Below, piece after piece: positions 1 to 64,000 of a DNA stretch of 64,000 bases (positions are counted from its first letter, which is position 1; each line of letters starts with the position of its first letter). The notes under the pieces are model-generated. The model was given only the letters and a program-made list of their open reading frames with translations. It was not told the origin of the DNA and ran no database searches. A program made the position numbers and the translations under genes. The DNA is from Candidatus Rokuibacteriota bacterium (GTDB lineage Bacteria > Methylomirabilota > Methylomirabilia > Rokubacteriales > CSP1-6), in contig QHSO01000015.1 of the NCBI GenBank assembly GCA_003220475.1, forward strand, positions 12,479 through 76,478, written 5' to 3'.

Positions 1-255
1 CTGCGCGTGGACAGCGACGTCGTGCGGGTCTGCGAGGAAACGCGTCGGCCGTTGCGGGGCCAGGCCGGAGTCTGGCGACAGGAGGCGCGCGTGGTGCGCG
101 CCACCGATGGCGGCGAGCGCCTGCGCGCGGAGGTCACGACGCCGGACGTGGAGGCGGAGTGCGACGGCCCGCAACCGACCGTGCAACGGCGAGGCATGCA
201 GGCGATGACGACGGCCGCGGTCGAGCGGCTCGTCGCAAAGATCTTCGCGCGCTGA
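1..255 (+). CDS. 3' end of an unidentified CDS that enters from upstream of the window
   Basis: Frame +1 is open from base 1 to the TGA at 253-255 and shows strong G/C third-position bias. No domain is recognisable. Confidence 0.35.
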   Translation: MRVDSDVVRVCEETRRPLRGQAGVWRQEARVVRATDGGERLRAEVTTPDVEAECDGPQPTVQRRGMQAMTTAAVERLVAKIFAR

Positions 256-261
256 CCGCGC

Positions 262-1167
262 TCAGCTGGGCAGCGCGACGTTGCCGTCGGGCTCGCGCAC
301 GTTGCCCTCGCGCGCCCGCGTGCGGATGGCGACCACCTGCCGGCCCTCGGGGTCCTTCACCTCGAACTCCTCGATGAGGCCCGCCGCGAGCAGCTGCTGT
401 ACCAGCGTCTCGCGCTCCTGCCCAGCCGGCGGCAGCGCGTGCGACTTCCAGCGCATGACGAAATAGCCGCGACTCACGTGCGGCAGCCGCGCTTCCGCGC
501 GCTGCAGCTCGGACAGCGCGCGGTCCAGCGTGTCTTCCGCCGGCGGCGACAGCGTCGCCGGACCGAAGGCCGGGCGCGGCCCGCGCAGCGGGACGCCGCG
601 CTCGCGGTCCAGGAGCCGCGGACGCTCGACGCGAAACGCGGCGATGCCGTCGCTCAGCCGGATCTGGCCGAAGCAGCGCACGCGCAGATCGGTCGAGAGC
701 TCTTCGGCGGACCACGTCGCCACCCACACCTGTTTGCCGAGCGCGTTGACGGCTTCTACCGCAGGCACGAAATCGTCGTCGCCCGAGATCAGGACGGCGG
801 CGTCGTACGCGCCGTTGGCCGCGTAATGGATTAAATCCGCCACGAGCCGGGTGTCGACGCGCTTCTCCGTCGTGTACTCGTACTCGCTGCCGCAGTTCGG
901 GCATCGGCCCGTCCGTCGCACGCGCGGATCGCGCTTGACGAAGTAGCCGGGCCGCAGCTCCAGGCCCTTGAGGAATGCTTCGACCTGCTGCGGCGCGCCG
1001 GACGACACGCCGACGTAGTAGTACGCGCCGCCGAACACGGCGCCATCGCCGCCGACCTTCTGCGTGATCCAGAGGGCGAGCCGGTCGTAGTCGACGCGGA
1101 GGGATTCGTCATACCGCAGCAGCGAGCGGTAGAAGTTCTGCCCGTCAAAGAAAATGCAGATCTTCAT
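262..1167 (-). CDS. NYN/LabA-like (PIN-fold) domain protein with an inserted zinc ribbon and an unassigned C-terminal domain
   Basis: 301-aa ORF. The N-terminus reads KICIFFDGQNFY ... LISGDDDFVPAV, typical of LabA/NYN. A CPNCGSEYEYTTEKRVD CxxC insert is present. About 120 aa at the C-terminus are unassigned. Confidence 0.8.
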   Translation of the reverse strand: MKICIFFDGQNFYRSLLRYDESLRVDYDRLALWITQKVGGDGAVFGGAYYYVGVSSGAPQQVEAFLKGLELRPGYFVKRDPRVRRTGRCPNCGSEYEYTTEKRVDTRLVADLIHYAANGAYDAAVLISGDDDFVPAVEAVNALGKQVWVATWSAEELSTDLRVRCFGQIRLSDGIAAFRVERPRLLDRERGVPLRGPRPAFGPATLSPPAEDTLDRALSELQRAEARLPHVSRGYFVMRWKSHALPPAGQERETLVQQLLAAGLIEEFEVKDPEGRQVVAIRTRAREGNVREPDGNVALPS

Positions 1168-1191
1168 AATGCCGCGATCCTACCACGGCCT

Positions 1192-1491
1192 TTGGCGCCG
1201 CGCCGAACTTGCCCCGCGCGCAAGAGCCCGACCGCCGGGCCGCTCGCCGAGCACGGAAAATGCGCCGGCCAGATCCCGAGAAGACGCGAAACGAAACGGC
1301 GGGTCATCGCCGGGGACTTGCCGCGTCTGGCCGGCTTCCGGATCTGGTCGTGGGTCAGCACGGGGCGGACGTGCGATGGCTGCGGCGAAGTCGTGGGCGC
1401 CGCGGAGATCCAGCACGACGTCGACGTCGGCGGTACGGTCGTGCTGCGGCTTCACCCCGAGTGCTTCCGCGCGTGGTCCGTCGAGGATTAA
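1192..1491 (+). CDS. small hypothetical protein (start uncertain; only the C-terminal ~55 codons look coding)
   Basis: The 3' part (RTCDGCGEVV...LHPECFRAWSVED) has good GC3 bias. There is no in-frame ATG. The candidate starts are TTG at 1192 or TTG at 1318. Its TAA overlaps the convergent receiver-gene stop within TTAA. Confidence 0.25.
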   Translation: MAPRRTCPARKSPTAGPLAEHGKCAGQIPRRRETKRRVIAGDLPRLAGFRIWSWVSTGRTCDGCGEVVGAAEIQHDVDVGGTVVLRLHPECFRAWSVED

Positions 1492-1916
1492 TCGGGCGGC
1501 GGGTCGTCCGGATGGCTGCGCAGCGCGAGCGCGGCCAGCACCGCGTCGACCACGCCTTCGGGACGCACGGGCTTGGCCACGTACGCGTCGAAGCCGGCGT
1601 CGAGAATTTCTTCACGGGCGACGACGGCGGTGACGGCAACGACCGGAATCATCTGTGTGCGTTGCGAGCCGCGCAGCTGCTCGAGCAGCCAGAAACCGTC
1701 GTGGCCCGGTAGCATGATGTCGGTGACGATGACGTGCGGTCGCACCGTGCGGAGAATCGCCAGCGCCTCTTCGGCGCTCGCGGTGCCGAGGACCATCGCG
1801 CCCTCGTAATCGAGCATCGCGCAGAACACGTCGCGCGCGTCCTTGTCGTCCTCGACGACCAGCACGTGGCGGCCGACGAGGCTTCCGACCGGGTTCAGCG
1901 CGTAGCGAACATCCAT
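1488..1916 (-). CDS. stand-alone response regulator receiver domain (CheY-like)
   Basis: The protein runs MDVRY...HVLVVEDDKDARDVF...PHVIVTDIMLPGHDG...VVAVTA...AYVAKP, which are the classic receiver motifs, and has no output domain. I chose the ATG at 1916; the track ORF extends to 2009. Confidence 0.85.
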   Translation of the reverse strand: MDVRYALNPVGSLVGRHVLVVEDDKDARDVFCAMLDYEGAMVLGTASAEEALAILRTVRPHVIVTDIMLPGHDGFWLLEQLRGSQRTQMIPVVAVTAVVAREEILDAGFDAYVAKPVRPEGVVDAVLAALALRSHPDDPPPD

Positions 1917-2025
1917 GAGGCTCTCTTCTACAAGCAAGCCTATCGCCACCCACCATCGGCGACTCGCACGTTCTGGATGTGGAAAACCTTTCGGCGCCGC
2001 CGGCAGCAATTACAAGGATGCTGGA

Positions 2026-2102
2026 TGGTGGCCGATGCTGGATTCGAACCAGCGACCTCGTGCATGTGAGGCACGCGCTCTAACCAACTGAGCTAATCGG
2101 CC
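2026..2102 (-). tRNA. tRNA-Val (anticodon CAC), CCA encoded
   Basis: The reverse complement reads GGCCGAT TA GCTC AGTTGGTTA GAGC G CGTGC CTCACAT GCACG AGGTC GCTGG TTCGAAT CCAGC ATCGGCC ACCA. All four cloverleaf stems pair, and the anticodon loop is CT-CAC-AT. Confidence 0.93.
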
Positions 2103-2192
2103 GTGCCCGTGAATCTACAGAGTTAGCCGCGCCTAGTCAATCGTCCGGCGCCGGAATAATCGCCATTCCCCGCGCGCCGGAAGTGGCAGGAT

Positions 2193-3326
2193 ATGGCGGT
2201 GCGTCGCGTCCTGATCCTCACCGCCTCTTATGGTTCGGGCCATAACGAGGCCGCGCGCTGCGTGGCGGCGGAGGTCGTCCGGCGCGGCGCCGAGCCGCTC
2301 GTCGTCGATCACTTCCGCGAGCTCGTGCACCCCGTCTTCGATCGCGCCACGCGCGCCCTGTATCTGACGCTCCTGCGTCGCCTGCCGGCGGTGTGGGGCC
2401 TCGCCTACGCCCTGGGCGACCGTCTTACGAGCGACTCGCCGCTCACGTTCGGCGCTTCACGGATGGGTGCGCGGCGTCTCGCCGCGGCTCTCGAGCGGTA
2501 CGCCCCCGACGCCGTTGTCACCGTGCACGCCACCCCCGCCGTCGCCATGGCGGCTCTCGCGCGCGCCGGCGGACGCGTGCCACCGCACACGACGGTGGTG
2601 ACCGACTTCGTCGCGCATGCGCAGTGGATCGCGCACGGCATCGACCGTTACTGCGTGGCTGCCGAGGAGGTCGGCCATGATCTCGTCGCGCGTGGCATTC
2701 CCCGCGACCGCGTGGTGGTGACCGGCGTGCCGGTGCGCGCGGCGTTCGCGACCGCATCGGACCCGCGCGAGGCGCGGCGCGAACTCGGTGTGCCGGACGA
2801 CGTGCCCATGGTGCTCGCGATGGCGGGCTCCCACGGTTCGGTCGGGCGCCTGCCCGACGTCGCGCGGGCGCTCGCGCGCGCGCCGCGTCCGCTCGCGGGC
2901 ATGCTGGTCGCCGGCCACGACCACACGCTGCGCGCGACGCTCGAGCGCCTCGCCGCCGGCACGTCGCTCCGCGTGCTCGGCTTCGTGCCCGACGTCCACC
3001 GACTCATGGCCGCCGCGGACATCGTCGTCACCAAGGCGGGCGGCATGACGCTGGCGGAGGCGATGGCCGTGCAGGTGCCGCTGCTGTTCTACGGCTCCCT
3101 GCCCGGTCAGGAGCGTCGCAACGAGCGGTTCGCGGCGGCGGCGGGCGTCGCGCTGGTCGCGCGCCGTCGCGCCGATCTGGACCGGCTGCTCGACCGAGCG
3201 CTGCGCGATCCCGAGCTGCTCGAGCATCTGCGCGAGGCGATGCGCGCGCGTGGACGTCCCGACGCCGCCCGCGCCGTCGTCGATCTCGTGCTCGCGGACT
3301 GCGCGCGCGCCGGAGTGTCGCGGTGA
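2193..3326 (+). CDS. GT28-family glycosyltransferase (MGDG synthase / UgtP-like diacylglycerol glycosyltransferase)
   Basis: 377 aa. The N-terminus VLILTASYGSGHNEAA and the C-terminus VVTKAGGMTLAEAMA...P are typical of the MGDG_synth plus Glyco_tran_28_C architecture. Confidence 0.8.
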   Translation: MAVRRVLILTASYGSGHNEAARCVAAEVVRRGAEPLVVDHFRELVHPVFDRATRALYLTLLRRLPAVWGLAYALGDRLTSDSPLTFGASRMGARRLAAALERYAPDAVVTVHATPAVAMAALARAGGRVPPHTTVVTDFVAHAQWIAHGIDRYCVAAEEVGHDLVARGIPRDRVVVTGVPVRAAFATASDPREARRELGVPDDVPMVLAMAGSHGSVGRLPDVARALARAPRPLAGMLVAGHDHTLRATLERLAAGTSLRVLGFVPDVHRLMAAADIVVTKAGGMTLAEAMAVQVPLLFYGSLPGQERRNERFAAAAGVALVARRRADLDRLLDRALRDPELLEHLREAMRARGRPDAARAVVDLVLADCARAGVSR

Positions 3327-4021
3327 TCGGTCAGGCGTTGGGCTGGGGCACCGGCGTAGGGGCCGCCGCGTGGGTCGGTTATGCGTGGCTGCCGCACCTG
3401 CTCACGCCGCTGTGCGCACGACGCGGCCCGCGCACCGGCCGTCGCGTGGCATTGAGCTTCGACGATGGCCCGGATCCCGACTGGACAGCACGCGTCCTGG
3501 AGATCCTCGCGAAGCACGACGTGAGCGCGACGTTCTTTCTCGTGGGCGAGCGCGCGGCACGCGCCCCCGCGAGCGTGCGCGCCATCGCCGGCGCCGGCCA
3601 CGAGATCGGCTCGCACAGCTGGTCGCACACGAGCCTGTGGCTGTGCGGCCCGCGCCGCACCGAGCGTGAGATCGCCCAGACGAAGCACCTGCTCGGCGAT
3701 CTCGCGGGCGCTCCCCCGGCGCTCTTCCGCCCACCATGGGGCATGGTCAACGCGGCGATGTTCGCGGCGCTCCGCCGCCACGCGCAGCGCTGCGTGTTCT
3801 GGTCGATCCAGCCGGAAGGTCTGCGGCCGGCGCCGGCCGAAGTCCAGGTCGCGCACGTGCTGCGGCGGGCGCACGCCGGCGCCATCGTCGACCTGCACGA
3901 TGCGGAGGGGACGCCAGGTGCGCCCGCGCGTCTCTGCGAGGCGTTGCCCGCGATGATCGACGGCCTGCGAGCGGCGGGTTACGGCTTCGCGACCGTGGGC
4001 GAGCTGCTCGCCGTCTCCTGA
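3323..4021 (+). CDS. polysaccharide deacetylase (NodB homology domain)
   Basis: The motifs LSFDDGPDP, ATFFLVG, GHEIGSHSWSH and FRPPWG are present. The GTG start overlaps the upstream TGA (GTGA). Confidence 0.85.
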   Translation: MIGQALGWGTGVGAAAWVGYAWLPHLLTPLCARRGPRTGRRVALSFDDGPDPDWTARVLEILAKHDVSATFFLVGERAARAPASVRAIAGAGHEIGSHSWSHTSLWLCGPRRTEREIAQTKHLLGDLAGAPPALFRPPWGMVNAAMFAALRRHAQRCVFWSIQPEGLRPAPAEVQVAHVLRRAHAGAIVDLHDAEGTPGAPARLCEALPAMIDGLRAAGYGFATVGELLAVS

Positions 4022-4076
4022 CGCCGCCGCGCCAGGAAGCGCACGAACTCCAGTCCCTCGCCGAGCCGGCGCTTCA

Positions 4077-5309
4077 TCACCGTGCGATCGCGCAGCATCT
4101 CGGCACCGAGCGCGACGAGCTGCCGCCCTCGAGCGCCTGCTCATAGAGCGCGGTGCCCGGGTACGGCGCGGCGAGCGAGACCTGCAGCGTGTGCGGATCG
4201 ATCTCCTGCGCGAAGCGAATGGTGGTCTCGATCGTCTCGCGCGTCTCGCCGGGCAGGCCGAGGATGAACGTCCCGTGGATATTGATGCCGAGCGCGCGCG
4301 CCGCCCGTGTGAACTCGCGCGCGCGATCCACGCGCGTGCCCTTGCGCACGTTGTTGAGAATGGTCTGGCTGCCCGACTCGTAGCCGACCAGGAGCAGCCG
4401 CAGCCCGTTGTCGCGAAAGACCTTGAGGCTCGCCGCCGGCACGTCGGCCTTGGCGTTGCACGACCAGGTGACGCCGAGCCGACCGAGCCCACGGGCGATC
4501 GCCTCCGCGCGCGGCAGGTCGTCGGTGAACGTGTCGTCGTCGAAAAAATATTCTTTCACCTGCGGGAAGAGTCGTCGCGCGTGGGCGATCTCGGCGACCA
4601 CGTTGTCGACGGACCGCGTGCGGTAGCGATGGCCACCCACCGTCTGCGGCCAGAGGCAGAACGTGCACTTCGAGCGGCAGCCGCGGCCCGTATAGAGCGA
4701 GAGGTACGGGTGCTGCAGATACCCGATGGCGTAGTGCTCGACGTCCAGATCGCGCGCGTACACGTCGACCACCCACGGCAGCGAGTCCATGTCCTCGAGG
4801 ACCGGACGCTCGGGCGTGCGGCGCAGCTCGCCGCCGATGTCGCGGTAGGAAAGCCCGGCGACCGACGCCGGCGGTCGTCCCTCGGCGATCTCGCGGATGG
4901 TGAAGTCGAACTCGTTGCCGCACACGAAGTCGAGCGCGGGCGACGCCGCCAGCGCGGCCTCTCGCTGCACGGCGACGTGCGCGCCGATCAGCCCGATCCG
5001 CAGCGCCGGGTTCTCGCCTTTCAGTGCCTCCGCGACCTTGACGTCGTGGGCGAACGACGGCGCGCTGGTGTGCAGGACGGCCAGCTCGTACTCGCGCGCG
5101 AGCGGCAGCACGTCGGCGAGCGTGAGGTCGGCGGGCGGCGCGTCGACGAGACGCGAGCCCGGCACGAGCGCCGCCGGCTGAGCGAGCCAGGTCGGATACC
5201 AGAACGACCGGATCTCGCGCCGCGCCTGGTAGCGCGAGCCGGCGCCGCCGTCGAAACCCTGAAACGATGGGGGATGAAGGAAGAGGGTCCGAAAAGTCAC
5301 GCGCCCCAT
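4077..5309 (-). CDS. hpnJ: HpnJ-family B12-binding radical SAM protein; the C-terminus appears disrupted (see findings)
   Basis: The N-terminus FLHPPSFQGFDGGAGSRYQARREIRSFWYPTWLAQPAAL and the radical SAM motif GRGCRSKCTFCLWPQT match my recollection of the HpnJ family (TIGR03471). The ORF ends abnormally after LYEQALEGG. A family-like C-terminal motif lies in another frame. Confidence 0.8.
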   Translation of the reverse strand: MGRVTFRTLFLHPPSFQGFDGGAGSRYQARREIRSFWYPTWLAQPAALVPGSRLVDAPPADLTLADVLPLAREYELAVLHTSAPSFAHDVKVAEALKGENPALRIGLIGAHVAVQREAALAASPALDFVCGNEFDFTIREIAEGRPPASVAGLSYRDIGGELRRTPERPVLEDMDSLPWVVDVYARDLDVEHYAIGYLQHPYLSLYTGRGCRSKCTFCLWPQTVGGHRYRTRSVDNVVAEIAHARRLFPQVKEYFFDDDTFTDDLPRAEAIARGLGRLGVTWSCNAKADVPAASLKVFRDNGLRLLLVGYESGSQTILNNVRKGTRVDRAREFTRAARALGINIHGTFILGLPGETRETIETTIRFAQEIDPHTLQVSLAAPYPGTALYEQALEGGSSSRSVPRCCAIAR

Positions 5310-5318
5310 CTTAGCCGA

Positions 5319-5675
5319 TCAGGTCCGCGACACCAGGAAGACGCCCAGCACGATGAAGCCGATGCCCGTCCACCGCAGCGGCGTGACCGCCTCGGCCAGC
5401 ATGAGCTGCGCGAGCAACGCGACGATGATGTAGTTGAGCGTCGTGAGCGGCAGCACCTTGCTCACGTCTTCGCGCGAGAGCAGCGCCATGTAGATGAAGA
5501 AGAAGGCGGCCTGCAGCGCCACGCCGAGCAGCACCCAGGGATTCGACAGCGTGCGGCCGAGCGGCGAGCCGACGGCCGCGGCGCCGACGACCTTCATCCC
5601 CTTGGCTAGAATGACGTGGCCGACGCCGCCGAGCAGGCTGGCGATAGCGACCCACAGCAGCGTGGTCGCCATCAC
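5319..5675 (-). CDS. small four-helix EamA/DMT-superfamily membrane protein (ArnE/ArnF-size)
   Basis: 118 aa and entirely hydrophobic, with four predicted helices and an EamA-like C-terminal GIGFIVLGVFLV. The start (GTG 5675 or ATG 5672) overlaps the upstream stop. Confidence 0.7.
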   Translation of the reverse strand: MMATTLLWVAIASLLGGVGHVILAKGMKVVGAAAVGSPLGRTLSNPWVLLGVALQAAFFFIYMALLSREDVSKVLPLTTLNYIIVALLAQLMLAEAVTPLRWTGIGFIVLGVFLVSRT

Positions 5676-6088
5676 AACGCCTTACCGATGGCCGACAGAA
5701 TCCCGCGCTCGACTTGTTTGTCGGACGCCGTGGCGATCGGCTCGTCCTTGTCCATCCAGAGGATGCGCTCGCGCTTGAAGACGTCGCGCTCGACGGTCAC
5801 GGTCGTCCGATTGTCGCTCGCCGCCTTCACGTAGAGCGTCAGCCGGTGCCGGCGGCCCTTCGCATACACGACGTAGTTGTCGCCGTCGACGCGCTGCGAT
5901 TCGGTGCCGATCATGCCGATGGTCCGGTCTTTCTTGTCGATGTCCCAGCCGAGCTGCTTGAGCACCGCCTCCGTGACCGTCCAGACACGCTCGACGGGCG
6001 CGTTGAACGTCTGCGCCACGGGCTCACCGGCCTGGGCCGCGCTGGCCAGGACGACCACGAGCGCCAGCGTGCAGATCAACGTTCGCAT
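5672..6088 (-). CDS. exported hypothetical protein (signal peptide)
   Basis: 138 aa. The signal peptide is MRTLICTLALVVVLASAAQA. A GAGGAGG RBS precedes the ATG. No family is recognised. Confidence 0.65.
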   Translation of the reverse strand: MRTLICTLALVVVLASAAQAGEPVAQTFNAPVERVWTVTEAVLKQLGWDIDKKDRTIGMIGTESQRVDGDNYVVYAKGRRHRLTLYVKAASDNRTTVTVERDVFKRERILWMDKDEPIATASDKQVERGILSAIGKAL

Positions 6089-6103
6089 TCGGGCCTCCTC
6101 ACA

Positions 6104-6787
6104 TCAATGCGGTCGTAAGCGTCCACCGGCCAGCGTGTAGACCGCGTGGGCGCCGTGGGCGGCGTCGGGCCGATGGCTCACCACGATCACCGCACCGCCC
6201 TCGCGTGCCCGCGCGCGCAACGATTCTAGAATCACCTCGCCGTTGGCGTCGTCGAGATTGCCGGTTGGCTCGTCCGCGAGCAAGAGGGGCGGGTCGTTGA
6301 GCACCGCGCGGCAGAACGCGACGCGCTGCTGCTCGCCGCCCGAGAGCTGGGCGGGATGGTGATCGCGACGCTCCCCCACGCCGAAACGCTCGAGCAGGGC
6401 CATCGCTCGGCGGCGCCGCTCGGCATCGACGCCGGTGGTGTAGCGCGCGCCGAGCAGCACGTTCTCGAGCGCCGTCAGCGCCGGCAGCAGCAGAAACGAC
6501 TGGAACACGAATCCGAGCCAGCGGCCGCGCTCGCGGCTCTTGGCTCCGCGCCCGAGCGTGCTCACGGGGCGGTCGGCGAAGCAGACCTCGCCCGCATCGG
6601 CGTCTTCGAGCAACCCGAGGACGTTGAGCAGCGTGCTCTTGCCCGAGCCCGAAGGCCCCTCGATCACCACGAGCTCGCCGCGGCGCACGACGAGATCCAC
6701 GCCGGCCAGCACCTCGATCGGCGCACCCGCCGGCGCCGCGAAGCGCTTCACCAGCCCGCGCGCGGTGAGGACCGTCTCAGGCGGCAC
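6104..6787 (-). CDS. ABC transporter ATP-binding protein (MacB/LolD/FtsE type)
   Basis: Walker A GPSGSGKST, signature LSGGEQQRV and Walker B LLLADEPTGNLD are present. 227 aa. The GTG start overlaps the permease end by 11 nt. Confidence 0.9.
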   Translation of the reverse strand: MPPETVLTARGLVKRFAAPAGAPIEVLAGVDLVVRRGELVVIEGPSGSGKSTLLNVLGLLEDADAGEVCFADRPVSTLGRGAKSRERGRWLGFVFQSFLLLPALTALENVLLGARYTTGVDAERRRRAMALLERFGVGERRDHHPAQLSGGEQQRVAFCRAVLNDPPLLLADEPTGNLDDANGEVILESLRARAREGGAVIVVSHRPDAAHGAHAVYTLAGGRLRPH

Positions 6788-7991
6788 TGCCCCTCCGAAT
6801 GGCCTCGGCGGGTGAGAGCCGCACGATGCGCAGCGCCGCGTACGCCGCGGCCGCCGCGCCGAGCAGCAGCGAGAACACGAGCGTGCCGCCGAGCAGCCGC
6901 GGCGAGAACAGGAACAGCTGCTGGCCGCTGCGGCGCGCCCAGCCGTCGATGCCGTGACCGAGCGCCAGCGCCAGCACGATCCCCACCGCGCCGCCCGAGA
7001 CCGTCACCGCGAGCGCCTCGGCGAGGATCTCGCCGCCGAGCTGCCAGTCGGTCGCGCCGAGCGCGCGCTTCACGCCGAAGTCGCGGACGCGCTCGAACAC
7101 CGCCGCCGCCACCGTGTTGGCGAGCGACAGCCCGCCGATGACGAACGCGAGCAGCCCGAGGCCGACGAGGAGTGCGGAGAAGAAGGCGGTCGACTGCCGC
7201 AGCAGCGACGACAGCTCGCTGGGGAGCTGGACGTTGACACCGGCGACACGATCCCGGATGCGCCGCGCGACGACGTCGGGATCTTCGCCCTCGCGCCAGC
7301 CGACGGCGGCGCCCGTATTGAGATCCTGCGCGCGCAGCGCGACGCCGCCGGAGGCCAGGACGGTGCGCAGCAGCCGATCCTTGGACACCCATTGATCGCG
7401 CGCATCCTCGATCGAGACGATGACGAAGCGATCGGGCGCGGTCAGCATCCGCTCGAGCACACCGACGACCTCGTACGGCTGGCCTTCCAGCTCGAGACGC
7501 GATCCGACCGCGAGACGCCGCGAGGCGGCGAACGAGGCGCCGATGACGGCCTTGCGACGATCGCCCTCGCGCAGGAACCGTCCCTCCTGCACGGGCAGCG
7601 TGCGGTAGTGGCGATTGGGTGACGGCACCGAGAGATCCATGCCGAGCACGAGTTCCTGCGTGAGCGTCATGAACTGCGAGGTGCTGGGATTGAGCGGCAG
7701 CATCACCTGTGGCTGCACCACCGCGACGCCGTCGACCGTGCGTATCGCCTCGACGGCCGCCGCCGGCAGCAGGCCACCGGCGGTGAAGCCGGCGCCCATG
7801 CCCATCCCCCGCCCCGCGACCGAGATCTGGCCGAGCACGAACCGATCGCCGCCCTCGATGAAGCGCACGATACGCTCGGCCATCGCGCCGAGCGCGACGA
7901 TGCCCGCGACGCCGATGGCAATGCCGGCGATGGTGAACAGGTAACCGCGAAGGACCCGACGCAACGCGTTGATCAGGCTCGCACGCCGCAT
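6777..7991 (-). CDS. ABC transporter permease, FtsX/MacB-like with a periplasmic domain
   Basis: 404 aa. An N-terminal transmembrane helix is followed by a ~200-aa periplasmic region and a C-terminal FtsX-type three-helix bundle (FGVKRALGAT...). Confidence 0.85.
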   Translation of the reverse strand: MRRASLINALRRVLRGYLFTIAGIAIGVAGIVALGAMAERIVRFIEGGDRFVLGQISVAGRGMGMGAGFTAGGLLPAAAVEAIRTVDGVAVVQPQVMLPLNPSTSQFMTLTQELVLGMDLSVPSPNRHYRTLPVQEGRFLREGDRRKAVIGASFAASRRLAVGSRLELEGQPYEVVGVLERMLTAPDRFVIVSIEDARDQWVSKDRLLRTVLASGGVALRAQDLNTGAAVGWREGEDPDVVARRIRDRVAGVNVQLPSELSSLLRQSTAFFSALLVGLGLLAFVIGGLSLANTVAAAVFERVRDFGVKRALGATDWQLGGEILAEALAVTVSGGAVGIVLALALGHGIDGWARRSGQQLFLFSPRLLGGTLVFSLLLGAAAAAYAALRIVRLSPAEAIRRGSAA

Positions 7992-8031
7992 CGCAGACTC
8001 GCCTCGGCCGTGGAACGGCCTGCGGCTCGCA

Positions 8032-9297
8032 CTACCACTCCAGCCTGGACTCGATGGGGAGGCCGGCGCGGCGGCGGAGCCAGCCGTTGAGGCGGGTCAG
8101 GCCGTAGAGGATCCGCAGCGCGAGGCGCAGGCGGAGCGGCGACGTCACCCAGTTGCCGCCGGACAGGACGTTGAGCACCGCCTCGTAGATGCCGAAGTGG
8201 TTGCGCGGGCGCATGAAGAGGTCGAAGAACGCCGGCTCGTAGTACTTGTGGATGAACTTGAACAGCGGCGCGAGACCGGCGCGCACGCGGCGTTCGTAGG
8301 CCGCGAAGCGCCGCGCCGAGAAATCGCCGGCCCGGAACGCTTCGGTAATCGCCGCCGCCGCCAGCTGACCCGTGCGCAGCGCGATGTAGACGCCGCCGGA
8401 GAAGATCGGATCCACGAACGCGATCGCGTCGCCGACGGCGACGTAGCGATCGCCGACCACCGGCGAGTTGTCGTAGGCGAAGCTGGCCTGCCGGTGCACC
8501 GGCGTCACGCGCACGGCGCCAGCAAGAGCCTCGGACACGCCGCGGCTGCGCGCAACCATCGCGTAGAAGAGCGCCTCGAGCTCACCCGTCCACGCTTTGA
8601 CCGTGCGCGCGTGGCAGACAGCGCCCACGCTGGTGAGACCGCCCGCGAGCGGGATCCACCAGAGCCAGCCTTCGCGCATGACATAGATGCGGATGTTGCC
8701 TTCGTCGCGGCCCGACTGGCGGGCGGCGCCCTTGAAATGCGCGAAGAGCGCGACCTTGCCGAGATTCGGAATGCGGCGGCGCCGGCCGTAGCGGCTGGCC
8801 ATGAGCGCGTCGCGGCCGGTGGCGTCCACGAGCATCGCGGCCCGGACGCGCGGGGCTCCGCTCTCGCTGCTCGCCGTGACGGTGACGCCGTCGGCATTGA
8901 ACTCCGTCGCCTCGACCGACGCCGGCTGATAGACCGTGACGCCGCGCTTCTTGGCGTGCTCCAGGAGGACGGTGTCGAACTCGGCGCGCGGCACCTGATA
9001 GGAGTAGTTCGGCCACGGCTGGCCGGGCAGGAAATAGAAGGTCTGCGCGCCGCCCGTCTCCTCGTCGTGAAAGCTGGCGCCATACTTCAGCTGGAACCCG
9101 CGCTCATCCATCGCGGCCCTGACGCCGAGCTGCTCCAGCAGGAGCATGCTGGCTGGCATCAACGACTCGCCGACGTGAAAGCGCGGGAAACGCTCGCGCT
9201 CGAACAGCGCCACGCGCAGCCCCGCGTCGGCGAGGAACGTGGCGGTGCTGGAGCCGCCGGGTCCGCCGCCGGCGACGATGACGTCGAAGGCGTCCAT
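8032..9297 (-). CDS. FAD-dependent halogenase-like oxidoreductase
   Basis: The protein has DVIVAGGGPGGS (GxGxxG), FPRFHVGESL, GFQLKYGASF (candidate catalytic Lys) and GWLWWIPL, which is the WxWxIP motif characteristic of flavin halogenases. The real start is the ATG at 9297; the track ORF carries a spurious N-terminal extension. Confidence 0.8.
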   Translation of the reverse strand: MDAFDVIVAGGGPGGSSTATFLADAGLRVALFERERFPRFHVGESLMPASMLLLEQLGVRAAMDERGFQLKYGASFHDEETGGAQTFYFLPGQPWPNYSYQVPRAEFDTVLLEHAKKRGVTVYQPASVEATEFNADGVTVTASSESGAPRVRAAMLVDATGRDALMASRYGRRRRIPNLGKVALFAHFKGAARQSGRDEGNIRIYVMREGWLWWIPLAGGLTSVGAVCHARTVKAWTGELEALFYAMVARSRGVSEALAGAVRVTPVHRQASFAYDNSPVVGDRYVAVGDAIAFVDPIFSGGVYIALRTGQLAAAAITEAFRAGDFSARRFAAYERRVRAGLAPLFKFIHKYYEPAFFDLFMRPRNHFGIYEAVLNVLSGGNWVTSPLRLRLALRILYGLTRLNGWLRRRAGLPIESRLEW

Positions 9298-10346
9298 CAG
9301 GACCCTGTCCACGCCGTGCCGACCGCCATCGCCGCCGGCGCGGGCTCCGCGTGCAGACGCTGCTGCGCGTAGAGGGCCACGATGAGCGCCGTCAGCGCCG
9401 GCACCCGCAACCCGGTCAACGCGGCCAGCACGAGCAACGGCAGCACCAGCGGCAGCCCCAGCACCGCGGTCGCCGCCGCCACCGCGCGACGCGGCCGTGG
9501 ATGGCGCCACCACCACGCGAGCCGACCGCCGGCGCGGCGCACGGCGAGCAGCGCGATCATCGATCCCCACGTCATCCCGCCCGCGTACGGCGCCGCCGTC
9601 TCGAGGAGCGCGGCGTGTCGCTCGCGGGCCAGGCGCCCGGCCACGACCGACGCGATCTCGCCGCCGGCCGCCGCCACCTCGCGCGCGCCGCGCGCGATCG
9701 AGCGGCCGGCGAGGTGCGCGCCGATCGCAATCCCGTCGACGACGGGACGGAACCGGCTGCGCGCCGCCACGCGCGGCAGCGCGCGCACCGGCACTTCGCG
9801 GATCGTCCAACCGTGCCCGGCCGCCGCCAGCAACACCTCCGTCTCGAACACGAAGCCGCCGTGGTGCGCGGACACCTCGTCGAAGATCTCGAGCGGATAG
9901 ACGCGAAAGCCAGACTGCGTGTCGATCAGCCGCAGTCCGCTCGCCCAGTTGACGAAGAAGCCGGCGACCACGATGGCCTCGGCGCGGCCCGGCGGCAGCG
10001 CCGCGTCGCCGTAGAGCCGCGCGCCCACGACCAGCGTGCGCGGTGCGGCGGCGGCGAGCAACGCCGGCACGTCATCCGAGTCGTGCTGGCCGTCGGCATC
10101 CAGCGTGACGACGTGCGTGGCGCCGCGCGCGCGCGCCGCCGCCACGCCCGTGCGCAGCGCCTCCGCCTTGCCGCACCGCCGCCGATGACGGCAAACGTCG
10201 GCGCCGGCGAGCGCCGCCGCCTGCGCGGTCCCGTCGGTCGAGCCGTCGTCCACCACGATGACCGGTGCGTGCCGGCGCGCGCGGCGCACGACGTCGCCGA
10301 CCGTGGTGGCCTCATCGTGCGCGGGGACGACGACGAACGTGTTCAC
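9297..10346 (-). CDS. family 2 glycosyltransferase (DPM1/ArnC/ApeJ-like) with a C-terminal membrane anchor
   Basis: The motifs are VVVPAHDEATTVGDVV, VIVVDDGSTDGT and VTLDADGQHD (DxD). C-terminal transmembrane helices are present. The GTG start at 10346 forms a GTGA overlap with the upstream stop. Confidence 0.8.
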   Translation of the reverse strand: MNTFVVVPAHDEATTVGDVVRRARRHAPVIVVDDGSTDGTAQAAALAGADVCRHRRRCGKAEALRTGVAAARARGATHVVTLDADGQHDSDDVPALLAAAAPRTLVVGARLYGDAALPPGRAEAIVVAGFFVNWASGLRLIDTQSGFRVYPLEIFDEVSAHHGGFVFETEVLLAAAGHGWTIREVPVRALPRVAARSRFRPVVDGIAIGAHLAGRSIARGAREVAAAGGEIASVVAGRLARERHAALLETAAPYAGGMTWGSMIALLAVRRAGGRLAWWWRHPRPRRAVAAATAVLGLPLVLPLLVLAALTGLRVPALTALIVALYAQQRLHAEPAPAAMAVGTAWTGS

Positions 10347-11413
10347 GCGGCGTCCACGAGCAACGCCACGTGGGCGCCGCCGCGCGCGAGCCCGTGCACG
10401 AGCCCGCGTCCCGGCCGGACACGCGCGACGTGCGCCGTGCCGTTCACGACGGGCAGCAGACCGGAGCGCGCCGTCCACGCGGCGGCCGCGACGCGCAGCA
10501 CGCCTAATCCCGCGTGACGGCCGAGCAGCCGGCCGAGGCTCGACACCGGTGGCCCGCCGGGAAGCGCGGCGCCGAGCACCGCTTCTTCCCAACGATCGCG
10601 CGGCTCGTCATCGCTGGCTGATGCGTACACCCAGCCGACGTCGCCGGGCTGCGCGCCCGCCGCGCGCAACACGGCCTCGATCGCCTGTGAGCGGCGGGCG
10701 CGTCCGACGCCCCATGGACGGGAACGCAGCGCGCGCCAGGCCGCTGCGCTCACCTCGCCCAGCACCGTGGCGCCGCGCGCGTGCGCCGTCGCGCGTGGCT
10801 CGAGCACGAGGAACGCCGCCCCCTCGCCGCGACGCTCACCGGCGAGCCCCAGCCGCCTCAGCTCGTGCTCGACGACGGAATCGAGCTCGTCGACGCCGCC
10901 CACGAGCACCGCCGGCACGCGCCCGCTCGCGACCGCCGCCGTCGCGCGGGCGACCGCAAGCTCGCCGGCCACGGTCGGCGCATTGAGCGTCAGCGCCATC
11001 TCCCGCGCGCCGACCGCGATGGCCGTCGTCGCGATCATCGTGTTCATCACCGTGTTCGGAAAGAGCAGGGCGGACAGTCCCGCCGGGCCGCGGGCGAGGA
11101 AGCCGTCGGCGAACGCGTGCGTCGAGCCGAGGTCGCCGAATTCCGTCCCCACGACGAGTCCGAGCGCGGCGTCACGCTCGAGCCCGGACTCGCGCAGCGC
11201 CAGCCGTGCCGCGGTCACGGTCAGCTGGCAGACGCGCGACAGTCGCCGCGCTTCGTCCGGATCGACGAGAGCGGCGAGCGCGCCGGCGCCGAACGCGGTG
11301 TCCGGCGGTGCCACGGGGGCCGCGAGGAACGCACCGAGCGCCGCGGAGTCGCCGGTGACGGCGGCGCTCACGACGCCGACGCCGGTGATCGCGACGCCGG
11401 ACCGCGTCGTCAT
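10343..11413 (-). CDS. beta-ketoacyl synthase-like protein lacking the active-site Cys (chain-length-factor-like)
   Basis: 356 aa with a thiolase-fold KS pattern (ITGVGVVSA...). The nucleophile position reads LNAPTVAGE instead of TACSS. ATGA overlap with the upstream KS. Confidence 0.75.
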   Translation of the reverse strand: MTTRSGVAITGVGVVSAAVTGDSAALGAFLAAPVAPPDTAFGAGALAALVDPDEARRLSRVCQLTVTAARLALRESGLERDAALGLVVGTEFGDLGSTHAFADGFLARGPAGLSALLFPNTVMNTMIATTAIAVGAREMALTLNAPTVAGELAVARATAAVASGRVPAVLVGGVDELDSVVEHELRRLGLAGERRGEGAAFLVLEPRATAHARGATVLGEVSAAAWRALRSRPWGVGRARRSQAIEAVLRAAGAQPGDVGWVYASASDDEPRDRWEEAVLGAALPGGPPVSSLGRLLGRHAGLGVLRVAAAAWTARSGLLPVVNGTAHVARVRPGRGLVHGLARGGAHVALLVDAA

Positions 11414-12594
11414 GCCACGCCGCGGCGGAAGAGCAACGTCACGTTCTGACCGCCGAATCCGAACGAATTGGAGATCGCGCACGTCAGCGGCGCGGCGCGC
11501 GAGACGCGCGGCACACAGTCGAACGGCACGTCCCCGTCCGGCGTGACGAGGTTCGCCGTCGGCGGCACGACGCCGTGCTCGAGCGCGAGCACGGTGGCGA
11601 TCGCCTCGAGGCTGCCGGCGGCGGCCATCGTGTGGCCGATCATCGACTTCGCGGAGGAGACGAGCAGTCCGCCCTCGCCGAAGACCCGTGCGAGCGCGCG
11701 GGCCTCGATGCGATCGTTTTGCGGCGTGCCGGTGCCGTGCGCGTTGGCGTACTGCACCTCCGCCGGCGCGGCGCCCGCCACTCTCAGCGCCGCCGTCATC
11801 GCGCGCACCATGCCGTCGCCCTCGGGTTCCGGCGCCGTCACGTGGAACGCATCGGTCGTCATGCCGTGCCCCGCGAGCGTCGCGTACACGCGCGCGCGTC
11901 GCGCGCGGGCACGCGCCTGGGACTCGAGCACCAGGAAGCCGGCGCCCTCGCCGATCGACATCCCGCGGCGCTCCTGATCGAACGGACGGCACGGCGCCGG
12001 ATCGAGAATCTTCAGCGCGTTGAAGCCCATGAAGCAGATGCGGGTGATCGCGTCGACACCGCCGGCGACCGCGACGTCGACCACACCGTCGGCGATCAGC
12101 TCGGCCGCCTCCGCGAGCGCGACCGCGCCCGAGCTGCACGCCGTGACGACCGTGTGCCGCGGACCGCCGAGGCCCAAGCGGCTCGACAGCGTTTCGGCGT
12201 GCGCGGAGGGCAGCATGGCGCGTACCGCGCGGACGGAGGCGGGCCGCGCGCCCTCGCGCGCGCCGCGCCAGTACCACGCCTCGGCCTCCAGCATGCCGCC
12301 GCCGACGGCGCCGACGACGAGCGCCGCCGCGCGGCAATCGCGCGCGCCGAGGCCCGCATCCGCGAGGGCCTCGGCGGCGGCGGCGATGGCCAGACGGTCG
12401 GCGCGCGTGCGGCGCGCCGAGCCCGCAGGCGTTCCGGGGACCTCCGCGCCGATCCGGCAGCGGAAGCCCTCGGTCTCGATCAGCGTGAGGTCGCGGATCG
12501 TGCAGACGCCGGCGGCGAGCCCCTTCCAGTACGCGACGAGCCCCGCGCCGTATGGACTGACGGCGCCGAGGCCGGTGATGACGACCGACTTCAT
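11410..12594 (-). CDS. beta-ketoacyl-ACP synthase (FabF-like KS)
   Basis: 394 aa. The active-site motifs TACSSG, HGTGTPQND and GHTMAAAG are present, and the C-terminus reads NSFGFGGQN. Confidence 0.9.
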   Translation of the reverse strand: MKSVVITGLGAVSPYGAGLVAYWKGLAAGVCTIRDLTLIETEGFRCRIGAEVPGTPAGSARRTRADRLAIAAAAEALADAGLGARDCRAAALVVGAVGGGMLEAEAWYWRGAREGARPASVRAVRAMLPSAHAETLSSRLGLGGPRHTVVTACSSGAVALAEAAELIADGVVDVAVAGGVDAITRICFMGFNALKILDPAPCRPFDQERRGMSIGEGAGFLVLESQARARARRARVYATLAGHGMTTDAFHVTAPEPEGDGMVRAMTAALRVAGAAPAEVQYANAHGTGTPQNDRIEARALARVFGEGGLLVSSAKSMIGHTMAAAGSLEAIATVLALEHGVVPPTANLVTPDGDVPFDCVPRVSRAAPLTCAISNSFGFGGQNVTLLFRRGVA

Positions 12595-12866
12595 GCGGAG
12601 GGCAGCTTCCCTGCGATGAACCGCGACAGCGTGTCGAAGGAGGCGAAATGCTCGGAGAGATCCTGGTTTTCGTCCAGGGCGATGCCGAAGCGCTCTTCGA
12701 TCGCGATCGACAGTTCGATGAAGTCGAGGGAGTCGAGGCCGATCGAGCCTTCGATGCCCTTGGGCAGCGGCGTCGACTCGGTGGTCTCCGCTGCGCGCCG
12801 CGGATCGAACTTCAGACGCGATACCAGGACCGTCTTCAGCTCGTCGAGGACTTCCTTGGCTTCCAT
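12591..12866 (-). CDS. acyl carrier protein
   Basis: 91 aa. GLDSLDFIEL is the phosphopantetheine attachment motif. A strong AGGAGGG RBS precedes the ATG at 12866. The stop forms an ATGA overlap with the KS start. Confidence 0.85.
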   Translation of the reverse strand: MEAKEVLDELKTVLVSRLKFDPRRAAETTESTPLPKGIEGSIGLDSLDFIELSIAIEERFGIALDENQDLSEHFASFDTLSRFIAGKLPSA

Positions 12867-12873
12867 GACCCTC

Positions 12874-13749
12874 CTATGTTGCGACCGCGATCTGCGCGCG
12901 CCGGCCGCGCCAGCGCCCGGTGACGCGCGCGATCGGCATTCCGGCGGCACGCGCGAGCGCCAGCTCCACGAGCGGCGCGCACGCGAGCGTCTCGCCCGCC
13001 CGGCGCGTGACCAGCGTCTCGAGCGTCGAGGCGGCGCCGGGACCGTATCCTATGTCCGCGTCGTCAGCGCCCGCGAGCACGGCGCACGCCGCGGCCTCCA
13101 CCAGCGGGCGCGGCGTCACCCAGCGGCCGCGCGTCCAGAGATCCGCACATTCCTCGAACGTCTCCACCGCGAGCACGAGCGCGAGATCGGCGTCGCCGGC
13201 CGCGAGCAGCGTACTCGCCTGCCACAGCGCGTCCACGCCGGCCGATGCCCCGCCCACAAGAATGACATACCCGCCCGTCAACCCATACTCGATCGCGACC
13301 TCGGCTGGCACCGAGCTCGGAGCCGTGTACGGAAAATAGATGGCGCCGCCCGTTTTCGCGCGGCCGGCACCCTCGGTCGCGCCCGGACTCTGGGCCTCGA
13401 TCGCGACAACGCCGTCCGGTCCGCCGTTCGCCCGGACCTGGCTCGCGGCCTCGGCCACGATGAAGCGCTTGTTGCTCGCGCCGTATGCCGCCGCCGTCAC
13501 GTACACCAGCGCCGTCCGCGACCCGGCCACGGCCGCCCGATCCAGAGCGCTGTCGCGCAGCGCCGCTCCCACCGCGGCCACCCCCAGCAGGCACTCGCGC
13601 GTCGCGCGCCGGAATCGCTCGCCGGCGATGGCCGGCGTCGCCATCGGCACCACGCGGCGCTCACCCGCGGCGCGGCGCGCGTCGTCGGGCAGCGCGGCGA
13701 CGCCCTCGCCCCACGCGGTCAGCAGGCCGACGCCGAGGACGCGCGTCAC
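12874..13749 (-). CDS. truncated KS-like protein without a catalytic Cys (second CLF-like partner)
   Basis: 291 aa with a KS N-terminal-like fold. The nucleophile position reads LVGGASAGVDAL. The GTG start forms a GTGA overlap with the upstream KS stop. Confidence 0.65.
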   Translation of the reverse strand: MTRVLGVGLLTAWGEGVAALPDDARRAAGERRVVPMATPAIAGERFRRATRECLLGVAAVGAALRDSALDRAAVAGSRTALVYVTAAAYGASNKRFIVAEAASQVRANGGPDGVVAIEAQSPGATEGAGRAKTGGAIYFPYTAPSSVPAEVAIEYGLTGGYVILVGGASAGVDALWQASTLLAAGDADLALVLAVETFEECADLWTRGRWVTPRPLVEAAACAVLAGADDADIGYGPGAASTLETLVTRRAGETLACAPLVELALARAAGMPIARVTGRWRGRRAQIAVAT

Positions 13750-14915
13750 GCCGTGCCCTCGAGCACCAGCGCGGCATTGCAGCCGCCGAAGCCGAGCGAA
13801 GTGCTGAGGCTCACGCGCGAGCGGGCGGCACGCGCGGTCGCGCGGACGTCGAGGTCGCATGCCGGGTCCGCTTCCTCATACCCCGCCGTCCCCGGCACGA
13901 CGCCGTCGCGCGAGGCGAGCAGGCACATGATCGCCTCGAGCGTCGCGGCCGCGCCCATCGTGTGACCGAGCGCGCCCTTGATCGAGTTGACGGGCACGGC
14001 ATCGGCGCGGGCGCCGAGCACGCGACGGAGCACGGCCGTCTCGATGCGATCGTTCAGCGGCGTGCCCGTGCCGTGAGCGCTGACGAAGTCCACGGCATCG
14101 CTGCCCACGCCGGCGGCGCCCAGCGCGCCGCGCACCGCATGGGCGAGCCCGCGGCCTTCGGGATCCGGCGCCGCGACGTGCGAGCCGTCGCTGCTGCTCG
14201 CATGGCCGAGCAGCCGCCCGAGCCGCGGCCGCGGCGCGTCGCCCTCACGCGCCATGAGGACGAGCGCGGCGGCCTCGCCCAGCAACAGTCCGCTGCGGCG
14301 GCGGTCGAAGGGACGCACGCGCTCACGCGTCAGCGAGCGCAGGGCGTCGAAGCCGCGCATGACGAACCGGCAGAGCACGTCGTAGCCGCCCGCGACGACG
14401 AGGTCGGCGGCGTTCGCGGCGAGCAGATCGGCGCCCACGCCCATCGCGGTGGCGCCCGAGGCGCACGCCGTGGAGACGGTCAGCACCGGGCCGCGCGCCG
14501 ACAGCCGGCGCGCCAACGCATGGGCGGGACCATCGTAGAGCGCCGCGGCGGCCACGCGCGCCCCGCGCCCGACCATCGCGCGCTCGCCTTCCTCGACGCC
14601 GCCCAGCGCGGTGCCGACGACGACCGCGAGTCGTGCGGGATCGGCGGGCAGCGTGGCGCGCGCGAGCAGATCGTCGGCGGCCAGTATCAGCAGCGCGGAG
14701 GCGCGGCAGCGCGGCAGCCGCCCCTTGCGCGGCGCGCGCAGCTTCTTGATCTCGCCGCCGCGCCCGACGCGCAGGTCGTCGACGCGGAAGCGCTCGATGG
14801 TCGAAATGCCATCGACCCCGGTGCACAACGCCGACCAGAACGTGTCGAGATCCAGTCCGAGCGGCGTCGCGACACCGGCCGCGACGACGACGGCGCTCGA
14901 TCCACCACGCCTCAC
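13746..14915 (-). CDS. beta-ketoacyl-ACP synthase (KS)
   Basis: 389 aa. The motifs TACASG, HGTGTPLND and GHTMGAA are present, and the C-terminus reads TSLGFGGCN. The GTG start forms a GTGA overlap with the acyltransferase stop. Confidence 0.85.
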   Translation of the reverse strand: MRRGGSSAVVVAAGVATPLGLDLDTFWSALCTGVDGISTIERFRVDDLRVGRGGEIKKLRAPRKGRLPRCRASALLILAADDLLARATLPADPARLAVVVGTALGGVEEGERAMVGRGARVAAAALYDGPAHALARRLSARGPVLTVSTACASGATAMGVGADLLAANAADLVVAGGYDVLCRFVMRGFDALRSLTRERVRPFDRRRSGLLLGEAAALVLMAREGDAPRPRLGRLLGHASSSDGSHVAAPDPEGRGLAHAVRGALGAAGVGSDAVDFVSAHGTGTPLNDRIETAVLRRVLGARADAVPVNSIKGALGHTMGAAATLEAIMCLLASRDGVVPGTAGYEEADPACDLDVRATARAARSRVSLSTSLGFGGCNAALVLEGTA

Positions 14916-15841
14916 GCGGGCGGACTCCAGACGTCGTAGAAGTTGAACCACTGCGCCGGATGCCGCTTCACCATCGCCTGCAGTGTCGCCACCCAGCGGC
15001 GCAGCGCGGCCTCCTCGCCGCCCGCCTCCACCGAGGACGGCGCGCCGACGACGATGCGATAGCGCCGGTCGGCGTCGAGGAGGCAGAACGCGGGAACGAC
15101 CGGCGCGCCGGCGGCGCGCGCCAGCACGAACGGCCCCAGCGGAAACGGCGCCGGCGCGCCGAAGAACGGCTGCAGCACGTCGCCCCGCGTGCCGAGCGCG
15201 CGATCGCCCTGCAGCGCGACGATCTCCCCGCGACGCAGCGCGGCCAGCAGCGCGAGCGACGCGGTCGGCGCCGCGCACGTCACGAAGCGAACCGGCGCGA
15301 CGCCGCCGCGCAGGAAGCGCTCGACGGCGGGATCGGCCTCGGCGGCGACGACGACGTGCGTAGGGCGCGCACCGTCGCGCGCCAGCATCCGGCCGGCGAG
15401 CTCCCAGTTGCCGAGGTGGGCGGTGAGCACGACGAGACCGCGGCCGTCGCGCGTGGCCTTCTGCAGCTCGGCCATCCCGTCGATCGCGGCGACGAGCGCG
15501 CCGACGCCCGCGCGGCGGTTGGCCGTGATGAGATCGGCGAAACAGACGGCGAAGTTGCGAAAGACCGCGCCGACGAGCTCGTCCAGCGCGCGGGGCGGTG
15601 TGCCCGGCAGGATGCGTGTGAGATTTCGGCGGACGACCGCGCGCTCGGCCGGCAGTCGCCGTGAGGCGACGTCGGCCAGCCGCATGGCCACCCGCAGACG
15701 CATCGGTCGCGGCATGGCCGACGCCGCCAGCGAGGCCACGCGATAGACGACCGCGCGATTGAAGCCGTGTGCGTACCAGCGCGGCGCGGGTGCGACGGCG
15801 CCGGCAACCGCCGTCGTCGTCGCGGGCGTCACAGCAGCCAT
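14912..15841 (-). CDS. LpxL/HtrB-family lysophospholipid (lipid A-type) acyltransferase
   Basis: 309 aa. The HLGNWELAG (Hx4E) catalytic motif and the C-terminal HPAQWFNFYDVW are typical of the Lip_A_acyltrans family. The ATG at 15841 overlaps the upstream gene by 13 nt. Confidence 0.8.
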   Translation of the reverse strand: MAAVTPATTTAVAGAVAPAPRWYAHGFNRAVVYRVASLAASAMPRPMRLRVAMRLADVASRRLPAERAVVRRNLTRILPGTPPRALDELVGAVFRNFAVCFADLITANRRAGVGALVAAIDGMAELQKATRDGRGLVVLTAHLGNWELAGRMLARDGARPTHVVVAAEADPAVERFLRGGVAPVRFVTCAAPTASLALLAALRRGEIVALQGDRALGTRGDVLQPFFGAPAPFPLGPFVLARAAGAPVVPAFCLLDADRRYRIVVGAPSSVEAGGEEAALRRWVATLQAMVKRHPAQWFNFYDVWSPPA

Positions 15842-16596
15842 GAGTAGTACATGCGGAAGACGCGAATGGGGCCCACGCGCGTGTCGTACACGCGGCTGGC
15901 GATGAAGCGCTCCTGATGGGCATCGAACACAACCGCGCCGGGCGCGGCCGGATCGTTCGGGTCCCACACGGTCAGCTCGACGCCGTCGCCGGCCGCGCGA
16001 TAGCCATAGGCAACCACCGTGTGGTTCAGCTCCGGCTTCGGCCAGTTGGTGACGAGCAGCTGCACGAGGCGACCGGCCGCCAGCTCGTCGAGCACTTCGT
16101 CGAGGATCTCCGCCTGGTGGCCATCGGGCACCGGCATGGTGGTGCGCCAGTTCGTCCAGTGCACGAGCGTCCAGAAGCGCGCGTTGAGTCCCGCCTTCAC
16201 CGCGGCTTCCTCCGCCGCCGAGAACGCGCGCAGGTTCGCGAAGCCGGGGATGACGACACGCTCGGCCGGCGGCAGCGGCGGTTGCCAGGGCGCGTGCGCG
16301 GCGACCGCGCGCACGCGACGCATGTACTCGTCCGCATCGACCCGCGGCGCCGACGCGTCGAAGCGCGCGAACTGGTGGAACTGCCGAAGTCCGCGACCGA
16401 GCACGAAGCAGTAGTTGGCGTAGAGGTGCTCCGCGTGCGGATCGTGGGCGCGGACCATGTTGGGAAACGCGAAGGTGTCGTCGGCGAAGCTGAAGCCGGG
16501 GACGCTCGCCGCCGCGGGCCGCGCCTGCCGCCGGACCGGCGCGTGAGCGCATGCCGCGGTGAGCAGGGCCAGCGCGACCACCGCGATCTGGCTCAT
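15829..16596 (-). CDS. lipoprotein with a putative papain/C39-like cysteine peptidase fold
   Basis: The signal peptide carries the lipobox LLTAAC. YANYCFVLGRG is the candidate Cys nucleophile. NHTVVAYGYRAAGDGVELTVWDPNDP is the candidate His, followed by a pattern seen in C39-like domains. The fold call rests on motifs only. Confidence 0.6.
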   Translation of the reverse strand: MSQIAVVALALLTAACAHAPVRRQARPAAASVPGFSFADDTFAFPNMVRAHDPHAEHLYANYCFVLGRGLRQFHQFARFDASAPRVDADEYMRRVRAVAAHAPWQPPLPPAERVVIPGFANLRAFSAAEEAAVKAGLNARFWTLVHWTNWRTTMPVPDGHQAEILDEVLDELAAGRLVQLLVTNWPKPELNHTVVAYGYRAAGDGVELTVWDPNDPAAPGAVVFDAHQERFIASRVYDTRVGPIRVFRMYYSWLL

Positions 16597-16675
16597 GGCT
16601 TCTCACCCTAATTGTCGCCCCCCCACCGCGTCAAGAACCCTGCGGGTCGTGTGCTATCCTCCCGTCCGGTCCCGC

Positions 16676-17662
16676 ATGACGCGCGCGCTGTCCTTGCTCT
16701 ACCGTCTGGTCTACGAAGGCGTCCTGAGCCGACTTCCGGAGCCGACGGCCGTGGCGCTGGGCCAGCAGGCGCTGCGCGTGCTGCCCCTGGACCGCCTGCC
16801 CGTCTTCCGTCGTGAGGATCCGCGCCTGGCCGTGAGCCTCGGCGGCGTGCGCCTGCCCAATCCGCTGATCCTCGCCGCGATGTACTACGACACGCGCATC
16901 CTCTCGCGCGCGATGGGCCTGGGGTTCGGCGCCGTCACCGCGAAGTCGATCACGACCGAGCCGCGGCCCGGCCAACCGCAGCCGAACCTCGTCCGCCGCA
17001 CGAGCCCCGCCGGCCCCGGCCTGGTCAACTGCAACGGCTTCGCGAATCCGGGCCTCGTTCGCTTCCGCGAGGCCGTCGCCGGGCTGCCGCACCGCGTGCC
17101 GCTGATCGTCAGCGTGGCCGGCGAATCGGCCGAGGACTACGTGACGCTGGTACGCGGTCTCGCGCCCCACGGCGATCTCGTCGAGTTCAACGTCTCCTCG
17201 CCCAACACCAAATTGGTCTACGGCTGGTCGACGCGGCCGCGCGAGCTGCGCGCGATGCTCGAGGCGGTGCGCGCGGCCACCGACAAGCCGCTGATCGTGA
17301 AGCTCTCGCCCGACTTCGCCGAGACCAACGAGCGCGACATCATTCCCGCGGCGCTGGAGGCCGGCATCCGCGTCGTGAATTACGGCAATGCGCGCCGCAT
17401 TGTCGAGCCGCGGCTGTCGCAGGGGGCGGGCGGGCTTTCGGGCCCCGAAATTTTTCCGGCGACGCTCGAGCACCTGCGCGCGACGCGCAAAATCTTCGGC
17501 GATTCGCTCGACATCATCGCCACCGGCGGCGTGGACACGCCGGACAAAGCGCTCGCGCTGCTCGATGCCGGCGCGACGGCCATCGGCTACTTCACCGGAT
17601 TCATCACGCGCGGGCCGATGCTGGCGCGCCGCACCCTCGACGCGCTCGTCGGGCGGCTCTGA
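16676..17662 (+). CDS. dihydroorotate dehydrogenase-like flavoprotein (PyrD family)
   Basis: 328 aa. The motifs are VNCNGFANPG, EFNVSSPNT (catalytic Ser region), LIVKLSPDF and IIATGGV. I chose the ATG at 16676. Confidence 0.8.
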   Translation: MTRALSLLYRLVYEGVLSRLPEPTAVALGQQALRVLPLDRLPVFRREDPRLAVSLGGVRLPNPLILAAMYYDTRILSRAMGLGFGAVTAKSITTEPRPGQPQPNLVRRTSPAGPGLVNCNGFANPGLVRFREAVAGLPHRVPLIVSVAGESAEDYVTLVRGLAPHGDLVEFNVSSPNTKLVYGWSTRPRELRAMLEAVRAATDKPLIVKLSPDFAETNERDIIPAALEAGIRVVNYGNARRIVEPRLSQGAGGLSGPEIFPATLEHLRATRKIFGDSLDIIATGGVDTPDKALALLDAGATAIGYFTGFITRGPMLARRTLDALVGRL

Positions 17663-17674
17663 ATTGCGCACAGC

Positions 17675-17701
17675 TTATCCACATGTCCACAGATATCCAC
17701 A
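17675..17701 (+). promoter_or_regulatory. three tandem same-orientation DnaA-box-like 9-mers
   Basis: The 9-mers are TTATCCACA (17675-17683, perfect consensus), ATGTCCACA (17683-17691) and ATATCCACA (17693-17701). They lie immediately after the pyrD-like stop, in the only AT-richer intergenic island of the window. Confidence 0.5.
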
Positions 17702-17865
17702 GGCGTCGAAATCGCACCAACTGATGCGGCCTCGCGCCGGCGTGGTCAAAAAACACCGCGTGATTCGTCCACGGATACGCACACGAGAAATATTTTGCCC
17801 ATGATCACGGGCGAGAATGCGTGCGCGTCGTGTGAAACGCGCCTCTGATGCGGTGAACTGGAGTC

Positions 17866-17895
17866 TTGACACTGAAATAACGCCGCTCGTATGGT
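17866..17895 (+). promoter_or_regulatory. sigma70-like promoter candidate
   Basis: TTGACA (17866-17871), an 18-nt spacer, then TATGGT (17890-17895), about 80 nt upstream of the ATG at 17978. Confidence 0.35.
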
Positions 17896-17977
17896 GAGCG
17901 CCGTGCTCAACCCCCCGCCCATCATCGTCGCACCACGGTCGAGTTCGACCGGCACCCGCTGAGAGGACGACGGAGCC

Positions 17978-18217
17978 ATGGAGGGTCGCAAGCCGCTGGC
18001 CAAGGTCGAAGGGCGCCGTCGCCTGCGAATGAGCGGCGTCACCGTCGCGTTTCGCGGCACTCCCAACCTCGACGATTGGGTGGCCTACATCGCCAATGGA
18101 ACGAAATCGCGCAAGACGATCCTCGCCGATCATGCCTCCGAGCGGAAAGTGAAGACTCTGATGACGCGGCTGCAGACGATGTCGAAGAAGGAGATCGAGA
18201 AGCTCGCGAAGGGCTGA
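17978..18217 (+). CDS. small hypothetical protein (79 aa)
   Basis: An ATG is preceded by GGAG. GC3 is mostly high even though the surrounding DNA is lower in GC. The C-terminus is lysine-rich (KKEIEKLAKG). No family is recognised. Confidence 0.45.
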   Translation: MEGRKPLAKVEGRRRLRMSGVTVAFRGTPNLDDWVAYIANGTKSRKTILADHASERKVKTLMTRLQTMSKKEIEKLAKG

Positions 18218-18221
18218 CTGT

Positions 18222-18674
18222 TCAGAGACTGAGCGGTCGCGAGTTGGCCACGGTTTCCGGCGTGTCGCGCCAGGTGGACGGATCGGCGTCCACGAACAGC
18301 TCCACCATATTGCCGTCCGGATCGTCGACGTAGATCGACTGGCTCACCACGTGGTCGCGCACCCGCAGCTTCGTGATTCCATGCGCCTCGAGGTGCGCGC
18401 GGGCGGCGCGCAGCTCATCCAGCGTCGTGCCGATGCGCAGCGCGACGTGATAGAGGCCCGTCGCCTCCGCCGGCGGCGCCGGCGCGTCGGCGCCCATTTC
18501 CATCACCGCGATGTCGTGGTGGTTGTCGCCGGTGGAGAAGAAGGCCATCGGCCGGCCGAACTCGCCGCGCGCGACCTCCTTGAGCCCGAGCACGTCACGA
18601 TAGAAGCGCGCCGAGCGCTCGATGTCGCGCACCTTGAGCACCACGTGGCCGACGTTCAGGACGCGGATCGGCAT
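18222..18674 (-). CDS. VOC (glyoxalase/bleomycin resistance/dioxygenase) family protein
   Basis: 150 aa. The motifs are VGHVVLKVRDIERSARFYRDVLGL, HHD, YHVAL and DPDGNMVELF. Confidence 0.85.
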   Translation of the reverse strand: MPIRVLNVGHVVLKVRDIERSARFYRDVLGLKEVARGEFGRPMAFFSTGDNHHDIAVMEMGADAPAPPAEATGLYHVALRIGTTLDELRAARAHLEAHGITKLRVRDHVVSQSIYVDDPDGNMVELFVDADPSTWRDTPETVANSRPLSL

Positions 18675-18678
18675 CGAG

Positions 18679-19398
18679 CTAGATGATACCGCGCTCGGCC
18701 AGGCTCGTGTAGCGCCCGCGGCCGACGATCACGTGGTCGTGCACGCGCAGGTCGAGCAGCTGCGCGCATTCCACGAGCTGCCGCGTGAGGCGGACGTCCT
18801 CGCGGCTCGGCGTGGGATCGCCGCTCGGATGGTTGTGGAGCAGGATGACCGAGGCGGCGGACTCGAGGATTGCCGGCTTGAAGACCTCGCGCGGGTGCAC
18901 GAGGCTGGCCGACAGCGTGCCCTCCGAGACGATCAGATCGCGCAGCAGCCCATTCTGTGCGTCCAGGAGCGCGACGCGGAACACCTCGCGGCTCAGGTCT
19001 TCCATCAATGGCCCGAAGGCCGCGTAGACGTCGCCGGGACTCGACAGCGCCATGCGCGCGCCGGGCGTGCGGGCACGCAGCCGACGCGTGAGCTCGAAGG
19101 CGGCCGCGAGCCGCGCGGCCTTGGCGCGGCCCACGCCCGGGCGCCGCGCGAGCTCGTTCACCTCGCGTCCCGCCAGACCGGCGAGCGAGCCGTAGGCCGC
19201 CAGCATCTCGCGCGCGACTTCGACGGCGTCCTTGCCGCGTGTGCCGGAGCCGAGCTGCAGCGCGAGCAGCTCCGCATCCGCCAGCGCCGTCGGACCATTG
19301 AAATAGAGACGCTCACGCGGTCGGTCGGTCTCGGGCCAGTCGTTGAGGGGCATGCCTTCGAGGTACGCCGGGCGGACCGTCGTCGTCAATGCCGACAA
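18679..19398 (-). CDS. radC: RadC-family JAB/MPN domain protein
   Basis: The protein has ETDRPRERL, the HhH region LAAAFEL, and the JAMM motif LLHNHPSGDPTPSREDV. The start may instead be the internal MPLNDW. Confidence 0.85.
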   Translation of the reverse strand: MSALTTTVRPAYLEGMPLNDWPETDRPRERLYFNGPTALADAELLALQLGSGTRGKDAVEVAREMLAAYGSLAGLAGREVNELARRPGVGRAKAARLAAAFELTRRLRARTPGARMALSSPGDVYAAFGPLMEDLSREVFRVALLDAQNGLLRDLIVSEGTLSASLVHPREVFKPAILESAASVILLHNHPSGDPTPSREDVRLTRQLVECAQLLDLRVHDHVIVGRGRYTSLAERGII

Positions 19399-19446
19399 TG
19401 CGTGGCGTCTCGGATCAGATAGCGAGCACGCACAGCCGCGCGCGGC

Positions 19447-19875
19447 TTACGCCGGCGTGGGCCGCTCGACGACGATCGTGCGTGGCTCGTCGCCGACGCC
19501 GGCGATCCGCACGCGCACCGCGCGGGCCGGCAGCAGCGGCTCGACCCGCTCCGCCCACTCGATGACCGTGATGCCGTCGCCGTCCATCATTTCCTCGATC
19601 CCGAGGTCCATCAGCTCGGCGAGGCTCGTCGTTCGATAGGCGTCGACGTGGTGCACGGGCACCCGACCGCGATACTCGTTGACCAGCACGAAGGTCGGGC
19701 TCGTGGCGGCGGTGCCGACGCCGAGGGCGCGCGCCAGCCCCTGCACGAAGACCGTCTTGCCGGCGCCGAGCTCACCGGTCAACGCGACGACGTCGCCGGA
19801 CTTCAGTGTGGCGCCCAGGCGCGCACCCGCGGCCTCCGTCTCCTCGGGCGAGGTCGTCGTGAGCTCAGCGCCCAT
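19447..19875 (-). CDS. tsaE: tRNA t6A biosynthesis ATPase TsaE
   Basis: 142 aa. The motifs are GELGAGKTVFVQGLARALG, TSPTFVLVNEY and HVDAYR. Confidence 0.9.
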   Translation of the reverse strand: MGAELTTTSPEETEAAGARLGATLKSGDVVALTGELGAGKTVFVQGLARALGVGTAATSPTFVLVNEYRGRVPVHHVDAYRTTSLAELMDLGIEEMMDGDGITVIEWAERVEPLLPARAVRVRIAGVGDEPRTIVVERPTPA

Positions 19876-21424
19876 CGGCGAGCCGGCGGAACGCCTCGCC
19901 CAGCGCGTCGATGATGTCGCCGGCGATGAGCGCCTCTTCGCCCACGCGCTCGGCGGCGATGTCCCCGGCGAGGCCGTGCAGATAGACGCCGGCCGGCGCC
20001 GCCTGCGCCACGTCGATGCCGCGCGCGAGCAGCGCGCCGAGGATCCCGGTCAGCACGTCGCCCGTTCCGCCGCTCGCCATGCCGGCGTTACCCGTCGGAT
20101 TGATCAGGACGCGACCGTCCGGGGCGGCGATCAGCGTTCGCGCGCCCTTGAGGACGAGATGCACGCCATGGGTCGTCGCGAATGCGCGGGCGGCGCCGAC
20201 GCGGTCCGCTTGAACGTCGGCGACGGCGCCGCCGAGCAGGCGCGCCATCTCGCCGGGATGCGGCGTGAGCACGCGCGCGGCGTGTGCGCCACGCAGCACG
20301 TCGAGGTGATCGGCCAGCGCGGTGAGCGCGTCGGCGTCGACCACCATCGGCCGCGGCAGCGTGGAGACGAGCACACGCGCGAGCGCGCGCGTCTCGTCGT
20401 CCAGGCCGAGGCCGGGACCGATCGCGAGGGCGGCACGCGCCTCGGCCAGCCCCACGATGGGCTCGCGCGCTTTCATCGCAAGGCTCCGCGCGGGCGTCTC
20501 CGGCAGCGGCTCGGTCATCGCCTCGAGCGACAGCGCGGCGACCGTCGGCTGGGCACTGGCGGCGGTGCCGACGGTCACGAGACCGACGCCGCTGCGCAGC
20601 GCGGCCCGCGCACAGAGCGCGGCCGCGCCCGTCTTGCCGACCGAGCCGGCGAGCACGAGCAGGTGCCCGTAGGTCCCCTTGTGGACGGCGCGCGGCCGCC
20701 GCGGGAAGAGCGGCGCCACGTCCGAGGCCTCGAGCAGAAACGTCTGCGCGTCGCGTGCGACCTCGGCCTCGGGCACACCGATCGGCACGACGACGACGCG
20801 GCCGGCGAGGTCGGCGCCGTCGCCGACGACGAGGCCAAGCTTCGGCGCGGCGAACGTCGGCGTGAGCCAGGCGCGCACGACGGGCCCTTCCGCCCGGCCG
20901 CCGTCGGCGGGCAGGCCCGACGGCACGTCGAGGGCGACCACGGGCCGTCCGCTGGCATTGATCGCGTCGATCAGCGCCGCGACCAGCGGTGTGGGTGCGC
21001 CGCGCACGCCGGTGCCGAGCAGCGCATCGACGATCACATCCGCGCGGCCGAGCGCCGCCGAGACCTTGGCGGCGTCGTCGACGACGCGCGCGGCAACACC
21101 GGTCCGACGCATTTCGGCGAACTTGACGGCGGCATCACCGTGCAGCCGGTCCGGCGGGACGACGAGCAGCACGTCGGGCCGCGCGCCCGCGCGCTTGAGA
21201 CGCCGCGCGACGACGAAGCCGTCGCCGCCGTTGCCGCCGCCGCCGCACGCGAGCGTCACTCTGAGATCGCGCGGCCGCAGGCCGCGCTCCGGCAGCGCGG
21301 CGAGCAGCGCGTCGGCCGCGCCACGGCCGGCGTTCTCCATGAGGGTGGGACCGGGGATGCCGAGCTCGGCGATCGCCCGCGCGTCCACGCGGCGCATCGC
21401 CTCCGCGGTGAGGACCGGTCGCAT
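19865..21424 (-). CDS. nnr: bifunctional NAD(P)H-hydrate epimerase/dehydratase
   Basis: 519 aa. The N-terminal YjeF_N domain reads LMENAG...GGGNGGDGFV. The C-terminal carbohydrate-kinase domain reads HKGTYGHLLVLAGS...GGTGDVLTG. Confidence 0.9.
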   Translation of the reverse strand: MRPVLTAEAMRRVDARAIAELGIPGPTLMENAGRGAADALLAALPERGLRPRDLRVTLACGGGGNGGDGFVVARRLKRAGARPDVLLVVPPDRLHGDAAVKFAEMRRTGVAARVVDDAAKVSAALGRADVIVDALLGTGVRGAPTPLVAALIDAINASGRPVVALDVPSGLPADGGRAEGPVVRAWLTPTFAAPKLGLVVGDGADLAGRVVVVPIGVPEAEVARDAQTFLLEASDVAPLFPRRPRAVHKGTYGHLLVLAGSVGKTGAAALCARAALRSGVGLVTVGTAASAQPTVAALSLEAMTEPLPETPARSLAMKAREPIVGLAEARAALAIGPGLGLDDETRALARVLVSTLPRPMVVDADALTALADHLDVLRGAHAARVLTPHPGEMARLLGGAVADVQADRVGAARAFATTHGVHLVLKGARTLIAAPDGRVLINPTGNAGMASGGTGDVLTGILGALLARGIDVAQAAPAGVYLHGLAGDIAAERVGEEALIAGDIIDALGEAFRRLADGR

Positions 21425-22200
21425 CAGCGGCCCCGCGGCAGCGTGATCGCCTGTGCGACGAAGTCGGCGACGATCGCCGTGTAGAGCTCGCGGAACTCCA
21501 CGCGTGCCGCCTTCGGCAGCTCGATGTGCACCGCGCGCTCGGGGAGCTTCAGGATGCCGTCGCGCTTGGCGCCGGATGCCGCGTAGAAGATCGCGTCGGC
21601 GGGCTCGACGAGGACGTCGAGTCGGGGCGCGCCGGCGTGGCCGGCCAGGTGGGCGTCGCGGATGAGCTCGCAGAGCGTGCGCAGTCGCTGCGCGTATTCG
21701 CGATCGATGCCGACGGTCGCGATCTCGATCCGGCCGGCGGACTCACGCCGGTTGTTGCCGTGGATCTCGGCGTAGAAGTGCAACGGCCCTTGCGCGGTCG
21801 CGCGCACGTGTCGCTCGAAGTTTTCGTACACGAGCCGCGCGCCCTCGCTGACGGCGTCGTCCGACGACGGCCGGCCTGGGACGCCTTCGAACGGACGATT
21901 GACCTGGTACCGGCGGCCGGGCGCCTCGCGCGTGTCCGCTTCGAGGTTGAAGCCCGTGGCGACGACGAGGCCGAAACCCGTGCGCCGCGCGACCTCGGCG
22001 GCAATCTCACCGGTCTGCGCGTCGGAGGTGCCGTGCGGTGCCGCCACGACGAGGCCGGGGCGCCCGGGCTTGGCGGCGATGTGGCCGCGGGGCGTCTGCG
22101 GCGGGAACTCGACGGTATGGGTCGCGCAGCCGAAGAGAACGAGCGCGCCCGCGGCCACGCTAGCGCGTCGCCGGAGCGCGGTGCGGATCATCATCGACAA
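21424..22200 (-). CDS. hypothetical lipoprotein
   Basis: The signal peptide carries the lipobox LVLFGC. The VVAAPHGTSDAQTGEIAAEVA segment faintly resembles the DUF867/PghP-type metal site. This is unverified. Confidence 0.6.
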   Translation of the reverse strand: MSMMIRTALRRRASVAAGALVLFGCATHTVEFPPQTPRGHIAAKPGRPGLVVAAPHGTSDAQTGEIAAEVARRTGFGLVVATGFNLEADTREAPGRRYQVNRPFEGVPGRPSSDDAVSEGARLVYENFERHVRATAQGPLHFYAEIHGNNRRESAGRIEIATVGIDREYAQRLRTLCELIRDAHLAGHAGAPRLDVLVEPADAIFYAASGAKRDGILKLPERAVHIELPKAARVEFRELYTAIVADFVAQAITLPRGR

Positions 22201-22570
22201 GCATCGCCTGCGCGAGCGCGTAATCGCCGTCGTGGGTCAGGGCCAGCAGCATGTGCCGGCCGCCACGCGCGAGCCCCAGCTCACGCGCGCGACCGTGCAT
22301 CACGAGCCGCGGCGCCTGACCGCGCTCGCGGCAGACCTCCAGGTCACGCCAGCGCACACCGAGGCTCAGTCCGGTGCCGAGCGCCTTCGTGGCCGCTTCC
22401 TTGGCGGCGAACCGAGCGGCGAAATGCGGCACGGGATCGCGCCGGGCGCGGCAGTAGGCGATCTCGCCCTCGGTGAAGACGCGGCGCAGGAAGCGCTCGT
22501 CCCAGCGCGCGATCACGTCGCGCATGCGGGGGATCTGCACGAGATCGATGCCGATGGCCCGGACGTTCAC
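22160..22570 (-). CDS. acpS: holo-ACP synthase
   Basis: 136 aa. The motifs are IGIDLV, FAARFAAKEAATKALG and LTHDGDYALA. Confidence 0.9.
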   Translation of the reverse strand: MNVRAIGIDLVQIPRMRDVIARWDERFLRRVFTEGEIAYCRARRDPVPHFAARFAAKEAATKALGTGLSLGVRWRDLEVCRERGQAPRLVMHGRARELGLARGGRHMLLALTHDGDYALAQAMLVDDDPHRAPATR

Positions 22571-23922
22571 GCGCCGATCTGACTGCGGATCACGCCGGCG
22601 AGCTCGTCGGCCATGGCCTGGATGCGCGCGGCGTCGGCCCCCTCGATCATGACGCGCGCCAGCGCCTCGGTGCCCGAGTAGCGGATGAGCACACGGCCGA
22701 TGCCGTTCATCTCCGACTCGAACACGCCGACGCGCGCGCCGAGGCCGTCGATGGACTCGATCGGCGGCTTGGAGCGCACGGGGACGTTGACGAGCACCTG
22801 GGGAAACTTCCGCATGCAGGTGGCGAGCGATGCCAGCGGCTCGCCGGCCTCACGCACTACGGACAGCAGCGCGAGGGCCGAGAGGATGCCGTCGCCGGTG
22901 GGCATGTAATCCGGGAACAGCAGGTGTCCCGACTGCTCGCCACCGAGGTTGGCGCCGCTCTTCAGCATCTCCTCGTGGACGTAGCGGTCACCCACCTGCG
23001 TTTTCACCACGCGAATGCCCGCCGCTTTGAGCGATTCGTCGAGGCCGAGGTTGGCCATCACCGTGGTGACCACGAGATTGCCCTTGAGCCGGCGCTGCTG
23101 CGCCATGTGACGCCCGGCGATGGCGAGTGCGTAGTCGCCGTCTCGGATCTCGCCGATGTGATCCACCGAGATGAGGCGATCACCGTCGCCGTCGAAGGCG
23201 AACCCGACGTCGGCGCGGACGGCGCGCAGGCGCTTCTGCAAGCCCTCCGGGTGCAACGCCCCGCAGCCGGCATTGATGTTGGTCCCGTCGGGCTGGACCG
23301 AGATCGCGACGACGCGCGCGCCGAGCCGGCGGAAGACGCTCGGCGCCACGCGGAACGTCGCGCCGTGGGCGCAGTCGATCGCCACCGTGAGGCCCGCGAG
23401 ATCGAGCGGAAAGCACCGCGTGAGGAAGTCGACGTAGTACTTCTCGGCGCGGTCATAGTGGATGAGCCGACCGATGTCGGCGCTCCGCGCGCGCGGCGCC
23501 GTGTCGGCGGCGGCCACGCGCGCCTCGATCTGCGCCTCCCACGCGTCGGGGAACTTCGTGCCCTCGGAGGAGAAGAGCTTGATGCCGTTGTCCTCGAACG
23601 GATTGTGGGAGGCCGAGAGCACGATGCCGCCTTGTGCGTCCAGGGCGCGCGTCATCAGCGCGATGCCCGGAGTCGGCAGCACGCCGACCGTGTAGCAGTC
23701 GGCCCCTGCCGACAGCAATCCGGCCACCATGGCCGCTTCGAGCAGCGGCCCCGAGCGCCGCGTGTCGCGGCCGATGACGAGCCGGATCCGCCCGTCGTGA
23801 TTCTGCTGGCCCAGCAGCGTGGCGACGAGCTCGCGACCGACGCGATACGCGAGATCCGGCGTGAGCGGCGGCTCGTTGGCGACGCCGCGGATGCCGTCGG
23901 TGCCGAACAGACGCTGGCTCAA
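22567..23922 (-). CDS. glmM: phosphoglucosamine mutase
   Basis: 451 aa. The motifs are LFGTDGIRG, SASHNPFEDNGIK (phosphoserine loop), DGDGDR and GGEQSGH. The TTG start forms a TTGA overlap with the cdaR stop. Confidence 0.95.
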   Translation of the reverse strand: MSQRLFGTDGIRGVANEPPLTPDLAYRVGRELVATLLGQQNHDGRIRLVIGRDTRRSGPLLEAAMVAGLLSAGADCYTVGVLPTPGIALMTRALDAQGGIVLSASHNPFEDNGIKLFSSEGTKFPDAWEAQIEARVAAADTAPRARSADIGRLIHYDRAEKYYVDFLTRCFPLDLAGLTVAIDCAHGATFRVAPSVFRRLGARVVAISVQPDGTNINAGCGALHPEGLQKRLRAVRADVGFAFDGDGDRLISVDHIGEIRDGDYALAIAGRHMAQQRRLKGNLVVTTVMANLGLDESLKAAGIRVVKTQVGDRYVHEEMLKSGANLGGEQSGHLLFPDYMPTGDGILSALALLSVVREAGEPLASLATCMRKFPQVLVNVPVRSKPPIESIDGLGARVGVFESEMNGIGRVLIRYSGTEALARVMIEGADAARIQAMADELAGVIRSQIGA

Positions 23923-24563
23923 CGGTCGCGTCGAATCTCGACGGTCACCTGCACCGTCCTCTGGGTTGTGGGATACACGGAGTCGGGCAGCAGCAACCCG
24001 ACCGTGCGCGTGACGCTCTGGCGGAGGTCCGTGACGTCCACGGGAACCGTCTCCACCGTTGCCCGCTCCTCGATTGTAGTGCGTGGACCCTTGACCTGAA
24101 TAGTTTCCGGTTCGACGACGATGCGACCGAGCCGGACGTCGGGCGGCGGGGAGCCGCGCAGCCGCGGCACGACCCGCAGGGCGCGCGTGGCGGCGGCGGC
24201 CACGCTGACGTGCACCCAGTTCGGCGCCACGCGGAGAACGTTCACGCCGACGGGCGTCTGCACGTCGTCGACCGAGAGCTGCAGCGTGTTGTCGCCCTCG
24301 CGCGCACGCGAGAGGTCAACCCGTACGCGGACTTCTCCGGGCGTGAGTCGGGCGGCCGCCCAGCGCGCGGCCTCGACCTGCAGATCGACCGTCTCGCGAG
24401 GCTGGCCCAGCAAAACCATCCCAGGCTCGAGACCGACGTACTCCACAGGGGCGGCGAAGCCGAACCGACTGCGATTGGCGTTCACCACGAAAAACCAGAC
24501 GACCACCGCCAGCACGACAGCGAGGAGCTTCAGCTGCCAGTTGCGCGTGAGAACCGCCAGCAT
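23919..24563 (-). CDS. cdaR: YbbR-domain protein (CdaR-like regulator of CdaA)
   Basis: 214 aa. An N-terminal transmembrane helix (KLLAVVLAVVVWFFV) is followed by YbbR-like beta-rich repeats. It sits between cdaA and glmM. Confidence 0.75.
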   Translation of the reverse strand: MLAVLTRNWQLKLLAVVLAVVVWFFVVNANRSRFGFAAPVEYVGLEPGMVLLGQPRETVDLQVEAARWAAARLTPGEVRVRVDLSRAREGDNTLQLSVDDVQTPVGVNVLRVAPNWVHVSVAAAATRALRVVPRLRGSPPPDVRLGRIVVEPETIQVKGPRTTIEERATVETVPVDVTDLRQSVTRTVGLLLPDSVYPTTQRTVQVTVEIRRDR

Positions 24564-25411
24564 CACCGCCCGGGCGACGTGGGCGGCTCGGCCTGCCGCG
24601 CGCGCAGACGCATGCCACGCAGCCATCCGGGCCAGAATGCGGGGACGCCCTCCGTGCGAGCGCCGAGCAGCGCCAGCAGCCGCCGCCGCAATGCGTCCGG
24701 TCCGGAGAGCGCCTCGATTCCGCCGTCGACGGCCAGCGAGAGGCGCCCCGTTTCCTCGGAGACGACGACGGCCACGGCGTCCGTCTCCTCGGTGACGCCG
24801 AGCGCCGCGCGATGGCGCGTGCCGAGCTGACGGGCGAGCTGGCTGTTGCGCGACAACGGCAGGAAGCACCCGGCGGCCACCACGCGATCGTCACGGATGA
24901 ACGCGGCGCCGTCGTGCAGCGGCGAGTACGGCAGGAACAGGCTCGTGAGCAGGTCGGCCGATACGAGCGCGTCCAGCGCGACGCCGAGCTCCGCATACTG
25001 CCGCAGTCCCGTCCCGCGCTCGATCACGATGAGCGCGCCGATGCGCCGCTCGGCGAGCGAGCCGGCCACCGAGGCGATCTCGTCGACCACGCGCAGCGTT
25101 TCCGCCCCGGCGCCACCGAACAGCGCATGCAGCGCGCCCGCGTGGCCGAGCGTGGTGAGGGCGCGCCGCAGCTCGGGCTGGAAGAGCACGACGAGCACGA
25201 CGACCCAGAACGACCACAGCGTGTCGAGGAGCCAGCCGAGGCTGTGCAGCTCGAGCTGGCGCGCGGCCACCGATGCCGCGACGAGGACGCCGACGCCGAC
25301 GAGCATCTGCATCGCGCGCGTCCCGCGAAACAGCGTGAAGATGCGATAGATCACGAGCGTGACGAGCAGGATGTCGACCGCGTCGCGCCAGCCGAACGCG
25401 CCCGCCGTCAT
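24563..25411 (-). CDS. cdaA: diadenylate cyclase CdaA (three transmembrane helices plus a DAC domain)
   Basis: 282 aa. The motifs are DILLVTLVIYRIF, GALIVIE, PLHDGAAFI and LGTRHRAALG (the DGA and RHR motifs). Confidence 0.9.
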   Translation of the reverse strand: MTAGAFGWRDAVDILLVTLVIYRIFTLFRGTRAMQMLVGVGVLVAASVAARQLELHSLGWLLDTLWSFWVVVLVVLFQPELRRALTTLGHAGALHALFGGAGAETLRVVDEIASVAGSLAERRIGALIVIERGTGLRQYAELGVALDALVSADLLTSLFLPYSPLHDGAAFIRDDRVVAAGCFLPLSRNSQLARQLGTRHRAALGVTEETDAVAVVVSEETGRLSLAVDGGIEALSGPDALRRRLLALLGARTEGVPAFWPGWLRGMRLRARQAEPPTSPGR

Positions 25412-26259
25412 CGCGCGGCGCTCCGCACGCGCTCGGCGACACGCACGGCGTCCACCGTCTCGGGGACGTCGTGGGTCCGGATGAGCGCGGCGCCGCCGAG
25501 CACGGCCGCCGTCGTCGCCGCGAGCGAGCCGGGCAGACGCGCGGCGGAGTCGTCCCGTCCGGTGATGGCGCCGACGAATGACTTGCGCGAGACGCCGACG
25601 CAGAGCGGACGGCCGAGGGCCGCGAGCGCCGGCAACCCTGCGAGCACGGCAACGTCCCACGCGTGCCAGGCGATGCCGGTTTCGCGAAAGAAGCCGATGC
25701 CCGGATCCAGGACGATCCGGTGCGTAGGGATACCGGCCGCGTGCGCGGTCGCCAGCGCGGTCGCGAGCAGTCGCGTGACCGTCGCCACCGGCTCGTCGAT
25801 GACACGGCCGGGCCCGGGCGCGGCCATCACGATGAGGCCGGCGTCGTGCGCGGCCGCCACGTGCGCGAGCGCGGGCTCGGCGAGCGTCGAGACGTCGTTC
25901 ACGACACGCGCGCCCGCCTCGAGCGCGGCGCGCGCGACCGCCGGACGGCACGTATCGACCGAGATCGGCGCAGGGAGCTTCGCGGCGAGCGCGCTCACCG
26001 CGCGCACGAGCCGCTCGGTCTCCTCGGCTTCGCTGATCGCGGTCTCGAGATAGGGCGCGCTCGACCGGGCGCCGACATCGATGAGCGCGGCGCCCTCCTC
26101 CACCATCCCGAGCGCGGCCGTCACCACGGCGTCGATGCCGCGATAGACGGAGCCGGCGTGAAAGGATTCGGGACTGACGTTGATGACGCCCATGACCGCG
26201 ATCGGCGATCCGTCACCGAGCGCGACACCGGCGAGATCGGCCCGGGACCCGCGCGACAT
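25408..26259 (-). CDS. folP: dihydropteroate synthase
   Basis: 283 aa. The motifs are VMGVINVSPESF, GAALIDVGA, ISVDT, VNDVS, LDPGIGF and GVSRKSF. Confidence 0.92.
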   Translation of the reverse strand: MSRGSRADLAGVALGDGSPIAVMGVINVSPESFHAGSVYRGIDAVVTAALGMVEEGAALIDVGARSSAPYLETAISEAEETERLVRAVSALAAKLPAPISVDTCRPAVARAALEAGARVVNDVSTLAEPALAHVAAAHDAGLIVMAAPGPGRVIDEPVATVTRLLATALATAHAAGIPTHRIVLDPGIGFFRETGIAWHAWDVAVLAGLPALAALGRPLCVGVSRKSFVGAITGRDDSAARLPGSLAATTAAVLGGAALIRTHDVPETVDAVRVAERVRSAAR

Positions 26260-26264
26260 GTCTC

Positions 26265-26459
26265 ACGATACCACTTGAACATGGGGGCCCCGACATGGCC
26301 CCCATACCCCCAGCGCTCGTCACGCCCCGGCGACGCCGGGGCGCTCCTCGATACCACGTGAACATGGGAGCCCCGACATGGCCCCCATACCCCCAGCGCT
26401 CGTCACGCCCCGGCGACGCCGGGGCGCTCCTCGATACCACGTGAACATGGGAGCCCCGA
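26265..26459. repeat. 83-bp tandem direct repeat, about 2.35 copies, each unit carrying two GC-rich hairpins
   Basis: Units start at 26265, 26348 and 26431. Copies 1 and 2 differ at 2 of 83 positions. The 29-nt partial copy 3 is identical to copy 2. The hairpins are GCCCCGG-cgacg-CCGGGGC and GGGGGCC-ccgacat-GGCCCCC. Confidence 0.9.
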
Positions 26460-28205
26460 CTCGCGCTCGAGCAGGGCGCGCGCGAGCGCGTGCAGCTTCT
26501 CGATGTTTTCCTCGAGGATCTGCCGCGCGCGCGTCGCGCATTCGAGCACGATGCGCTTGATCTCGCTGTCGATGGCGAGGGCGGTGTCCTCGCTGTAATC
26601 CTTCGCGCGCGCGACCTCGCGACCGAGGAAGATGTGCTCCTCGTTCTTGCCGAAGGTGAGCGGGCCCAGCTTCTCGGACATGCCCCACTCGCACACCATC
26701 TTGCGCGCCATCTCGGTGGCCTTCTCGAGGTCGTCGCCGGCACCCGTCGTCTGCTGCTGCAGCACGATCTCCTCGGCGCTGCGGCCACCCATGAGGATGA
26801 TGATGCGGTTGATGAGGTACTCGCGCGAATAGTTGTACTTGTCGTCCATCGGGAGCTGCATCGTGAGACCGAGCGCGCGGCCGCGCGGAATAATCGTCAC
26901 CTTGTGCAGCGGATCGGCGCCCGGCAGGAAGTCGGCCACCAGCGCGTGTCCCGCCTCGTGGTACGCGATCGTGCGCTTTTCGGCGTCGGAGATGATCATC
27001 GAGCGTCGCTCGACGCCCATCAGCACCTTGTCCTTGGCGTTCTCGAAGTCCAGCATCTCCACGAGCTTCTTGTTCTGCCGCGCGGCGAGCAGCGCCGCCT
27101 CGTTCACGAGGTTGGCGAGATCGGCGCCGGAGAAGCCGGGCGTGCCGCGCGCGAGCACCTTGAGCTCCACGTTCGGCGCCAGCGGGATACGCCGCGCGTG
27201 CACGCGCAGGATCTCCTCGCGTCCCTTCACGTCCGGCCGCGGCACGACGACCTGGCGATCGAAGCGCCCGGGGCGCAGCAGCGCCGGGTCGAGCACGTCG
27301 GGCCGGTTGGTGGCCGCGATGAGGATGACGCCTTCGTTGGTCTCGAAGCCGTCCATCTCGACGAGCAGCTGGTTCAGCGTCTGCTCGCGCTCGTCGTGAC
27401 CGCCGCCCAGTCCGGCGCCGCGGTGGCGACCGACGGCATCGATCTCGTCCATGAAAATGATGCAGGGCGCGTGCTTCTTGCCTTGCTCGAACAGGTCGCG
27501 CACGCGCGAGGCGCCCACGCCGACGAACATCTCGACGAAATCCGACCCCGAAATCGAGAAGAACGGCACGTTCGCTTCGCCGGCGATGGCCTTGGCGAGC
27601 AGGGTTTTGCCGGTGCCGGGCGGGCCGACGAGCAGCACGCCCTTCGGGATCTTGCCGCCGAGCTTCTGGAACTTCTGCGGATCCTTGAGGAAGTCGATGA
27701 TCTCGCGGAGCTCTTCCTTGGCCTCGTCCACGCCCGCGACGTCCTGAAATGTCACCTTGTTCTGCTTCTCGGAGATAAGCCGTGCTCTCGCTTTTCCGAA
27801 ACTGAGCGCCTTGGCGCCGCCGCCCTGCATCTGGCGCATGAAGAAGATCCAGACGCCGATGAAGAGGAGCATCGGCACCCACTGTAAAAAGATCGCGTAC
27901 CAGGGGTTGCTGTCGGGCGGCTTGACGGCGATCCGGACGCCCTTGTCGCGGAGCATCTTGACGAGGTCCGGGTAGTCGACGATGTAGGTGCGCTGGGTCG
28001 GCGAGCCGTCACGCAGGTTGTACGTCACCAGGTTGCCGCGGATGACGACCGATTCCACGCGCCCTTGCTCGACCGCCTTCAGGAATTCCGAGAAGTTGGG
28101 CGACTCCTGCCCACCGGGTTGGGTGTTGGAGAACACGGTGAAGAGCAGGATGACGATGAGACCGATGACCATCCAGAGAGCGAGGTTTTTGTAAACCTGG
28201 TTCAT
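26403..28205 (-). CDS. ftsH: ATP-dependent zinc metalloprotease FtsH
   Basis: The N-terminus is [14 protein letters not shown]. Walker A is GPPGTGKT, Walker B is IIFMDEIDA, the SRH region is present, and the zinc site is HEAGHAL. I chose the ATG at 28205. The last 17 codons and the stop are encoded by the tandem repeat. Confidence 0.93.
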
Positions 28206-28247
28206 CGTCGCCAGTGTAGCACAGCGACGAAGGGCTGACACGGCGCG

Positions 28248-28787
28248 TCAGGCCGGCACGACCTCATCGAGCGCGGCGACATAGGGCAGGTTGCGATAAA
28301 GACCGCCGAAGTCGAACCCGTAACCGACGACGAACACGTTCGGGATCGTGAAGCCGACGTACTCGATGCGCACGTCGACTTGCCGCCGCTCGATCTTGTC
28401 CACGAGCGCGCAGACACGGATGCTGCGCGGATGGCGCGCCTCGAGGTTGCGTCGCAAGTACGAGATGGTGAGACCCGTGTCGACGATGTCCTCGACGACG
28501 ACGACGTGTCGGTTCTCGACCGGCATCGCGAGGTCCGACACGATCCGCACCTGCCCCGAGGAGCGATTGCCGGCGCCGTACGAGGCGAGCCCGATGAAGT
28601 CGGTCGTGATGTCGCCGGGGATGGCGCGCACGAGGTCGGCCATGAACAGGAACGCGCCCTGAAGCACGCCGACCAGCACCGGTGTTTCGCCCGCGTAGTC
28701 GTGACCGATCTGTCGGCCCAGCTCGGCGATGCGCGTTCGCAGCTCGGGCTCGCTGATGAGCACGCGGCCGGGACGCGCGGTCGTCAC
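28248..28787 (-). CDS. hpt: hypoxanthine phosphoribosyltransferase
   Basis: The motifs are VLVGVLQGAFLFMADL and VVVVEDIVDTGLT (PRPP loop). I chose the GTG at 28787, one nt after the upstream TGA, which gives 179 aa. Confidence 0.88.
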   Translation of the reverse strand: MTTARPGRVLISEPELRTRIAELGRQIGHDYAGETPVLVGVLQGAFLFMADLVRAIPGDITTDFIGLASYGAGNRSSGQVRIVSDLAMPVENRHVVVVEDIVDTGLTISYLRRNLEARHPRSIRVCALVDKIERRQVDVRIEYVGFTIPNVFVVGYGFDFGGLYRNLPYVAALDEVVPA

Positions 28788-28788
28788 G

Positions 28789-29415
28789 TCAGCGCGTGGT
28801 GACGATGGGCGCACCCGTGGAGCGCTCGCCGGTCAGACGCGCCGCCAGCGCACGCGCCGCCTCCCGCGTGGGAAACTCGCCGACCTGCACGCGGTAGACC
28901 GGGCCGTGCGCCTCGGCCTCGACGACGCGCGCGTCGTGGCCGGCGGAGGCGAGCGAGTCGCGCAGCGCCTCGGCCTGCAGCCGCATGCGATACGAGGCAA
29001 CCTGGACGGTGAAGCGCGGGGCCGTCGTCGCGGCCGTGCGCGGGGTCGTCGTGGCTCCGAGCAGATCGGCCTGCTCGCCCGCCCGCTGCGGCACCGCGGC
29101 CGACACCGGCGGCGTCGTCGTCACCAGCGGAGGCGCGGGCTTCGCCGGCTTGGGTGGTGGCGGCGGCGCGGTCAGCGGCGCCGTGAGCTCACGGTAGAAC
29201 GTCAGCTGCGGCGCCGGCGCCGCCGCGGCCCTGGCCGGGCGTCCGGCAGGACGCCGCGCGGTCTCGGGCTCGGTAACGCGCGCGACGGTCACCACCGATC
29301 GCGCCATCCAGATGCGCCCCGCGTAGACGCCGGCGCCGAAGGTCACGGCGATGATCGTCAGGAATCCGATCAGCACCAGCAGGCCGCCGCGACGTCGCCG
29401 CGCGCGCGCGGCCAT
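28789..29415 (-). CDS. SPOR-domain membrane protein
   Basis: 208 aa. A basic N-terminus and a transmembrane helix are followed by a Pro/Ala-rich linker. The C-terminus FTVQVASYRMRLQAEALRDSL...YRVQVGEFPTREAARALAARL is SPOR-like. Confidence 0.75.
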   Translation of the reverse strand: MAARARRRRGGLLVLIGFLTIIAVTFGAGVYAGRIWMARSVVTVARVTEPETARRPAGRPARAAAAPAPQLTFYRELTAPLTAPPPPPKPAKPAPPLVTTTPPVSAAVPQRAGEQADLLGATTTPRTAATTAPRFTVQVASYRMRLQAEALRDSLASAGHDARVVEAEAHGPVYRVQVGEFPTREAARALAARLTGERSTGAPIVTTR

Positions 29416-31076
29416 CACATCGTCTCGGGCGCGCTCACGCCGAGCAGCGCGAGACCGTTGGTGATGACCTGTCCCACCGCGCTGCAGAGCGCCAGCCGCG
29501 CGAACATCAGCCGTCGGTCGTCCTGGAGCACACGATGATTCTTGTAATACGGATGGAACGCGCCCGCCAGCTCGGTGAGCCAGTACGCGATGCGATGCGG
29601 CTCGAGCGCGCGCGCGGCGCCGGCGACGAGGTTCGGGTACTCGAGCAGTCGCTTGATCAGCGCCTGCTCTTCGGGGGCGCCGAGCAGGGTGAGGTCGACG
29701 TCGCGCCACGCGGGGATGGCGATGCCCTGCTCCGCCGCCTGGCGGTAGATCGAGCGGATGCGCGCGTGGGCGTACTGCACGTAGTAGACGGGATTGTCGC
29801 TCGACTGGCGCGTGGCCACCGCGAGATCGAACTCGAGCGGGCTGTCGTGGCGCCGCGTGAGAAACGTGAAGCGCGCGGCGTCGCGCCCCACTTCCTCCAG
29901 CAGCTCCTCCATCAAGACGAACTCGCCGCGGCGCTTGGACATGCGCACCGGCTGGCCGTCACGCAGCAGCGTCACGAGCTGGATGATCAGCGCCTGGAAC
30001 GCATCGAGCGGGTGGCCGAGCGCGGCCATCGCCGCGCGCATGCGCGGCACGTGGCCGTGGTGGTCGGGGCCGAGCAGATCGATCACATGATCGACGCCCG
30101 CGAATTTCACGAAGTGATGATAGGCGATGTCGACGGCAAAGTAGGTGAGCTCGCCCGTGCGCCGGCGCAGCACACGGTCCTTGTCATCGCCGGTGCCGGG
30201 CACGGCCGTCGTGCGAAACCACAGCGCGCCGTCGTGCTCGTACGTCAGCCCACGCGCGGCGAGCTCCTGCACCGCCTTCTCCACCAGGCCGCGGTCACGC
30301 ACGTCGCGCTGCTCGGACGACCACACGTCGAACTCCACGCCGTAGGCCGCGAGCGTGCGGCGCTGCTGCGCGACCATGCGCTCGACCGCCCAGCGGCCGA
30401 AATGCTCGAGGCGCGCGCTCGCGTTGCCGGGCACGTCGAGCCGTCCGCCCTCCGCGCGATACTCCGCGGCGAGGTCGATCAGGTACTCGCCCGGATACCC
30501 TTTTTCGGGCAGCGCGGCCTCGTGGCCGAAGGCCTGACGCACGCGCGCCTCGAACGAGCGCGCGAGCGCCTCGAACTGCGTGCCGGCATCGTTGACGTAG
30601 AACTCCGTCGTGACGCGCGCGCCCTGCGAGCGCAGGAGGCGCGCGAGCGCGTCGCCGACGGCGGCGGCGCGCGCGTTGACGATCACCAGCGGTCCGGTCG
30701 GATTCGCGGAGACGAACTCGAGCCGCCAGCGCTGCCCGGCATGGCCGGAGCCGCGCCCGTAATCGGCGCCGGCCTGGAGGATGTCGTGCAGCGCGCCGGC
30801 CGTCCATGCCGGCGCGAGGAAGACGTTGAGGAAGCCGGGGCCCGCGACTTCCACGCGGGCGACCTCGGGCATGGCGGGAAAGTGCTTCGCGAGCGCATCG
30901 GCGATCTGGCGGGGCGGCCGCTTGGCGGCACGCGCCAGGGTCATCGCGACGTTCGTCGCGTAGTCGCCGTGCTCGGGCTGGCGTGGCACCTCCCACGCAC
31001 AATCCTCGGCCGTGGGCAGCCCCGCCGCCGCCAGCGCCGCGCGCACCCCGTCCGTCAGCCGCTCGGTAACCGTCAT
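29415..31076 (-). CDS. argS: arginine--tRNA ligase
   Basis: 553 aa. FVSANPTGPL (a HIGH-like motif), the MSKRRGEF (KMSK) motif and the DALR anticodon-binding C-terminus are present. I chose the ATG at 31076. Confidence 0.95.
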   Translation of the reverse strand: MTVTERLTDGVRAALAAAGLPTAEDCAWEVPRQPEHGDYATNVAMTLARAAKRPPRQIADALAKHFPAMPEVARVEVAGPGFLNVFLAPAWTAGALHDILQAGADYGRGSGHAGQRWRLEFVSANPTGPLVIVNARAAAVGDALARLLRSQGARVTTEFYVNDAGTQFEALARSFEARVRQAFGHEAALPEKGYPGEYLIDLAAEYRAEGGRLDVPGNASARLEHFGRWAVERMVAQQRRTLAAYGVEFDVWSSEQRDVRDRGLVEKAVQELAARGLTYEHDGALWFRTTAVPGTGDDKDRVLRRRTGELTYFAVDIAYHHFVKFAGVDHVIDLLGPDHHGHVPRMRAAMAALGHPLDAFQALIIQLVTLLRDGQPVRMSKRRGEFVLMEELLEEVGRDAARFTFLTRRHDSPLEFDLAVATRQSSDNPVYYVQYAHARIRSIYRQAAEQGIAIPAWRDVDLTLLGAPEEQALIKRLLEYPNLVAGAARALEPHRIAYWLTELAGAFHPYYKNHRVLQDDRRLMFARLALCSAVGQVITNGLALLGVSAPETM

Positions 31077-31113
31077 GGAACAGAACCCGCCGCGCTCCCG
31101 CGGCGGCGACTCA

Positions 31114-32103
31114 TTAGATGATACCCAGCGGCGCAGGGCCGCCACGAAGAAAAAACGCAAGGGAATCGAGGACAAGCAGCGCGCCGAGGGTCAGCGCCGC
31201 CGCCCACGCGAAGACCCGGACCGCGCGCGAGACGTCAGCCTCCGTGGCCGCGCGGCCATCGCCGAGGCGATACGCGCCGCGCTTGGCCAGCGTGAGGCCG
31301 AGCGCGCCCGCCATGGCGGCCATCGTCAGTCCTGCGTTGGGGCTCGCCGTGCGCGCGCCGTCGCGCCACAGCACCCGCACGGCCGCGCGCGCGTTCTCAC
31401 CAGCGATGGCGGCGCCGACGACGAGCGCCGCCGCGGCGAGCCGCGCGGGGACGAAGTTCAGCGCATCGTCGAGACGCGCGGCGACCTTGCCGAACCACTC
31501 GAGCGCGCCGTCGCGATAACCGATCATCGCGTCGGCGGTGTTCACCGCGCGATACGCGGCCGCTCCCGCGAGCCCGAAAGCGAGATAGAAGCAGAGCGGC
31601 GCCACGAACGCGTCGGTGAGATTCTCGGCGACCGACTCCACGACGGCGGATGCGACCTCGTCGCGCGCGAGGGTCGCAGTGGGGCGGCTGACGAGATGCT
31701 GCGCCAACGCCACGCGCGCGGCGTCGAGGTCTCCACCGGCGAGCGCCGCGGCCACGCCACGCGCGGCGGCGACGAGTCCGCGGAGCGAGAGCAGCAGTGA
31801 GAGGACGGCTCCCTCGATGAGCGGAGCGGCCATCCCCAGACGCGCGGCGAGCGCCGTAATCACCTCGCCGCCCAGCGCGGCCGCGCCTGCCACCGCCAGC
31901 GTCAGCACCGCGCCGCCGACGAGCAGCCGAACGCGCCCGCCGCGGCAGAGCCCGCGGCGGCCCACGCCGAGCGCGCCGCCCATCCACGCCACCGGATGCA
32001 GCCGGTTCGGCGGATCCCCGAACAGCAGATCGAGCGCAACCGCGACGGCGAGCGCCGCCGCGGCGTCAGCGACCGAACCGAACGCTGAAGCCGGCACGCA
32101 CAC
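31114..32103 (-). CDS. cbiB: adenosylcobinamide-phosphate synthase CbiB/CobD
   Basis: The motifs are LDLLFGDPPNRLHPV, VESVAENLTD, NTADAMIGY and ASPNAG. The start is uncertain (GTG 32103 or GTG 32097) and overlaps the upstream gene end. Confidence 0.85.
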   Translation of the reverse strand: MCVPASAFGSVADAAAALAVAVALDLLFGDPPNRLHPVAWMGGALGVGRRGLCRGGRVRLLVGGAVLTLAVAGAAALGGEVITALAARLGMAAPLIEGAVLSLLLSLRGLVAAARGVAAALAGGDLDAARVALAQHLVSRPTATLARDEVASAVVESVAENLTDAFVAPLCFYLAFGLAGAAAYRAVNTADAMIGYRDGALEWFGKVAARLDDALNFVPARLAAAALVVGAAIAGENARAAVRVLWRDGARTASPNAGLTMAAMAGALGLTLAKRGAYRLGDGRAATEADVSRAVRVFAWAAALTLGALLVLDSLAFFLRGGPAPLGII

Positions 32104-32773
32104 CGAAATCCGGAGCCGCCCCGGCCAGGCTCGTCGACACGGCGGTGTCGAGCGCGAAGTCCCGCGTGAGCCGCCAGATGACGCCCGTCTGCACGCTGAG
32201 CCCGTCGCGCCCCTCGCGCGTGTCGCGCGAGGCGAAGGCCAGCTCGACGAAGCCGCTGAGCCCACCGAGCAGACGCCGGGACAGCGAGGCGGACGCCCGC
32301 GCCTGGACGAGGTGACCACTCGACCGGCTCTGACCGACGAGCACGGCGCCGGCGTTGACGTCGAGCGCGAAGTCCGACGGCAGACCGAAGGAGGCGAGGA
32401 GCAAGAGGCCGGCGTCGGTCTCGCCCGAGCCGATCGGCTCCTGCGCGGTAGGCAGTTTGACGAACGGATTCAGCGCGAGCGCCGGCCACCATGCGCCCTC
32501 GGGCGTCGCGAGGAAGCGATACTTCAGCCCGAGGGTGAAGTCGCCCACGTCGGTCTCTTCGCGGCTGTTGTCGATGCGGACGACCGGCTCGGCATCGACG
32601 CGAAGCTCGATGCCGTCGGCGATGCCAATGCGCAGCGTCTCCGGACGATCGGGATCGATGACGTCGTCGTTGGCTCCGCATGCGGGCGCGGCGGCGAGCG
32701 CGACGAGGGCGACGGCGGCGAGCGCGCGCCTCAGGACATCGTCCCCGTGTAGCGGGCCTTCAGCGCCTCCCAC
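32066..32773 (-). CDS. putative outer-membrane beta-barrel protein (MetA/phenol-degradation-type transporter-like)
   Basis: A signal-like segment LRRALAAVALVALAAAPACGA is followed by alternating beta-strand patterns and a C-terminal aromatic residue (SVRFGR). DPDRPE resembles the family's N-terminal motif. The start is unclear (GTG 32773, or CTG 32734 overlapping the upstream TGA). Confidence 0.5.
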   Translation of the reverse strand: MGGAEGPLHGDDVLRRALAAVALVALAAAPACGANDDVIDPDRPETLRIGIADGIELRVDAEPVVRIDNSREETDVGDFTLGLKYRFLATPEGAWWPALALNPFVKLPTAQEPIGSGETDAGLLLLASFGLPSDFALDVNAGAVLVGQSRSSGHLVQARASASLSRRLLGGLSGFVELAFASRDTREGRDGLSVQTGVIWRLTRDFALDTAVSTSLAGAAPDFGVRAGFSVRFGR

Positions 32774-33252
32774 AGCGCGGTCTTTTCCCAGCGTGGCGCG
32801 CGCACGTGCCGCTGGTCGTCGTCGAGCCACGGGTTCGGGAAGAACACCGTGATCATCTGCTCGCCGCGTCCGTTCCAGAGCCTGAGGCCCCACGAGCCCG
32901 GTACGCACGAACCGCCGTCGGTGCGGAAGAACGCGGCGCGCGCCACGCGCCGCAGCACCGCCTGCTCGGCCGTGGACGCGCCGCGGTGGTCGCCGACACA
33001 GAGATGGAAGTGCCAAGCGCCGACGTCGACCGTGAGGTAGCCGTCGAGCATCGAGACGGCCGGCTTGGCGGTGAAGCGGATCTCGTATGCGGCGCCCTCG
33101 ATCACCGGGCCGGCATAGATCTCGGCCCAGTGCTCGGTGAAGACCTCCGTCAGCAGGCGCTCGACGACGTCGCCCCCAACCGAGATCTCGTCGTATTCGG
33201 TGACACTGTCGCCGGGCCCGTGCTCCACCGTGCGCGCCGTCATCGCGCGCAT
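32731..33252 (-). CDS. hypothetical cytoplasmic protein embedded in the B12 operon
   Basis: 173 aa with good GC3 bias. There is no signal peptide and no confident family assignment. The second half has a weak pattern resemblance to ChuX/HutX-type tetrapyrrole-binding proteins. This is unverified. Confidence 0.6.
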   Translation of the reverse strand: MRAMTARTVEHGPGDSVTEYDEISVGGDVVERLLTEVFTEHWAEIYAGPVIEGAAYEIRFTAKPAVSMLDGYLTVDVGAWHFHLCVGDHRGASTAEQAVLRRVARAAFFRTDGGSCVPGSWGLRLWNGRGEQMITVFFPNPWLDDDQRHVRAPRWEKTALWEALKARYTGTMS

Positions 33253-33275
33253 GGTAGCGCGGTTTAGCTTCGCGG

Positions 33276-34352
33276 TCAGCGCAACTCGAAGACCACCGGC
33301 ATCAGCACGCGCAGTGCGCGCGGCCGGATGTCGGGCGGGAACGGCACGCGTCCGAGGCCGCGCGCCGCCTCCAGCGCGGCCGCGTCGAGCACCGCATGCG
33401 ACGACGAGCGGACCAGCCGTACGTCGTTCACACGACCGGTCGCCTCGAGGGCGATTTCGAGTTCGACCGTGCCAGTGAGCCCGCGCCGGCGCGCCGCCGC
33501 CGGATACTCGAGCGCCTCGTGCAATCGCCGCCGCAGGGCGGCAAGATACGGGCCGTAGCCACCGAGCCCGGCGTCGCCGGGAATCGCGAGCGCAAGCGGA
33601 CCGTCGCCCGGCGCGCCGCCACCGGGCGTGGAGGCGCCGGCCGCCGTCGCGCCGTTGTCTCCGCGTGAGCCATTGCTGCTCGCGCTGCGTCCGCCGTGCA
33701 AGGCGCCGGTATCGCCGAGCGACGACGTCGGGTCCGGCGGCGCCGCTCGCGCGTGTGCACCCGGCGCGGGTGTCGGTCCGGCGTCCGGGTGGACCGACGC
33801 TGACGTGTTCGTGGGCGTCACCGAGGTCGCCGGCGGTGGCGCGGGCGCGACGGCTGGTGGCGGCGTCGATCGCTCGGCGTCGTCACGAGCGACGGCGGTC
33901 GGTGGCGCGGCGGCGACGAGCGGCGCTGGCGATGCGGATGGCGGTGACGCGGTCGCGGTTTGCGGCCCGGCGCTTGCCGGCGGTGCCGCGAGAGCCCATG
34001 GCGCCGCAGCGCTCGTCGGCGGCGCCGACGTCACCGGCGGCGTGGCGGTCACCGGCGGCGACGCGAGCTCGCGAACCGCCGCGGCGCCGGCCCCGCGCGA
34101 TGCCGCGCGAGTATCGCGGGCGAGGCCGGAAGCCGGCGCCGATCGTCCCGGCGAGCGATGTGGCTGCGGCGCTGCCGGCCGCGCGCGGTTACCGGCCCGC
34201 AGAGACTCCGAGCGCTCTGGCGCGTCGGATTCGATCAGCCGCATGTCGATGAAGAGCGCCGGCTCTGCGAAATCGCGCGCGAGCCACACGGCGGCGCCGA
34301 ACGCCGCGTGAATCGCGAGCGAGACCGGCAGCCAGCGCGCCGCCGTGATCAC
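33276..34352 (-). CDS. tonB: TonB-family energy transducer
   Basis: An N-terminal transmembrane helix is followed by a long Pro/Ala-rich linker. The C-terminal TonB domain reads YPAAARRRGLTGTVELEIALEATGRVNDVRLVRSSSHAVLDAAALEA. The GTG start forms a GTGA overlap. Confidence 0.8.
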   Translation of the reverse strand: MITAARWLPVSLAIHAAFGAAVWLARDFAEPALFIDMRLIESDAPERSESLRAGNRARPAAPQPHRSPGRSAPASGLARDTRAASRGAGAAAVRELASPPVTATPPVTSAPPTSAAAPWALAAPPASAGPQTATASPPSASPAPLVAAAPPTAVARDDAERSTPPPAVAPAPPPATSVTPTNTSASVHPDAGPTPAPGAHARAAPPDPTSSLGDTGALHGGRSASSNGSRGDNGATAAGASTPGGGAPGDGPLALAIPGDAGLGGYGPYLAALRRRLHEALEYPAAARRRGLTGTVELEIALEATGRVNDVRLVRSSSHAVLDAAALEAARGLGRVPFPPDIRPRALRVLMPVVFELR

Positions 34353-35029
34353 GCCGACGCACCTCCCTGCACCGCATGGTGATCGGCGATCCAGCGCCGC
34401 ACGCCGGTCTCCAGCGCGACGCGCGTTGCAGACGCCGCCGCCCAGCCGAGCGCGGTGAGCGGTCCTCCGTACCGACAGCGCGGGCCGCGCGCTGTCGCGG
34501 CCACGACGATGGCGTCCGACGAGGTGCCGGTGGCGGGACGGCCGTCGTCACAGCGCACGCCCGCCGTGCGAAGGACGTCGGTTTTCACCTCGGTCAGCGT
34601 CATGACCAGATTGACGAGCGCCGCGGGCTCGGGGTCGGCGTCCAGCACGGCGATCGTATTGATCGTCGCGGGCAGCGGCTCGGCGCGCGGGCTCAGACCG
34701 GCCGCGCTCGGATTGCTGAGACCGACGGTGGCGACGACGAGCGCACGCACGTCGTCGGCCTCCGCGGTCGCCATCTCCGCTCGCTCCGTCCACGCGCCGG
34801 TCAGGAGACCAACCCACGGCGCCGGAACGCCGAGGCGGCGGGCGGCGTCGGCCACCGCCCCCGCCGCGTCGGCGCAAAGGAAGTTCTTCGGCACGTGCAC
34901 GTTGAGGACGCTGCGCGCGCGGGCGAACCCGCCGCCGACGACGGCCGACGAGAGCACGATGAGCTCGCGCTCGGCGGTCACGACGACGGCCTCCGGCCCC
35001 ACCCGCGTTGCGACGCCCTCGAGACTCAC
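34349..35029 (-). CDS. cbiZ: adenosylcobinamide amidohydrolase CbiZ
   Basis: 226 aa. The motifs LSSAVVGGG, LLTGA, TVGLSN, INTIAVLD and LTEVKT are consistent with the CbiZ family as I recall it. The GTG start forms a GTGA overlap with the btuB stop. Confidence 0.8.
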   Translation of the reverse strand: MSLEGVATRVGPEAVVVTAERELIVLSSAVVGGGFARARSVLNVHVPKNFLCADAAGAVADAARRLGVPAPWVGLLTGAWTERAEMATAEADDVRALVVATVGLSNPSAAGLSPRAEPLPATINTIAVLDADPEPAALVNLVMTLTEVKTDVLRTAGVRCDDGRPATGTSSDAIVVAATARGPRCRYGGPLTALGWAAASATRVALETGVRRWIADHHAVQGGASA

Positions 35030-36924
35030 TCGAACGCCACCCGCACGCCGCCGATCCCGGTGATCCCGAGCGCCGGGAACCCGCGCACCTCCTGATACGA
35101 CTCGTTGGCGACGTTCTGAATCCGCGCCGTGAGGTCGACGTATTTCACGTGGCCCCACCGCTCGAGCATCCGATAACTACCGCCGAGATCCAGCCGTGTG
35201 TAGCCGCTGGCGTAGATGTTGCCGAGGCTCTCCCACTGGCGAGTGACGATGTGCAGCTCGGTCCACAGCGAGAGCGGCTTTATAGGCTGCCACGCGACCC
35301 GGGCATTCCAGCGATGCCGCGGCTCCCGCGGCAGCCACGTGTGGGCGTCCATGTCCTTGGTCTCCGTGTACGTGTAGTTCACGCCGACCCGGAGGTTGTC
35401 CAGCAAATCGGCCTCGCTCGTGAACTCGAGACCTTCGCTGCGAGCCCGACCGATGTTCGCCGTCGCGACGAATGGCGGAACCGCCAGGGGCACGCAGCAC
35501 CTGATCAGGTTGGTGAAGGAGTTCTTGAAGACGGTGGCGTCGAGGCGGATGCGATTGCCCCAGAGCTTCTGCTCGATGCCGGCGTCCCACGAGAAGCTCT
35601 TTTCAGGCTCCAGCGCCGGATTCGAGAAGCCCGGGAAGAACAAATCGTTGAACGTCGGCGCGCGGAAGCCGGAGCCGGCGCCGCCGTGAATCCGCGTGCC
35701 CGTCTCCTTGATCAGGAACGACAGCGAGCCGCGCTCGGTCACGGACCTGCCGAAGACGTCGTTGTCCTCGACGCGCACGCCGGCGGCCATGAACAGGCGA
35801 TCGAAGAATCGGAACTGCTGCTGAAAGAGACCGGAGACCGTCTCCGTTTTCGGGCCGAAGCCGTTCGTGCCCTGCACGTCGGCGGACTCCCACCGGTACT
35901 CGACGCCGAACGTGCTCGTCGACCACGAGCCGACGTGGAAATGATTGAGCCACTCCACCTCGCGCCGCTCGACCTTGAAGAGCCCGGAAAAGTCGCAGGG
36001 CGGCCCAAAGGTGATCGGCGGGCACGGGAACGGGTCCGGCGGATCGATGAACTTCTGCCGGTTCCAGTACCGCCCGACGCGCATGTCGCTCTCCCACCAC
36101 GAGACGGGCCGGGTGTGCGCGGCGAGATTGATGATCAGTGTCTCCGTCTCCTGCCGCGTGTTCGGGTCGATCGTTGGCACGATCGGCTGCGGATTCGCGA
36201 CGAATTCGATCGGCACGCCCGTGTCCGTCTTGTTCCAGCGGAGCGCCATCCAGACGTCGGTGTTGCCCGGCAACGCCAGGCCCACGCGCGTGTTGAACGA
36301 GTCCTGATTTACGCCGTCGTTGATCGTCTGGCCGTTCGACTCGAAGTGACCGAAGGCGAACGCGTAATCGAAGATGCCCTGGGAGCCCGAAAAACCTGTC
36401 CCCGACCGCAGCGTGTCGTAGTTGCCGACCTCCTGCGTGCCCCACAGGCTGAACGGGCCCTTGCCTCGGCGCGTGATGACGTTGACCACGCCGCCGATCG
36501 CGTCCGCGCCGTAGAGCGTCGATTGCGGACCGCGAATGACCTCGATGCGCTCGATCAGCTCGGGCGAGAGGTCGGAGAGATCGACCTGACCGAGCGTGGG
36601 ACTCTTCACGCGCATGCCATCGACGAGCACCTGCACCTGATTGGGGTTGGCGCCGCGGATCGAGATCGCGGTCGTCTTGCCGAAGCTCCCGGAGCGTCGG
36701 ATCTCGACACCCGGCACACCACGGAGCGCCTCGTCCACCGTCGGATAACGCCGGGTGTCGATGTCGTCACCGGGAATCACCGTCACCGACGCGCCGAGCT
36801 GCTCGGCCGGCGTCTCGAGCCGCGTCGCCGTCACCACCACGGGCTCGGCCTGCTTGACCTCTTGCGCTGCGACGATGTTCGTCACGAGCGCGAGCACCAG
36901 GACCATCATTGCTGTCCGGACCAT
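35026..36924 (-). CDS. btuB: TonB-dependent outer-membrane receptor, BtuB-like
   Basis: The signal peptide is followed by the TonB box EPVVVTATR. The plug domain motifs are IRGANPNQVQVLVDG and IEVIRGPQSTLYG, and the protein ends in a C-terminal aromatic residue. AAGGAG is the RBS. A cobalamin riboswitch lies directly upstream. Confidence 0.88.
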   Translation of the reverse strand: MVRTAMMVLVLALVTNIVAAQEVKQAEPVVVTATRLETPAEQLGASVTVIPGDDIDTRRYPTVDEALRGVPGVEIRRSGSFGKTTAISIRGANPNQVQVLVDGMRVKSPTLGQVDLSDLSPELIERIEVIRGPQSTLYGADAIGGVVNVITRRGKGPFSLWGTQEVGNYDTLRSGTGFSGSQGIFDYAFAFGHFESNGQTINDGVNQDSFNTRVGLALPGNTDVWMALRWNKTDTGVPIEFVANPQPIVPTIDPNTRQETETLIINLAAHTRPVSWWESDMRVGRYWNRQKFIDPPDPFPCPPITFGPPCDFSGLFKVERREVEWLNHFHVGSWSTSTFGVEYRWESADVQGTNGFGPKTETVSGLFQQQFRFFDRLFMAAGVRVEDNDVFGRSVTERGSLSFLIKETGTRIHGGAGSGFRAPTFNDLFFPGFSNPALEPEKSFSWDAGIEQKLWGNRIRLDATVFKNSFTNLIRCCVPLAVPPFVATANIGRARSEGLEFTSEADLLDNLRVGVNYTYTETKDMDAHTWLPREPRHRWNARVAWQPIKPLSLWTELHIVTRQWESLGNIYASGYTRLDLGGSYRMLERWGHVKYVDLTARIQNVANESYQEVRGFPALGITGIGGVRVAFE

Positions 36925-36960
36925 GCGCCACTCCTTTTCTGCGAAAGGGTTGGACGACCC

Positions 36961-37131
36961 GCTCCGGGCAGGTTTCCTGACTCGTGGATCGACGCGACCG
37001 CCCATGCCTTCCCATCGCGTGTTGCAGCTCGCGACAGTGGCTCCCGCGTAACTTTTGGACCTGGACGGCGCTCCCCACTCACAGTGGCGCGACCGTGCCG
37101 GCATCTCACCGGCTTCCCTCGCACCCGGAGC
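36961..37131 (-). promoter_or_regulatory. cobalamin riboswitch upstream of btuB
   Basis: The minus strand reads GCTCCGGG...GGGAAGCCGGTGAGATGCCGGCACGGTCGCGCCACTGTGA...GGGAGCCACTG...GGGAAGGC...GAGTCAGGAAACCTGCCCGGAGC. This includes the B12 box and a closing P1 helix GCTCCGGG/CCCGGAGC. Confidence 0.85.
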
Positions 37132-37155
37132 GCGTGAGCACGAACGACTTGCCTC

Positions 37156-37962
37156 TCACCCCCTGTCGTACGCGAGCTGCACGACCGGGCGGCCGCTCGC
37201 GCTCTTGTCGACGATGACCCGACAACCGAACACGTCCTCGAGCAGCCCCTGCTCCAGCACGTCGATGGGCGCGCCCGCTCGCGCGATCTCGCCGGCGCGT
37301 AGCAGCAGCAGACGATCGCAGAGCTCGGCCGCCAGGTTGAGATCGTGCGAGACGAGCAGGATCGTCATGCCGCTCTCGCGATTCAACCGCCTCAGCAGCG
37401 CTGCCGTCTCGGCCTGATAGCGCAGATCGAGGTGCGCGGTGGGCTCGTCGAGAACGAGCAGGCGTGGCTCCTGCGCCAGCGCGCGCGCCAGCAGCGCACG
37501 CTGACGCTCGCCACCGGAGAGCTGATCGAGCGGCAAGGCGCCCAGTGCGAGCGTCTCGGTGGCGAGCATGGCCGCGCGCGCCGCCGCCACGTCGGCGGCG
37601 TCCTCGAAGAAGCGGCGCGGGGCGTGGGGATAGCGTCCCATCAGCACCAGCTGCGCGACCGTGAACGGAAACGGCCGTGGAGCGTCCTGCGGCACCACCG
37701 CGATCGCGCGCGCCAGCTCCCACGGCGGCAGCGCCTCGAGCGGCCGGCCGTCGAGGCGGATCTCGCCGCGCTGCGACCGCACCACGCGCGTGAGCAGGCG
37801 CAGGAGCGACGTCTTGCCGGCGCTGTTGGGACCGATGACGCCGAAGATCTCGCCCCGCTCGATCGCGAACGAGAGCCCGGGGAACGCGAACGCGCGCGCG
37901 CGACGTTCGGCCGGACGCGCATAGGCGAAGACCACGTCGCGGAACTCGATCAGCCCGCTCAT
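37156..37962 (-). CDS. btuD: ABC ATP-binding protein of a FecCD/BtuCD-type importer
   Basis: Walker A GPNSAGKTS, signature LSGGERQR and Walker B LLVLDEPTAHLD are present. The ATG at 37962 forms an ATGA overlap. Confidence 0.85.
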   Translation of the reverse strand: MSGLIEFRDVVFAYARPAERRARAFAFPGLSFAIERGEIFGVIGPNSAGKTSLLRLLTRVVRSQRGEIRLDGRPLEALPPWELARAIAVVPQDAPRPFPFTVAQLVLMGRYPHAPRRFFEDAADVAAARAAMLATETLALGALPLDQLSGGERQRALLARALAQEPRLLVLDEPTAHLDLRYQAETAALLRRLNRESGMTILLVSHDLNLAAELCDRLLLLRAGEIARAGAPIDVLEQGLLEDVFGCRVIVDKSASGRPVVQLAYDRG

Positions 37963-38972
37963 GCCGGGCGACTCCGCGTGCGCAGCACCCACACGAAGAA
38001 CGGCGCGCCGCAGAACGCGGTGATGACGCCGACGGAAAGCTCCGCGGGCGCTACGACATTGCGGGCCAGCGTGTCGGCGGCGAGCAGGAACGCGCCGCCG
38101 GCGAGCGCCGACGTCGGCACGAGCAGCCGGTTGTCGTGGCCCACCAGACCTCGCAGCACGTGCGGCACGATCAGCCCGACGAAGCCGATCGGTCCCGTGA
38201 ACGCGACGACGGTGCCCGTGAGCAGCGCGGCCGCTATGAACACCTGCCGCTTGAGCCGCTCGGCGTCCACGCCCAGCTGGCTCGCCGCCTCCTCACCCAG
38301 CGCCAGGAGATTCAGCTCGCGCGCGCGGGTCAGAATGAGCCACATGCCACCAGCCGCGAGCGCCGCGAACAGCGCCAGCGACGCGGCGGGGATCGGCGCC
38401 AGGTTACCGAGCAGCCAGTGGATCACGCCGCTGAGGCGGTTGAAGTCCACGAGCGAGATGATCACGGTGATCGCGGCCGAGAAGAAGATGCCGACGATGA
38501 CGCCGGCCAGGAGCAGCGTCTGCACCGCGAGCCCGCCCGGCGCGGTGGCGACGAGGTACACGACCGACGCCGCGAGCAGCGCGCCGGCGAACGCGAACAC
38601 CGCGACGCCGAGCGCGGCCACGACGCCGGCCTGCAGGCCGAGGATCTGCGCGAGCACCACGCCGAAGGCGGCGCCGCTCGACACGCCGAGCACCGAGGGC
38701 TCGGCGAGCGGGTTGCGCGTCAACGCCTGGAAGCCGACGCCGGCCACGGCGAGCGCGCCGCCGGCGAGCACCGCCACGGCGACGCGCGGTAGTCGAAGGC
38801 TCAGCGTCACGATCGCCTCCACCGACGACGCCTCGGCGCGACCGGCGAGCGCGCGCGCGACCGCCGCCGGCGAGAGCCCGGCGCTGCCGACGAACAGCGC
38901 GGCCACGCCGAGCGCGAGCAGCACGACGGCGAGCGCGGCCAGCACGCTGACGAGACGCCGGGCGTCGTTCAC
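37959..38972 (-). CDS. btuC: FecCD-family permease (BtuC-like)
   Basis: 337 aa with about 10 transmembrane helices. The motif is GPIGFVGLIVPH. The GTG start forms a GTGA overlap. Confidence 0.85.
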   Translation of the reverse strand: MNDARRLVSVLAALAVVLLALGVAALFVGSAGLSPAAVARALAGRAEASSVEAIVTLSLRLPRVAVAVLAGGALAVAGVGFQALTRNPLAEPSVLGVSSGAAFGVVLAQILGLQAGVVAALGVAVFAFAGALLAASVVYLVATAPGGLAVQTLLLAGVIVGIFFSAAITVIISLVDFNRLSGVIHWLLGNLAPIPAASLALFAALAAGGMWLILTRARELNLLALGEEAASQLGVDAERLKRQVFIAAALLTGTVVAFTGPIGFVGLIVPHVLRGLVGHDNRLLVPTSALAGGAFLLAADTLARNVVAPAELSVGVITAFCGAPFFVWVLRTRSRPA

Positions 38973-39850
38973 TTGAAGGCCTCGGGATGGATCATGCGCG
39001 CCAGGATCTCCAGCCCCTCGGGCACGCGCGGCCCATAGCGGTGCAGGATCGACAGATCGACGGAGTAGAGGCGCCCCGCCCGGATCGCGGGCACGCTCGT
39101 CAGCGTCTGCCACTTCTCGGGCGCGGCGCGGCCTGCGGTCGACGCGCCGCTGGAATGATCGGCCAGCACGATCACCTCGGGCGCGCGCGCGACCGCCGCC
39201 TCGATGCTGAAGCGCACGTAGCTCACCGGCTCGGCCGCGGTGATCGAATGGCCTCCCGCCAGCTCGATCATCTCCGTCAGATGGGAGTCACGACCCGGCA
39301 CGAGCAGCGGATCCGGCCAGAGCACGTAGAGCACGCGCGGCGCCGGCAGCCCGCTCACGCGCTCGCGGACGGCCTCGATGCGTCGCCGGATGCCGCCGAC
39401 GAGCGGCGCGACCGCGTCGGTCCGCCCGGTGAGCTCGCCGACACGCGTGATGAGCTCGTACATCTCGGCGACACGACGCGCGTGGACGACGTAGACGGGA
39501 ATACCGAGCCGCCTCAGCTGCAGGAACGTCTCTTCGCGATTGCCCTCGTCGGTGCCCACAACGAGGTCGGGCTTGAGCGCGACAATGGCCTCGAGACTCG
39601 GATTGATCATGCCACCCACGCGCGGCTTGGCGCGCGCGGCGGGCGGCCAGTCGCAGAAGTCGCTCACCCCGACTAGGCGCGCCTCGCCGCCGAGCGCGAA
39701 GGCGGTCTCGGTCACGCTCGGCACGAGGGAGACGATGCGCGCCGGCGGCGCCGCCAGACTCACGTCGCGGCCGAGCATGTCGCGCACCACGAGCGCGTGC
39801 GCCGGCGACGCCAGCAGGAACATGGCGAGCACGGCGGCGGCGCGGATCAC
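38969..39850 (-). CDS. btuF: periplasmic cobalamin/siderophore-type binding protein (BtuF-like)
   Basis: The signal peptide is followed by RIVSLVPSVTETAFALG, LKPDLVV and other class III substrate-binding-protein patterns. The GTG start forms a GTGA overlap with the cobQ stop. Confidence 0.8.
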   Translation of the reverse strand: MIRAAAVLAMFLLASPAHALVVRDMLGRDVSLAAPPARIVSLVPSVTETAFALGGEARLVGVSDFCDWPPAARAKPRVGGMINPSLEAIVALKPDLVVGTDEGNREETFLQLRRLGIPVYVVHARRVAEMYELITRVGELTGRTDAVAPLVGGIRRRIEAVRERVSGLPAPRVLYVLWPDPLLVPGRDSHLTEMIELAGGHSITAAEPVSYVRFSIEAAVARAPEVIVLADHSSGASTAGRAAPEKWQTLTSVPAIRAGRLYSVDLSILHRYGPRVPEGLEILARMIHPEAFK

Positions 39851-41370
39851 GCGGTCACCACGCTGAGCGGACGGCGCGCGAGGCGGCCGAGCGCGTCGAG
39901 GTCGAGCGCGGCCGCCACGCGATCGGCCAGCCGATCGTAGCGATCGCCGAGCGCGTCGGTGCCCCAGCGCGGATCGGGGGCGACGCCGCGACGCGCGGCC
40001 GCCGCGGTCAGCAGCGCGCGCCGAAGCGGGCCGCTCGAAAAGCAGCCGTGCAGATAGGTGCCGAGCACGCCGCCGGTGCGTCTGCCGTCGACGGCGGCCG
40101 GCGCGTCGCCCACGCGCTCGCCGAGCGCAAACACCGGCGCGCCGCCGCGAACGACCGTCTCTCCGCAATGGATCTCGTAGGCGTCGACGTCGGCGCCGGC
40201 CGCGGCATCGAGCGGGCCGCCGGGGAGGACACGGCCGCGCACGCGCCTCGTGGTCTTCGTCCGAGCGAACGTCGTGACGACGGGCAACAGTCCGAGCCCG
40301 CGCGCGCTGGCGACGTCCGACTCCACATGATCGGGGTCGTCGAGATGCTCGCCGAGCATCTGGTAGCCGCCGCAGATGCCGATGACGACGCGGCCGTCGC
40401 GGGCGGCGCTTGCGGTCGCGCCGTCGAGACGACGGTCGCGAAGCCACGCGAGGTCCGCGACGGTTGTCTTGCTCCCCGGCAAGACGACGACGTCGGCGTC
40501 GGCGAGCGTCTCCGGGCGACTGGCAAAGCGCACGGCGACGCCCGGCTCGGCTGCCAGCGGCTCGAGGTCGTCGAAGTTAGCGATGCGCGGCAGCCGCGGC
40601 ACCGCCACCACGACGCGCGGCTCGCCGATGTCACGCGCGATGCCGTCGAGACCGAGCGAATCCTCTTCGGGGAGTGGCGCCTCACCGAGGTGAGGCACCA
40701 CGCCGAGTATCGGCACGCCGGTTCGCGCGCTGAGCAGATCGAGGCCCGGATCCAGCACGCTCGGGTCACCGCGAAAGCGATTGATGATGAGCCCGGCGAC
40801 GCGCGCGCGGTCCTCGGCAGCCAGCAACGCGAGCGTGCCGATGAGCGCCGCGAACACGCCGCCACGGTCGATGTCGCCGACCAGCAGCACGGGCGCCTCT
40901 GCCAGCGCCGCCACACGCATATTGGCGAGGTCGACGACGAGATTGATCTCGGCCGGGCTGCCGGCGCCCTCGATGACGACGAGGTCGTGCGCCGCGCGCA
41001 GCCGTCCGAGGCTGTCGGCGATCACGCTCCACAGCACCGGCGCGAGCGCGCTGTACTCGCGCCACCGTAGGCTGCCCACCGCGCGACCTCGCACGACGAT
41101 CTGTGAGCGGTCGTCGGCCTCCGGCTTTACCAGGATTGGGTTCATGTCCAGCGTCGGCTCCACGCCCGCGGCGGCCGCCTGGACGGCCTGCGCGCGGCCG
41201 ATCTCGCCGCCGTCGGCCGTGACGGCGGCGTTGAGCGACATGTTCTGCGCCTTGAACGGCGCCACGCGGTAGCCCGCCCGCGCGAAGATCCGACACAGGG
41301 CGGCGACGAGGAGACTCTTGCCGACACCGGAGGCGGTGCCCTGCACCATCAGGCACGGCGCCGCCGTCAT
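39847..41370 (-). CDS. cobQ: cobyric acid synthase
   Basis: 507 aa. The motifs are [24 protein letters not shown] and the GATase region GICGGYQMLG. Confidence 0.93.
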   Translation of the reverse strand: MTAAPCLMVQGTASGVGKSLLVAALCRIFARAGYRVAPFKAQNMSLNAAVTADGGEIGRAQAVQAAAAGVEPTLDMNPILVKPEADDRSQIVVRGRAVGSLRWREYSALAPVLWSVIADSLGRLRAAHDLVVIEGAGSPAEINLVVDLANMRVAALAEAPVLLVGDIDRGGVFAALIGTLALLAAEDRARVAGLIINRFRGDPSVLDPGLDLLSARTGVPILGVVPHLGEAPLPEEDSLGLDGIARDIGEPRVVVAVPRLPRIANFDDLEPLAAEPGVAVRFASRPETLADADVVVLPGSKTTVADLAWLRDRRLDGATASAARDGRVVIGICGGYQMLGEHLDDPDHVESDVASARGLGLLPVVTTFARTKTTRRVRGRVLPGGPLDAAAGADVDAYEIHCGETVVRGGAPVFALGERVGDAPAAVDGRRTGGVLGTYLHGCFSSGPLRRALLTAAAARRGVAPDPRWGTDALGDRYDRLADRVAAALDLDALGRLARRPLSVVTA

Positions 41371-42728
41371 CGCCGCGCCTTCGCGCAGGCGTCGACGAAG
41401 CTCTCCGCGAGAGCGGGATTCGACGCGAAATGCAGGTGCATGTAGCTCAGCAGGGCGCGACCGACGACGTAGCCCTCGGCCCGCGAGGCGCCACCGTGCG
41501 CGGCCACCGTGTATGCGCGGGGTACCGTCGTCGGCACCGCGGTCAGCGTCGAGAAGTGGAACTCATGGCCGCGCGCGCGCGTGCCTGTGGGTCCCAGCAG
41601 CGTCGGCAACGTCAGTGTCACGTCCACGTAGCCGAGTGACATCCGCAGCGGCCGCATCGTCACGTGGCCCGGCAGCACGCCGACCATTTCGTGCGTACGT
41701 CCGTGGGCGTCTTCGAGCGACTCCGCCAGGTACATGAGGCCGCCGCACTCCGCGTAGACGGGACGACCCTCGTCGAGCACGAGGCGCCGCACGCTCTTTC
41801 GGCAGCCCGCGTTGTCCGCGAGTCGCTCGGCGTGGAGCTCGGGATAGCCGCCGCCGAAATAGAGGCCGTCGACGTCCGGCGGCTCGGCGTCGGACAGGGG
41901 GCTCCACTCGACCAGCGCCGCGCCCATCGCGCGCAGCAGGTCGAGGTTCTCGGCGTAGTAAAACTGGAACGCCGGATCACGCGCGATCCCGATCGTCACC
42001 CGGGGGCGGACCACGACGCGCGGCGGCACGTCGAATGCGCGCGACGGGGCGAGCGCCAGCAGATGATCGAGCTCCAAACCCCGCTCGACGGCATTGGCCA
42101 TCCGCTCGAGGCGGGCGCGATCGAGCAGGCCTTCGGCGGCGGTCGCGAGGCCGAGATAGCGCTCCGGCATCGCCCAGCACGTGTCCTCGCGAGCGATGCC
42201 GCCGAGGGGGACGGCGCGGCACGTCGCGCGGATCGCCTCCATCACCGAGCGTGCGTGTGCCTCGCCACCAACGCGGTTGAGGATGGTGGCGGCGACATTC
42301 AGGGCAGGATCGAAGCGTTCGAAGCCCAGCACCGTCGCCGCGGCGCTGCGCGCCTGGGCGGAGGCGTCGACGACGAGGACGACCGGCGCGCCGAGCCACT
42401 TGGCGATCTCCGCGGTCGATCCGGTGTCGTTGCTCGTGTCGGCGCCATCGAAGCAGCCCATGACTCCCTCGACGATCGCGACGTCGGCGTCCGCCGCGTG
42501 ACGCGCGACGGTGGCCATGACGGTCTCGCGACCGCACATCCAACCATCGAGGTTGTACGAGGGCCGGCCGCTGGCCACCGCGTGCAGACCCGCGTCGATG
42601 AAGTCGGGCCCGACCTTGAACGGCTGCACGACGAGCCCGCGGCGCCTGAGCGCAGCCAGCAGCCCAAGCGTGATCGACGTCTTGCCGACGCCGCTCGCGG
42701 TACCGGCGACGACGAGGACGCGCGTCAC
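41367..42728 (-). CDS. cbiA: cobyrinate a,c-diamide synthase
   Basis: 453 aa. The motifs are [35 protein letters not shown] and HEFH. The GTG at 42728 forms a GTGA overlap with the stop of the cobT C-terminal frame. Confidence 0.88.
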
Positions 42729-43658
42729 GCCGGACCATCCACGCCGGCGGATTTGAACGTGGCCATCTCCGTGTAGAGCCGCGCGGCCGCGCGCGCGAGG
42801 TGCACGAACAGCGCGGCGCCCGTTCCCTCGCCGAGCCGCAGACCGAGGTCGAGATAGGGCACGAGCGCGAGATGCGCGAGCGCGCGGGCGTGGCCGGGCT
42901 CCGCCGAGCGATGCGAGGCGAACATCGCATGAACCGAGGCAGGGGCGATCGTGGCCGCCACCGGGGTCGGGCCGATTCAGCGCGAGGGCGCGCTGCACGG
43001 CGTCGACCTTGCGCCGCCAGCCGTCGTCATCCACGCCGGTGCCGCGTCCGGTAACACCCTCGGGGTCCGCGCCCGTGATCGCCGCGGTGATCGCGCTCGC
43101 CGCCGTCGTGTTGCCGATGCCCATCTCACCGGTCGCGACCAGATCGGCGCCCGCATCGATCGCGCTCGAGACCAGCCGCGCACCGCGCTCGATCGCGGCC
43201 TCCGCCTGCGCGTGCGTCATGGCGGGACCGCGCGTCATGTTCGCGGTGCCGGCGGCGAGCGGACAGCGGACCAGCGCCTGATCGCGCTCCGGCGAGCCGC
43301 CGATCGGGTTGGCCACACCAAAGTCCGCGACGATCACGCGCGCCGAGCAGTCGCGCGCAAGGACATTGACCGCGGCGCCGCCGCGGACGAAGTTCTCGAC
43401 CATCTGCGCGGTCACCGACTGCGGATAGGCGCTCACGCCCTCCGCGACGACGCCGTGATCCGCGGCGAAGGTAAAGATCACCGGCTGCGCCACGCGCGGC
43501 GGCGCCCCCCGCAGCGCGAACATCCGCACAGCCAGCTCCTCGAGCCGACCCAGGCTGCCGGGAGGCTTCGTCAGCGCGTCGAGATGGCGCTGGGCCTCGG
43601 CGGCAGCGGCCGCGGGCGGCGCGACGATCGCCTCGACCAGCGCGCGCAGGCCGCTCAC
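42725..43658 (-). pseudogene. cobT: nicotinate-nucleotide--dimethylbenzimidazole phosphoribosyltransferase CobT, interrupted by an internal deletion and frameshift
   Basis: The N-terminal ~228 codons (KPPGSLGRLEELA...GEMGIGNTT...[10 protein letters not shown]) are in one frame. The C-terminal 78 codons ([23 protein letters not shown]...[10 protein letters not shown]) are in another. About 40 residues expected between them are absent. Confidence 0.8.
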
Positions 43659-44182
43659 AGGCGAACGTCTTTCACGGTCAGCGGCTGACCGGCGACCATC
43701 AGCACGACGCGGTCGGCGGCGGCGGCGACACGCTGATTGACCGTGCCGAGGAGATCGCGGAAGTGGCGGCCATCCTCGGTAGCGGGATGCACACCGAGAC
43801 CGACCTCGTTGGACACGAGCGTCACGTCCGCGGAGCGAAGCGCGAGCAACGCCGCGAGCTCGTCCGCCTGCTTGAGTACATGCGCGTCGGCGTCACCGCG
43901 CAGCATGAGGTTGGCGACCCAGACGGTCAGACAGTCGACGATCACCGCATCGGCGTCTGCGCATGCCTCGCGCAGGCACGCGACGAGCTCGCACGGCTCC
44001 TCGACGGTGCGCCAGTGACGCGGCCGCTCGGCGCGGTGCCGCTCGATTCGCTCGGCCATCTCGGCGTCGCCCGCGAGCGCGGTCGCGATGAAGGACACGC
44101 GTGTGCGCGAAGGCTGCAGCTCGAGGGCGAAGCGGCTCTTGCCGCTGCGTGCACCGCCGAGAACGAAAGTCGTCGAAACCAC
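43655..44182 (-). CDS. cobU: bifunctional adenosylcobinamide kinase / cobinamide-phosphate guanylyltransferase
   Basis: The motifs are VLGGARSGKS (P-loop) and HRAERP (His region). The GTG at 44182 is preceded by GGGAGGA. This gives 175 aa. Confidence 0.88.
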   Translation of the reverse strand: MVSTTFVLGGARSGKSRFALELQPSRTRVSFIATALAGDAEMAERIERHRAERPRHWRTVEEPCELVACLREACADADAVIVDCLTVWVANLMLRGDADAHVLKQADELAALLALRSADVTLVSNEVGLGVHPATEDGRHFRDLLGTVNQRVAAAADRVVLMVAGQPLTVKDVRL

Positions 44183-44216
44183 GCCCAGGTCCTCCCGCGA
44201 AGACCGGAATCGCAAG

Positions 44217-44362
44217 GTGCGCGCGCGGGCAGGTCTCCTGGCTCTCGGATCGTCCTACTCCCCGCACCTTCCCGGCCTCGCAGCCAGTGGCTCTCGCGGG
44301 TTTCGTCCCCGATTACAGTGACGGGGTCGCGGCGGATTCGCACCGCCTTCCCTGGGGCCCAT
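44217..44362 (-). promoter_or_regulatory. cobalamin riboswitch upstream of cobU
   Basis: The minus strand reads CAGGGAAGGCGGTGCGAATCCGCCGCGACCCCGTCACTGTAATCGGGGACGAAACCCGCGAGAGCCACTGGC...GGGAAGGTG...GAGAGCCAGGAGACCTGCCCGC. The core and the B12 box AGCCAGGAGACCTGCC are close to consensus. Confidence 0.9.
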
Positions 44363-44446
44363 CCGGGCGCCCGGGCGCGAACAACGCCGGAACGGTATCA
44401 GATGACCGGCCGGCATCGCAACCGCCCGGGCCGCCGGGGTTCGGGC

Positions 44447-44854
44447 CTACGCGGCGCGGCGGGCAGGAGTCTTGCGGCGACGAGCGGCCGTCCGCGCCTG
44501 GCGGGAGAGCGCGGTCCGCGACGCCGAGCGCCGCGGCTCGCGCGTGAGCGCGCGGTGCACCGCCCGTGCACGTCGCCGCGAGGTCTTGCGCTTTCCGCGC
44601 TGCCCGGCGCGATACGCGGAGGCGGCGCTCCGTCGGGTCGACTTCTTGCCCTTACGCGGCGGGGGGAGATCGACGCCGGCGCGGCGCGCCTTGGACAGGC
44701 CGATGGCGATCGCTTGTTTCGCGGACCGCGCACCGTGCTTGCCCTCGCGCACGTGGTGGATCTCCTCGCGCACGAACTCGCCGGCCTGCGTGGTGGGGGC
44801 CTTGCCCTCGCGTTTGTCGCGACGGGCCCGCTCGAGCGTCTCCTTCTCTGGCAT
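44447..44854 (-). CDS. small, highly basic hypothetical protein
   Basis: 135 aa. GGAGGTG is the RBS. The conserved-looking N-terminus is REGKAPTTQAGEFVREEIHHVREGKHGARSAKQAIAIGLSKARRAG. An Arg/Lys-rich tail follows. I recall it as a DUF6496-type family. This is unverified. Confidence 0.6.
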   Translation of the reverse strand: MPEKETLERARRDKREGKAPTTQAGEFVREEIHHVREGKHGARSAKQAIAIGLSKARRAGVDLPPPRKGKKSTRRSAASAYRAGQRGKRKTSRRRARAVHRALTREPRRSASRTALSRQARTAARRRKTPARRAA

Positions 44855-44898
44855 GCTGCACCTCCGCGCACCGATAGAAGCGAGCGGTATGCCAGCGA

Positions 44899-45554
44899 CT
44901 ACGCTTTCTTGTCGGCGTACGAGACGGCGAGGCCGGCGCCGGCATCGGCCTGGATGCCGTACGGCGGGATCGGATAGCGCAGCCCGTTCTTGTCGAGCGC
45001 GGCGAGCCCCTCGATCACCTTCGGCAGAAACCGCGGGGGGATCGCCATCAGGAGCTCGTCGTCGGCCACCCCGCCGTAGCGCCGCTCGGCGTAGCACGGA
45101 ATCGTGAGCGCCGGCTCGCCGGTTTTGAGCGCCTTGCCCCAGGAATCCGCGCACGCAGACTCGCCGACCGACGTGAACGACAGCTTCCGATAGCCGCTCC
45201 ACTGCAGGCCGTTGATGAAGAAAATCATCTGGCCGGGAGTGCCATAGATGAGGCAGATGTCGGGCGGATTCAGCCGACCCGATGTCAGCGGTGCGACCGC
45301 CATCGCGCGATAGCGTCCGTGCGGCACGCAATCCATCGCGTGCTGGTGTGCGCTGGCATCCTCGATGGTCTTGAACCAGACGCCGGCCATACGCTTGCCC
45401 GAGAGCCACTCGGAATCTTGAGGGTCGTTTTCGGGATCGCCTCCATCGCCTCGACGGTCTCGAACAGCTTCATGCCGATCGGGATCGAGCGAAGCCTGAG
45501 GTAACGGTTGAGCCCCTCGACGATCGCCTGCCAGTCGTAGGTGTCGGTATTCAT
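44899..45554 (-). pseudogene. DUF169-family protein interrupted by a frameshift and probable internal deletion
   Basis: The N-terminal 48 codons (MNTDTYDWQAIVEGLNRYLRLRSIPIGMKLFETVEAMEAIPKTTLK) are in one frame. The body (..DSEWLSGKRMAGVWFKTIEDA...GESACADSWG...LRYPIPPYG) is in another. The junction is near 45400-45420. Confidence 0.7.
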
Positions 45555-45590
45555 CCAGCGCCTCCGGAGCGCCATGATACCGTCGTGTGG

Positions 45591-46448
45591 ATGGCGACGG
45601 AGACCTTCCGTTATCCTCGTCGCTTCAAGACGATGACCGCGGTCTCCGGCGTCGTCTTCGCCGCGCTGGCCATCATGCTGCTGATGTGGCTGGACATCGG
45701 GCCGGTGCGTCACACCGAGCTCTTCGTGGCGATCATGCTGACCGTCGGCACCTCGCTCGCCTGGTGCGTCACCATGTTCCGGCGCGCCGACGACGAGGTC
45801 GTGCTGGACGAGTCGAGCATCGCGTACCGCGTGCCCGGACGGCCGACGCTGATCCTGTCGTGGCCCGAGATCACCCGCGTGCGTGCCCGGGACGTGTTGC
45901 AGCGACTCGATCTGTCCGACGTCACAGGCACGCGCCGCATCGTGCTCGCCTATCAGATGGAGAACTTTGCGCGGCTGCGCCAGATCATCCGCGAGCGTAC
46001 GACTCCGGCCACGACGACGGGATCGCCCCAGCGCGTGTTCGCCAAGAGCCTCGGCGCGATTCTGCTGCCCCTGCACTGGCCGGTGGTTTTCGTGATCGTT
46101 GCGGCATGGTTCTGGCGGCACGGGTCTTCGCCGCTCGCGCTCCTCTTCGGCATCGCGTGGGGCGTGTGGGTCGTGCTCAGCCCGCCATGGCGCGTGCGCC
46201 TGCTCGACGACGCCGTCGCCGTGGATTGGCTCGCCTGGAGCCGCACGATTTCCTACGGCGACGTCGTCGCGGTGCGCATCAAGGAGCTGAAGGACATTCC
46301 GGACAAGGAGACGACGGGCGGCGTGGCGACCGTGATGATCGAGACGACGCGAGGCGACGTGATCAAGCTCGCCGGCTTCAAAGACGGATCGTTCGCGCTC
46401 TACCGCGCGCTCGACGAAGCGTCGAAGCTCGGTCGCTCGCGGGTGTGA
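45591..46448 (+). CDS. hypothetical membrane protein
   Basis: There are two pairs of transmembrane helices, each followed by a soluble ~70-aa segment (a bPH-like arrangement). The start is ATG 45591 or GTG 45585. Confidence 0.6.
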   Translation: MATETFRYPRRFKTMTAVSGVVFAALAIMLLMWLDIGPVRHTELFVAIMLTVGTSLAWCVTMFRRADDEVVLDESSIAYRVPGRPTLILSWPEITRVRARDVLQRLDLSDVTGTRRIVLAYQMENFARLRQIIRERTTPATTTGSPQRVFAKSLGAILLPLHWPVVFVIVAAWFWRHGSSPLALLFGIAWGVWVVLSPPWRVRLLDDAVAVDWLAWSRTISYGDVVAVRIKELKDIPDKETTGGVATVMIETTRGDVIKLAGFKDGSFALYRALDEASKLGRSRV

Positions 46449-46460
46449 GCGGGGCCTCGC

Positions 46461-46826
46461 CTACGCTCCGCGCAGTCGATCCAGGGCGCGGCGCTCGCGC
46501 TTGGTCGGCCGCCCCGCCCCCGGGGGCCGAACGGGCGGCGCGGCCCAGCGGGCGCGCGGCGGCTCCGGCGGGGTGAGATCCTCGTAGAGGAGGCGCGCGT
46601 GCGCGGCCCCACCTCGACGCTCGTCGAGGCCGGCCACCTTGAGCACGCGTCGGCGTCCCTGCGGAAGCGTGACCTTTATATAGTCGCCGGGGCGGACGGC
46701 CTTGGCCGGCTTGGCGGCCTGGTCGTTGATGTCGACCTTTCCTCCGTCACACGCGTCGGCCGCCAGGCTGCGCGTCTTGAAGACACGTGCGGCCCACAAC
46801 CACTTGTCGATCCTCAGCGAATCCAC
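46461..46826 (-). CDS. hslR: ribosome-associated heat-shock protein Hsp15 (S4 RNA-binding domain)
   Basis: 121 aa. The N-terminus reads LRIDKWLWAARVFKTRSLAADACDGGKVDINDQAAKPAKAVRPGD. Confidence 0.85.
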   Translation of the reverse strand: MDSLRIDKWLWAARVFKTRSLAADACDGGKVDINDQAAKPAKAVRPGDYIKVTLPQGRRRVLKVAGLDERRGGAAHARLLYEDLTPPEPPRARWAAPPVRPPGAGRPTKRERRALDRLRGA

Positions 46827-46849
46827 GCGCCGACGGTATCATACGGTCC

Positions 46850-47524
46850 GTGCGTGTCAGCTCCGTCATCGTCCCGCTCGCCGTGTTCGTGGTCGCCGCC
46901 GTCGCTGCCCCCGACGAAATCGTCATCGAGGACTGGAAAGCATACAAGGTCGGCGCGATAGGCCTGCCCGGCCAGTGGACAGCGCAGAATTGGGGCACAC
47001 CGAACTATCAGAACATCAAGATCGTCGACGATGACGGGCGTCGCGCGCTCCACATGAAGAGCGTCAACGACAGCATCACGCTCAACCGCGACATCAAGGG
47101 TAAGGTGCGTCTCAAGGACACGCCGATCCTCGAGTGGGAATGGAAATCGATCGCGCTGCCCAAGGACGGTAACGCGTGCAAGAAGTCAACGGATGACGAG
47201 GCGGCGCAGATCTACGTCGTCTGGCCGCGCTTTCCCGAGCACATGCGCTCGCGCATCATCGGCTACGTCTGGGACACGACGCAGCCGGCCGGCACCATCT
47301 GCCGGAGCGAAAAGATGCGTACGGTGACCTACATCGTGGTGCGCTCTGGTTCCACCGACCTCAACAAATGGATCACGGAGAAGCGCAACGTGGTCGAGGA
47401 CTTCGAGAAGGTCTACGGCGATGCGCCCGACGTCCCTGCCGTGCTCTCGCTATCCACCGACTCCAACGACACGAACTCGACGTCGGAGGCGATGGTCGGC
47501 ACAATCCGCTTCAAGAGCGAGTGA
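46850..47524 (+). CDS. secreted DUF3047-like protein, copy 1
   Basis: 224 aa. The start is GTG. A signal peptide is followed by TPILEWEWKS...DDEAAQIYVVWPRF...IGYVWDT. The family name is from memory. The paralog lies immediately downstream. Confidence 0.75.
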   Translation: MRVSSVIVPLAVFVVAAVAAPDEIVIEDWKAYKVGAIGLPGQWTAQNWGTPNYQNIKIVDDDGRRALHMKSVNDSITLNRDIKGKVRLKDTPILEWEWKSIALPKDGNACKKSTDDEAAQIYVVWPRFPEHMRSRIIGYVWDTTQPAGTICRSEKMRTVTYIVVRSGSTDLNKWITEKRNVVEDFEKVYGDAPDVPAVLSLSTDSNDTNSTSEAMVGTIRFKSE

Positions 47525-47553
47525 CCCGCGTCTGCGCCGGTATCATAGGATCC

Positions 47554-48131
47554 ATGCGCCCTCGTTCCGTGATCGTCGCGCTCGCCGTGCTCGCGCTCGC
47601 CACCGTCGCCACCGCCGCCGCCTCAAGATCGTTGACGATGACGGCCGCCGCGCGCTCCACATGAAGAGCGCCAACGACAGCTCGACCATCAACCGCGACG
47701 TCAAGGGCAAGGTGCATCTCAAGGACACGCCCATCCTCGAGTGGGAATGGAAGTCGATCGTACTGCCCAAGGGCGGCAACTCCTGCAAGAAGGCGACGGA
47801 CGACCAGGCAGGACAGATCTTCGTCGTCTGGCCGCGCTTCCCCGAGCAGGTGCGTTCGCGCGTCATCGGCTACGTCTGGGACACGACGCAGCCCGTGGGC
47901 ACGATCTGCAAGAGCGAGAAGACGGGCACCGTGACCTACGTCGTGGTCCGCTCCGGCTCCGGGGATCTCAACAAATGGGTCGCGGAGACGCGCAACGTGG
48001 TCGAGGACTTCAAGAAGATTTACGGCGAGGCGCCCGAGGACCCGGCGATCCTCTCGCTCTCCATCGACTCCAACGACACCGGCACGACGTCGGAGGCGAT
48101 GATCGGCGCTGTTCGGTTCAAGAGCCAGTAA
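47554..48131 (+). pseudogene. DUF3047-like protein, copy 2; the signal peptide is out of frame with the body
   Basis: The signal peptide from ATG 47554 (MRPRSVIVALAVLALATVATAAA) runs into a stop at 47664. The body (LKIVDDDGRRALHMKS...RFKSQ) is in a different frame. About 33 residues present in copy 1 (IVIEDWKAYKVGAIGLPGQWTAQNWGTPNYQN) are missing. Confidence 0.7.
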
Positions 48132-48265
48132 CGAGCCTGATCGCGCCTTCCGCTTGATTTCACGCGAGGTTCGACGCGTCAGGACGATTTTGCTCACACC
48201 CGGCCTCCCGAAAACGCCACTATGGTTCCGAGGGAATTTCTCCCTCACTCGGGGGGAACAGAACA

Positions 48266-49732
48266 ATGGCTCCACGCGCGGCGCGCCGCGGGGCGGGGGT
48301 TCTGGTCGTCCTGCTCGTCGGCGGCGTCCTGATCGTCACGCTCCTCATCGTGGCCGCTGCTCGCGCGCCTCAGGTGCGTGCCGGCGCCTGCCGCGCGTTT
48401 CGCCCCCTCGTCGCCGTCGACCGCTTCGTACCGGTGTGCGGCGGCCAGAGTCAGGCCAAGCTGGAACTCGGGGCCGCGCGCGAGGCGACGCGGCGCCTGG
48501 CCTACCGTGAGGCGCTCGGCCACTCTCGCGCGGCCGCCGCCGCGGCGCCCGACCTTCCCGCGGCGCACGTCGCTCGCGGTGAGCTCGCGGAAATGCTCGG
48601 CGAGTACGACGAAGCGCTCGCGGCCTTTCAGCGGGCCGCAGCCATCGCCCCCTCCGTCGACGCGAGCCGGCGCATCGGCGCCATCGCAGACCGCCTCGGT
48701 CAGGTCGACCTCGCCGTACAGACGCTCGATGCCGCACAGGGCCCATGGGGCGAGCACGCGGCCGCCGGCGCGCGTTCGGCGGCGGGGGCGTTTGTCGGCT
48801 GCGCGCCGTTGTACTGGGCGAATCCGTTCCGGCTCTGGCAGACGTGCGTGAACCGGTCACGCAACGCCTACGACTTCTCCTTCGATGCCTCACGCGAGGT
48901 CGTGCCGCGCTGGGTCTTTCGGATTTTCGTCGAAGCGGGGCGGTACGATCCCGCCCTCGCGCTCGCGCGCGCTCGAGGGTGGGTCCGAGCGGACGTCGAC
49001 TACTGCGGCCGGCACGCGCTGCCGATCGATGAAGAGACCTCGGCGCTGCTCGCGATGCTCACCCAGCCCGAGCGCGCCGACTGCGCGGTCGGCACCGCGG
49101 TCAGCGTCGCCGACGACGGCGGCGCGCGGCTCGCACGCATGATGCTGCTCGACCGCATCGCGCACTCGCCCGAAGCGGAGACACGGGAGCGCGCGCAGTA
49201 CTATCTCCGCTACCGCCTGCCCGATCACGAGGTGCCGCGCCTGGCGGAGGCGCTCAACGCCACGGGCTGGCGCCTGCAGCACATCCACGACGCGCCCGAG
49301 GAAGCGCTCGTCGTCTTTCAAAAGGCGATCGAGGTCGATCCCCGCTTCTCGTGGCCGCACCACAACATCGGACGGCTCTACATGGCCAAGGCCGACTACG
49401 AGCAGGCGCGCATCTGGCTCGAGCGCGCGCTCGCGGTGAACCCGGATCACTGGCGCGCGCTCTACAACTACGGTGTGACGAGCGCCAACCTCAAGCGCTG
49501 GCCCGACGCGCTGACTGCGTACCGCAAGGCGCTCGCCATCAGCCCGAACGACGCCCGCCTGCACGCCAACGTCGGCTGGACGCTCATCGAGCTCGGCCAG
49601 CACCTCGAAGCCGATAGGGAGCTGCAGATCGCCGTGCGGCTCGATCCGAGCCTGCAGGCCGAGCGCGCGTACCTGAACTCTCGCTATGGCCCCGACGCGC
49701 GCAGCGGGCCGACGCCGTTTTCCACCCGATGA
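48266..49732 (+). CDS. membrane-anchored TPR-repeat protein
   Basis: 488 aa. An N-terminal transmembrane helix and TPR repeats at both ends (e.g. NIGRLYMAKADYEQARIWLERALAVNPDH) flank a Cys-containing middle region. Confidence 0.75.
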   Translation: MAPRAARRGAGVLVVLLVGGVLIVTLLIVAAARAPQVRAGACRAFRPLVAVDRFVPVCGGQSQAKLELGAAREATRRLAYREALGHSRAAAAAAPDLPAAHVARGELAEMLGEYDEALAAFQRAAAIAPSVDASRRIGAIADRLGQVDLAVQTLDAAQGPWGEHAAAGARSAAGAFVGCAPLYWANPFRLWQTCVNRSRNAYDFSFDASREVVPRWVFRIFVEAGRYDPALALARARGWVRADVDYCGRHALPIDEETSALLAMLTQPERADCAVGTAVSVADDGGARLARMMLLDRIAHSPEAETRERAQYYLRYRLPDHEVPRLAEALNATGWRLQHIHDAPEEALVVFQKAIEVDPRFSWPHHNIGRLYMAKADYEQARIWLERALAVNPDHWRALYNYGVTSANLKRWPDALTAYRKALAISPNDARLHANVGWTLIELGQHLEADRELQIAVRLDPSLQAERAYLNSRYGPDARSGPTPFSTR

Positions 49733-51120
49733 GGATCCCGATGAAGCGACGCGTGATCGTGACGGCTGCGGTCGTCGTCCTCTCGCTCGGCGGGGCGAGC
49801 GCACGTGCGCAGCAGCCGGCGCCCAGCCTCGGCGATTCGCCGGCGGCGCTCGTCGAGCGTGCACGAGCCGCGTATACACAGGGCCGCTACCACGACGCGC
49901 TGGCCACGGCGCGGCGCGCGGCGGAGGCAGCGCCGCGCTCGGTGTTGGCGCAGCTGGCCCGCGGCGGCATGGCGGAGTTCATGGGCGAGTTCGACGAGGC
50001 CGCGCAGGCCTACGCGCAGGCGCAGGCGCTGGCCCCGAGCGACAACACCACGCGCTATCGGATGGCGTCGTTCGCCACGCGCGTGGGCGATTACGATCGC
50101 GCGCTCCGCGAGCTCGATGCCATCCTCGCCACGCAGCCGAAGGCCGCTCAGCTCTTCTTCCGCTGGGCGCCGCCGTTCGTGCAGAAGCCGCTCCTCAAGC
50201 GCAGCCCGGCCCTCGAGCAATTCGTCGAGCTGCAGATCGACATCCTGATGGAGAAGGGCGACCTGGCCGGGGCGCGTCGGCTCGCCCACCGTCACGCGAT
50301 CGTGGAGCCGGGCCGCGATTACTGCGCGGAGGCAAACGTCAAGAAGAGCGCCCGCGGCTCTCCGGACGAGGTGTTCAAGGCCTTCCGGCTCGCCGCGCTC
50401 GGTCAGCCGGATTCCGCCGACTGCATCTGGTGGTACGGCCAGTGGCTCACCGACGAGGGCTATATGCGGCTCGGTCGGCTCATGGTGGAAGAAGGGACCC
50501 GCGTGACGAGCGCGGCCTCCAACAAGGAATCGGGCCAGCGCTTCGTGCGCATTCGACTGGGCGGCGCGCGGCCGGTCAGCAAGCGCGCGGAGTCGCTCTT
50601 CATGATCGCCACGCAGCGCTACCTCCGCGACGGCGACGTCGAGGGCGCGGCGCGATTGTTCGACGAAAGCGTGCGCCTGTCCCCCACGTTCGCGCGGCCG
50701 TACTCGTACAAGGCGCGCCTCGCCCTCGACGACGGCGACCGTGAGGCGGCAGTGCAGTGGCTGCGGCGGGGCGTCGAAGCCGATCCGGAGTCGTGGCGTA
50801 CCTGGCACAACCTCGGGCGCCTGCTGCTCGCCGCCGAGCGCTGGGACGAGGCCGGCCGTGCGCTCGCGCGCGCCGTGGAGCTGTTTCCCGACGACGTCGG
50901 CGGCAGGCTCGCGCTGGCGCGCGCCCTCTACGCGGTCGGCGATTGGGACGGCTATCGCACGCACACGGAGTACGCGCTCGGGTTCGCGCGGAACCTCAGC
51001 GGCAAGGACGGCGTCAAGGAGCCGGCGGACTTCCTCGCGAAGTTCCAGCGCTGGGGTCCCGGCGCGACGCTGCCGCCGACGCCCGACCCGCGCGTCATCC
51101 TCGGCTGGAACCGGGACTGA
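49729..51120 (+). CDS. secreted TPR-repeat protein, paralogous in architecture to the preceding gene
   Basis: 463 aa. A signal peptide and TPR repeats are present. The middle region shares DYC...ADC spacing with the upstream protein. ATGA overlap. Confidence 0.75.
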   Translation: MRIPMKRRVIVTAAVVVLSLGGASARAQQPAPSLGDSPAALVERARAAYTQGRYHDALATARRAAEAAPRSVLAQLARGGMAEFMGEFDEAAQAYAQAQALAPSDNTTRYRMASFATRVGDYDRALRELDAILATQPKAAQLFFRWAPPFVQKPLLKRSPALEQFVELQIDILMEKGDLAGARRLAHRHAIVEPGRDYCAEANVKKSARGSPDEVFKAFRLAALGQPDSADCIWWYGQWLTDEGYMRLGRLMVEEGTRVTSAASNKESGQRFVRIRLGGARPVSKRAESLFMIATQRYLRDGDVEGAARLFDESVRLSPTFARPYSYKARLALDDGDREAAVQWLRRGVEADPESWRTWHNLGRLLLAAERWDEAGRALARAVELFPDDVGGRLALARALYAVGDWDGYRTHTEYALGFARNLSGKDGVKEPADFLAKFQRWGPGATLPPTPDPRVILGWNRD

Positions 51121-51131
51121 GAGGGAGGCCC

Positions 51132-52181
51132 ATGAAGCTCGCGTCGACACTCGTGGTGATCGTCGCGCTGGCGGTGCCCGCGCACGCGGGCGACGTCTAT
51201 CGCTGGGTCGATGGAGACGCCATCGTCTACAGCGATCAGCCGCCGCCGGACGGCGTCGTCGTCACGGAGATGCCCGGCCGCAAGGCGTTCGCCGTCGTCA
51301 CCGCGGCCGACGTGCCGGACGCCGCGCCGGCACTCGAGGCCGCGCCGCCCGCGTCATCCGCGGAGCCCGACCTCGCCCCTGTCTCGATGGCGCCTGCGAC
51401 CGTCGACGAGATTCTCGAGCTCTCCGGGATGCGCCCGCAGCTGCCGGCGTTCGCCACCGCGCTCGGCGCCGAGTATCTCCCCCGGCCCGGCCAGCTCGGC
51501 GGGCGCGACGGTGCACGCGTCGCGCAGATCGTCGCTCGCCAGTTCGTGCCCGAGCGGATGTACGCGGCGATTCGCGAGGACATGCGGCGACATGTCGATG
51601 CCAAGCAGCTCGCTGGGATGGCGGCGTGGTTTCGCTCCCGCCTCGGCCGCAAGGTGACCGCGCTCGAGATCGCCGCGTCGAAACCCGAGGCGGGGCCGAA
51701 GCTCGCCGCGTTCGCCGCTGCGCTCAAGACATCGCCTGCGCGGCCGGCGCGCGTCGAGCTGGTCCAGCGGCTCGAGTGGGTGACCGGCGCAAGCCAGGAG
51801 ACGACGGACCTCGCGCTCGCGGTCGCCGGAAGCATCGCCCGGGCAGCGGCCGCCGCGGCGCCGGCCGAGCGGCGCGCGCGAGTCGGGATGATCGAGCGCG
51901 GCGTCGACGAGATGCGCGGCCAGATGGCTCCGACGATCGCCGAGGGCGTCCTCGCCCAGATGCTCTACGTGTACGAACCGCTCACCGATGCTGAGCTGAA
52001 GGCCTACGTGGATTTCCTGGCCTCACCGCCGGGCCGGGCATACGGCCGCGTCGCCCACGCCGCGCTGCTGCGCGTGGTGCGCGAGGTCGCCGATCGTACG
52101 GCGGTCGAGATCGTGCGCGCGGTGCCGCCACAGCGGTGGGCGACTGCGCAAAAGACTGCGGGGTCGACGCCGCCGCGCTGA
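51132..52181 (+). CDS. secreted DUF4124-domain protein with a helical C-terminal domain
   Basis: GAGGGAGG is the RBS. The signal peptide is followed by the VYRWVDGDAIVYSDQPPP (DUF4124) motif and a long alanine-rich helical C-terminus. Confidence 0.7.
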   Translation: MKLASTLVVIVALAVPAHAGDVYRWVDGDAIVYSDQPPPDGVVVTEMPGRKAFAVVTAADVPDAAPALEAAPPASSAEPDLAPVSMAPATVDEILELSGMRPQLPAFATALGAEYLPRPGQLGGRDGARVAQIVARQFVPERMYAAIREDMRRHVDAKQLAGMAAWFRSRLGRKVTALEIAASKPEAGPKLAAFAAALKTSPARPARVELVQRLEWVTGASQETTDLALAVAGSIARAAAAAAPAERRARVGMIERGVDEMRGQMAPTIAEGVLAQMLYVYEPLTDAELKAYVDFLASPPGRAYGRVAHAALLRVVREVADRTAVEIVRAVPPQRWATAQKTAGSTPPR

Positions 52182-52235
52182 GGGCGCCGTCGTGGCAAAC
52201 CTCTTGCACCCACGCAAGTCGGAGGAGTTGCAGCA

Positions 52236-52490
52236 ATGAACCGACTGACGGTCGATGAGCGACGCCGCGCGAACGAGCTCAGACGGCTGAGCACGACGCT
52301 GGGCGCACCGCGAGCCCTCGCGGTCGAGGAGCTGGGCGAGAGAACGGGCGCGGGCTGGGGACGCAATGCGCGCCTCGCGACGCTCATCACGGTGATCCTG
52401 GGCGGAGTGCTGGCGCTCCTCCAGTTGGCGCAAACGCTCTCGCTGCACGGCCCCGGCTCGCTCCTCGACTGGCTGCTGCCTCGGTTATAG
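52236..52490 (+). CDS. small hypothetical protein with one C-terminal transmembrane helix
   Basis: 84 aa. GGAGGAG is the RBS. The transmembrane segment is LATLITVILGGVLALLQLA. Confidence 0.45.
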   Translation: MNRLTVDERRRANELRRLSTTLGAPRALAVEELGERTGAGWGRNARLATLITVILGGVLALLQLAQTLSLHGPGSLLDWLLPRL

Positions 52491-52534
52491 AGACGCGCCA
52501 CGGGTTTCCCGGGGCGCGGCGAACGTTGGGGGGT

Positions 52535-52561
52535 TTGGGGGGCTATTTCGGGGCCCCCCAA
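52535..52561. terminator. GC-rich hairpin between convergent genes (possible bidirectional terminator)
   Basis: TTGGGGGGC (52535-52543) pairs with GCCCCCCAA (52553-52561) across a 9-nt loop. Only a short TTT follows on the plus strand. Confidence 0.4.
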
Positions 52562-52563
52562 TT

Positions 52564-54180
52564 TCATATAGCCAGCGCGTAGCCGTCGCGGCGCGGGTCG
52601 GCGCCTGCCATGAGGGCGCCTGACGCCGGGTCGCGCATCACTCCCTGCCCTCCGCCGACGATCCACGACCAGTCCGCGATCGCATTCACCTCGTGGCCCC
52701 GCTGCGCCAGGCCGTCACGGATTTCTGCCCCGATGCGTGCCTCGGCGTCAATGAGCCGATCGCGGTAGGCTCGCACGCGCGGCGCCTCGATCGCCTCCTG
52801 GACGTTCATCCCGAACTCGAGCACGTTGAGAAGCATCTGCGCGGTCGTTTGCAGAATCCCGTACGAGCCGGGCGTGCCGATCGAGAGGAAAAAGTTCCCA
52901 TCGTCGAAGACCTGGGTCGGCGACATCATCGTGCCGGCCTTGCGTCCGGCGCGCACGACGTTCGGCGACGCAGGATCGCGATCCATCCACTTGAGGATGT
53001 TGTTGAGCACGAGCCCCGTGCCGGGAATGGCGAAGCCCGAGCCGAACGGAACGCCGAGCGTTTGCGTCACCGACACGACCATGCCGCTGGCGTCGGCGCA
53101 CGCGAAGTGCGTCGTGTGCTCGTCGGCGAACTTCGCGGGATGCCCCTCGGCGATCTGGTTCGGTAAGCGCTCGGTATTGTGACGCTCGCCCTCGCTGACG
53201 CCGGCGCGCTTGGGATCGATCCGCGCGCGCTGGCTCTCCGCGTACTTCTTCGAGAGCAGCCCGGTGATCGGCGCCTCGCCGGCGTACGCGTAGGCGAGGC
53301 GATCGGCCGACGCGAGCTTCACCGCCTCGATCAGGTGATGGAGGTAGTCGACGGAGTTGTGGCCCCACGCCTGCAGCTCGTAGCCCTCGAGGATGTTGAG
53401 CGTCTCGAGCATCTGGAAGGCGGAGAACGGCGGCGGCATCGAGTAGATCCGTCGACCGCGATACGTGATGGTCACCGGTTCTCGCCACTCGGGCTCGAAG
53501 GCGGCGAGATCGTCTTCGCCGAGCCACCCGCCGGCCTCGCGTACGGCGCGAGCGATCGTTTTTGCGATCGGCCCTCGATAGAACACCTCGGCGCCGCCCT
53601 CGGCGATCTGGCGCAACGTCGCTGCGAGGTCCTTGTAGGTCACGATGGACCCCGGGCGCAGGGCGCCGTTGCCGAGATAGAGCCGCCCGGCCTCGCGCGA
53701 GCGTGCGAGCGTGGCGCGCGCGGCCTCGAAGAACTCGACGTTCTTGAAGGTCAGCGGGACGCCGCGCTCGGCGTGCTCGATGGCCGGCGCCAGCACGCGC
53801 AGGCGGTCCATCGTGCCGAAGCGGTTGAGCGCCGCCAGCCAGCCGCCGAGGTTGCCCGGCGTCGCGCACGACTTCGGCCCGCCCGCCAGCTCGTCCTCCG
53901 TGCAGCGCGTCGCGTCCGCGGCGCGCGGCGCACGCCCGATGAAGTCCAGGACGTGGCGCTCGCCGCCCCGTGAGATCAGCATCAGCCCGATGCCCGCCGC
54001 ACCGGACATGAACGGCTCGACGACGTTGAGTGTGGCACCGACGGCGACGGCGGCATCGACGGCGTTACCGCCCGCCAGCAGGATCTCGATGCCGGCCATC
54101 GAGGCCAGCGGGTGAGCGGACGTCACGACGCCGCGGCGGCCCATGACGGTCGGACGATACGCGAGACGATGAGGCGGCAT
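52564..54180 (-). CDS. ggt: gamma-glutamyltransferase family protein, no signal peptide
   Basis: 538 aa. The autoprocessing region is TTHFACAD, and GGGQG is present. I chose the ATG at 54180, preceded by AGGAGG. A perfect TATAAT (minus strand, 54220-54225) lies upstream. Confidence 0.9.
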   Translation of the reverse strand: MPPHRLAYRPTVMGRRGVVTSAHPLASMAGIEILLAGGNAVDAAVAVGATLNVVEPFMSGAAGIGLMLISRGGERHVLDFIGRAPRAADATRCTEDELAGGPKSCATPGNLGGWLAALNRFGTMDRLRVLAPAIEHAERGVPLTFKNVEFFEAARATLARSREAGRLYLGNGALRPGSIVTYKDLAATLRQIAEGGAEVFYRGPIAKTIARAVREAGGWLGEDDLAAFEPEWREPVTITYRGRRIYSMPPPFSAFQMLETLNILEGYELQAWGHNSVDYLHHLIEAVKLASADRLAYAYAGEAPITGLLSKKYAESQRARIDPKRAGVSEGERHNTERLPNQIAEGHPAKFADEHTTHFACADASGMVVSVTQTLGVPFGSGFAIPGTGLVLNNILKWMDRDPASPNVVRAGRKAGTMMSPTQVFDDGNFFLSIGTPGSYGILQTTAQMLLNVLEFGMNVQEAIEAPRVRAYRDRLIDAEARIGAEIRDGLAQRGHEVNAIADWSWIVGGGQGVMRDPASGALMAGADPRRDGYALAI

Positions 54181-54291
54181 GGCGAGCCTCCTGAGACGAA
54201 ATCGTGACGGCCTGCGTGGATTATAGGCCAGCGTGACGAACGGATCGGAGCGATCGTCGTTCAATCGGCTCGCAATCGGATCGCGGTTGAC

Positions 54292-55179
54292 TCAGGAACG
54301 CTCGCGCACCAGGCCGCGCAGCCGGGGATCCAGCAGGTCGCGCAGCCCGTCGCCGAGCAGGTTGAGGCCGAAGATCGTCATCATGATCGCGGCGCCGGGA
54401 TAGAGCACGAGCCACGGCGCCTGCTGCAGGTAGAGGCGGCCCTCGGCGAGGATGTTGCCCCAGGACGGCACGTACGGCGGCACGCCGACGCCGAGGAACG
54501 ACAGCGCCGCCTCGGTGAGCACGGCGGCCGCGAACACGAACGAGGCCTGCACGATGACCGGCGACAGGCAGTTCGGCAGCACATGGCGCGCGACGATCAC
54601 CAGGTCGGAGACACCGAGCGCGCGCGCGGCCTCCACGTACGTCGTCTCACGGATGACCAGGACCGAGCCGCGCACGATGCGCGCCACGCGCGGCGCGTAC
54701 ACCACGCCGATGGCCACGATGACGTTGAGGACGCTCGGTCCGAGCGACGCCATCAGCGCGATGGCGAGAATGATGGCCGGAAAGGCCATGAGCCCGTCCA
54801 TGACGCGCATCACCGGGTTGTCGAGTCGCCGCCAGTAGCCCGCGGCGAGCCCGCACACCAGGCCGATGGCGAAAGCGAGCAGCACGACCGCCGCGCCGAC
54901 GAGCAGCGAGAGCCGCGCACCATACACGACACGGCTCCAGACGTCGCGCCCCACGTCGTCGGTGCCGAACCAGTGCGTCGCGCCGGGCGCCGTCAGCCGC
55001 GCCGAGACCTCCATGCGCAACGGGTCGTCCGCGATCAGCGGCGCGAGCACGCCCACCACGGTCGTGATGGCGAGCAACGCGAGGCCCACGACGGTGGCGC
55101 GGCGACGCACCAGGCGCACCAGCCAGAGGGCGCGCCGACGAACCGGCTCCGCGGGCCTGGGCAGCGCCAGGACGCTCAT
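54292..55179 (-). CDS. ABC peptide/nickel-type permease (DppC/OppC/GsiD-like)
   Basis: 295 aa. The N-terminal OppC motif is WFGTDDVGRDVWSR. The EAA loop is TYVEAARALG. Confidence 0.88.
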   Translation of the reverse strand: MSVLALPRPAEPVRRRALWLVRLVRRRATVVGLALLAITTVVGVLAPLIADDPLRMEVSARLTAPGATHWFGTDDVGRDVWSRVVYGARLSLLVGAAVVLLAFAIGLVCGLAAGYWRRLDNPVMRVMDGLMAFPAIILAIALMASLGPSVLNVIVAIGVVYAPRVARIVRGSVLVIRETTYVEAARALGVSDLVIVARHVLPNCLSPVIVQASFVFAAAVLTEAALSFLGVGVPPYVPSWGNILAEGRLYLQQAPWLVLYPGAAIMMTIFGLNLLGDGLRDLLDPRLRGLVRERS

Positions 55180-55231
55180 GGCAGGGCGAGATGAGCCACG
55201 CCGCGGCGCGAACCGAGCGGTGAAATGGTTC

Positions 55232-56176
55232 TCATTGATATCTGACCCGGGGATCGAAGACGACGTACGAGAGATCCACCGCGAGATTGACGAGCATGTA
55301 AATGCCGGCGATGCAGATGACGACGCCCTGGATGACGGGATAGTCGCGCCGCAGCACCGCCGAGATGATCAGGCGCCCCAGGCCGGGAATGTTGAAGACC
55401 TGCTCGACGATCACCGAGCCGGAAATCAGGATCGCGAGCGAGATGCCGATGACGGTCACGGTCGGGATCATCGCGTTCTTGAGCGCGTGCTTGTAGACGA
55501 CGGCACGCTCGCCCAGCCCCTTGGCCCGGCCGGCGACGATGAACTGCTCGCGCAGCACGTCGAGCATCGCCGAGCGTGCGATGCGCGCGATCAGGGCCGA
55601 CTGCACGACGCCCAGCGCGAACGCGGGCAGCGTGAGCGAGCGCAGCGTGCCGAACCAGCCGTACTCCAGCGGCGAGTAGCCGGCGACGGGAAACCACCCG
55701 AGACGGACGGAGAAGAACAGGATCAGCAGCAGGCCCAGCAAGAAGTTGGGAATCGAGATACCGACCAGCGCGCCGGCCATGAGGGCCTGATCCGTCGTGC
55801 CGTCGTGGTGGCGGGCGGCGATCACGCCGGCCGGCACGCCGAGCACCACGGCGATGACCAATGCATAGAGCGTGAGTAAGATCGTCGGCTCGGCGCGGTC
55901 CAGGATCGCCTCGAGCACAGGCCGGCGCAGGAAGATCGACTGGCCCAGGTCGCCGCGCGCCAGGCGGCCGTACCAGCGGAACAGCTGCACGTGGAAGGGC
56001 GCGTCGAGGCCGAGCTGGCGATGCAGACGCGCGATGTCGTCGGGGCTCGCGTCGGGACCGGCGATGATCGACGCCGGATCGCCGGGCGCCACATGGATGA
56101 GCACGAACGCGACAGTCGCGACCACCAGGGCGACCGGGATGAGGGCCAGCAGCCGCCGCGCGATGTACGTCTTCAC
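55232..56176 (-). CDS. ABC peptide/nickel-type permease (DppB/OppB/GsiC-like)
   Basis: 314 aa. The N-terminus is MKTYIARRLLALIP. The EAA-like loop is VAGRAKGLGE. The C-terminus is DPRVRY. Confidence 0.88.
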   Translation of the reverse strand: MKTYIARRLLALIPVALVVATVAFVLIHVAPGDPASIIAGPDASPDDIARLHRQLGLDAPFHVQLFRWYGRLARGDLGQSIFLRRPVLEAILDRAEPTILLTLYALVIAVVLGVPAGVIAARHHDGTTDQALMAGALVGISIPNFLLGLLLILFFSVRLGWFPVAGYSPLEYGWFGTLRSLTLPAFALGVVQSALIARIARSAMLDVLREQFIVAGRAKGLGERAVVYKHALKNAMIPTVTVIGISLAILISGSVIVEQVFNIPGLGRLIISAVLRRDYPVIQGVVICIAGIYMLVNLAVDLSYVVFDPRVRYQ

Positions 56177-56200
56177 CGGCTCAGCGTCGTGGCGTCGGGC

Positions 56201-57745
56201 TCACTTCGACAGCCACACGTTCCAGAGATTCTTCTCGTTCGTCTGACGGTAGCCGTGCACCTCCTTACGGACGGCGTCGAGACCGAAGTAGTCGCCGTAC
56301 TTCACGCGCCCGACGTCCTCGTAGAAGATCTGCTGCACCTTCTCCCACATCGCGCGCCGCTTTCGGGGATCGTTCTCCCGTGCGAGCGCGTCCATCCACT
56401 GCTCCTTGTCCTCGTGACACCACCAGCCCGGCCAGTTGCAGCTCGCGGCGGTGCTGAAGGCCGGCTCGGGATTGAACGTGATGCCGGTCGAGAAGACATC
56501 CCACGCCTCGGGCTTGTTGCGCCGCTGCACGAGCGTGGCCCAGTCCACCACCTGCAGATCGATCTTGAACCCCGCCGCCTCCAGCTGCTGCTTCGCCACG
56601 AGCGCGTTCTTGTACATCCACTGATATTCCTTCGTCGTGATCCAGCGCACGGGCTGGCCCGCGTAGCCCGCCTCCTGCAGCAGCTTCTTCGCCTTCGCGG
56701 GATTCTTCTGGTTGTAGAGGTCGGCCGCCGCGCGCGAGTGCCACTGCGGCTGCTCGGGGAACGACAGACCGGGATCGAGCCGATAAAAGGCCTTGTTGCC
56801 GAAGCCCGCGGCCATGATCGGCTCCATGTCGAGCGTCGCCTGAAACGCCTGGCGGATGCGCTTGTCGCTCATCAGCCCCTGCTTGTGATTCAGGACCGCG
56901 GTGGTCCATCCCTCGGGTTTGATGATCGCCGCAACGACACCCGGCATCGTCTTCATCCGCTCATACTGGTCCTGCTGGATCTGCCATGCGAGGTGATACT
57001 CGCCGGTCTCGACGCCGGCCAGCCGCACGGCGACGTCGGGCACGGGGATGAAGAGGATCTCGTCGACATACGCGGTGCGCCGGCCGCCGAAGCCGTCGGG
57101 CGCGTCGGCGCGCGCGGCGTAGTCTTTGAACCGCGCGAGGCGCACGTGCCGGTCGGGCTTGTGCTCCACGAAGCGATAGGGACCGGTGCCGATGTACTCC
57201 TTGATCGGATTGTCGCCGGCGGCGTCCACGATCTCCTTGGGGTAGATGACGGCGCCGTTGTTCGGGCGCGCCAGGCCCATGAGCAGCGCGCCGGAGGCAT
57301 CCTTCACGTACATCGCCACCGTGCTCGCGTCCTTCGCCTCGACGCCCTCGACGTTCTTCCAGAGCTGCTTACCGGGCGTGGCCAGTCGCCCCCAGCGCTT
57401 GAGCGAGGCGACGACGTCGGCCGCCGTGAGCTCCTTGCCGTTGTGGAACTTCACGCCGCGACGCAGGCGAAAGACATAGGTGCGTCCGTTGTCGGTGACC
57501 GTGTGGCTCTCGACGAGCAACGGGACCGCGTTGTACTGGCGATCATAGGTGTACAGCGTCTCGTAGACATGCCAGGTGATCTGCTGGACGATCACGGCCG
57601 TCGTCGTGTGGACGTCGAGCGTGGGCGGCTCGCCGATCATCGCCACGCGGAACACGCCGCCGGTGCGTGGCTGCTCGGGCTGCTGCGCGGGCGCAGGCAC
57701 GACGAGGGCGAACAGCAGCGCGAGCGTGAGGAGGACGATGGTCAT
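56201..57745 (-). CDS. ABC substrate-binding protein, family 5 (peptide/glutathione/nickel)
   Basis: 514 aa. The signal peptide is followed by GGVFRVAMIGEPPTLD and other SBP_bac_5 patterns. GGAAGGAG is the RBS. Confidence 0.88.
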   Translation of the reverse strand: MTIVLLTLALLFALVVPAPAQQPEQPRTGGVFRVAMIGEPPTLDVHTTTAVIVQQITWHVYETLYTYDRQYNAVPLLVESHTVTDNGRTYVFRLRRGVKFHNGKELTAADVVASLKRWGRLATPGKQLWKNVEGVEAKDASTVAMYVKDASGALLMGLARPNNGAVIYPKEIVDAAGDNPIKEYIGTGPYRFVEHKPDRHVRLARFKDYAARADAPDGFGGRRTAYVDEILFIPVPDVAVRLAGVETGEYHLAWQIQQDQYERMKTMPGVVAAIIKPEGWTTAVLNHKQGLMSDKRIRQAFQATLDMEPIMAAGFGNKAFYRLDPGLSFPEQPQWHSRAAADLYNQKNPAKAKKLLQEAGYAGQPVRWITTKEYQWMYKNALVAKQQLEAAGFKIDLQVVDWATLVQRRNKPEAWDVFSTGITFNPEPAFSTAASCNWPGWWCHEDKEQWMDALARENDPRKRRAMWEKVQQIFYEDVGRVKYGDYFGLDAVRKEVHGYRQTNEKNLWNVWLSK

Positions 57746-57865
57746 TCAACGACTCCTTCCGCGGCCGGCAGGCCGCCCGACGCGCCGAATAGTACCGCAC
57801 CTGTGCGATAGACCTTGTGCTCGACCCCTGGGGACGACGAGCCCGTGCGGCGGCGCGGCCGAGCG

Positions 57866-58834
57866 CTACTTGAGCACGTGCCGGACGGCGGCGATCACAT
57901 CGTCGGCGGCGGGCATCACGAACGACTCCAGCGGCGGACTGAACGGGATCGGCACGTTCGGGGCCGCGACGCGCGCGATCGGCGCGTCGAGCTCGTCGAA
58001 CGAGTCCTCCATGACCACCCAGGCCAGCCACGCGCCGGCGGAGCCGCGCATGACCCCTTCCTCGGCGACGACCACGCGGTGCGTGCGTCGCACGGAAGCG
58101 GCCAGCGTCTCGCGGTCGAGGGGCACGAGGCTGCGCGGGTCGACGACCTCGACCTCGACGCCTTCCTCGGCGAGCCGCCGCGCGGCCTCGAGGCTCTCGT
58201 GCACCATGCGTGCGGTGGCGATGACCGTCACGTCGCGGCCGGGACGCTTGACGTCGGCGGCGCCGAGCGGCACGAGCACCTCGGCCTCGGGCACGTCACC
58301 CACCACGCGGTAGAGCGCGCGATGCTCGAAGACGAGCACGGGATCGGGATCGCGGATCGCGGTCTTGAGCAGGCCGCGCGCGTCCGCCGGCGTGGAAGGG
58401 ATGGCGACCTTGAGGCCGGGAAGGTTCACGAACCACGCCTCGACGGAGTTCGAGTGGTGGCCGCCGCCCGACTTGCCGATGCCATACGGCATGCGTAGCG
58501 TCAGCGGACAGTCGAGCTGGCCGCCGAACATATAGCGCGACTTCGCGATCTGGTTGGCGACCTCGTCCATCGCACAGGTGACGAAGTCGGCGAAATGCAT
58601 GTCCACGACGGGGACGAGGCCGGTCACCGCCGCGCCGAAGGCCGAGCCGACGATGGCGGCCTCCGAGATCGGCGCGTTCAGCACGCGGTCGGGACCGAAC
58701 TCGTCGATCAGGCCCTTCGTGACGCCGAACGGCAGGCCGAGGACAATGTCCTCACCGATGCAGTACACACGCGGATCGCGGCGCATCTCCTCGCGCAGCG
58801 CCAGGTTCAGCGCGTCGCCGAAATCCAGCTTCAT
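57866..58834 (-). CDS. 2-oxoacid dehydrogenase E1 component beta subunit
   Basis: 322 aa. The motifs are LREEMRRDPRVYCIGEDI and APISEAAIVG. A transketolase-like C-terminal domain is present. Confidence 0.9.
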   Translation of the reverse strand: MKLDFGDALNLALREEMRRDPRVYCIGEDIVLGLPFGVTKGLIDEFGPDRVLNAPISEAAIVGSAFGAAVTGLVPVVDMHFADFVTCAMDEVANQIAKSRYMFGGQLDCPLTLRMPYGIGKSGGGHHSNSVEAWFVNLPGLKVAIPSTPADARGLLKTAIRDPDPVLVFEHRALYRVVGDVPEAEVLVPLGAADVKRPGRDVTVIATARMVHESLEAARRLAEEGVEVEVVDPRSLVPLDRETLAASVRRTHRVVVAEEGVMRGSAGAWLAWVVMEDSFDELDAPIARVAAPNVPIPFSPPLESFVMPAADDVIAAVRHVLK

Positions 58835-58835
58835 C

Positions 58836-59816
58836 CTAATCGGCCCACGGATAGTAGGCGAAGAGGTCGTTGAGCGCGTCTTCGCCGCGCGGCAGCGGGC
58901 TGGCCTCGGCGTGCGCGACGGCGTCCTCGATTTCCGCGACGACCGACTCGCGGATGCGCGCCGCGTGCGCGGCGTCCAGCCGCCCGTGCTCGGTCAGCAC
59001 GCGCTCCAGCCGCGCGATCGGATCGCGCCGGCGGCCCTCGTCGACCTCGTCCTTGCCGCGATAGGCCTGCGGATCGCCTTCGAAGTGACCGACCCAGCGG
59101 ATCGTGTGCGCCTCGATGAGCGAGGGACCGTCGCCGCGGCGCGCGCGCTCGACGGCGCGCATGACCGCGTCCCACACGGCGACGACGTCGTTGCCGTCGA
59201 CGCTCTCGCCGGGAATACCGTAGCCGGCGGCGCGCGCGGCGATGCTGCCGCCCGCCGTCGAGCGCGTGTGCGCGGTGGACGACGCCCACCGATTGTTCTC
59301 GCAGACGAACACGACCGGCAGCGTCCAGAGCGCGGAGAGATTCACGCCCTCGTGAAACGGGCCACGGTTCGCGGCGCCGTCGCCGAAGAACGTGACGACG
59401 ACCTGACCGGATCGGCGCTGCTTGATCGACAGCCCGACGCCGGGCGCGACGACGCAGCCCGATGCGAGCACGCCGTTGGCGCCGAGATAGCCGACGGAGA
59501 CGTCGGCGATGTGCATCGTGCCGCCCTTGCCGTGACAGATCCCGTTGGCCTTGCCGTATAGCTCGGCCATGAGGCCGCGCAGCGAGCCCCCTTTGGCGAC
59601 GAGATGGCCGTGACCACGATGGGTCGAGAGCACGTAGTCGTCCGTACGCAGCGCGGCCGCGACGCCGACGGCGACGGCCTCCTGGCCGACGGAAGTATGC
59701 AGGAATCCCGGAATGCGGCCGCGCTGAAACAGCTCGCGGGCGCGCTCCTCGAACAGCCGGACGCGGAGCATCGCCGCGTACATCTCCACCATGAGCTCCG
59801 GGCCGGGCGCGCTCAT
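58836..59816 (-). CDS. 2-oxoacid dehydrogenase E1 component alpha subunit (TPP-dependent)
   Basis: 326 aa. GDGAANRGPFHEGVNLSALWTLPVVFVCENN is the TPP-binding GDG...NN motif. YRGH-like motifs are also present. Confidence 0.9.
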   Translation of the reverse strand: MSAPGPELMVEMYAAMLRVRLFEERARELFQRGRIPGFLHTSVGQEAVAVGVAAALRTDDYVLSTHRGHGHLVAKGGSLRGLMAELYGKANGICHGKGGTMHIADVSVGYLGANGVLASGCVVAPGVGLSIKQRRSGQVVVTFFGDGAANRGPFHEGVNLSALWTLPVVFVCENNRWASSTAHTRSTAGGSIAARAAGYGIPGESVDGNDVVAVWDAVMRAVERARRGDGPSLIEAHTIRWVGHFEGDPQAYRGKDEVDEGRRRDPIARLERVLTEHGRLDAAHAARIRESVVAEIEDAVAHAEASPLPRGEDALNDLFAYYPWAD

Positions 59817-59826
59817 CGCGCGGCGA

Positions 59827-60441
59827 TCATAGCACCGGGCACTCGTTGAGCCGGCGCAGCGCCCACCCGGCGTGATGGCGCTCGAGCACGCTCAACGCGC
59901 CATAGTCCTGGCCCAGCGCGAGCAGTCGTGCGAGCGGCAGGCCGAGGAGCCGGCAGAGCAGTGCCCGATTGGTGCCGCCGTGCGCGACGATCGCGATGGC
60001 CGGCCCGGGCGCCGTCGCGACGATCGCGTCGAACGCCGGGCCCGCGCGCGCCACCAGATCCGGCACGCTCTCGCCCTCGGGAAACGGGAACTCGCCGATG
60101 CGCGTCATCCAGTCCGCGAACGCGTCGGGCTCGCGTGCGCGGATCTCGTCGGCCGTCAATCCCTCCCAGCGTCCCATCGCCATCTCGCGCAGGTCGGGCA
60201 CTTGCGTGGGCGTGAGCCCGTGCGGGGCGCCGATGATCTCGCCGCTGCGACGCGCGCGCACGAGATCACTGGTATAGAGCGCCGCGATCGACGCGCCGGT
60301 GAGTCGCCGCGCCTGCGCGCGGCACTGCGCCTCGCCGCGCGCGGAGAGCGGCACGTCCAGATGGCCGATGAAGCGCCGTGGGTCGGCCTGCGCGACTTCG
60401 CCGTGGCGCAGCAAATAGATCAGAGTCGGGCGTGCGTCCAC
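59827..60441 (-). CDS. cobC: histidine phosphatase family protein, probable alpha-ribazole phosphatase
   Basis: 204 aa. LLRHGE is the RHG catalytic motif, and a VAHGG motif is present. It overlaps cobS by 22 nt. The start is GTG. Confidence 0.75.
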   Translation of the reverse strand: MDARPTLIYLLRHGEVAQADPRRFIGHLDVPLSARGEAQCRAQARRLTGASIAALYTSDLVRARRSGEIIGAPHGLTPTQVPDLREMAMGRWEGLTADEIRAREPDAFADWMTRIGEFPFPEGESVPDLVARAGPAFDAIVATAPGPAIAIVAHGGTNRALLCRLLGLPLARLLALGQDYGALSVLERHHAGWALRRLNECPVL

Positions 60442-61163
60442 GCGGACACCGTCAGCAATACCGCGAGCTCGGCCAGCTCGACGCCGGCGCCGAGAACGTC
60501 ACCCGTTACGCCTCCGAGCCGGCGCGTGAGAAACCCGGCTACCGCGACCGCGCTGCCGACGCCGACGGCGAGTGCCACGACCCCGGCCCACCCGAGGACC
60601 ACGACGGCCACGATGAGGGCGATGCCCAGCGCGGCGGGCGCGGCCGTCCTCGCGAGTCCCGCGGCAAACAGCGCGCCCTGCCCGCCCGCGCGCGCCGGCC
60701 GGAACAGCCGACCGAGCAGGGCCGGCGTCGCGCGCGCGATGACCGCCGCCGCCAGGAGCGCGCGCCAGCGCTGCGCGTGCGGCAGCTCGCTCACCGCGGC
60801 GAGCTCAAGCATCAGGAAGAAGATGAGGCCGATGGCGCCGAAGGCGCCGATGCGGCTGTCGGCCATGATGGCGCGGCGCTCGGCAGGATCGCGGCCGGCG
60901 AGCCCGTCCAGACAGTCCGCGAGGCCGTCGAGATGGAGGCCTCCGGTGAGCAGCTTCCAGACGGTGACCGTCAGGAGCGCGGCCAGCAGCGGCGGAAACA
61001 CACGCGTGGTCACGCCGTCGACCACGGCGAGGACGAGGCCCAGGGCGGCGCCGACCACGGGAAACCACGGCGCGGCCGCGCCGAGGTCCTCGAGGCCGGC
61101 ATGACCGCGACGCGAGACCGGGACGATGGTGAGATAGCGCACGGCCAGCAGGGCGCGCGACAC
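60420..61163 (-). CDS. cobS: adenosylcobinamide-GDP ribazoletransferase (cobalamin synthase)
   Basis: The motifs are YLTIVP, TGGLHLDGLADCLDG and GVTGDVLG. The start is uncertain (GTG 61163 chosen; the ATG at 61229 has a poorly placed SD). Confidence 0.85.
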   Translation of the reverse strand: MSRALLAVRYLTIVPVSRRGHAGLEDLGAAAPWFPVVGAALGLVLAVVDGVTTRVFPPLLAALLTVTVWKLLTGGLHLDGLADCLDGLAGRDPAERRAIMADSRIGAFGAIGLIFFLMLELAAVSELPHAQRWRALLAAAVIARATPALLGRLFRPARAGGQGALFAAGLARTAAPAALGIALIVAVVVLGWAGVVALAVGVGSAVAVAGFLTRRLGGVTGDVLGAGVELAELAVLLTVSAWTHARL

Positions 61164-61214
61164 GGCGCGGATGCTAGCACGCTGCAAGAAATTTACTCGC
61201 CCGCAAGAAGTTGT

Positions 61215-61243
61215 TTGACACGGCCCCATCCTCCACGGACAAT
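61215..61243 (+). promoter_or_regulatory. sigma70-like promoter candidate for pckG
   Basis: TTGACA (61215-61220), a 17-nt spacer, then GACAAT (61238-61243), about 45 nt upstream of the AGGAG RBS and the ATG at 61289. Confidence 0.35.
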
Positions 61244-61288
61244 CGAGGCATCGGGGGGGCGAATCTTCATCGAGCCAGGAGTTCGTCC

Positions 61289-63028
61289 ATGAGCGCGACC
61301 AGCGTGGCTGAGAAGTGGGTCGAAAGCACTGCCGGCATGACCCGACCCTCCGATGTCGTATGGTGCGACGGCTCCAAGCAGGAATACGACCGCTTGATCG
61401 AAGCGATGCTGCGCGACGGCACGCTGCTGGCGCTCAACGCGCGCACCTATCCGAGCTGTTACCTGCATCGCAGCCACCCCTCCGATGTCGCGCGGACGGA
61501 GCAGCTCACCTTCATCTGCACGCGCGAGCGCGAGGACGCCGGCCCGACCAACAACTGGATGGCTCCCGCCGAAGCCAAGGCGAAGGCCGGCGAGTACTTC
61601 AAAGGCGCCATGCGCGGGCGCACGATGTACGTCATCCCGTACCTGATGGGTCCCGCCGGCTCCGCCATGAGCCGCACCGGCATCATGGTGACCGACAGCG
61701 CCTATGTCGTGGCCAGCATGCACATCATGGCCCGCGTGGGCGAGCCCGCGATCAAGGCGATGCGACGCGACGACGACTTCATCGCCGGCGTGCACTCGCT
61801 CGGCGATCTGTCGCCGGAGCGGCGACTGATCCTGCACTTCCCCGAGGAAAAGCTCATCTGGAGCGTGGGCTCCGGCTACGGCGGCAACGCGCTGCTCGGC
61901 AAGAAGTGTCACGCGCTGCGGCTCGGATCGTGGCAGGCGCGCCAGGAAGGCTGGCTCGCGGAGCACATGCTGATCATCGGCGTCGAGGACCCGCAGGGCG
62001 AGATCACGTATATCGCGGCGGCCATGCCGAGCGCGTCGGGCAAGACCAATCTCGCCATGGCCGTGTCGTCGCTGCCGGGCTGGCGCGTGTGGACGGTGGG
62101 CGACGACATCGCGTGGATTCACGTCGACGCGTCCGGGCAGCTGCGCGCGATCAATCCCGAGCGCGGCTTCTTCGGTGTCGCGCCGCACACGAGTCCCAAG
62201 ACGAATTCCAATGCGACCGCGATGGTGAAGAGCAACACGATCTTCACCAACGTCGCCCTCACGCCGTCGGGCGAGCCGTGGTGGGAAGGCCTCACGCCCG
62301 AGCCACCGGCGGGCCTGCTCGACTGGCAGGGTCGGCCGTGGACACCGGGCACGCCCGCCGCGCATCCGAACTCGCGTTTCACCGTGCTGGCGGAGCAGTG
62401 TCCGTCGATCGCGCCGAACTGGGAAGAGCCGCAGGGCGTGCCGATCTCGGCCTTCATCTTCGGGTCGCGCCGGAGCAACGTTATTCCGCTCGTGTTCGAG
62501 GCCTTCGACTGGGCCCACGGCGTCTTCCTCGGCTCCGCGATGAGCACCGAGACCACCGCGGCGATCACCGGTCAGGTCGGCGTCGTGCGTCGTGATCCCA
62601 TGGCCATGCTGCCGTTCTGCGGCTACAACATGGCCGACTACTTCGCTCACTGGCTCGCGACGGGTCCGCGCGCCGCGAAGCCGCCGCGCATCTTCCGCGT
62701 GAACTGGTTCCGGCGTGGCGACGACGGCAAGTTCCTGTGGCCCGGCTACGGCGACAACCTCCGCGTGCTCAAGTGGATCATCGAGCGCGTCCGCGGCGGT
62801 GGGCGTGCGCAAGAAACGCCGATCGGCTGGATCCCGACGCCGGATGCGCTGGACACCGCGGGCCTCGCGGTCTCGCGCGCGCAGCTGAACGAGGCCCTGC
62901 GCGTGGATCACGGCGAATGGCTCCAGGCGCTCGCCGACCTCGGCGACTTCTACGGACAGTTCGGCCCACGGTTGCCGAGCTCGATCGCCGCCACCCTCAG
63001 AGAGACGCGCCGCCGCCTCGGCGCCTGA
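61289..63028 (+). CDS. pckG: phosphoenolpyruvate carboxykinase (GTP)
   Basis: 579 aa. It is collinear along its whole length with my recollection of mycobacterial PckG. Matching motifs include GPTNNWM, YGGNALLGKKC, PSASGKTNLAM (kinase-1a), GDDIAW and NWFRRGDDGKFLWPGYGDN. Confidence 0.95.
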   Translation: MSATSVAEKWVESTAGMTRPSDVVWCDGSKQEYDRLIEAMLRDGTLLALNARTYPSCYLHRSHPSDVARTEQLTFICTREREDAGPTNNWMAPAEAKAKAGEYFKGAMRGRTMYVIPYLMGPAGSAMSRTGIMVTDSAYVVASMHIMARVGEPAIKAMRRDDDFIAGVHSLGDLSPERRLILHFPEEKLIWSVGSGYGGNALLGKKCHALRLGSWQARQEGWLAEHMLIIGVEDPQGEITYIAAAMPSASGKTNLAMAVSSLPGWRVWTVGDDIAWIHVDASGQLRAINPERGFFGVAPHTSPKTNSNATAMVKSNTIFTNVALTPSGEPWWEGLTPEPPAGLLDWQGRPWTPGTPAAHPNSRFTVLAEQCPSIAPNWEEPQGVPISAFIFGSRRSNVIPLVFEAFDWAHGVFLGSAMSTETTAAITGQVGVVRRDPMAMLPFCGYNMADYFAHWLATGPRAAKPPRIFRVNWFRRGDDGKFLWPGYGDNLRVLKWIIERVRGGGRAQETPIGWIPTPDALDTAGLAVSRAQLNEALRVDHGEWLQALADLGDFYGQFGPRLPSSIAATLRETRRRLGA

Positions 63029-63212
63029 GCCACCCGCCTCTCGGCGGAAAGTTGCCCGCGTCCCGGGGCACACCCTCGGGCGCAATTCCACGCCGCCGCG
63101 CCTAAAGTCCCGCCGTTTCGGATGCCCGACATGGCATCGCCGATGCTTTTCCGCTCCGCGGCACTTGGCGAACACCAACGAGCGATGGGTGGGCTGTCAC
63201 CCGGGAGGCCCC

Positions 63213-64000
63213 ATGGATCAGCAGAAGGTCGAGGCGCTGGTAACGCGGATCGTCGGTGACATGGCGGCGTCATTCAGCATGGCGCTCGGTCACATCGGTG
63301 ACCGGCTCGGCCTGTTCCGCGCGATGAAGGGTGCGGGACCGGTGGCCAGCGCGCAGCTCGCCGCGAAGACCGCTCTCAACGAACGCTACGTGCGCGAGTG
63401 GCTGAAGGCGATGGCCGCTTCGGAATATCTCGACTACGATCCGACCTCCAACACTTACGTGATGACCGCCGAACAGGCGTACGTGCTCGCCGACGACGCG
63501 AGTCCGATGTCGGCGGGCGGACCGCTGCAGTTCACCGCGCCGACGGTGGCGAATACCGAAAAGCTCCTGCGGATCTTTCGCGACGGCGGCGGGATTTCGT
63601 ACTCCGAGATCGGTCCGGAGGTGCCTGAGGGCATCGCGCGCTTTTTCGGGCCGGGCTATCTGAACTTCCTCGTGCAGGAATGGCTGCCCGCGGTCGACGG
63701 GCTCCCGGAGCGACTCAAAGCGGGCATCGAAGTGGCTGACGTCGGCTGCGGCTACGGCCTGTCGACGATGACGATGGCGGCGGCCTTTCCCGCGTCCCGC
63801 TTCCTCGGTATCGACTACGACGCCGGCTCGATCTTTCGCGCGCGGCGCGTGTCGGCCGAGCGCGGACTGCACAACGTCGAGTGGCGCGCCGAACCCGCGC
63901 ACCTGCTGCCGCGCGACCGCTGGTTCGGACTCATCTGCGCCTTCGACTGCATTCACGACATGGTCGATCCGAAGAACACGCTGCGCGCCATCCGCGCCGG
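63213..64000 (+). CDS. class I SAM-dependent methyltransferase with an N-terminal helical/winged-helix domain; 3' end lies outside the window
   Basis: This ORF is not in the track because it has no stop inside the window. My own translation from ATG 63213 (GGGAGG RBS) gives MDQQKVEALV...VADVGCGYGLST (motif I)...FDCIHDM. The frame is open to 64000. Confidence 0.8.
   Translation, partial: MDQQKVEALVTRIVGDMAASFSMALGHIGDRLGLFRAMKGAGPVASAQLAAKTALNERYVREWLKAMAASEYLDYDPTSNTYVMTAEQAYVLADDASPMSAGGPLQFTAPTVANTEKLLRIFRDGGGISYSEIGPEVPEGIARFFGPGYLNFLVQEWLPAVDGLPERLKAGIEVADVGCGYGLSTMTMAAAFPASRFLGIDYDAGSIFRARRVSAERGLHNVEWRAEPAHLLPRDRWFGLICAFDCIHDMVDPKNTLRAIRA

Follow-up and report, generated by a model that had tools for sequence, protein, structure and literature searches.

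A tandem array at the ftsH-folP junction of a Rokubacteria genome is a probable local amplification of a dispersed two-hairpin repeat

The ftsH-folP junction of this Candidatus Rokuibacteriota genome carries about 2.35 head-to-tail units of 83 nt (positions 26266-26460 of the window, the 64,000-nt stretch of DNA analysed here). This array is very probably a locally amplified copy of a genome-wide, non-coding, two-hairpin repeat of Rokubacteria, with a history of slippage and deletion. Tandem Repeats Finder returns the same interval (period 83, 2.3 copies, 98% matches, score 376), in agreement with a preliminary description made from the sequence alone, and a repeat search of the window recovers the 2 differences in 83 positions counted there between the full copies (26266-26348 and 26349-26431). 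The 83-mer has two matches in the window and none in 100 dinucleotide-preserving shuffles. Unit 1 is composed, in order, of 15 nt of linker plus AT-rich left end (CGATACCACTTGAAC), hairpin 1, a C-rich spacer, hairpin 2 and CTCCT. Since the element strand is the plus strand and the genes lie on the minus strand, the units are antisense to ftsH and folP transcription. Both GC hairpins initially noted in each unit are present: hairpin 1 has a 9-bp stem (ATGGGGGCC/GGCCCCCAT) and a 7-nt loop, with its unit 2 counterpart at 26364-26388, and hairpin 2 a 10-bp stem (CGCCCCGGCG/CGCCGGGGCG), with its counterpart at 26406-26426. However, the CACGTG palindrome attributed to every unit is confined to units 2 and 3, and unit 1 reads CACTTG. 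A single unit folded as DNA reaches -24.1 kcal/mol (z = -3.8), and in silico RNA folding, proposed earlier as a check, gives -132 kcal/mol (z = -4.25) for the 231-nt junction RNA. Comparison with relatives and conspecific contigs shows that the short direct repeat TATCG brackets the array locus. Coordinates are collected in Table 1.

Table 1. Features of the ftsH-folP junction and a further repeat copy in the window.
Feature	Position	Strand	Basis
folP (Pterin_bind domain); first gene of the folP-cdaA-ybbR-glmM string	25408..26259	-	
Native folP leader TGGTATCGTGAGAC	26260..26273	-	Congeners G003, G004, G007, also G005; conspecific contigs
Repeat unit 1, 83 nt; adjoins folP	26266..26348	+	Tandem Repeats Finder, repeat search
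Hairpin 1, unit 1 (ATGGGGGCC-CCGACAT-GGCCCCCAT)	26281..26305	.	Inverted-repeat search, folding, family covariation
Hairpin 2, unit 1 (CGCCCCGGCG-A-CGCCGGGGCG)	26323..26343	.	Inverted-repeat search, folding, family covariation
Repeat unit 2, 83 nt; 2 differences from unit 1; contains the ftsH stop codon	26349..26431	+	
Partial repeat unit 3, 29 nt; ends within the hairpin 1 loop, fused straight to ftsH coding sequence	26432..26460	+	
ftsH (FtsH_ext, AAA, AAA_lid_3 and Peptidase_M41 domains)	26403..28241	-	ORF list, Pfam
Repeat-encoded replacement tail of FtsH, 17 residues and TGA	26403..26456	-	ORF translation, relatives
Putative deletion junction, GTCG microhomology	26457..26460	-	Comparison with G005, L133, L135, L136
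Further full family copy; occupies the spacer between two convergent genes	52481..52571	-	93 bits, E = 2.8e-19

The 83-nt unit is a member of a dispersed family, and the REP/MITE-like dispersal suspected at the outset is borne out. The suggested BLAST search with the 83-mer gives 64 matches in the genome, and iterated nhmmer gives 149 matches at 121 loci for an element of about 75-90 nt. Unit 1 matches covariance model R1 at 26270-26358 (76.5 bits, E = 1.4e-15). Tandem arrays represent 19 of the 121 loci, with periods mostly of 79-102 nt, and all are head-to-tail on a single strand. The left end of the element is AT-rich (T-N-R-A..TGGGGGG) and the right end reads CTCCTCGRT. Both stems are supported by covariation among 69 copies: 10 pairs have both sides changed, and 100 such cells are counted where shuffles give 31 (none of 500 shuffles reached that value, and slid controls are far lower). 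Model R1 detects the repeat in 11 of 11 congeners and in most genera of the taxonomic family, at about 100 bits in other genera, and almost nowhere in the other families of the order. The nhmmer, covariation and model R1 results together exclude that the further loci are unrelated sequences. Rfam covariance models gave chance-level matches only across 26000-26700 (E at least 0.5, far below gathering scores). Literature searches found no paper linking Rokubacteria with REP elements, and Rokubacteria are not mentioned among the results listed for a broader search of repeat terms; this abundant repeat of soil Rokubacteria is apparently new to the literature. A test for target-site duplication is weakly positive (longest shared flank word 4.59 against 4.32 +/- 0.11 in shuffled pairings), and direct repeats of 8-9 nt flank a few family loci. 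In a comparison aimed at RNA-level selection, stem mismatches of the G:T and A:C types stand at 20:3 in antisense and 10:5 in sense copies, counts that are too few and too sensitive to the alignment to be used.

The family has a marked preference for the ends of genes. Copies lie in 57 co-directional, 35 convergent and 1 divergent spacers, the background being 75%, 12% and 12%, which amounts to an approximately 11-fold depletion from divergent spacers. The median distance from the neighbouring stop codon to the hairpin 1 end is 1 nt, and at 68 of 92 loci this end lies closer to the stop codon than the other end (p = 5e-6). Some 12 genes terminate within a family copy, the ftsH tail being one such case; other copies lie in frame inside an RND pump gene and a beta-propeller gene, and most copies have 5-6 of their 6 reading frames open. 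The near-exclusive placement downstream of stop codons, the conservation of the sequence and of both stems across many genera, the compensatory changes that preserve these stems and the high stability of the junction RNA would all suit a cis-acting module, RNA or DNA, that is kept by selection and is not simply tolerated selfish DNA, with the array tuning the ftsH:folP expression ratio. Candidate roles are a putative mRNA 3'-end stabiliser, a read-through attenuator or a protein-binding site. However, the copies occur in both orientations relative to transcription (31 antisense and 26 sense), their presence at the same spacer varies among congeners, the copy number appears to vary among conspecific populations, and the locus has neither a U-tract nor a terminator prediction, so that we regard selection for such a module as possible but rather doubtful. 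An intrinsic (Rho-independent) terminator was rejected, no terminator-like site being found on either strand of 25900-26800.

Comparison of the ftsH-folP spacer with relatives, another of the checks initially proposed, shows that G005 and G008 have a single copy at this position, oriented alike, that G003, G010, G001 and G011 have none, and that G004, G006 and G007 carry independent copies elsewhere in the spacer. Three metagenome contigs, L136, L135 and L133, align to the window over 0.5-6 kb on each side of the array, with 99.2-99.6% identity. At the same site they contain 1, 2 and 4 units, respectively, as read from short-read assemblies, and each has an intact ftsH. Tandem arrays are often collapsed in such assemblies. 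The three alleles share a common frame, TAG-TTGCGTCATATCG-(units)-TGAGACATG. The units of one array differ from each other at 0-2 nt, those of most pairs of alleles at 3-6 nt (0-3 nt for L133 against L135, which are nearly identical). The occurrence of 1, 2 and 4 units in near-identical contigs therefore makes the ftsH-folP locus a copy-number-variable array, whose length, on the evidence of these contigs, appears to differ between populations of the same species.

The same comparisons revise the view of folP, whose initiation signals had been taken to be repeat-derived. This is refuted: the 14 nt preceding the folP ATG (TGGTATCGTGAGAC) are identical in the congeners G003, G004 and G007, which are free of the repeat at that position, indicating that the leader is native. 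Its TGGTATCG portion is duplicated together with the element, and the last 9 or so nt of every 83-nt unit correspond to this duplicated native flank. The array ends 6 nt (TGAGAC) before the ATG and not 5 nt as first stated. The GAGGAG sequence reported at the unit junctions is indeed present there. However, CTCCTC, its complement on the element strand, ends about 111 of 112 family copies; GAGGAG is thus the intrinsic conserved end of the element and is not made by the unit junctions. The best FolP matches in a search of a named genome collection are 41-44% identical. A MIRU-like translational coupling, in which ribosomes ending at the ftsH stop would reach the folP start by way of a short frame through the repeat, might draw on the 22-codon frame found in each unit, on the TGA located 3 nt before the folP ATG and in frame with folP, and on the open frames of most family copies. 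It is nevertheless highly improbable: no ATG, GTG or TTG frame longer than 3 codons ends at this TGA, the frame opening in the last unit overlaps folP by about 47 nt in another frame, the 83-nt period is not divisible by 3, the TGAGACATG context is native and also found without the repeat, and the ftsH stop lies more than 140 nt from the folP start.

On the other side of the array, ftsH (probable start at the ATG at 28205) runs into the repeat as first described: the minus-strand ORF (28241/28205..26403) ends in a full unit, with its TGA stop just past hairpin 2 of that unit. The reported replacement of the native C-terminal tail also stands, since SLDSEEIARILRARPFSEAPAPA, followed by the stop codon, is kept in 15 of 15 relatives and in 3 of 3 conspecific contigs. 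In the window FtsH these 22 aa are replaced, a loss seen only in this assembly, and the Peptidase_M41 match stops at profile position 181 of 191, compared with 191 of 191 in a relative. Alignments to PDB entries locate the loss as well. The parents of the junction are recognizable (breakpoints marked by a slash): native ftsH reads ...GAGTCG/CTGGAC and the repeat unit ...CATGTCG/GGGCTC, whereas the window reads GAGTCG/GGGCTCCC where the intact allele goes on into CTGGACTCC.... The comparison shows that the window allele is the derived state, and it resembles an array of 3 or more units from which about 140 nt have been lost, between GTCG in ftsH and GTCG in the hairpin loop. Neither the exact truncated FtsH, searched with two alternative starts, nor the junction 30-mer, searched in metagenome contigs, matched any other record in collections that may omit the records of this genome. 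A literature search on FtsH C-terminal truncations found nothing usable.

The odds that the ftsH truncation is real in the cells are roughly even, and the loss of the normal FtsH end in this assembly may be an assembly error. There is an equal chance that it is an artefact or a rare variant, the organism having an intact ftsH and at least three units. Polymerase template switching across the GC-rich hairpins during library preparation, or assembly itself, would then have produced the junction, retained as the bridge of a hard-to-sequence region. The intact tail of the 3 conspecific contigs and 15 relatives points this way; since the tail is invariant across the genus, its loss would not be expected to have become fixed in a population. 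Further deletions in this size range, with microhomologies of 2-4 nt, distinguish these assemblies of 99.5% identity (117 nt are missing from the window at about 32639, and 82 nt from L133 at 20766-20845, with a frameshift), which suggests a technical cause or rare variants. The contigs of G008, G005, G021 and G023 end at or near the ftsH-folP junction, so the region is hard to assemble, and the breakpoint in the window lies inside a hairpin loop. However, a de Bruijn assembler is unable to make such a junction from an overlap of just 4 nt and reads bearing it must therefore exist. The natural instability of the locus (1, 2 or 4 units) makes a genuine deletion plausible, and the loss of the tail could be buffered by a second FtsH, a complete paralogue at C79:8725-10623 (57% identical). 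The stronger reading, in which the truncation is real and a stop-codon-associated, RAYT-independent repeat conserved throughout the family forms hypervariable arrays in essential operons of natural populations, with hairpin-loop deletions rewriting C-termini such as that of FtsH, seems unlikely.

A local amplification with subsequent deletion would proceed in three steps, with slippage and microhomology as the presumed mechanism. One element, flanked by TATCG on both sides, would first have entered downstream of the ftsH stop and ahead of the folP leader, in antisense orientation to transcription. The head-to-tail array would have arisen by slippage or unequal exchange, involving the TATCG repeats at first and whole 83-nt units later. 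An array of at least three units would then have lost about 140 nt between the GTCG in ftsH codons 593-594 and the GTCG in the hairpin 1 loop of the ftsH-proximal unit. This loss would have taken the last 22 ftsH codons, the stop codon, the 13-nt spacer and 58 nt of the ftsH-proximal unit, and by fusing ftsH to the repeat it would account for the 17 repeat-encoded codons followed by TGA just after hairpin 2. Each unit would add two very stable stem-loops to the ftsH-folP mRNA, which might form a barrier to 3'-to-5' decay or a partial block to read-through, by analogy with REP/BIME elements. The unit copy number would in this way tune the level of ftsH expression against that of folP-cdaA-ybbR-glmM.

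Rokubacteria are uncultured bacteria that abound in soil. Present in about 150 copies per genome, at gene ends and inside operons, the repeat may affect gene calling, assembly breaks and operon expression throughout the lineage. As array length appears to change within a species, the arrays could be used as strain markers in the manner of MIRU-VNTR, and this locus illustrates how an essential gene next to such an array can be damaged or remodelled. In draft genomes of this lineage, deletions of 80-140 nt should be checked against reads before any biological reading. If the truncation is true, the arrays would serve as markers for strain typing and would at the same time generate variation in protein tails and operon expression.

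Among known repeats, the REP, BIME and REPIN elements of Proteobacteria are likewise high-copy, GC-rich hairpins located after coding regions (PMC3733652, PMC3116915, PMC2817692), and roles in mRNA stabilisation and termination have been proposed for them. The Rokubacteria copies share their palindromic nature and their extragenic placement downstream of genes, in unidirectional or convergent spacers with occasional intragenic copies. In a classical REP/REPIN, a 20-40 bp palindrome has on one side an unpaired tag, GTAG or CGTC (PMC3733652). In the Rokubacteria family, 26 of 101 copies, the array unit included, have CGTC ahead of hairpin 2. However, GTAG is found in 7 of 101, which is chance level, the stems are without the A/T first positions and CCA tail of the CGTC families (PMC3733652), and the unit is a fixed pair of unrelated hairpins of about 75-90 nt conserved across a whole taxonomic family and not in one species. 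Mobilisation by a RAYT (Y1) transposase has very little probability and was rejected: no Y1_Tnp (PF01797) gene was found in this draft genome, and such genes, present in 14 of 61 genomes of the family (drafts built from metagenomes), are not in the repeat-rich ones and do not track repeat abundance. The alternating orientation with conserved linkers expected of BIMEs, or the inverted doublets of REPINs, is replaced by a head-to-tail arrangement in 19 of 19 arrays. MITE terminal inverted repeats were also rejected, the ends being non-complementary and the two internal hairpins the only inverted repeats. Like Rickettsia palindromic elements (RPE) and other small repeats found inside genes, some copies lie in frame within genes or supply gene ends, but the Rokubacteria copies are mostly intergenic and the ftsH case would correspond to a deletion fusing a gene to an existing array, not to an in-frame insertion. 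The MIRU of Mycobacterium (Supply et al. 1997) are described in PMC3184786 as GC-rich units of 40-100 bp with internal inverted repeats, found at tens of intergenic operon sites, often in tandem, with short direct-repeat flanks and co-transcribed with their neighbours. The Rokubacteria repeat differs from them in its two distinct covarying hairpins, its occurrence in both orientations relative to transcription, its abundance of about 150 copies, also between convergent genes, and in that no frame joins the ftsH stop to the folP start at this locus. No sequence relation is expected across phyla, and the likeness to MIRU-VNTR lies in architecture: tandem units within the 40-100 bp range, internal inverted repeats, dispersal over intergenic operon sites, direct-repeat flanks and a copy number that varies between strains (in the conspecific short-read assemblies, 1, 2 and 4 units).

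The junction between ftsH and folP carries a tandem array of 83-nt units, as the preliminary description had proposed. A repeat search of the window identified two full copies, with 2 mismatches over 83 positions, and a third copy of 29 nt; shuffled sequence contains no match to the 83-mer. The TGA of ftsH lies within the repeat, also as described, and more precisely in the first full unit. The array ends 6 nt, rather than 5 nt, before the folP ATG, and the CACGTG motif attributed to every unit is present in two of the three copies and missing from the remaining one. The expected dispersion of the unit was verified: the 83-mer has 64 matches in the genome that contains the window (4.8 Mb, 329 contigs, 69% G+C), and an iterated nhmmer search, run to convergence, yields 149 hits at 121 loci. 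The array is real as sequence and is mostly ordinary biology for this Rokubacteria lineage. Downstream of folP lie cdaA, ybbR and glmM; this gene string combines the ftsH-folP-glmM order of proteobacteria with the cdaA-cdaR-glmM module of Firmicutes.

Coordinates of the array, its neighbourhood and selected family copies (window positions; G000, the window's own genome, with contig numbers)
Feature	Position	Strand	Remarks
hpt, ftsH, folP, cdaA, ybbR (cdaR-like), glmM	22567-28787	minus	identities confirmed by Pfam
ftsH	28241/28205..26403	minus	FtsH_ext, AAA, AAA_lid_3, Peptidase_M41 domains
folP	26259..25408	minus	Pterin_bind domain
Array	26266-26460		period 83, 2.3 copies, 98% matches (Tandem Repeats Finder)
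Outer-membrane-barrel-like gene, btuB operon	32066-32773	minus	117-nt difference
117 nt absent from window	32636-32639		39 codons, in frame, CGT microhomology
82 nt absent from L133 (1618-1619)	20766-20845		frameshift
Gene with the 82-nt difference	19865-21424	minus	intact in window
Full copy in convergent spacer	52481-52571	minus	93 bits
Copy in RND-type pump	G000:C299:3718-3790		1125 aa
Copy in beta-propeller protein	G000:C68:19632-19704		antisense
Single copy	G000:C17:16318		direct repeats
Single copy	G000:C306:1143		direct repeats
FtsH paralogue	G000:C79:8725-10623		633 aa, 57% identical

The repeat core opens with an AT-rich left end (about 5-10 nt), followed by hairpin 1, (N)TGGGGGGCC-CCGAAAT-GGCCCCCCA(N). 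The spacer ACCCCCCAACGCTCG separates this from hairpin 2, GGAGCGCCCCGGC-GAA-GCCGTGGCGCTCC, in which a C·T mismatch is conserved, and the core closes with a near-invariant right end, CTCCTCGRT. Both stems are maintained by compensatory changes (69 copies), ten pairs being altered on both sides. Cells changed on both sides number 100 against 31 in shuffles, a value that none of 500 shuffles attained, and values are far lower when the partners are slid by 1-3 columns. The mid-stem mismatch of hairpin 2 (columns 64/76 of A1, the alignment of family copies) prevails in the family: 42 of 69 copies are unpaired there and 19 have C-G. Conserved mismatches of this kind are typical of hairpins that an enzyme recognises as DNA.

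The covariance model of the family, R1, detects the repeat in every one of the 11 congeners; within the taxonomic family most genera have it, and it is found almost nowhere in other families of the order; its counts per genome are lower bounds, the top values being at least about 71. No Y1 (RAYT) transposase was found in the window's own genome, and one is present in just 14 of the taxonomic family's 61 genomes, the repeat-rich genomes not being among them. The repeat has no match in Rfam. No paper in the literature searched connects Rokubacteria with REP elements, and Rokubacteria are unmentioned among the matches listed for the broader literature on repeats.

Placement of the copies was assessed with our own codon-usage gene caller, whose gene starts are approximate. 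Spacers with copies are co-directional (57), convergent (35) or divergent (1), against a genome background of 75%, 12% and 12%; co-directional spacers contain 31 antisense and 26 sense copies relative to transcription. The hairpin 1 end abuts the neighbouring reading frame, its median distance being 1 nt to a stop and 7 nt to a start, and is the nearer end at 68 of 92 loci (p = 5e-6); the hairpin 2 end is looser (medians 16 and 63 nt). One full copy in the window occupies an entire convergent spacer, leaving 0 nt to either neighbouring gene. Single copies on contigs C17 and C306 are flanked by direct repeats of 8-9 nt (CGCTCATC, TCATCGGTT) that include the start codon of the neighbouring gene, which fits a target duplication preserving the gene start. 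About a dozen well-scored genes terminate inside a copy, and two genes contain in-frame internal copies: one adds ...VGGPDMAPHTPQRSGHPGEPGEPL... to a loop of an RND-type pump, the other contributes ...GRPGFAGAPRALGGMGGHFGAPH... to a beta-propeller protein. Head-to-tail arrays occur at 19 loci (2-5 units each, periods mostly 79-102 nt); the ftsH-folP array is thus nothing unusual within the family.

A single copy matching the window's in position and orientation is present in congeners G005 and G008; G003, G010, G001 and G011 have none in this spacer. G006 carries an independent antisense copy elsewhere in it, and G004 and G007 carry sense copies immediately after the ftsH stop. These differing positions indicate that the spacer is a repeated landing site. 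In G007 (contig L111) the repeat fragments are accompanied by an extra membrane-protein-like ORF of about 270 aa between ftsH and folP, which the window does not have. The 14 nt preceding the folP ATG (TGGTATCGTGAGAC) are identical in G003, G004 and G007, all devoid of the repeat at that point. The folP leader is therefore native, not repeat-derived as previously proposed, and the unit-terminal TGGTATCG is duplicated flank.

Searching metagenome assemblies with an ftsH 32-mer yielded three contigs, L133, L135 and L136. Their identity to the window, measured over the 0.5-6 kb of alignment flanking the array on each side, is 99.2-99.6%, which places them in the same species. All read ...LLERESLDSEEIARILRARPFSEAPAPA to the stop, then TAG, then TTGCGTCATATCG; four, two and one 83-nt units follow in the respective assembled contigs, then TGAGACATG of folP. 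Within an array the units are 0-2 nt apart; between most alleles the difference is 3-6 nt (0-3 nt between L133 and L135). The single-copy allele has TATCG on both sides. From these assemblies we read ftsH-folP as a copy-number-variable locus, whose array may have been amplified by slippage or unequal exchange. Such variation among conspecific populations is new here, as is the caution that follows over the ftsH truncation.

The window allele is derived: it corresponds to an array of at least three units minus about 140 nt (66 nt coding, the 3-nt stop, 13 nt of spacer and 58 nt of unit). GTCG is found at both breakpoints, one of them in the hairpin 1 loop, suggesting deletion via microhomology. 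That this deletion is a real, dominant allele has, in our estimate, an even chance or slightly less. An assembler could not create such a junction from a 4-nt overlap alone, so some reads must carry it, and the locus is demonstrably unstable. However, all other copies of this ftsH gene are intact, contig ends fall at or close to the junction in four relatives, and near-identical assemblies are set apart by further deletions of comparable size, with microhomology of 2-4 nt. Relative to both L135 and L136, 117 nt are missing from the window, and L133 lacks 82 nt present in the window. These recurrent deletions of 80-140 nt between assemblies of the species could be biological or technical in origin.

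As assembled, FtsH is native up to the junction and continues with 17 repeat-encoded residues. The replacement of its tail is borne out: the 22-aa tail is kept in 15 of 15 relatives (genus, family and order), identical within the genus, and absent from the window allele. The Peptidase_M41 match stops at 181/191 versus 191/191 in a relative. By alignment to solved FtsH structures, the counterparts of the missing tail are LLEKETIEGDELRRILS of 7tdo_A (613-residue chain) and ETIDAPQIDDLMARR of 7vhp_A (644-residue chain). The tail is hence the protease domain's conserved last helix region, which is probably functionally important in this FtsH. The genome encodes a second, complete FtsH paralogue with its C-terminal ETLEGEALRRLL tail intact.

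The junction RNA (231 nt) folds at -132 kcal/mol (z = -4.25), and one unit folded as DNA at -24 kcal/mol. Neither a U-tract terminator nor a sigma-70 promoter was predicted at the locus. The array would add stable intercistronic stem-loops to the ftsH-folP mRNA. These may shield the ftsH message that precedes them or limit read-through into folP-cdaA-ybbR-glmM, the effect varying with copy number. Such an RNA-level effect would, by analogy to REP/BIME elements, be the most likely action of the array.

The earlier suggestion of a REP/MITE-like element holds for the dispersed family and its REP/BIME-like behaviour, but not for class membership. The repeat falls outside REP/REPIN for want of a RAYT, and probably on its tags as well; it falls outside the MITEs for want of terminal inverted repeats. 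The alternating orientation of BIMEs is missing, which excludes the repeat from that class despite the likeness in behaviour. MIRUs have a linking frame, whereas at ftsH-folP the TGA preceding folP closes no initiated frame, and a period of 83 nt changes the reading frame between successive units; the repeat is not a MIRU, although the locus behaves like a MIRU-VNTR. The repeat is one of the small structured intergenic repeats, a familiar class, and the ftsH-folP locus is closest in behaviour to MIRU-VNTR loci (PMC3184786) and REP/BIME elements (PMC3733652).
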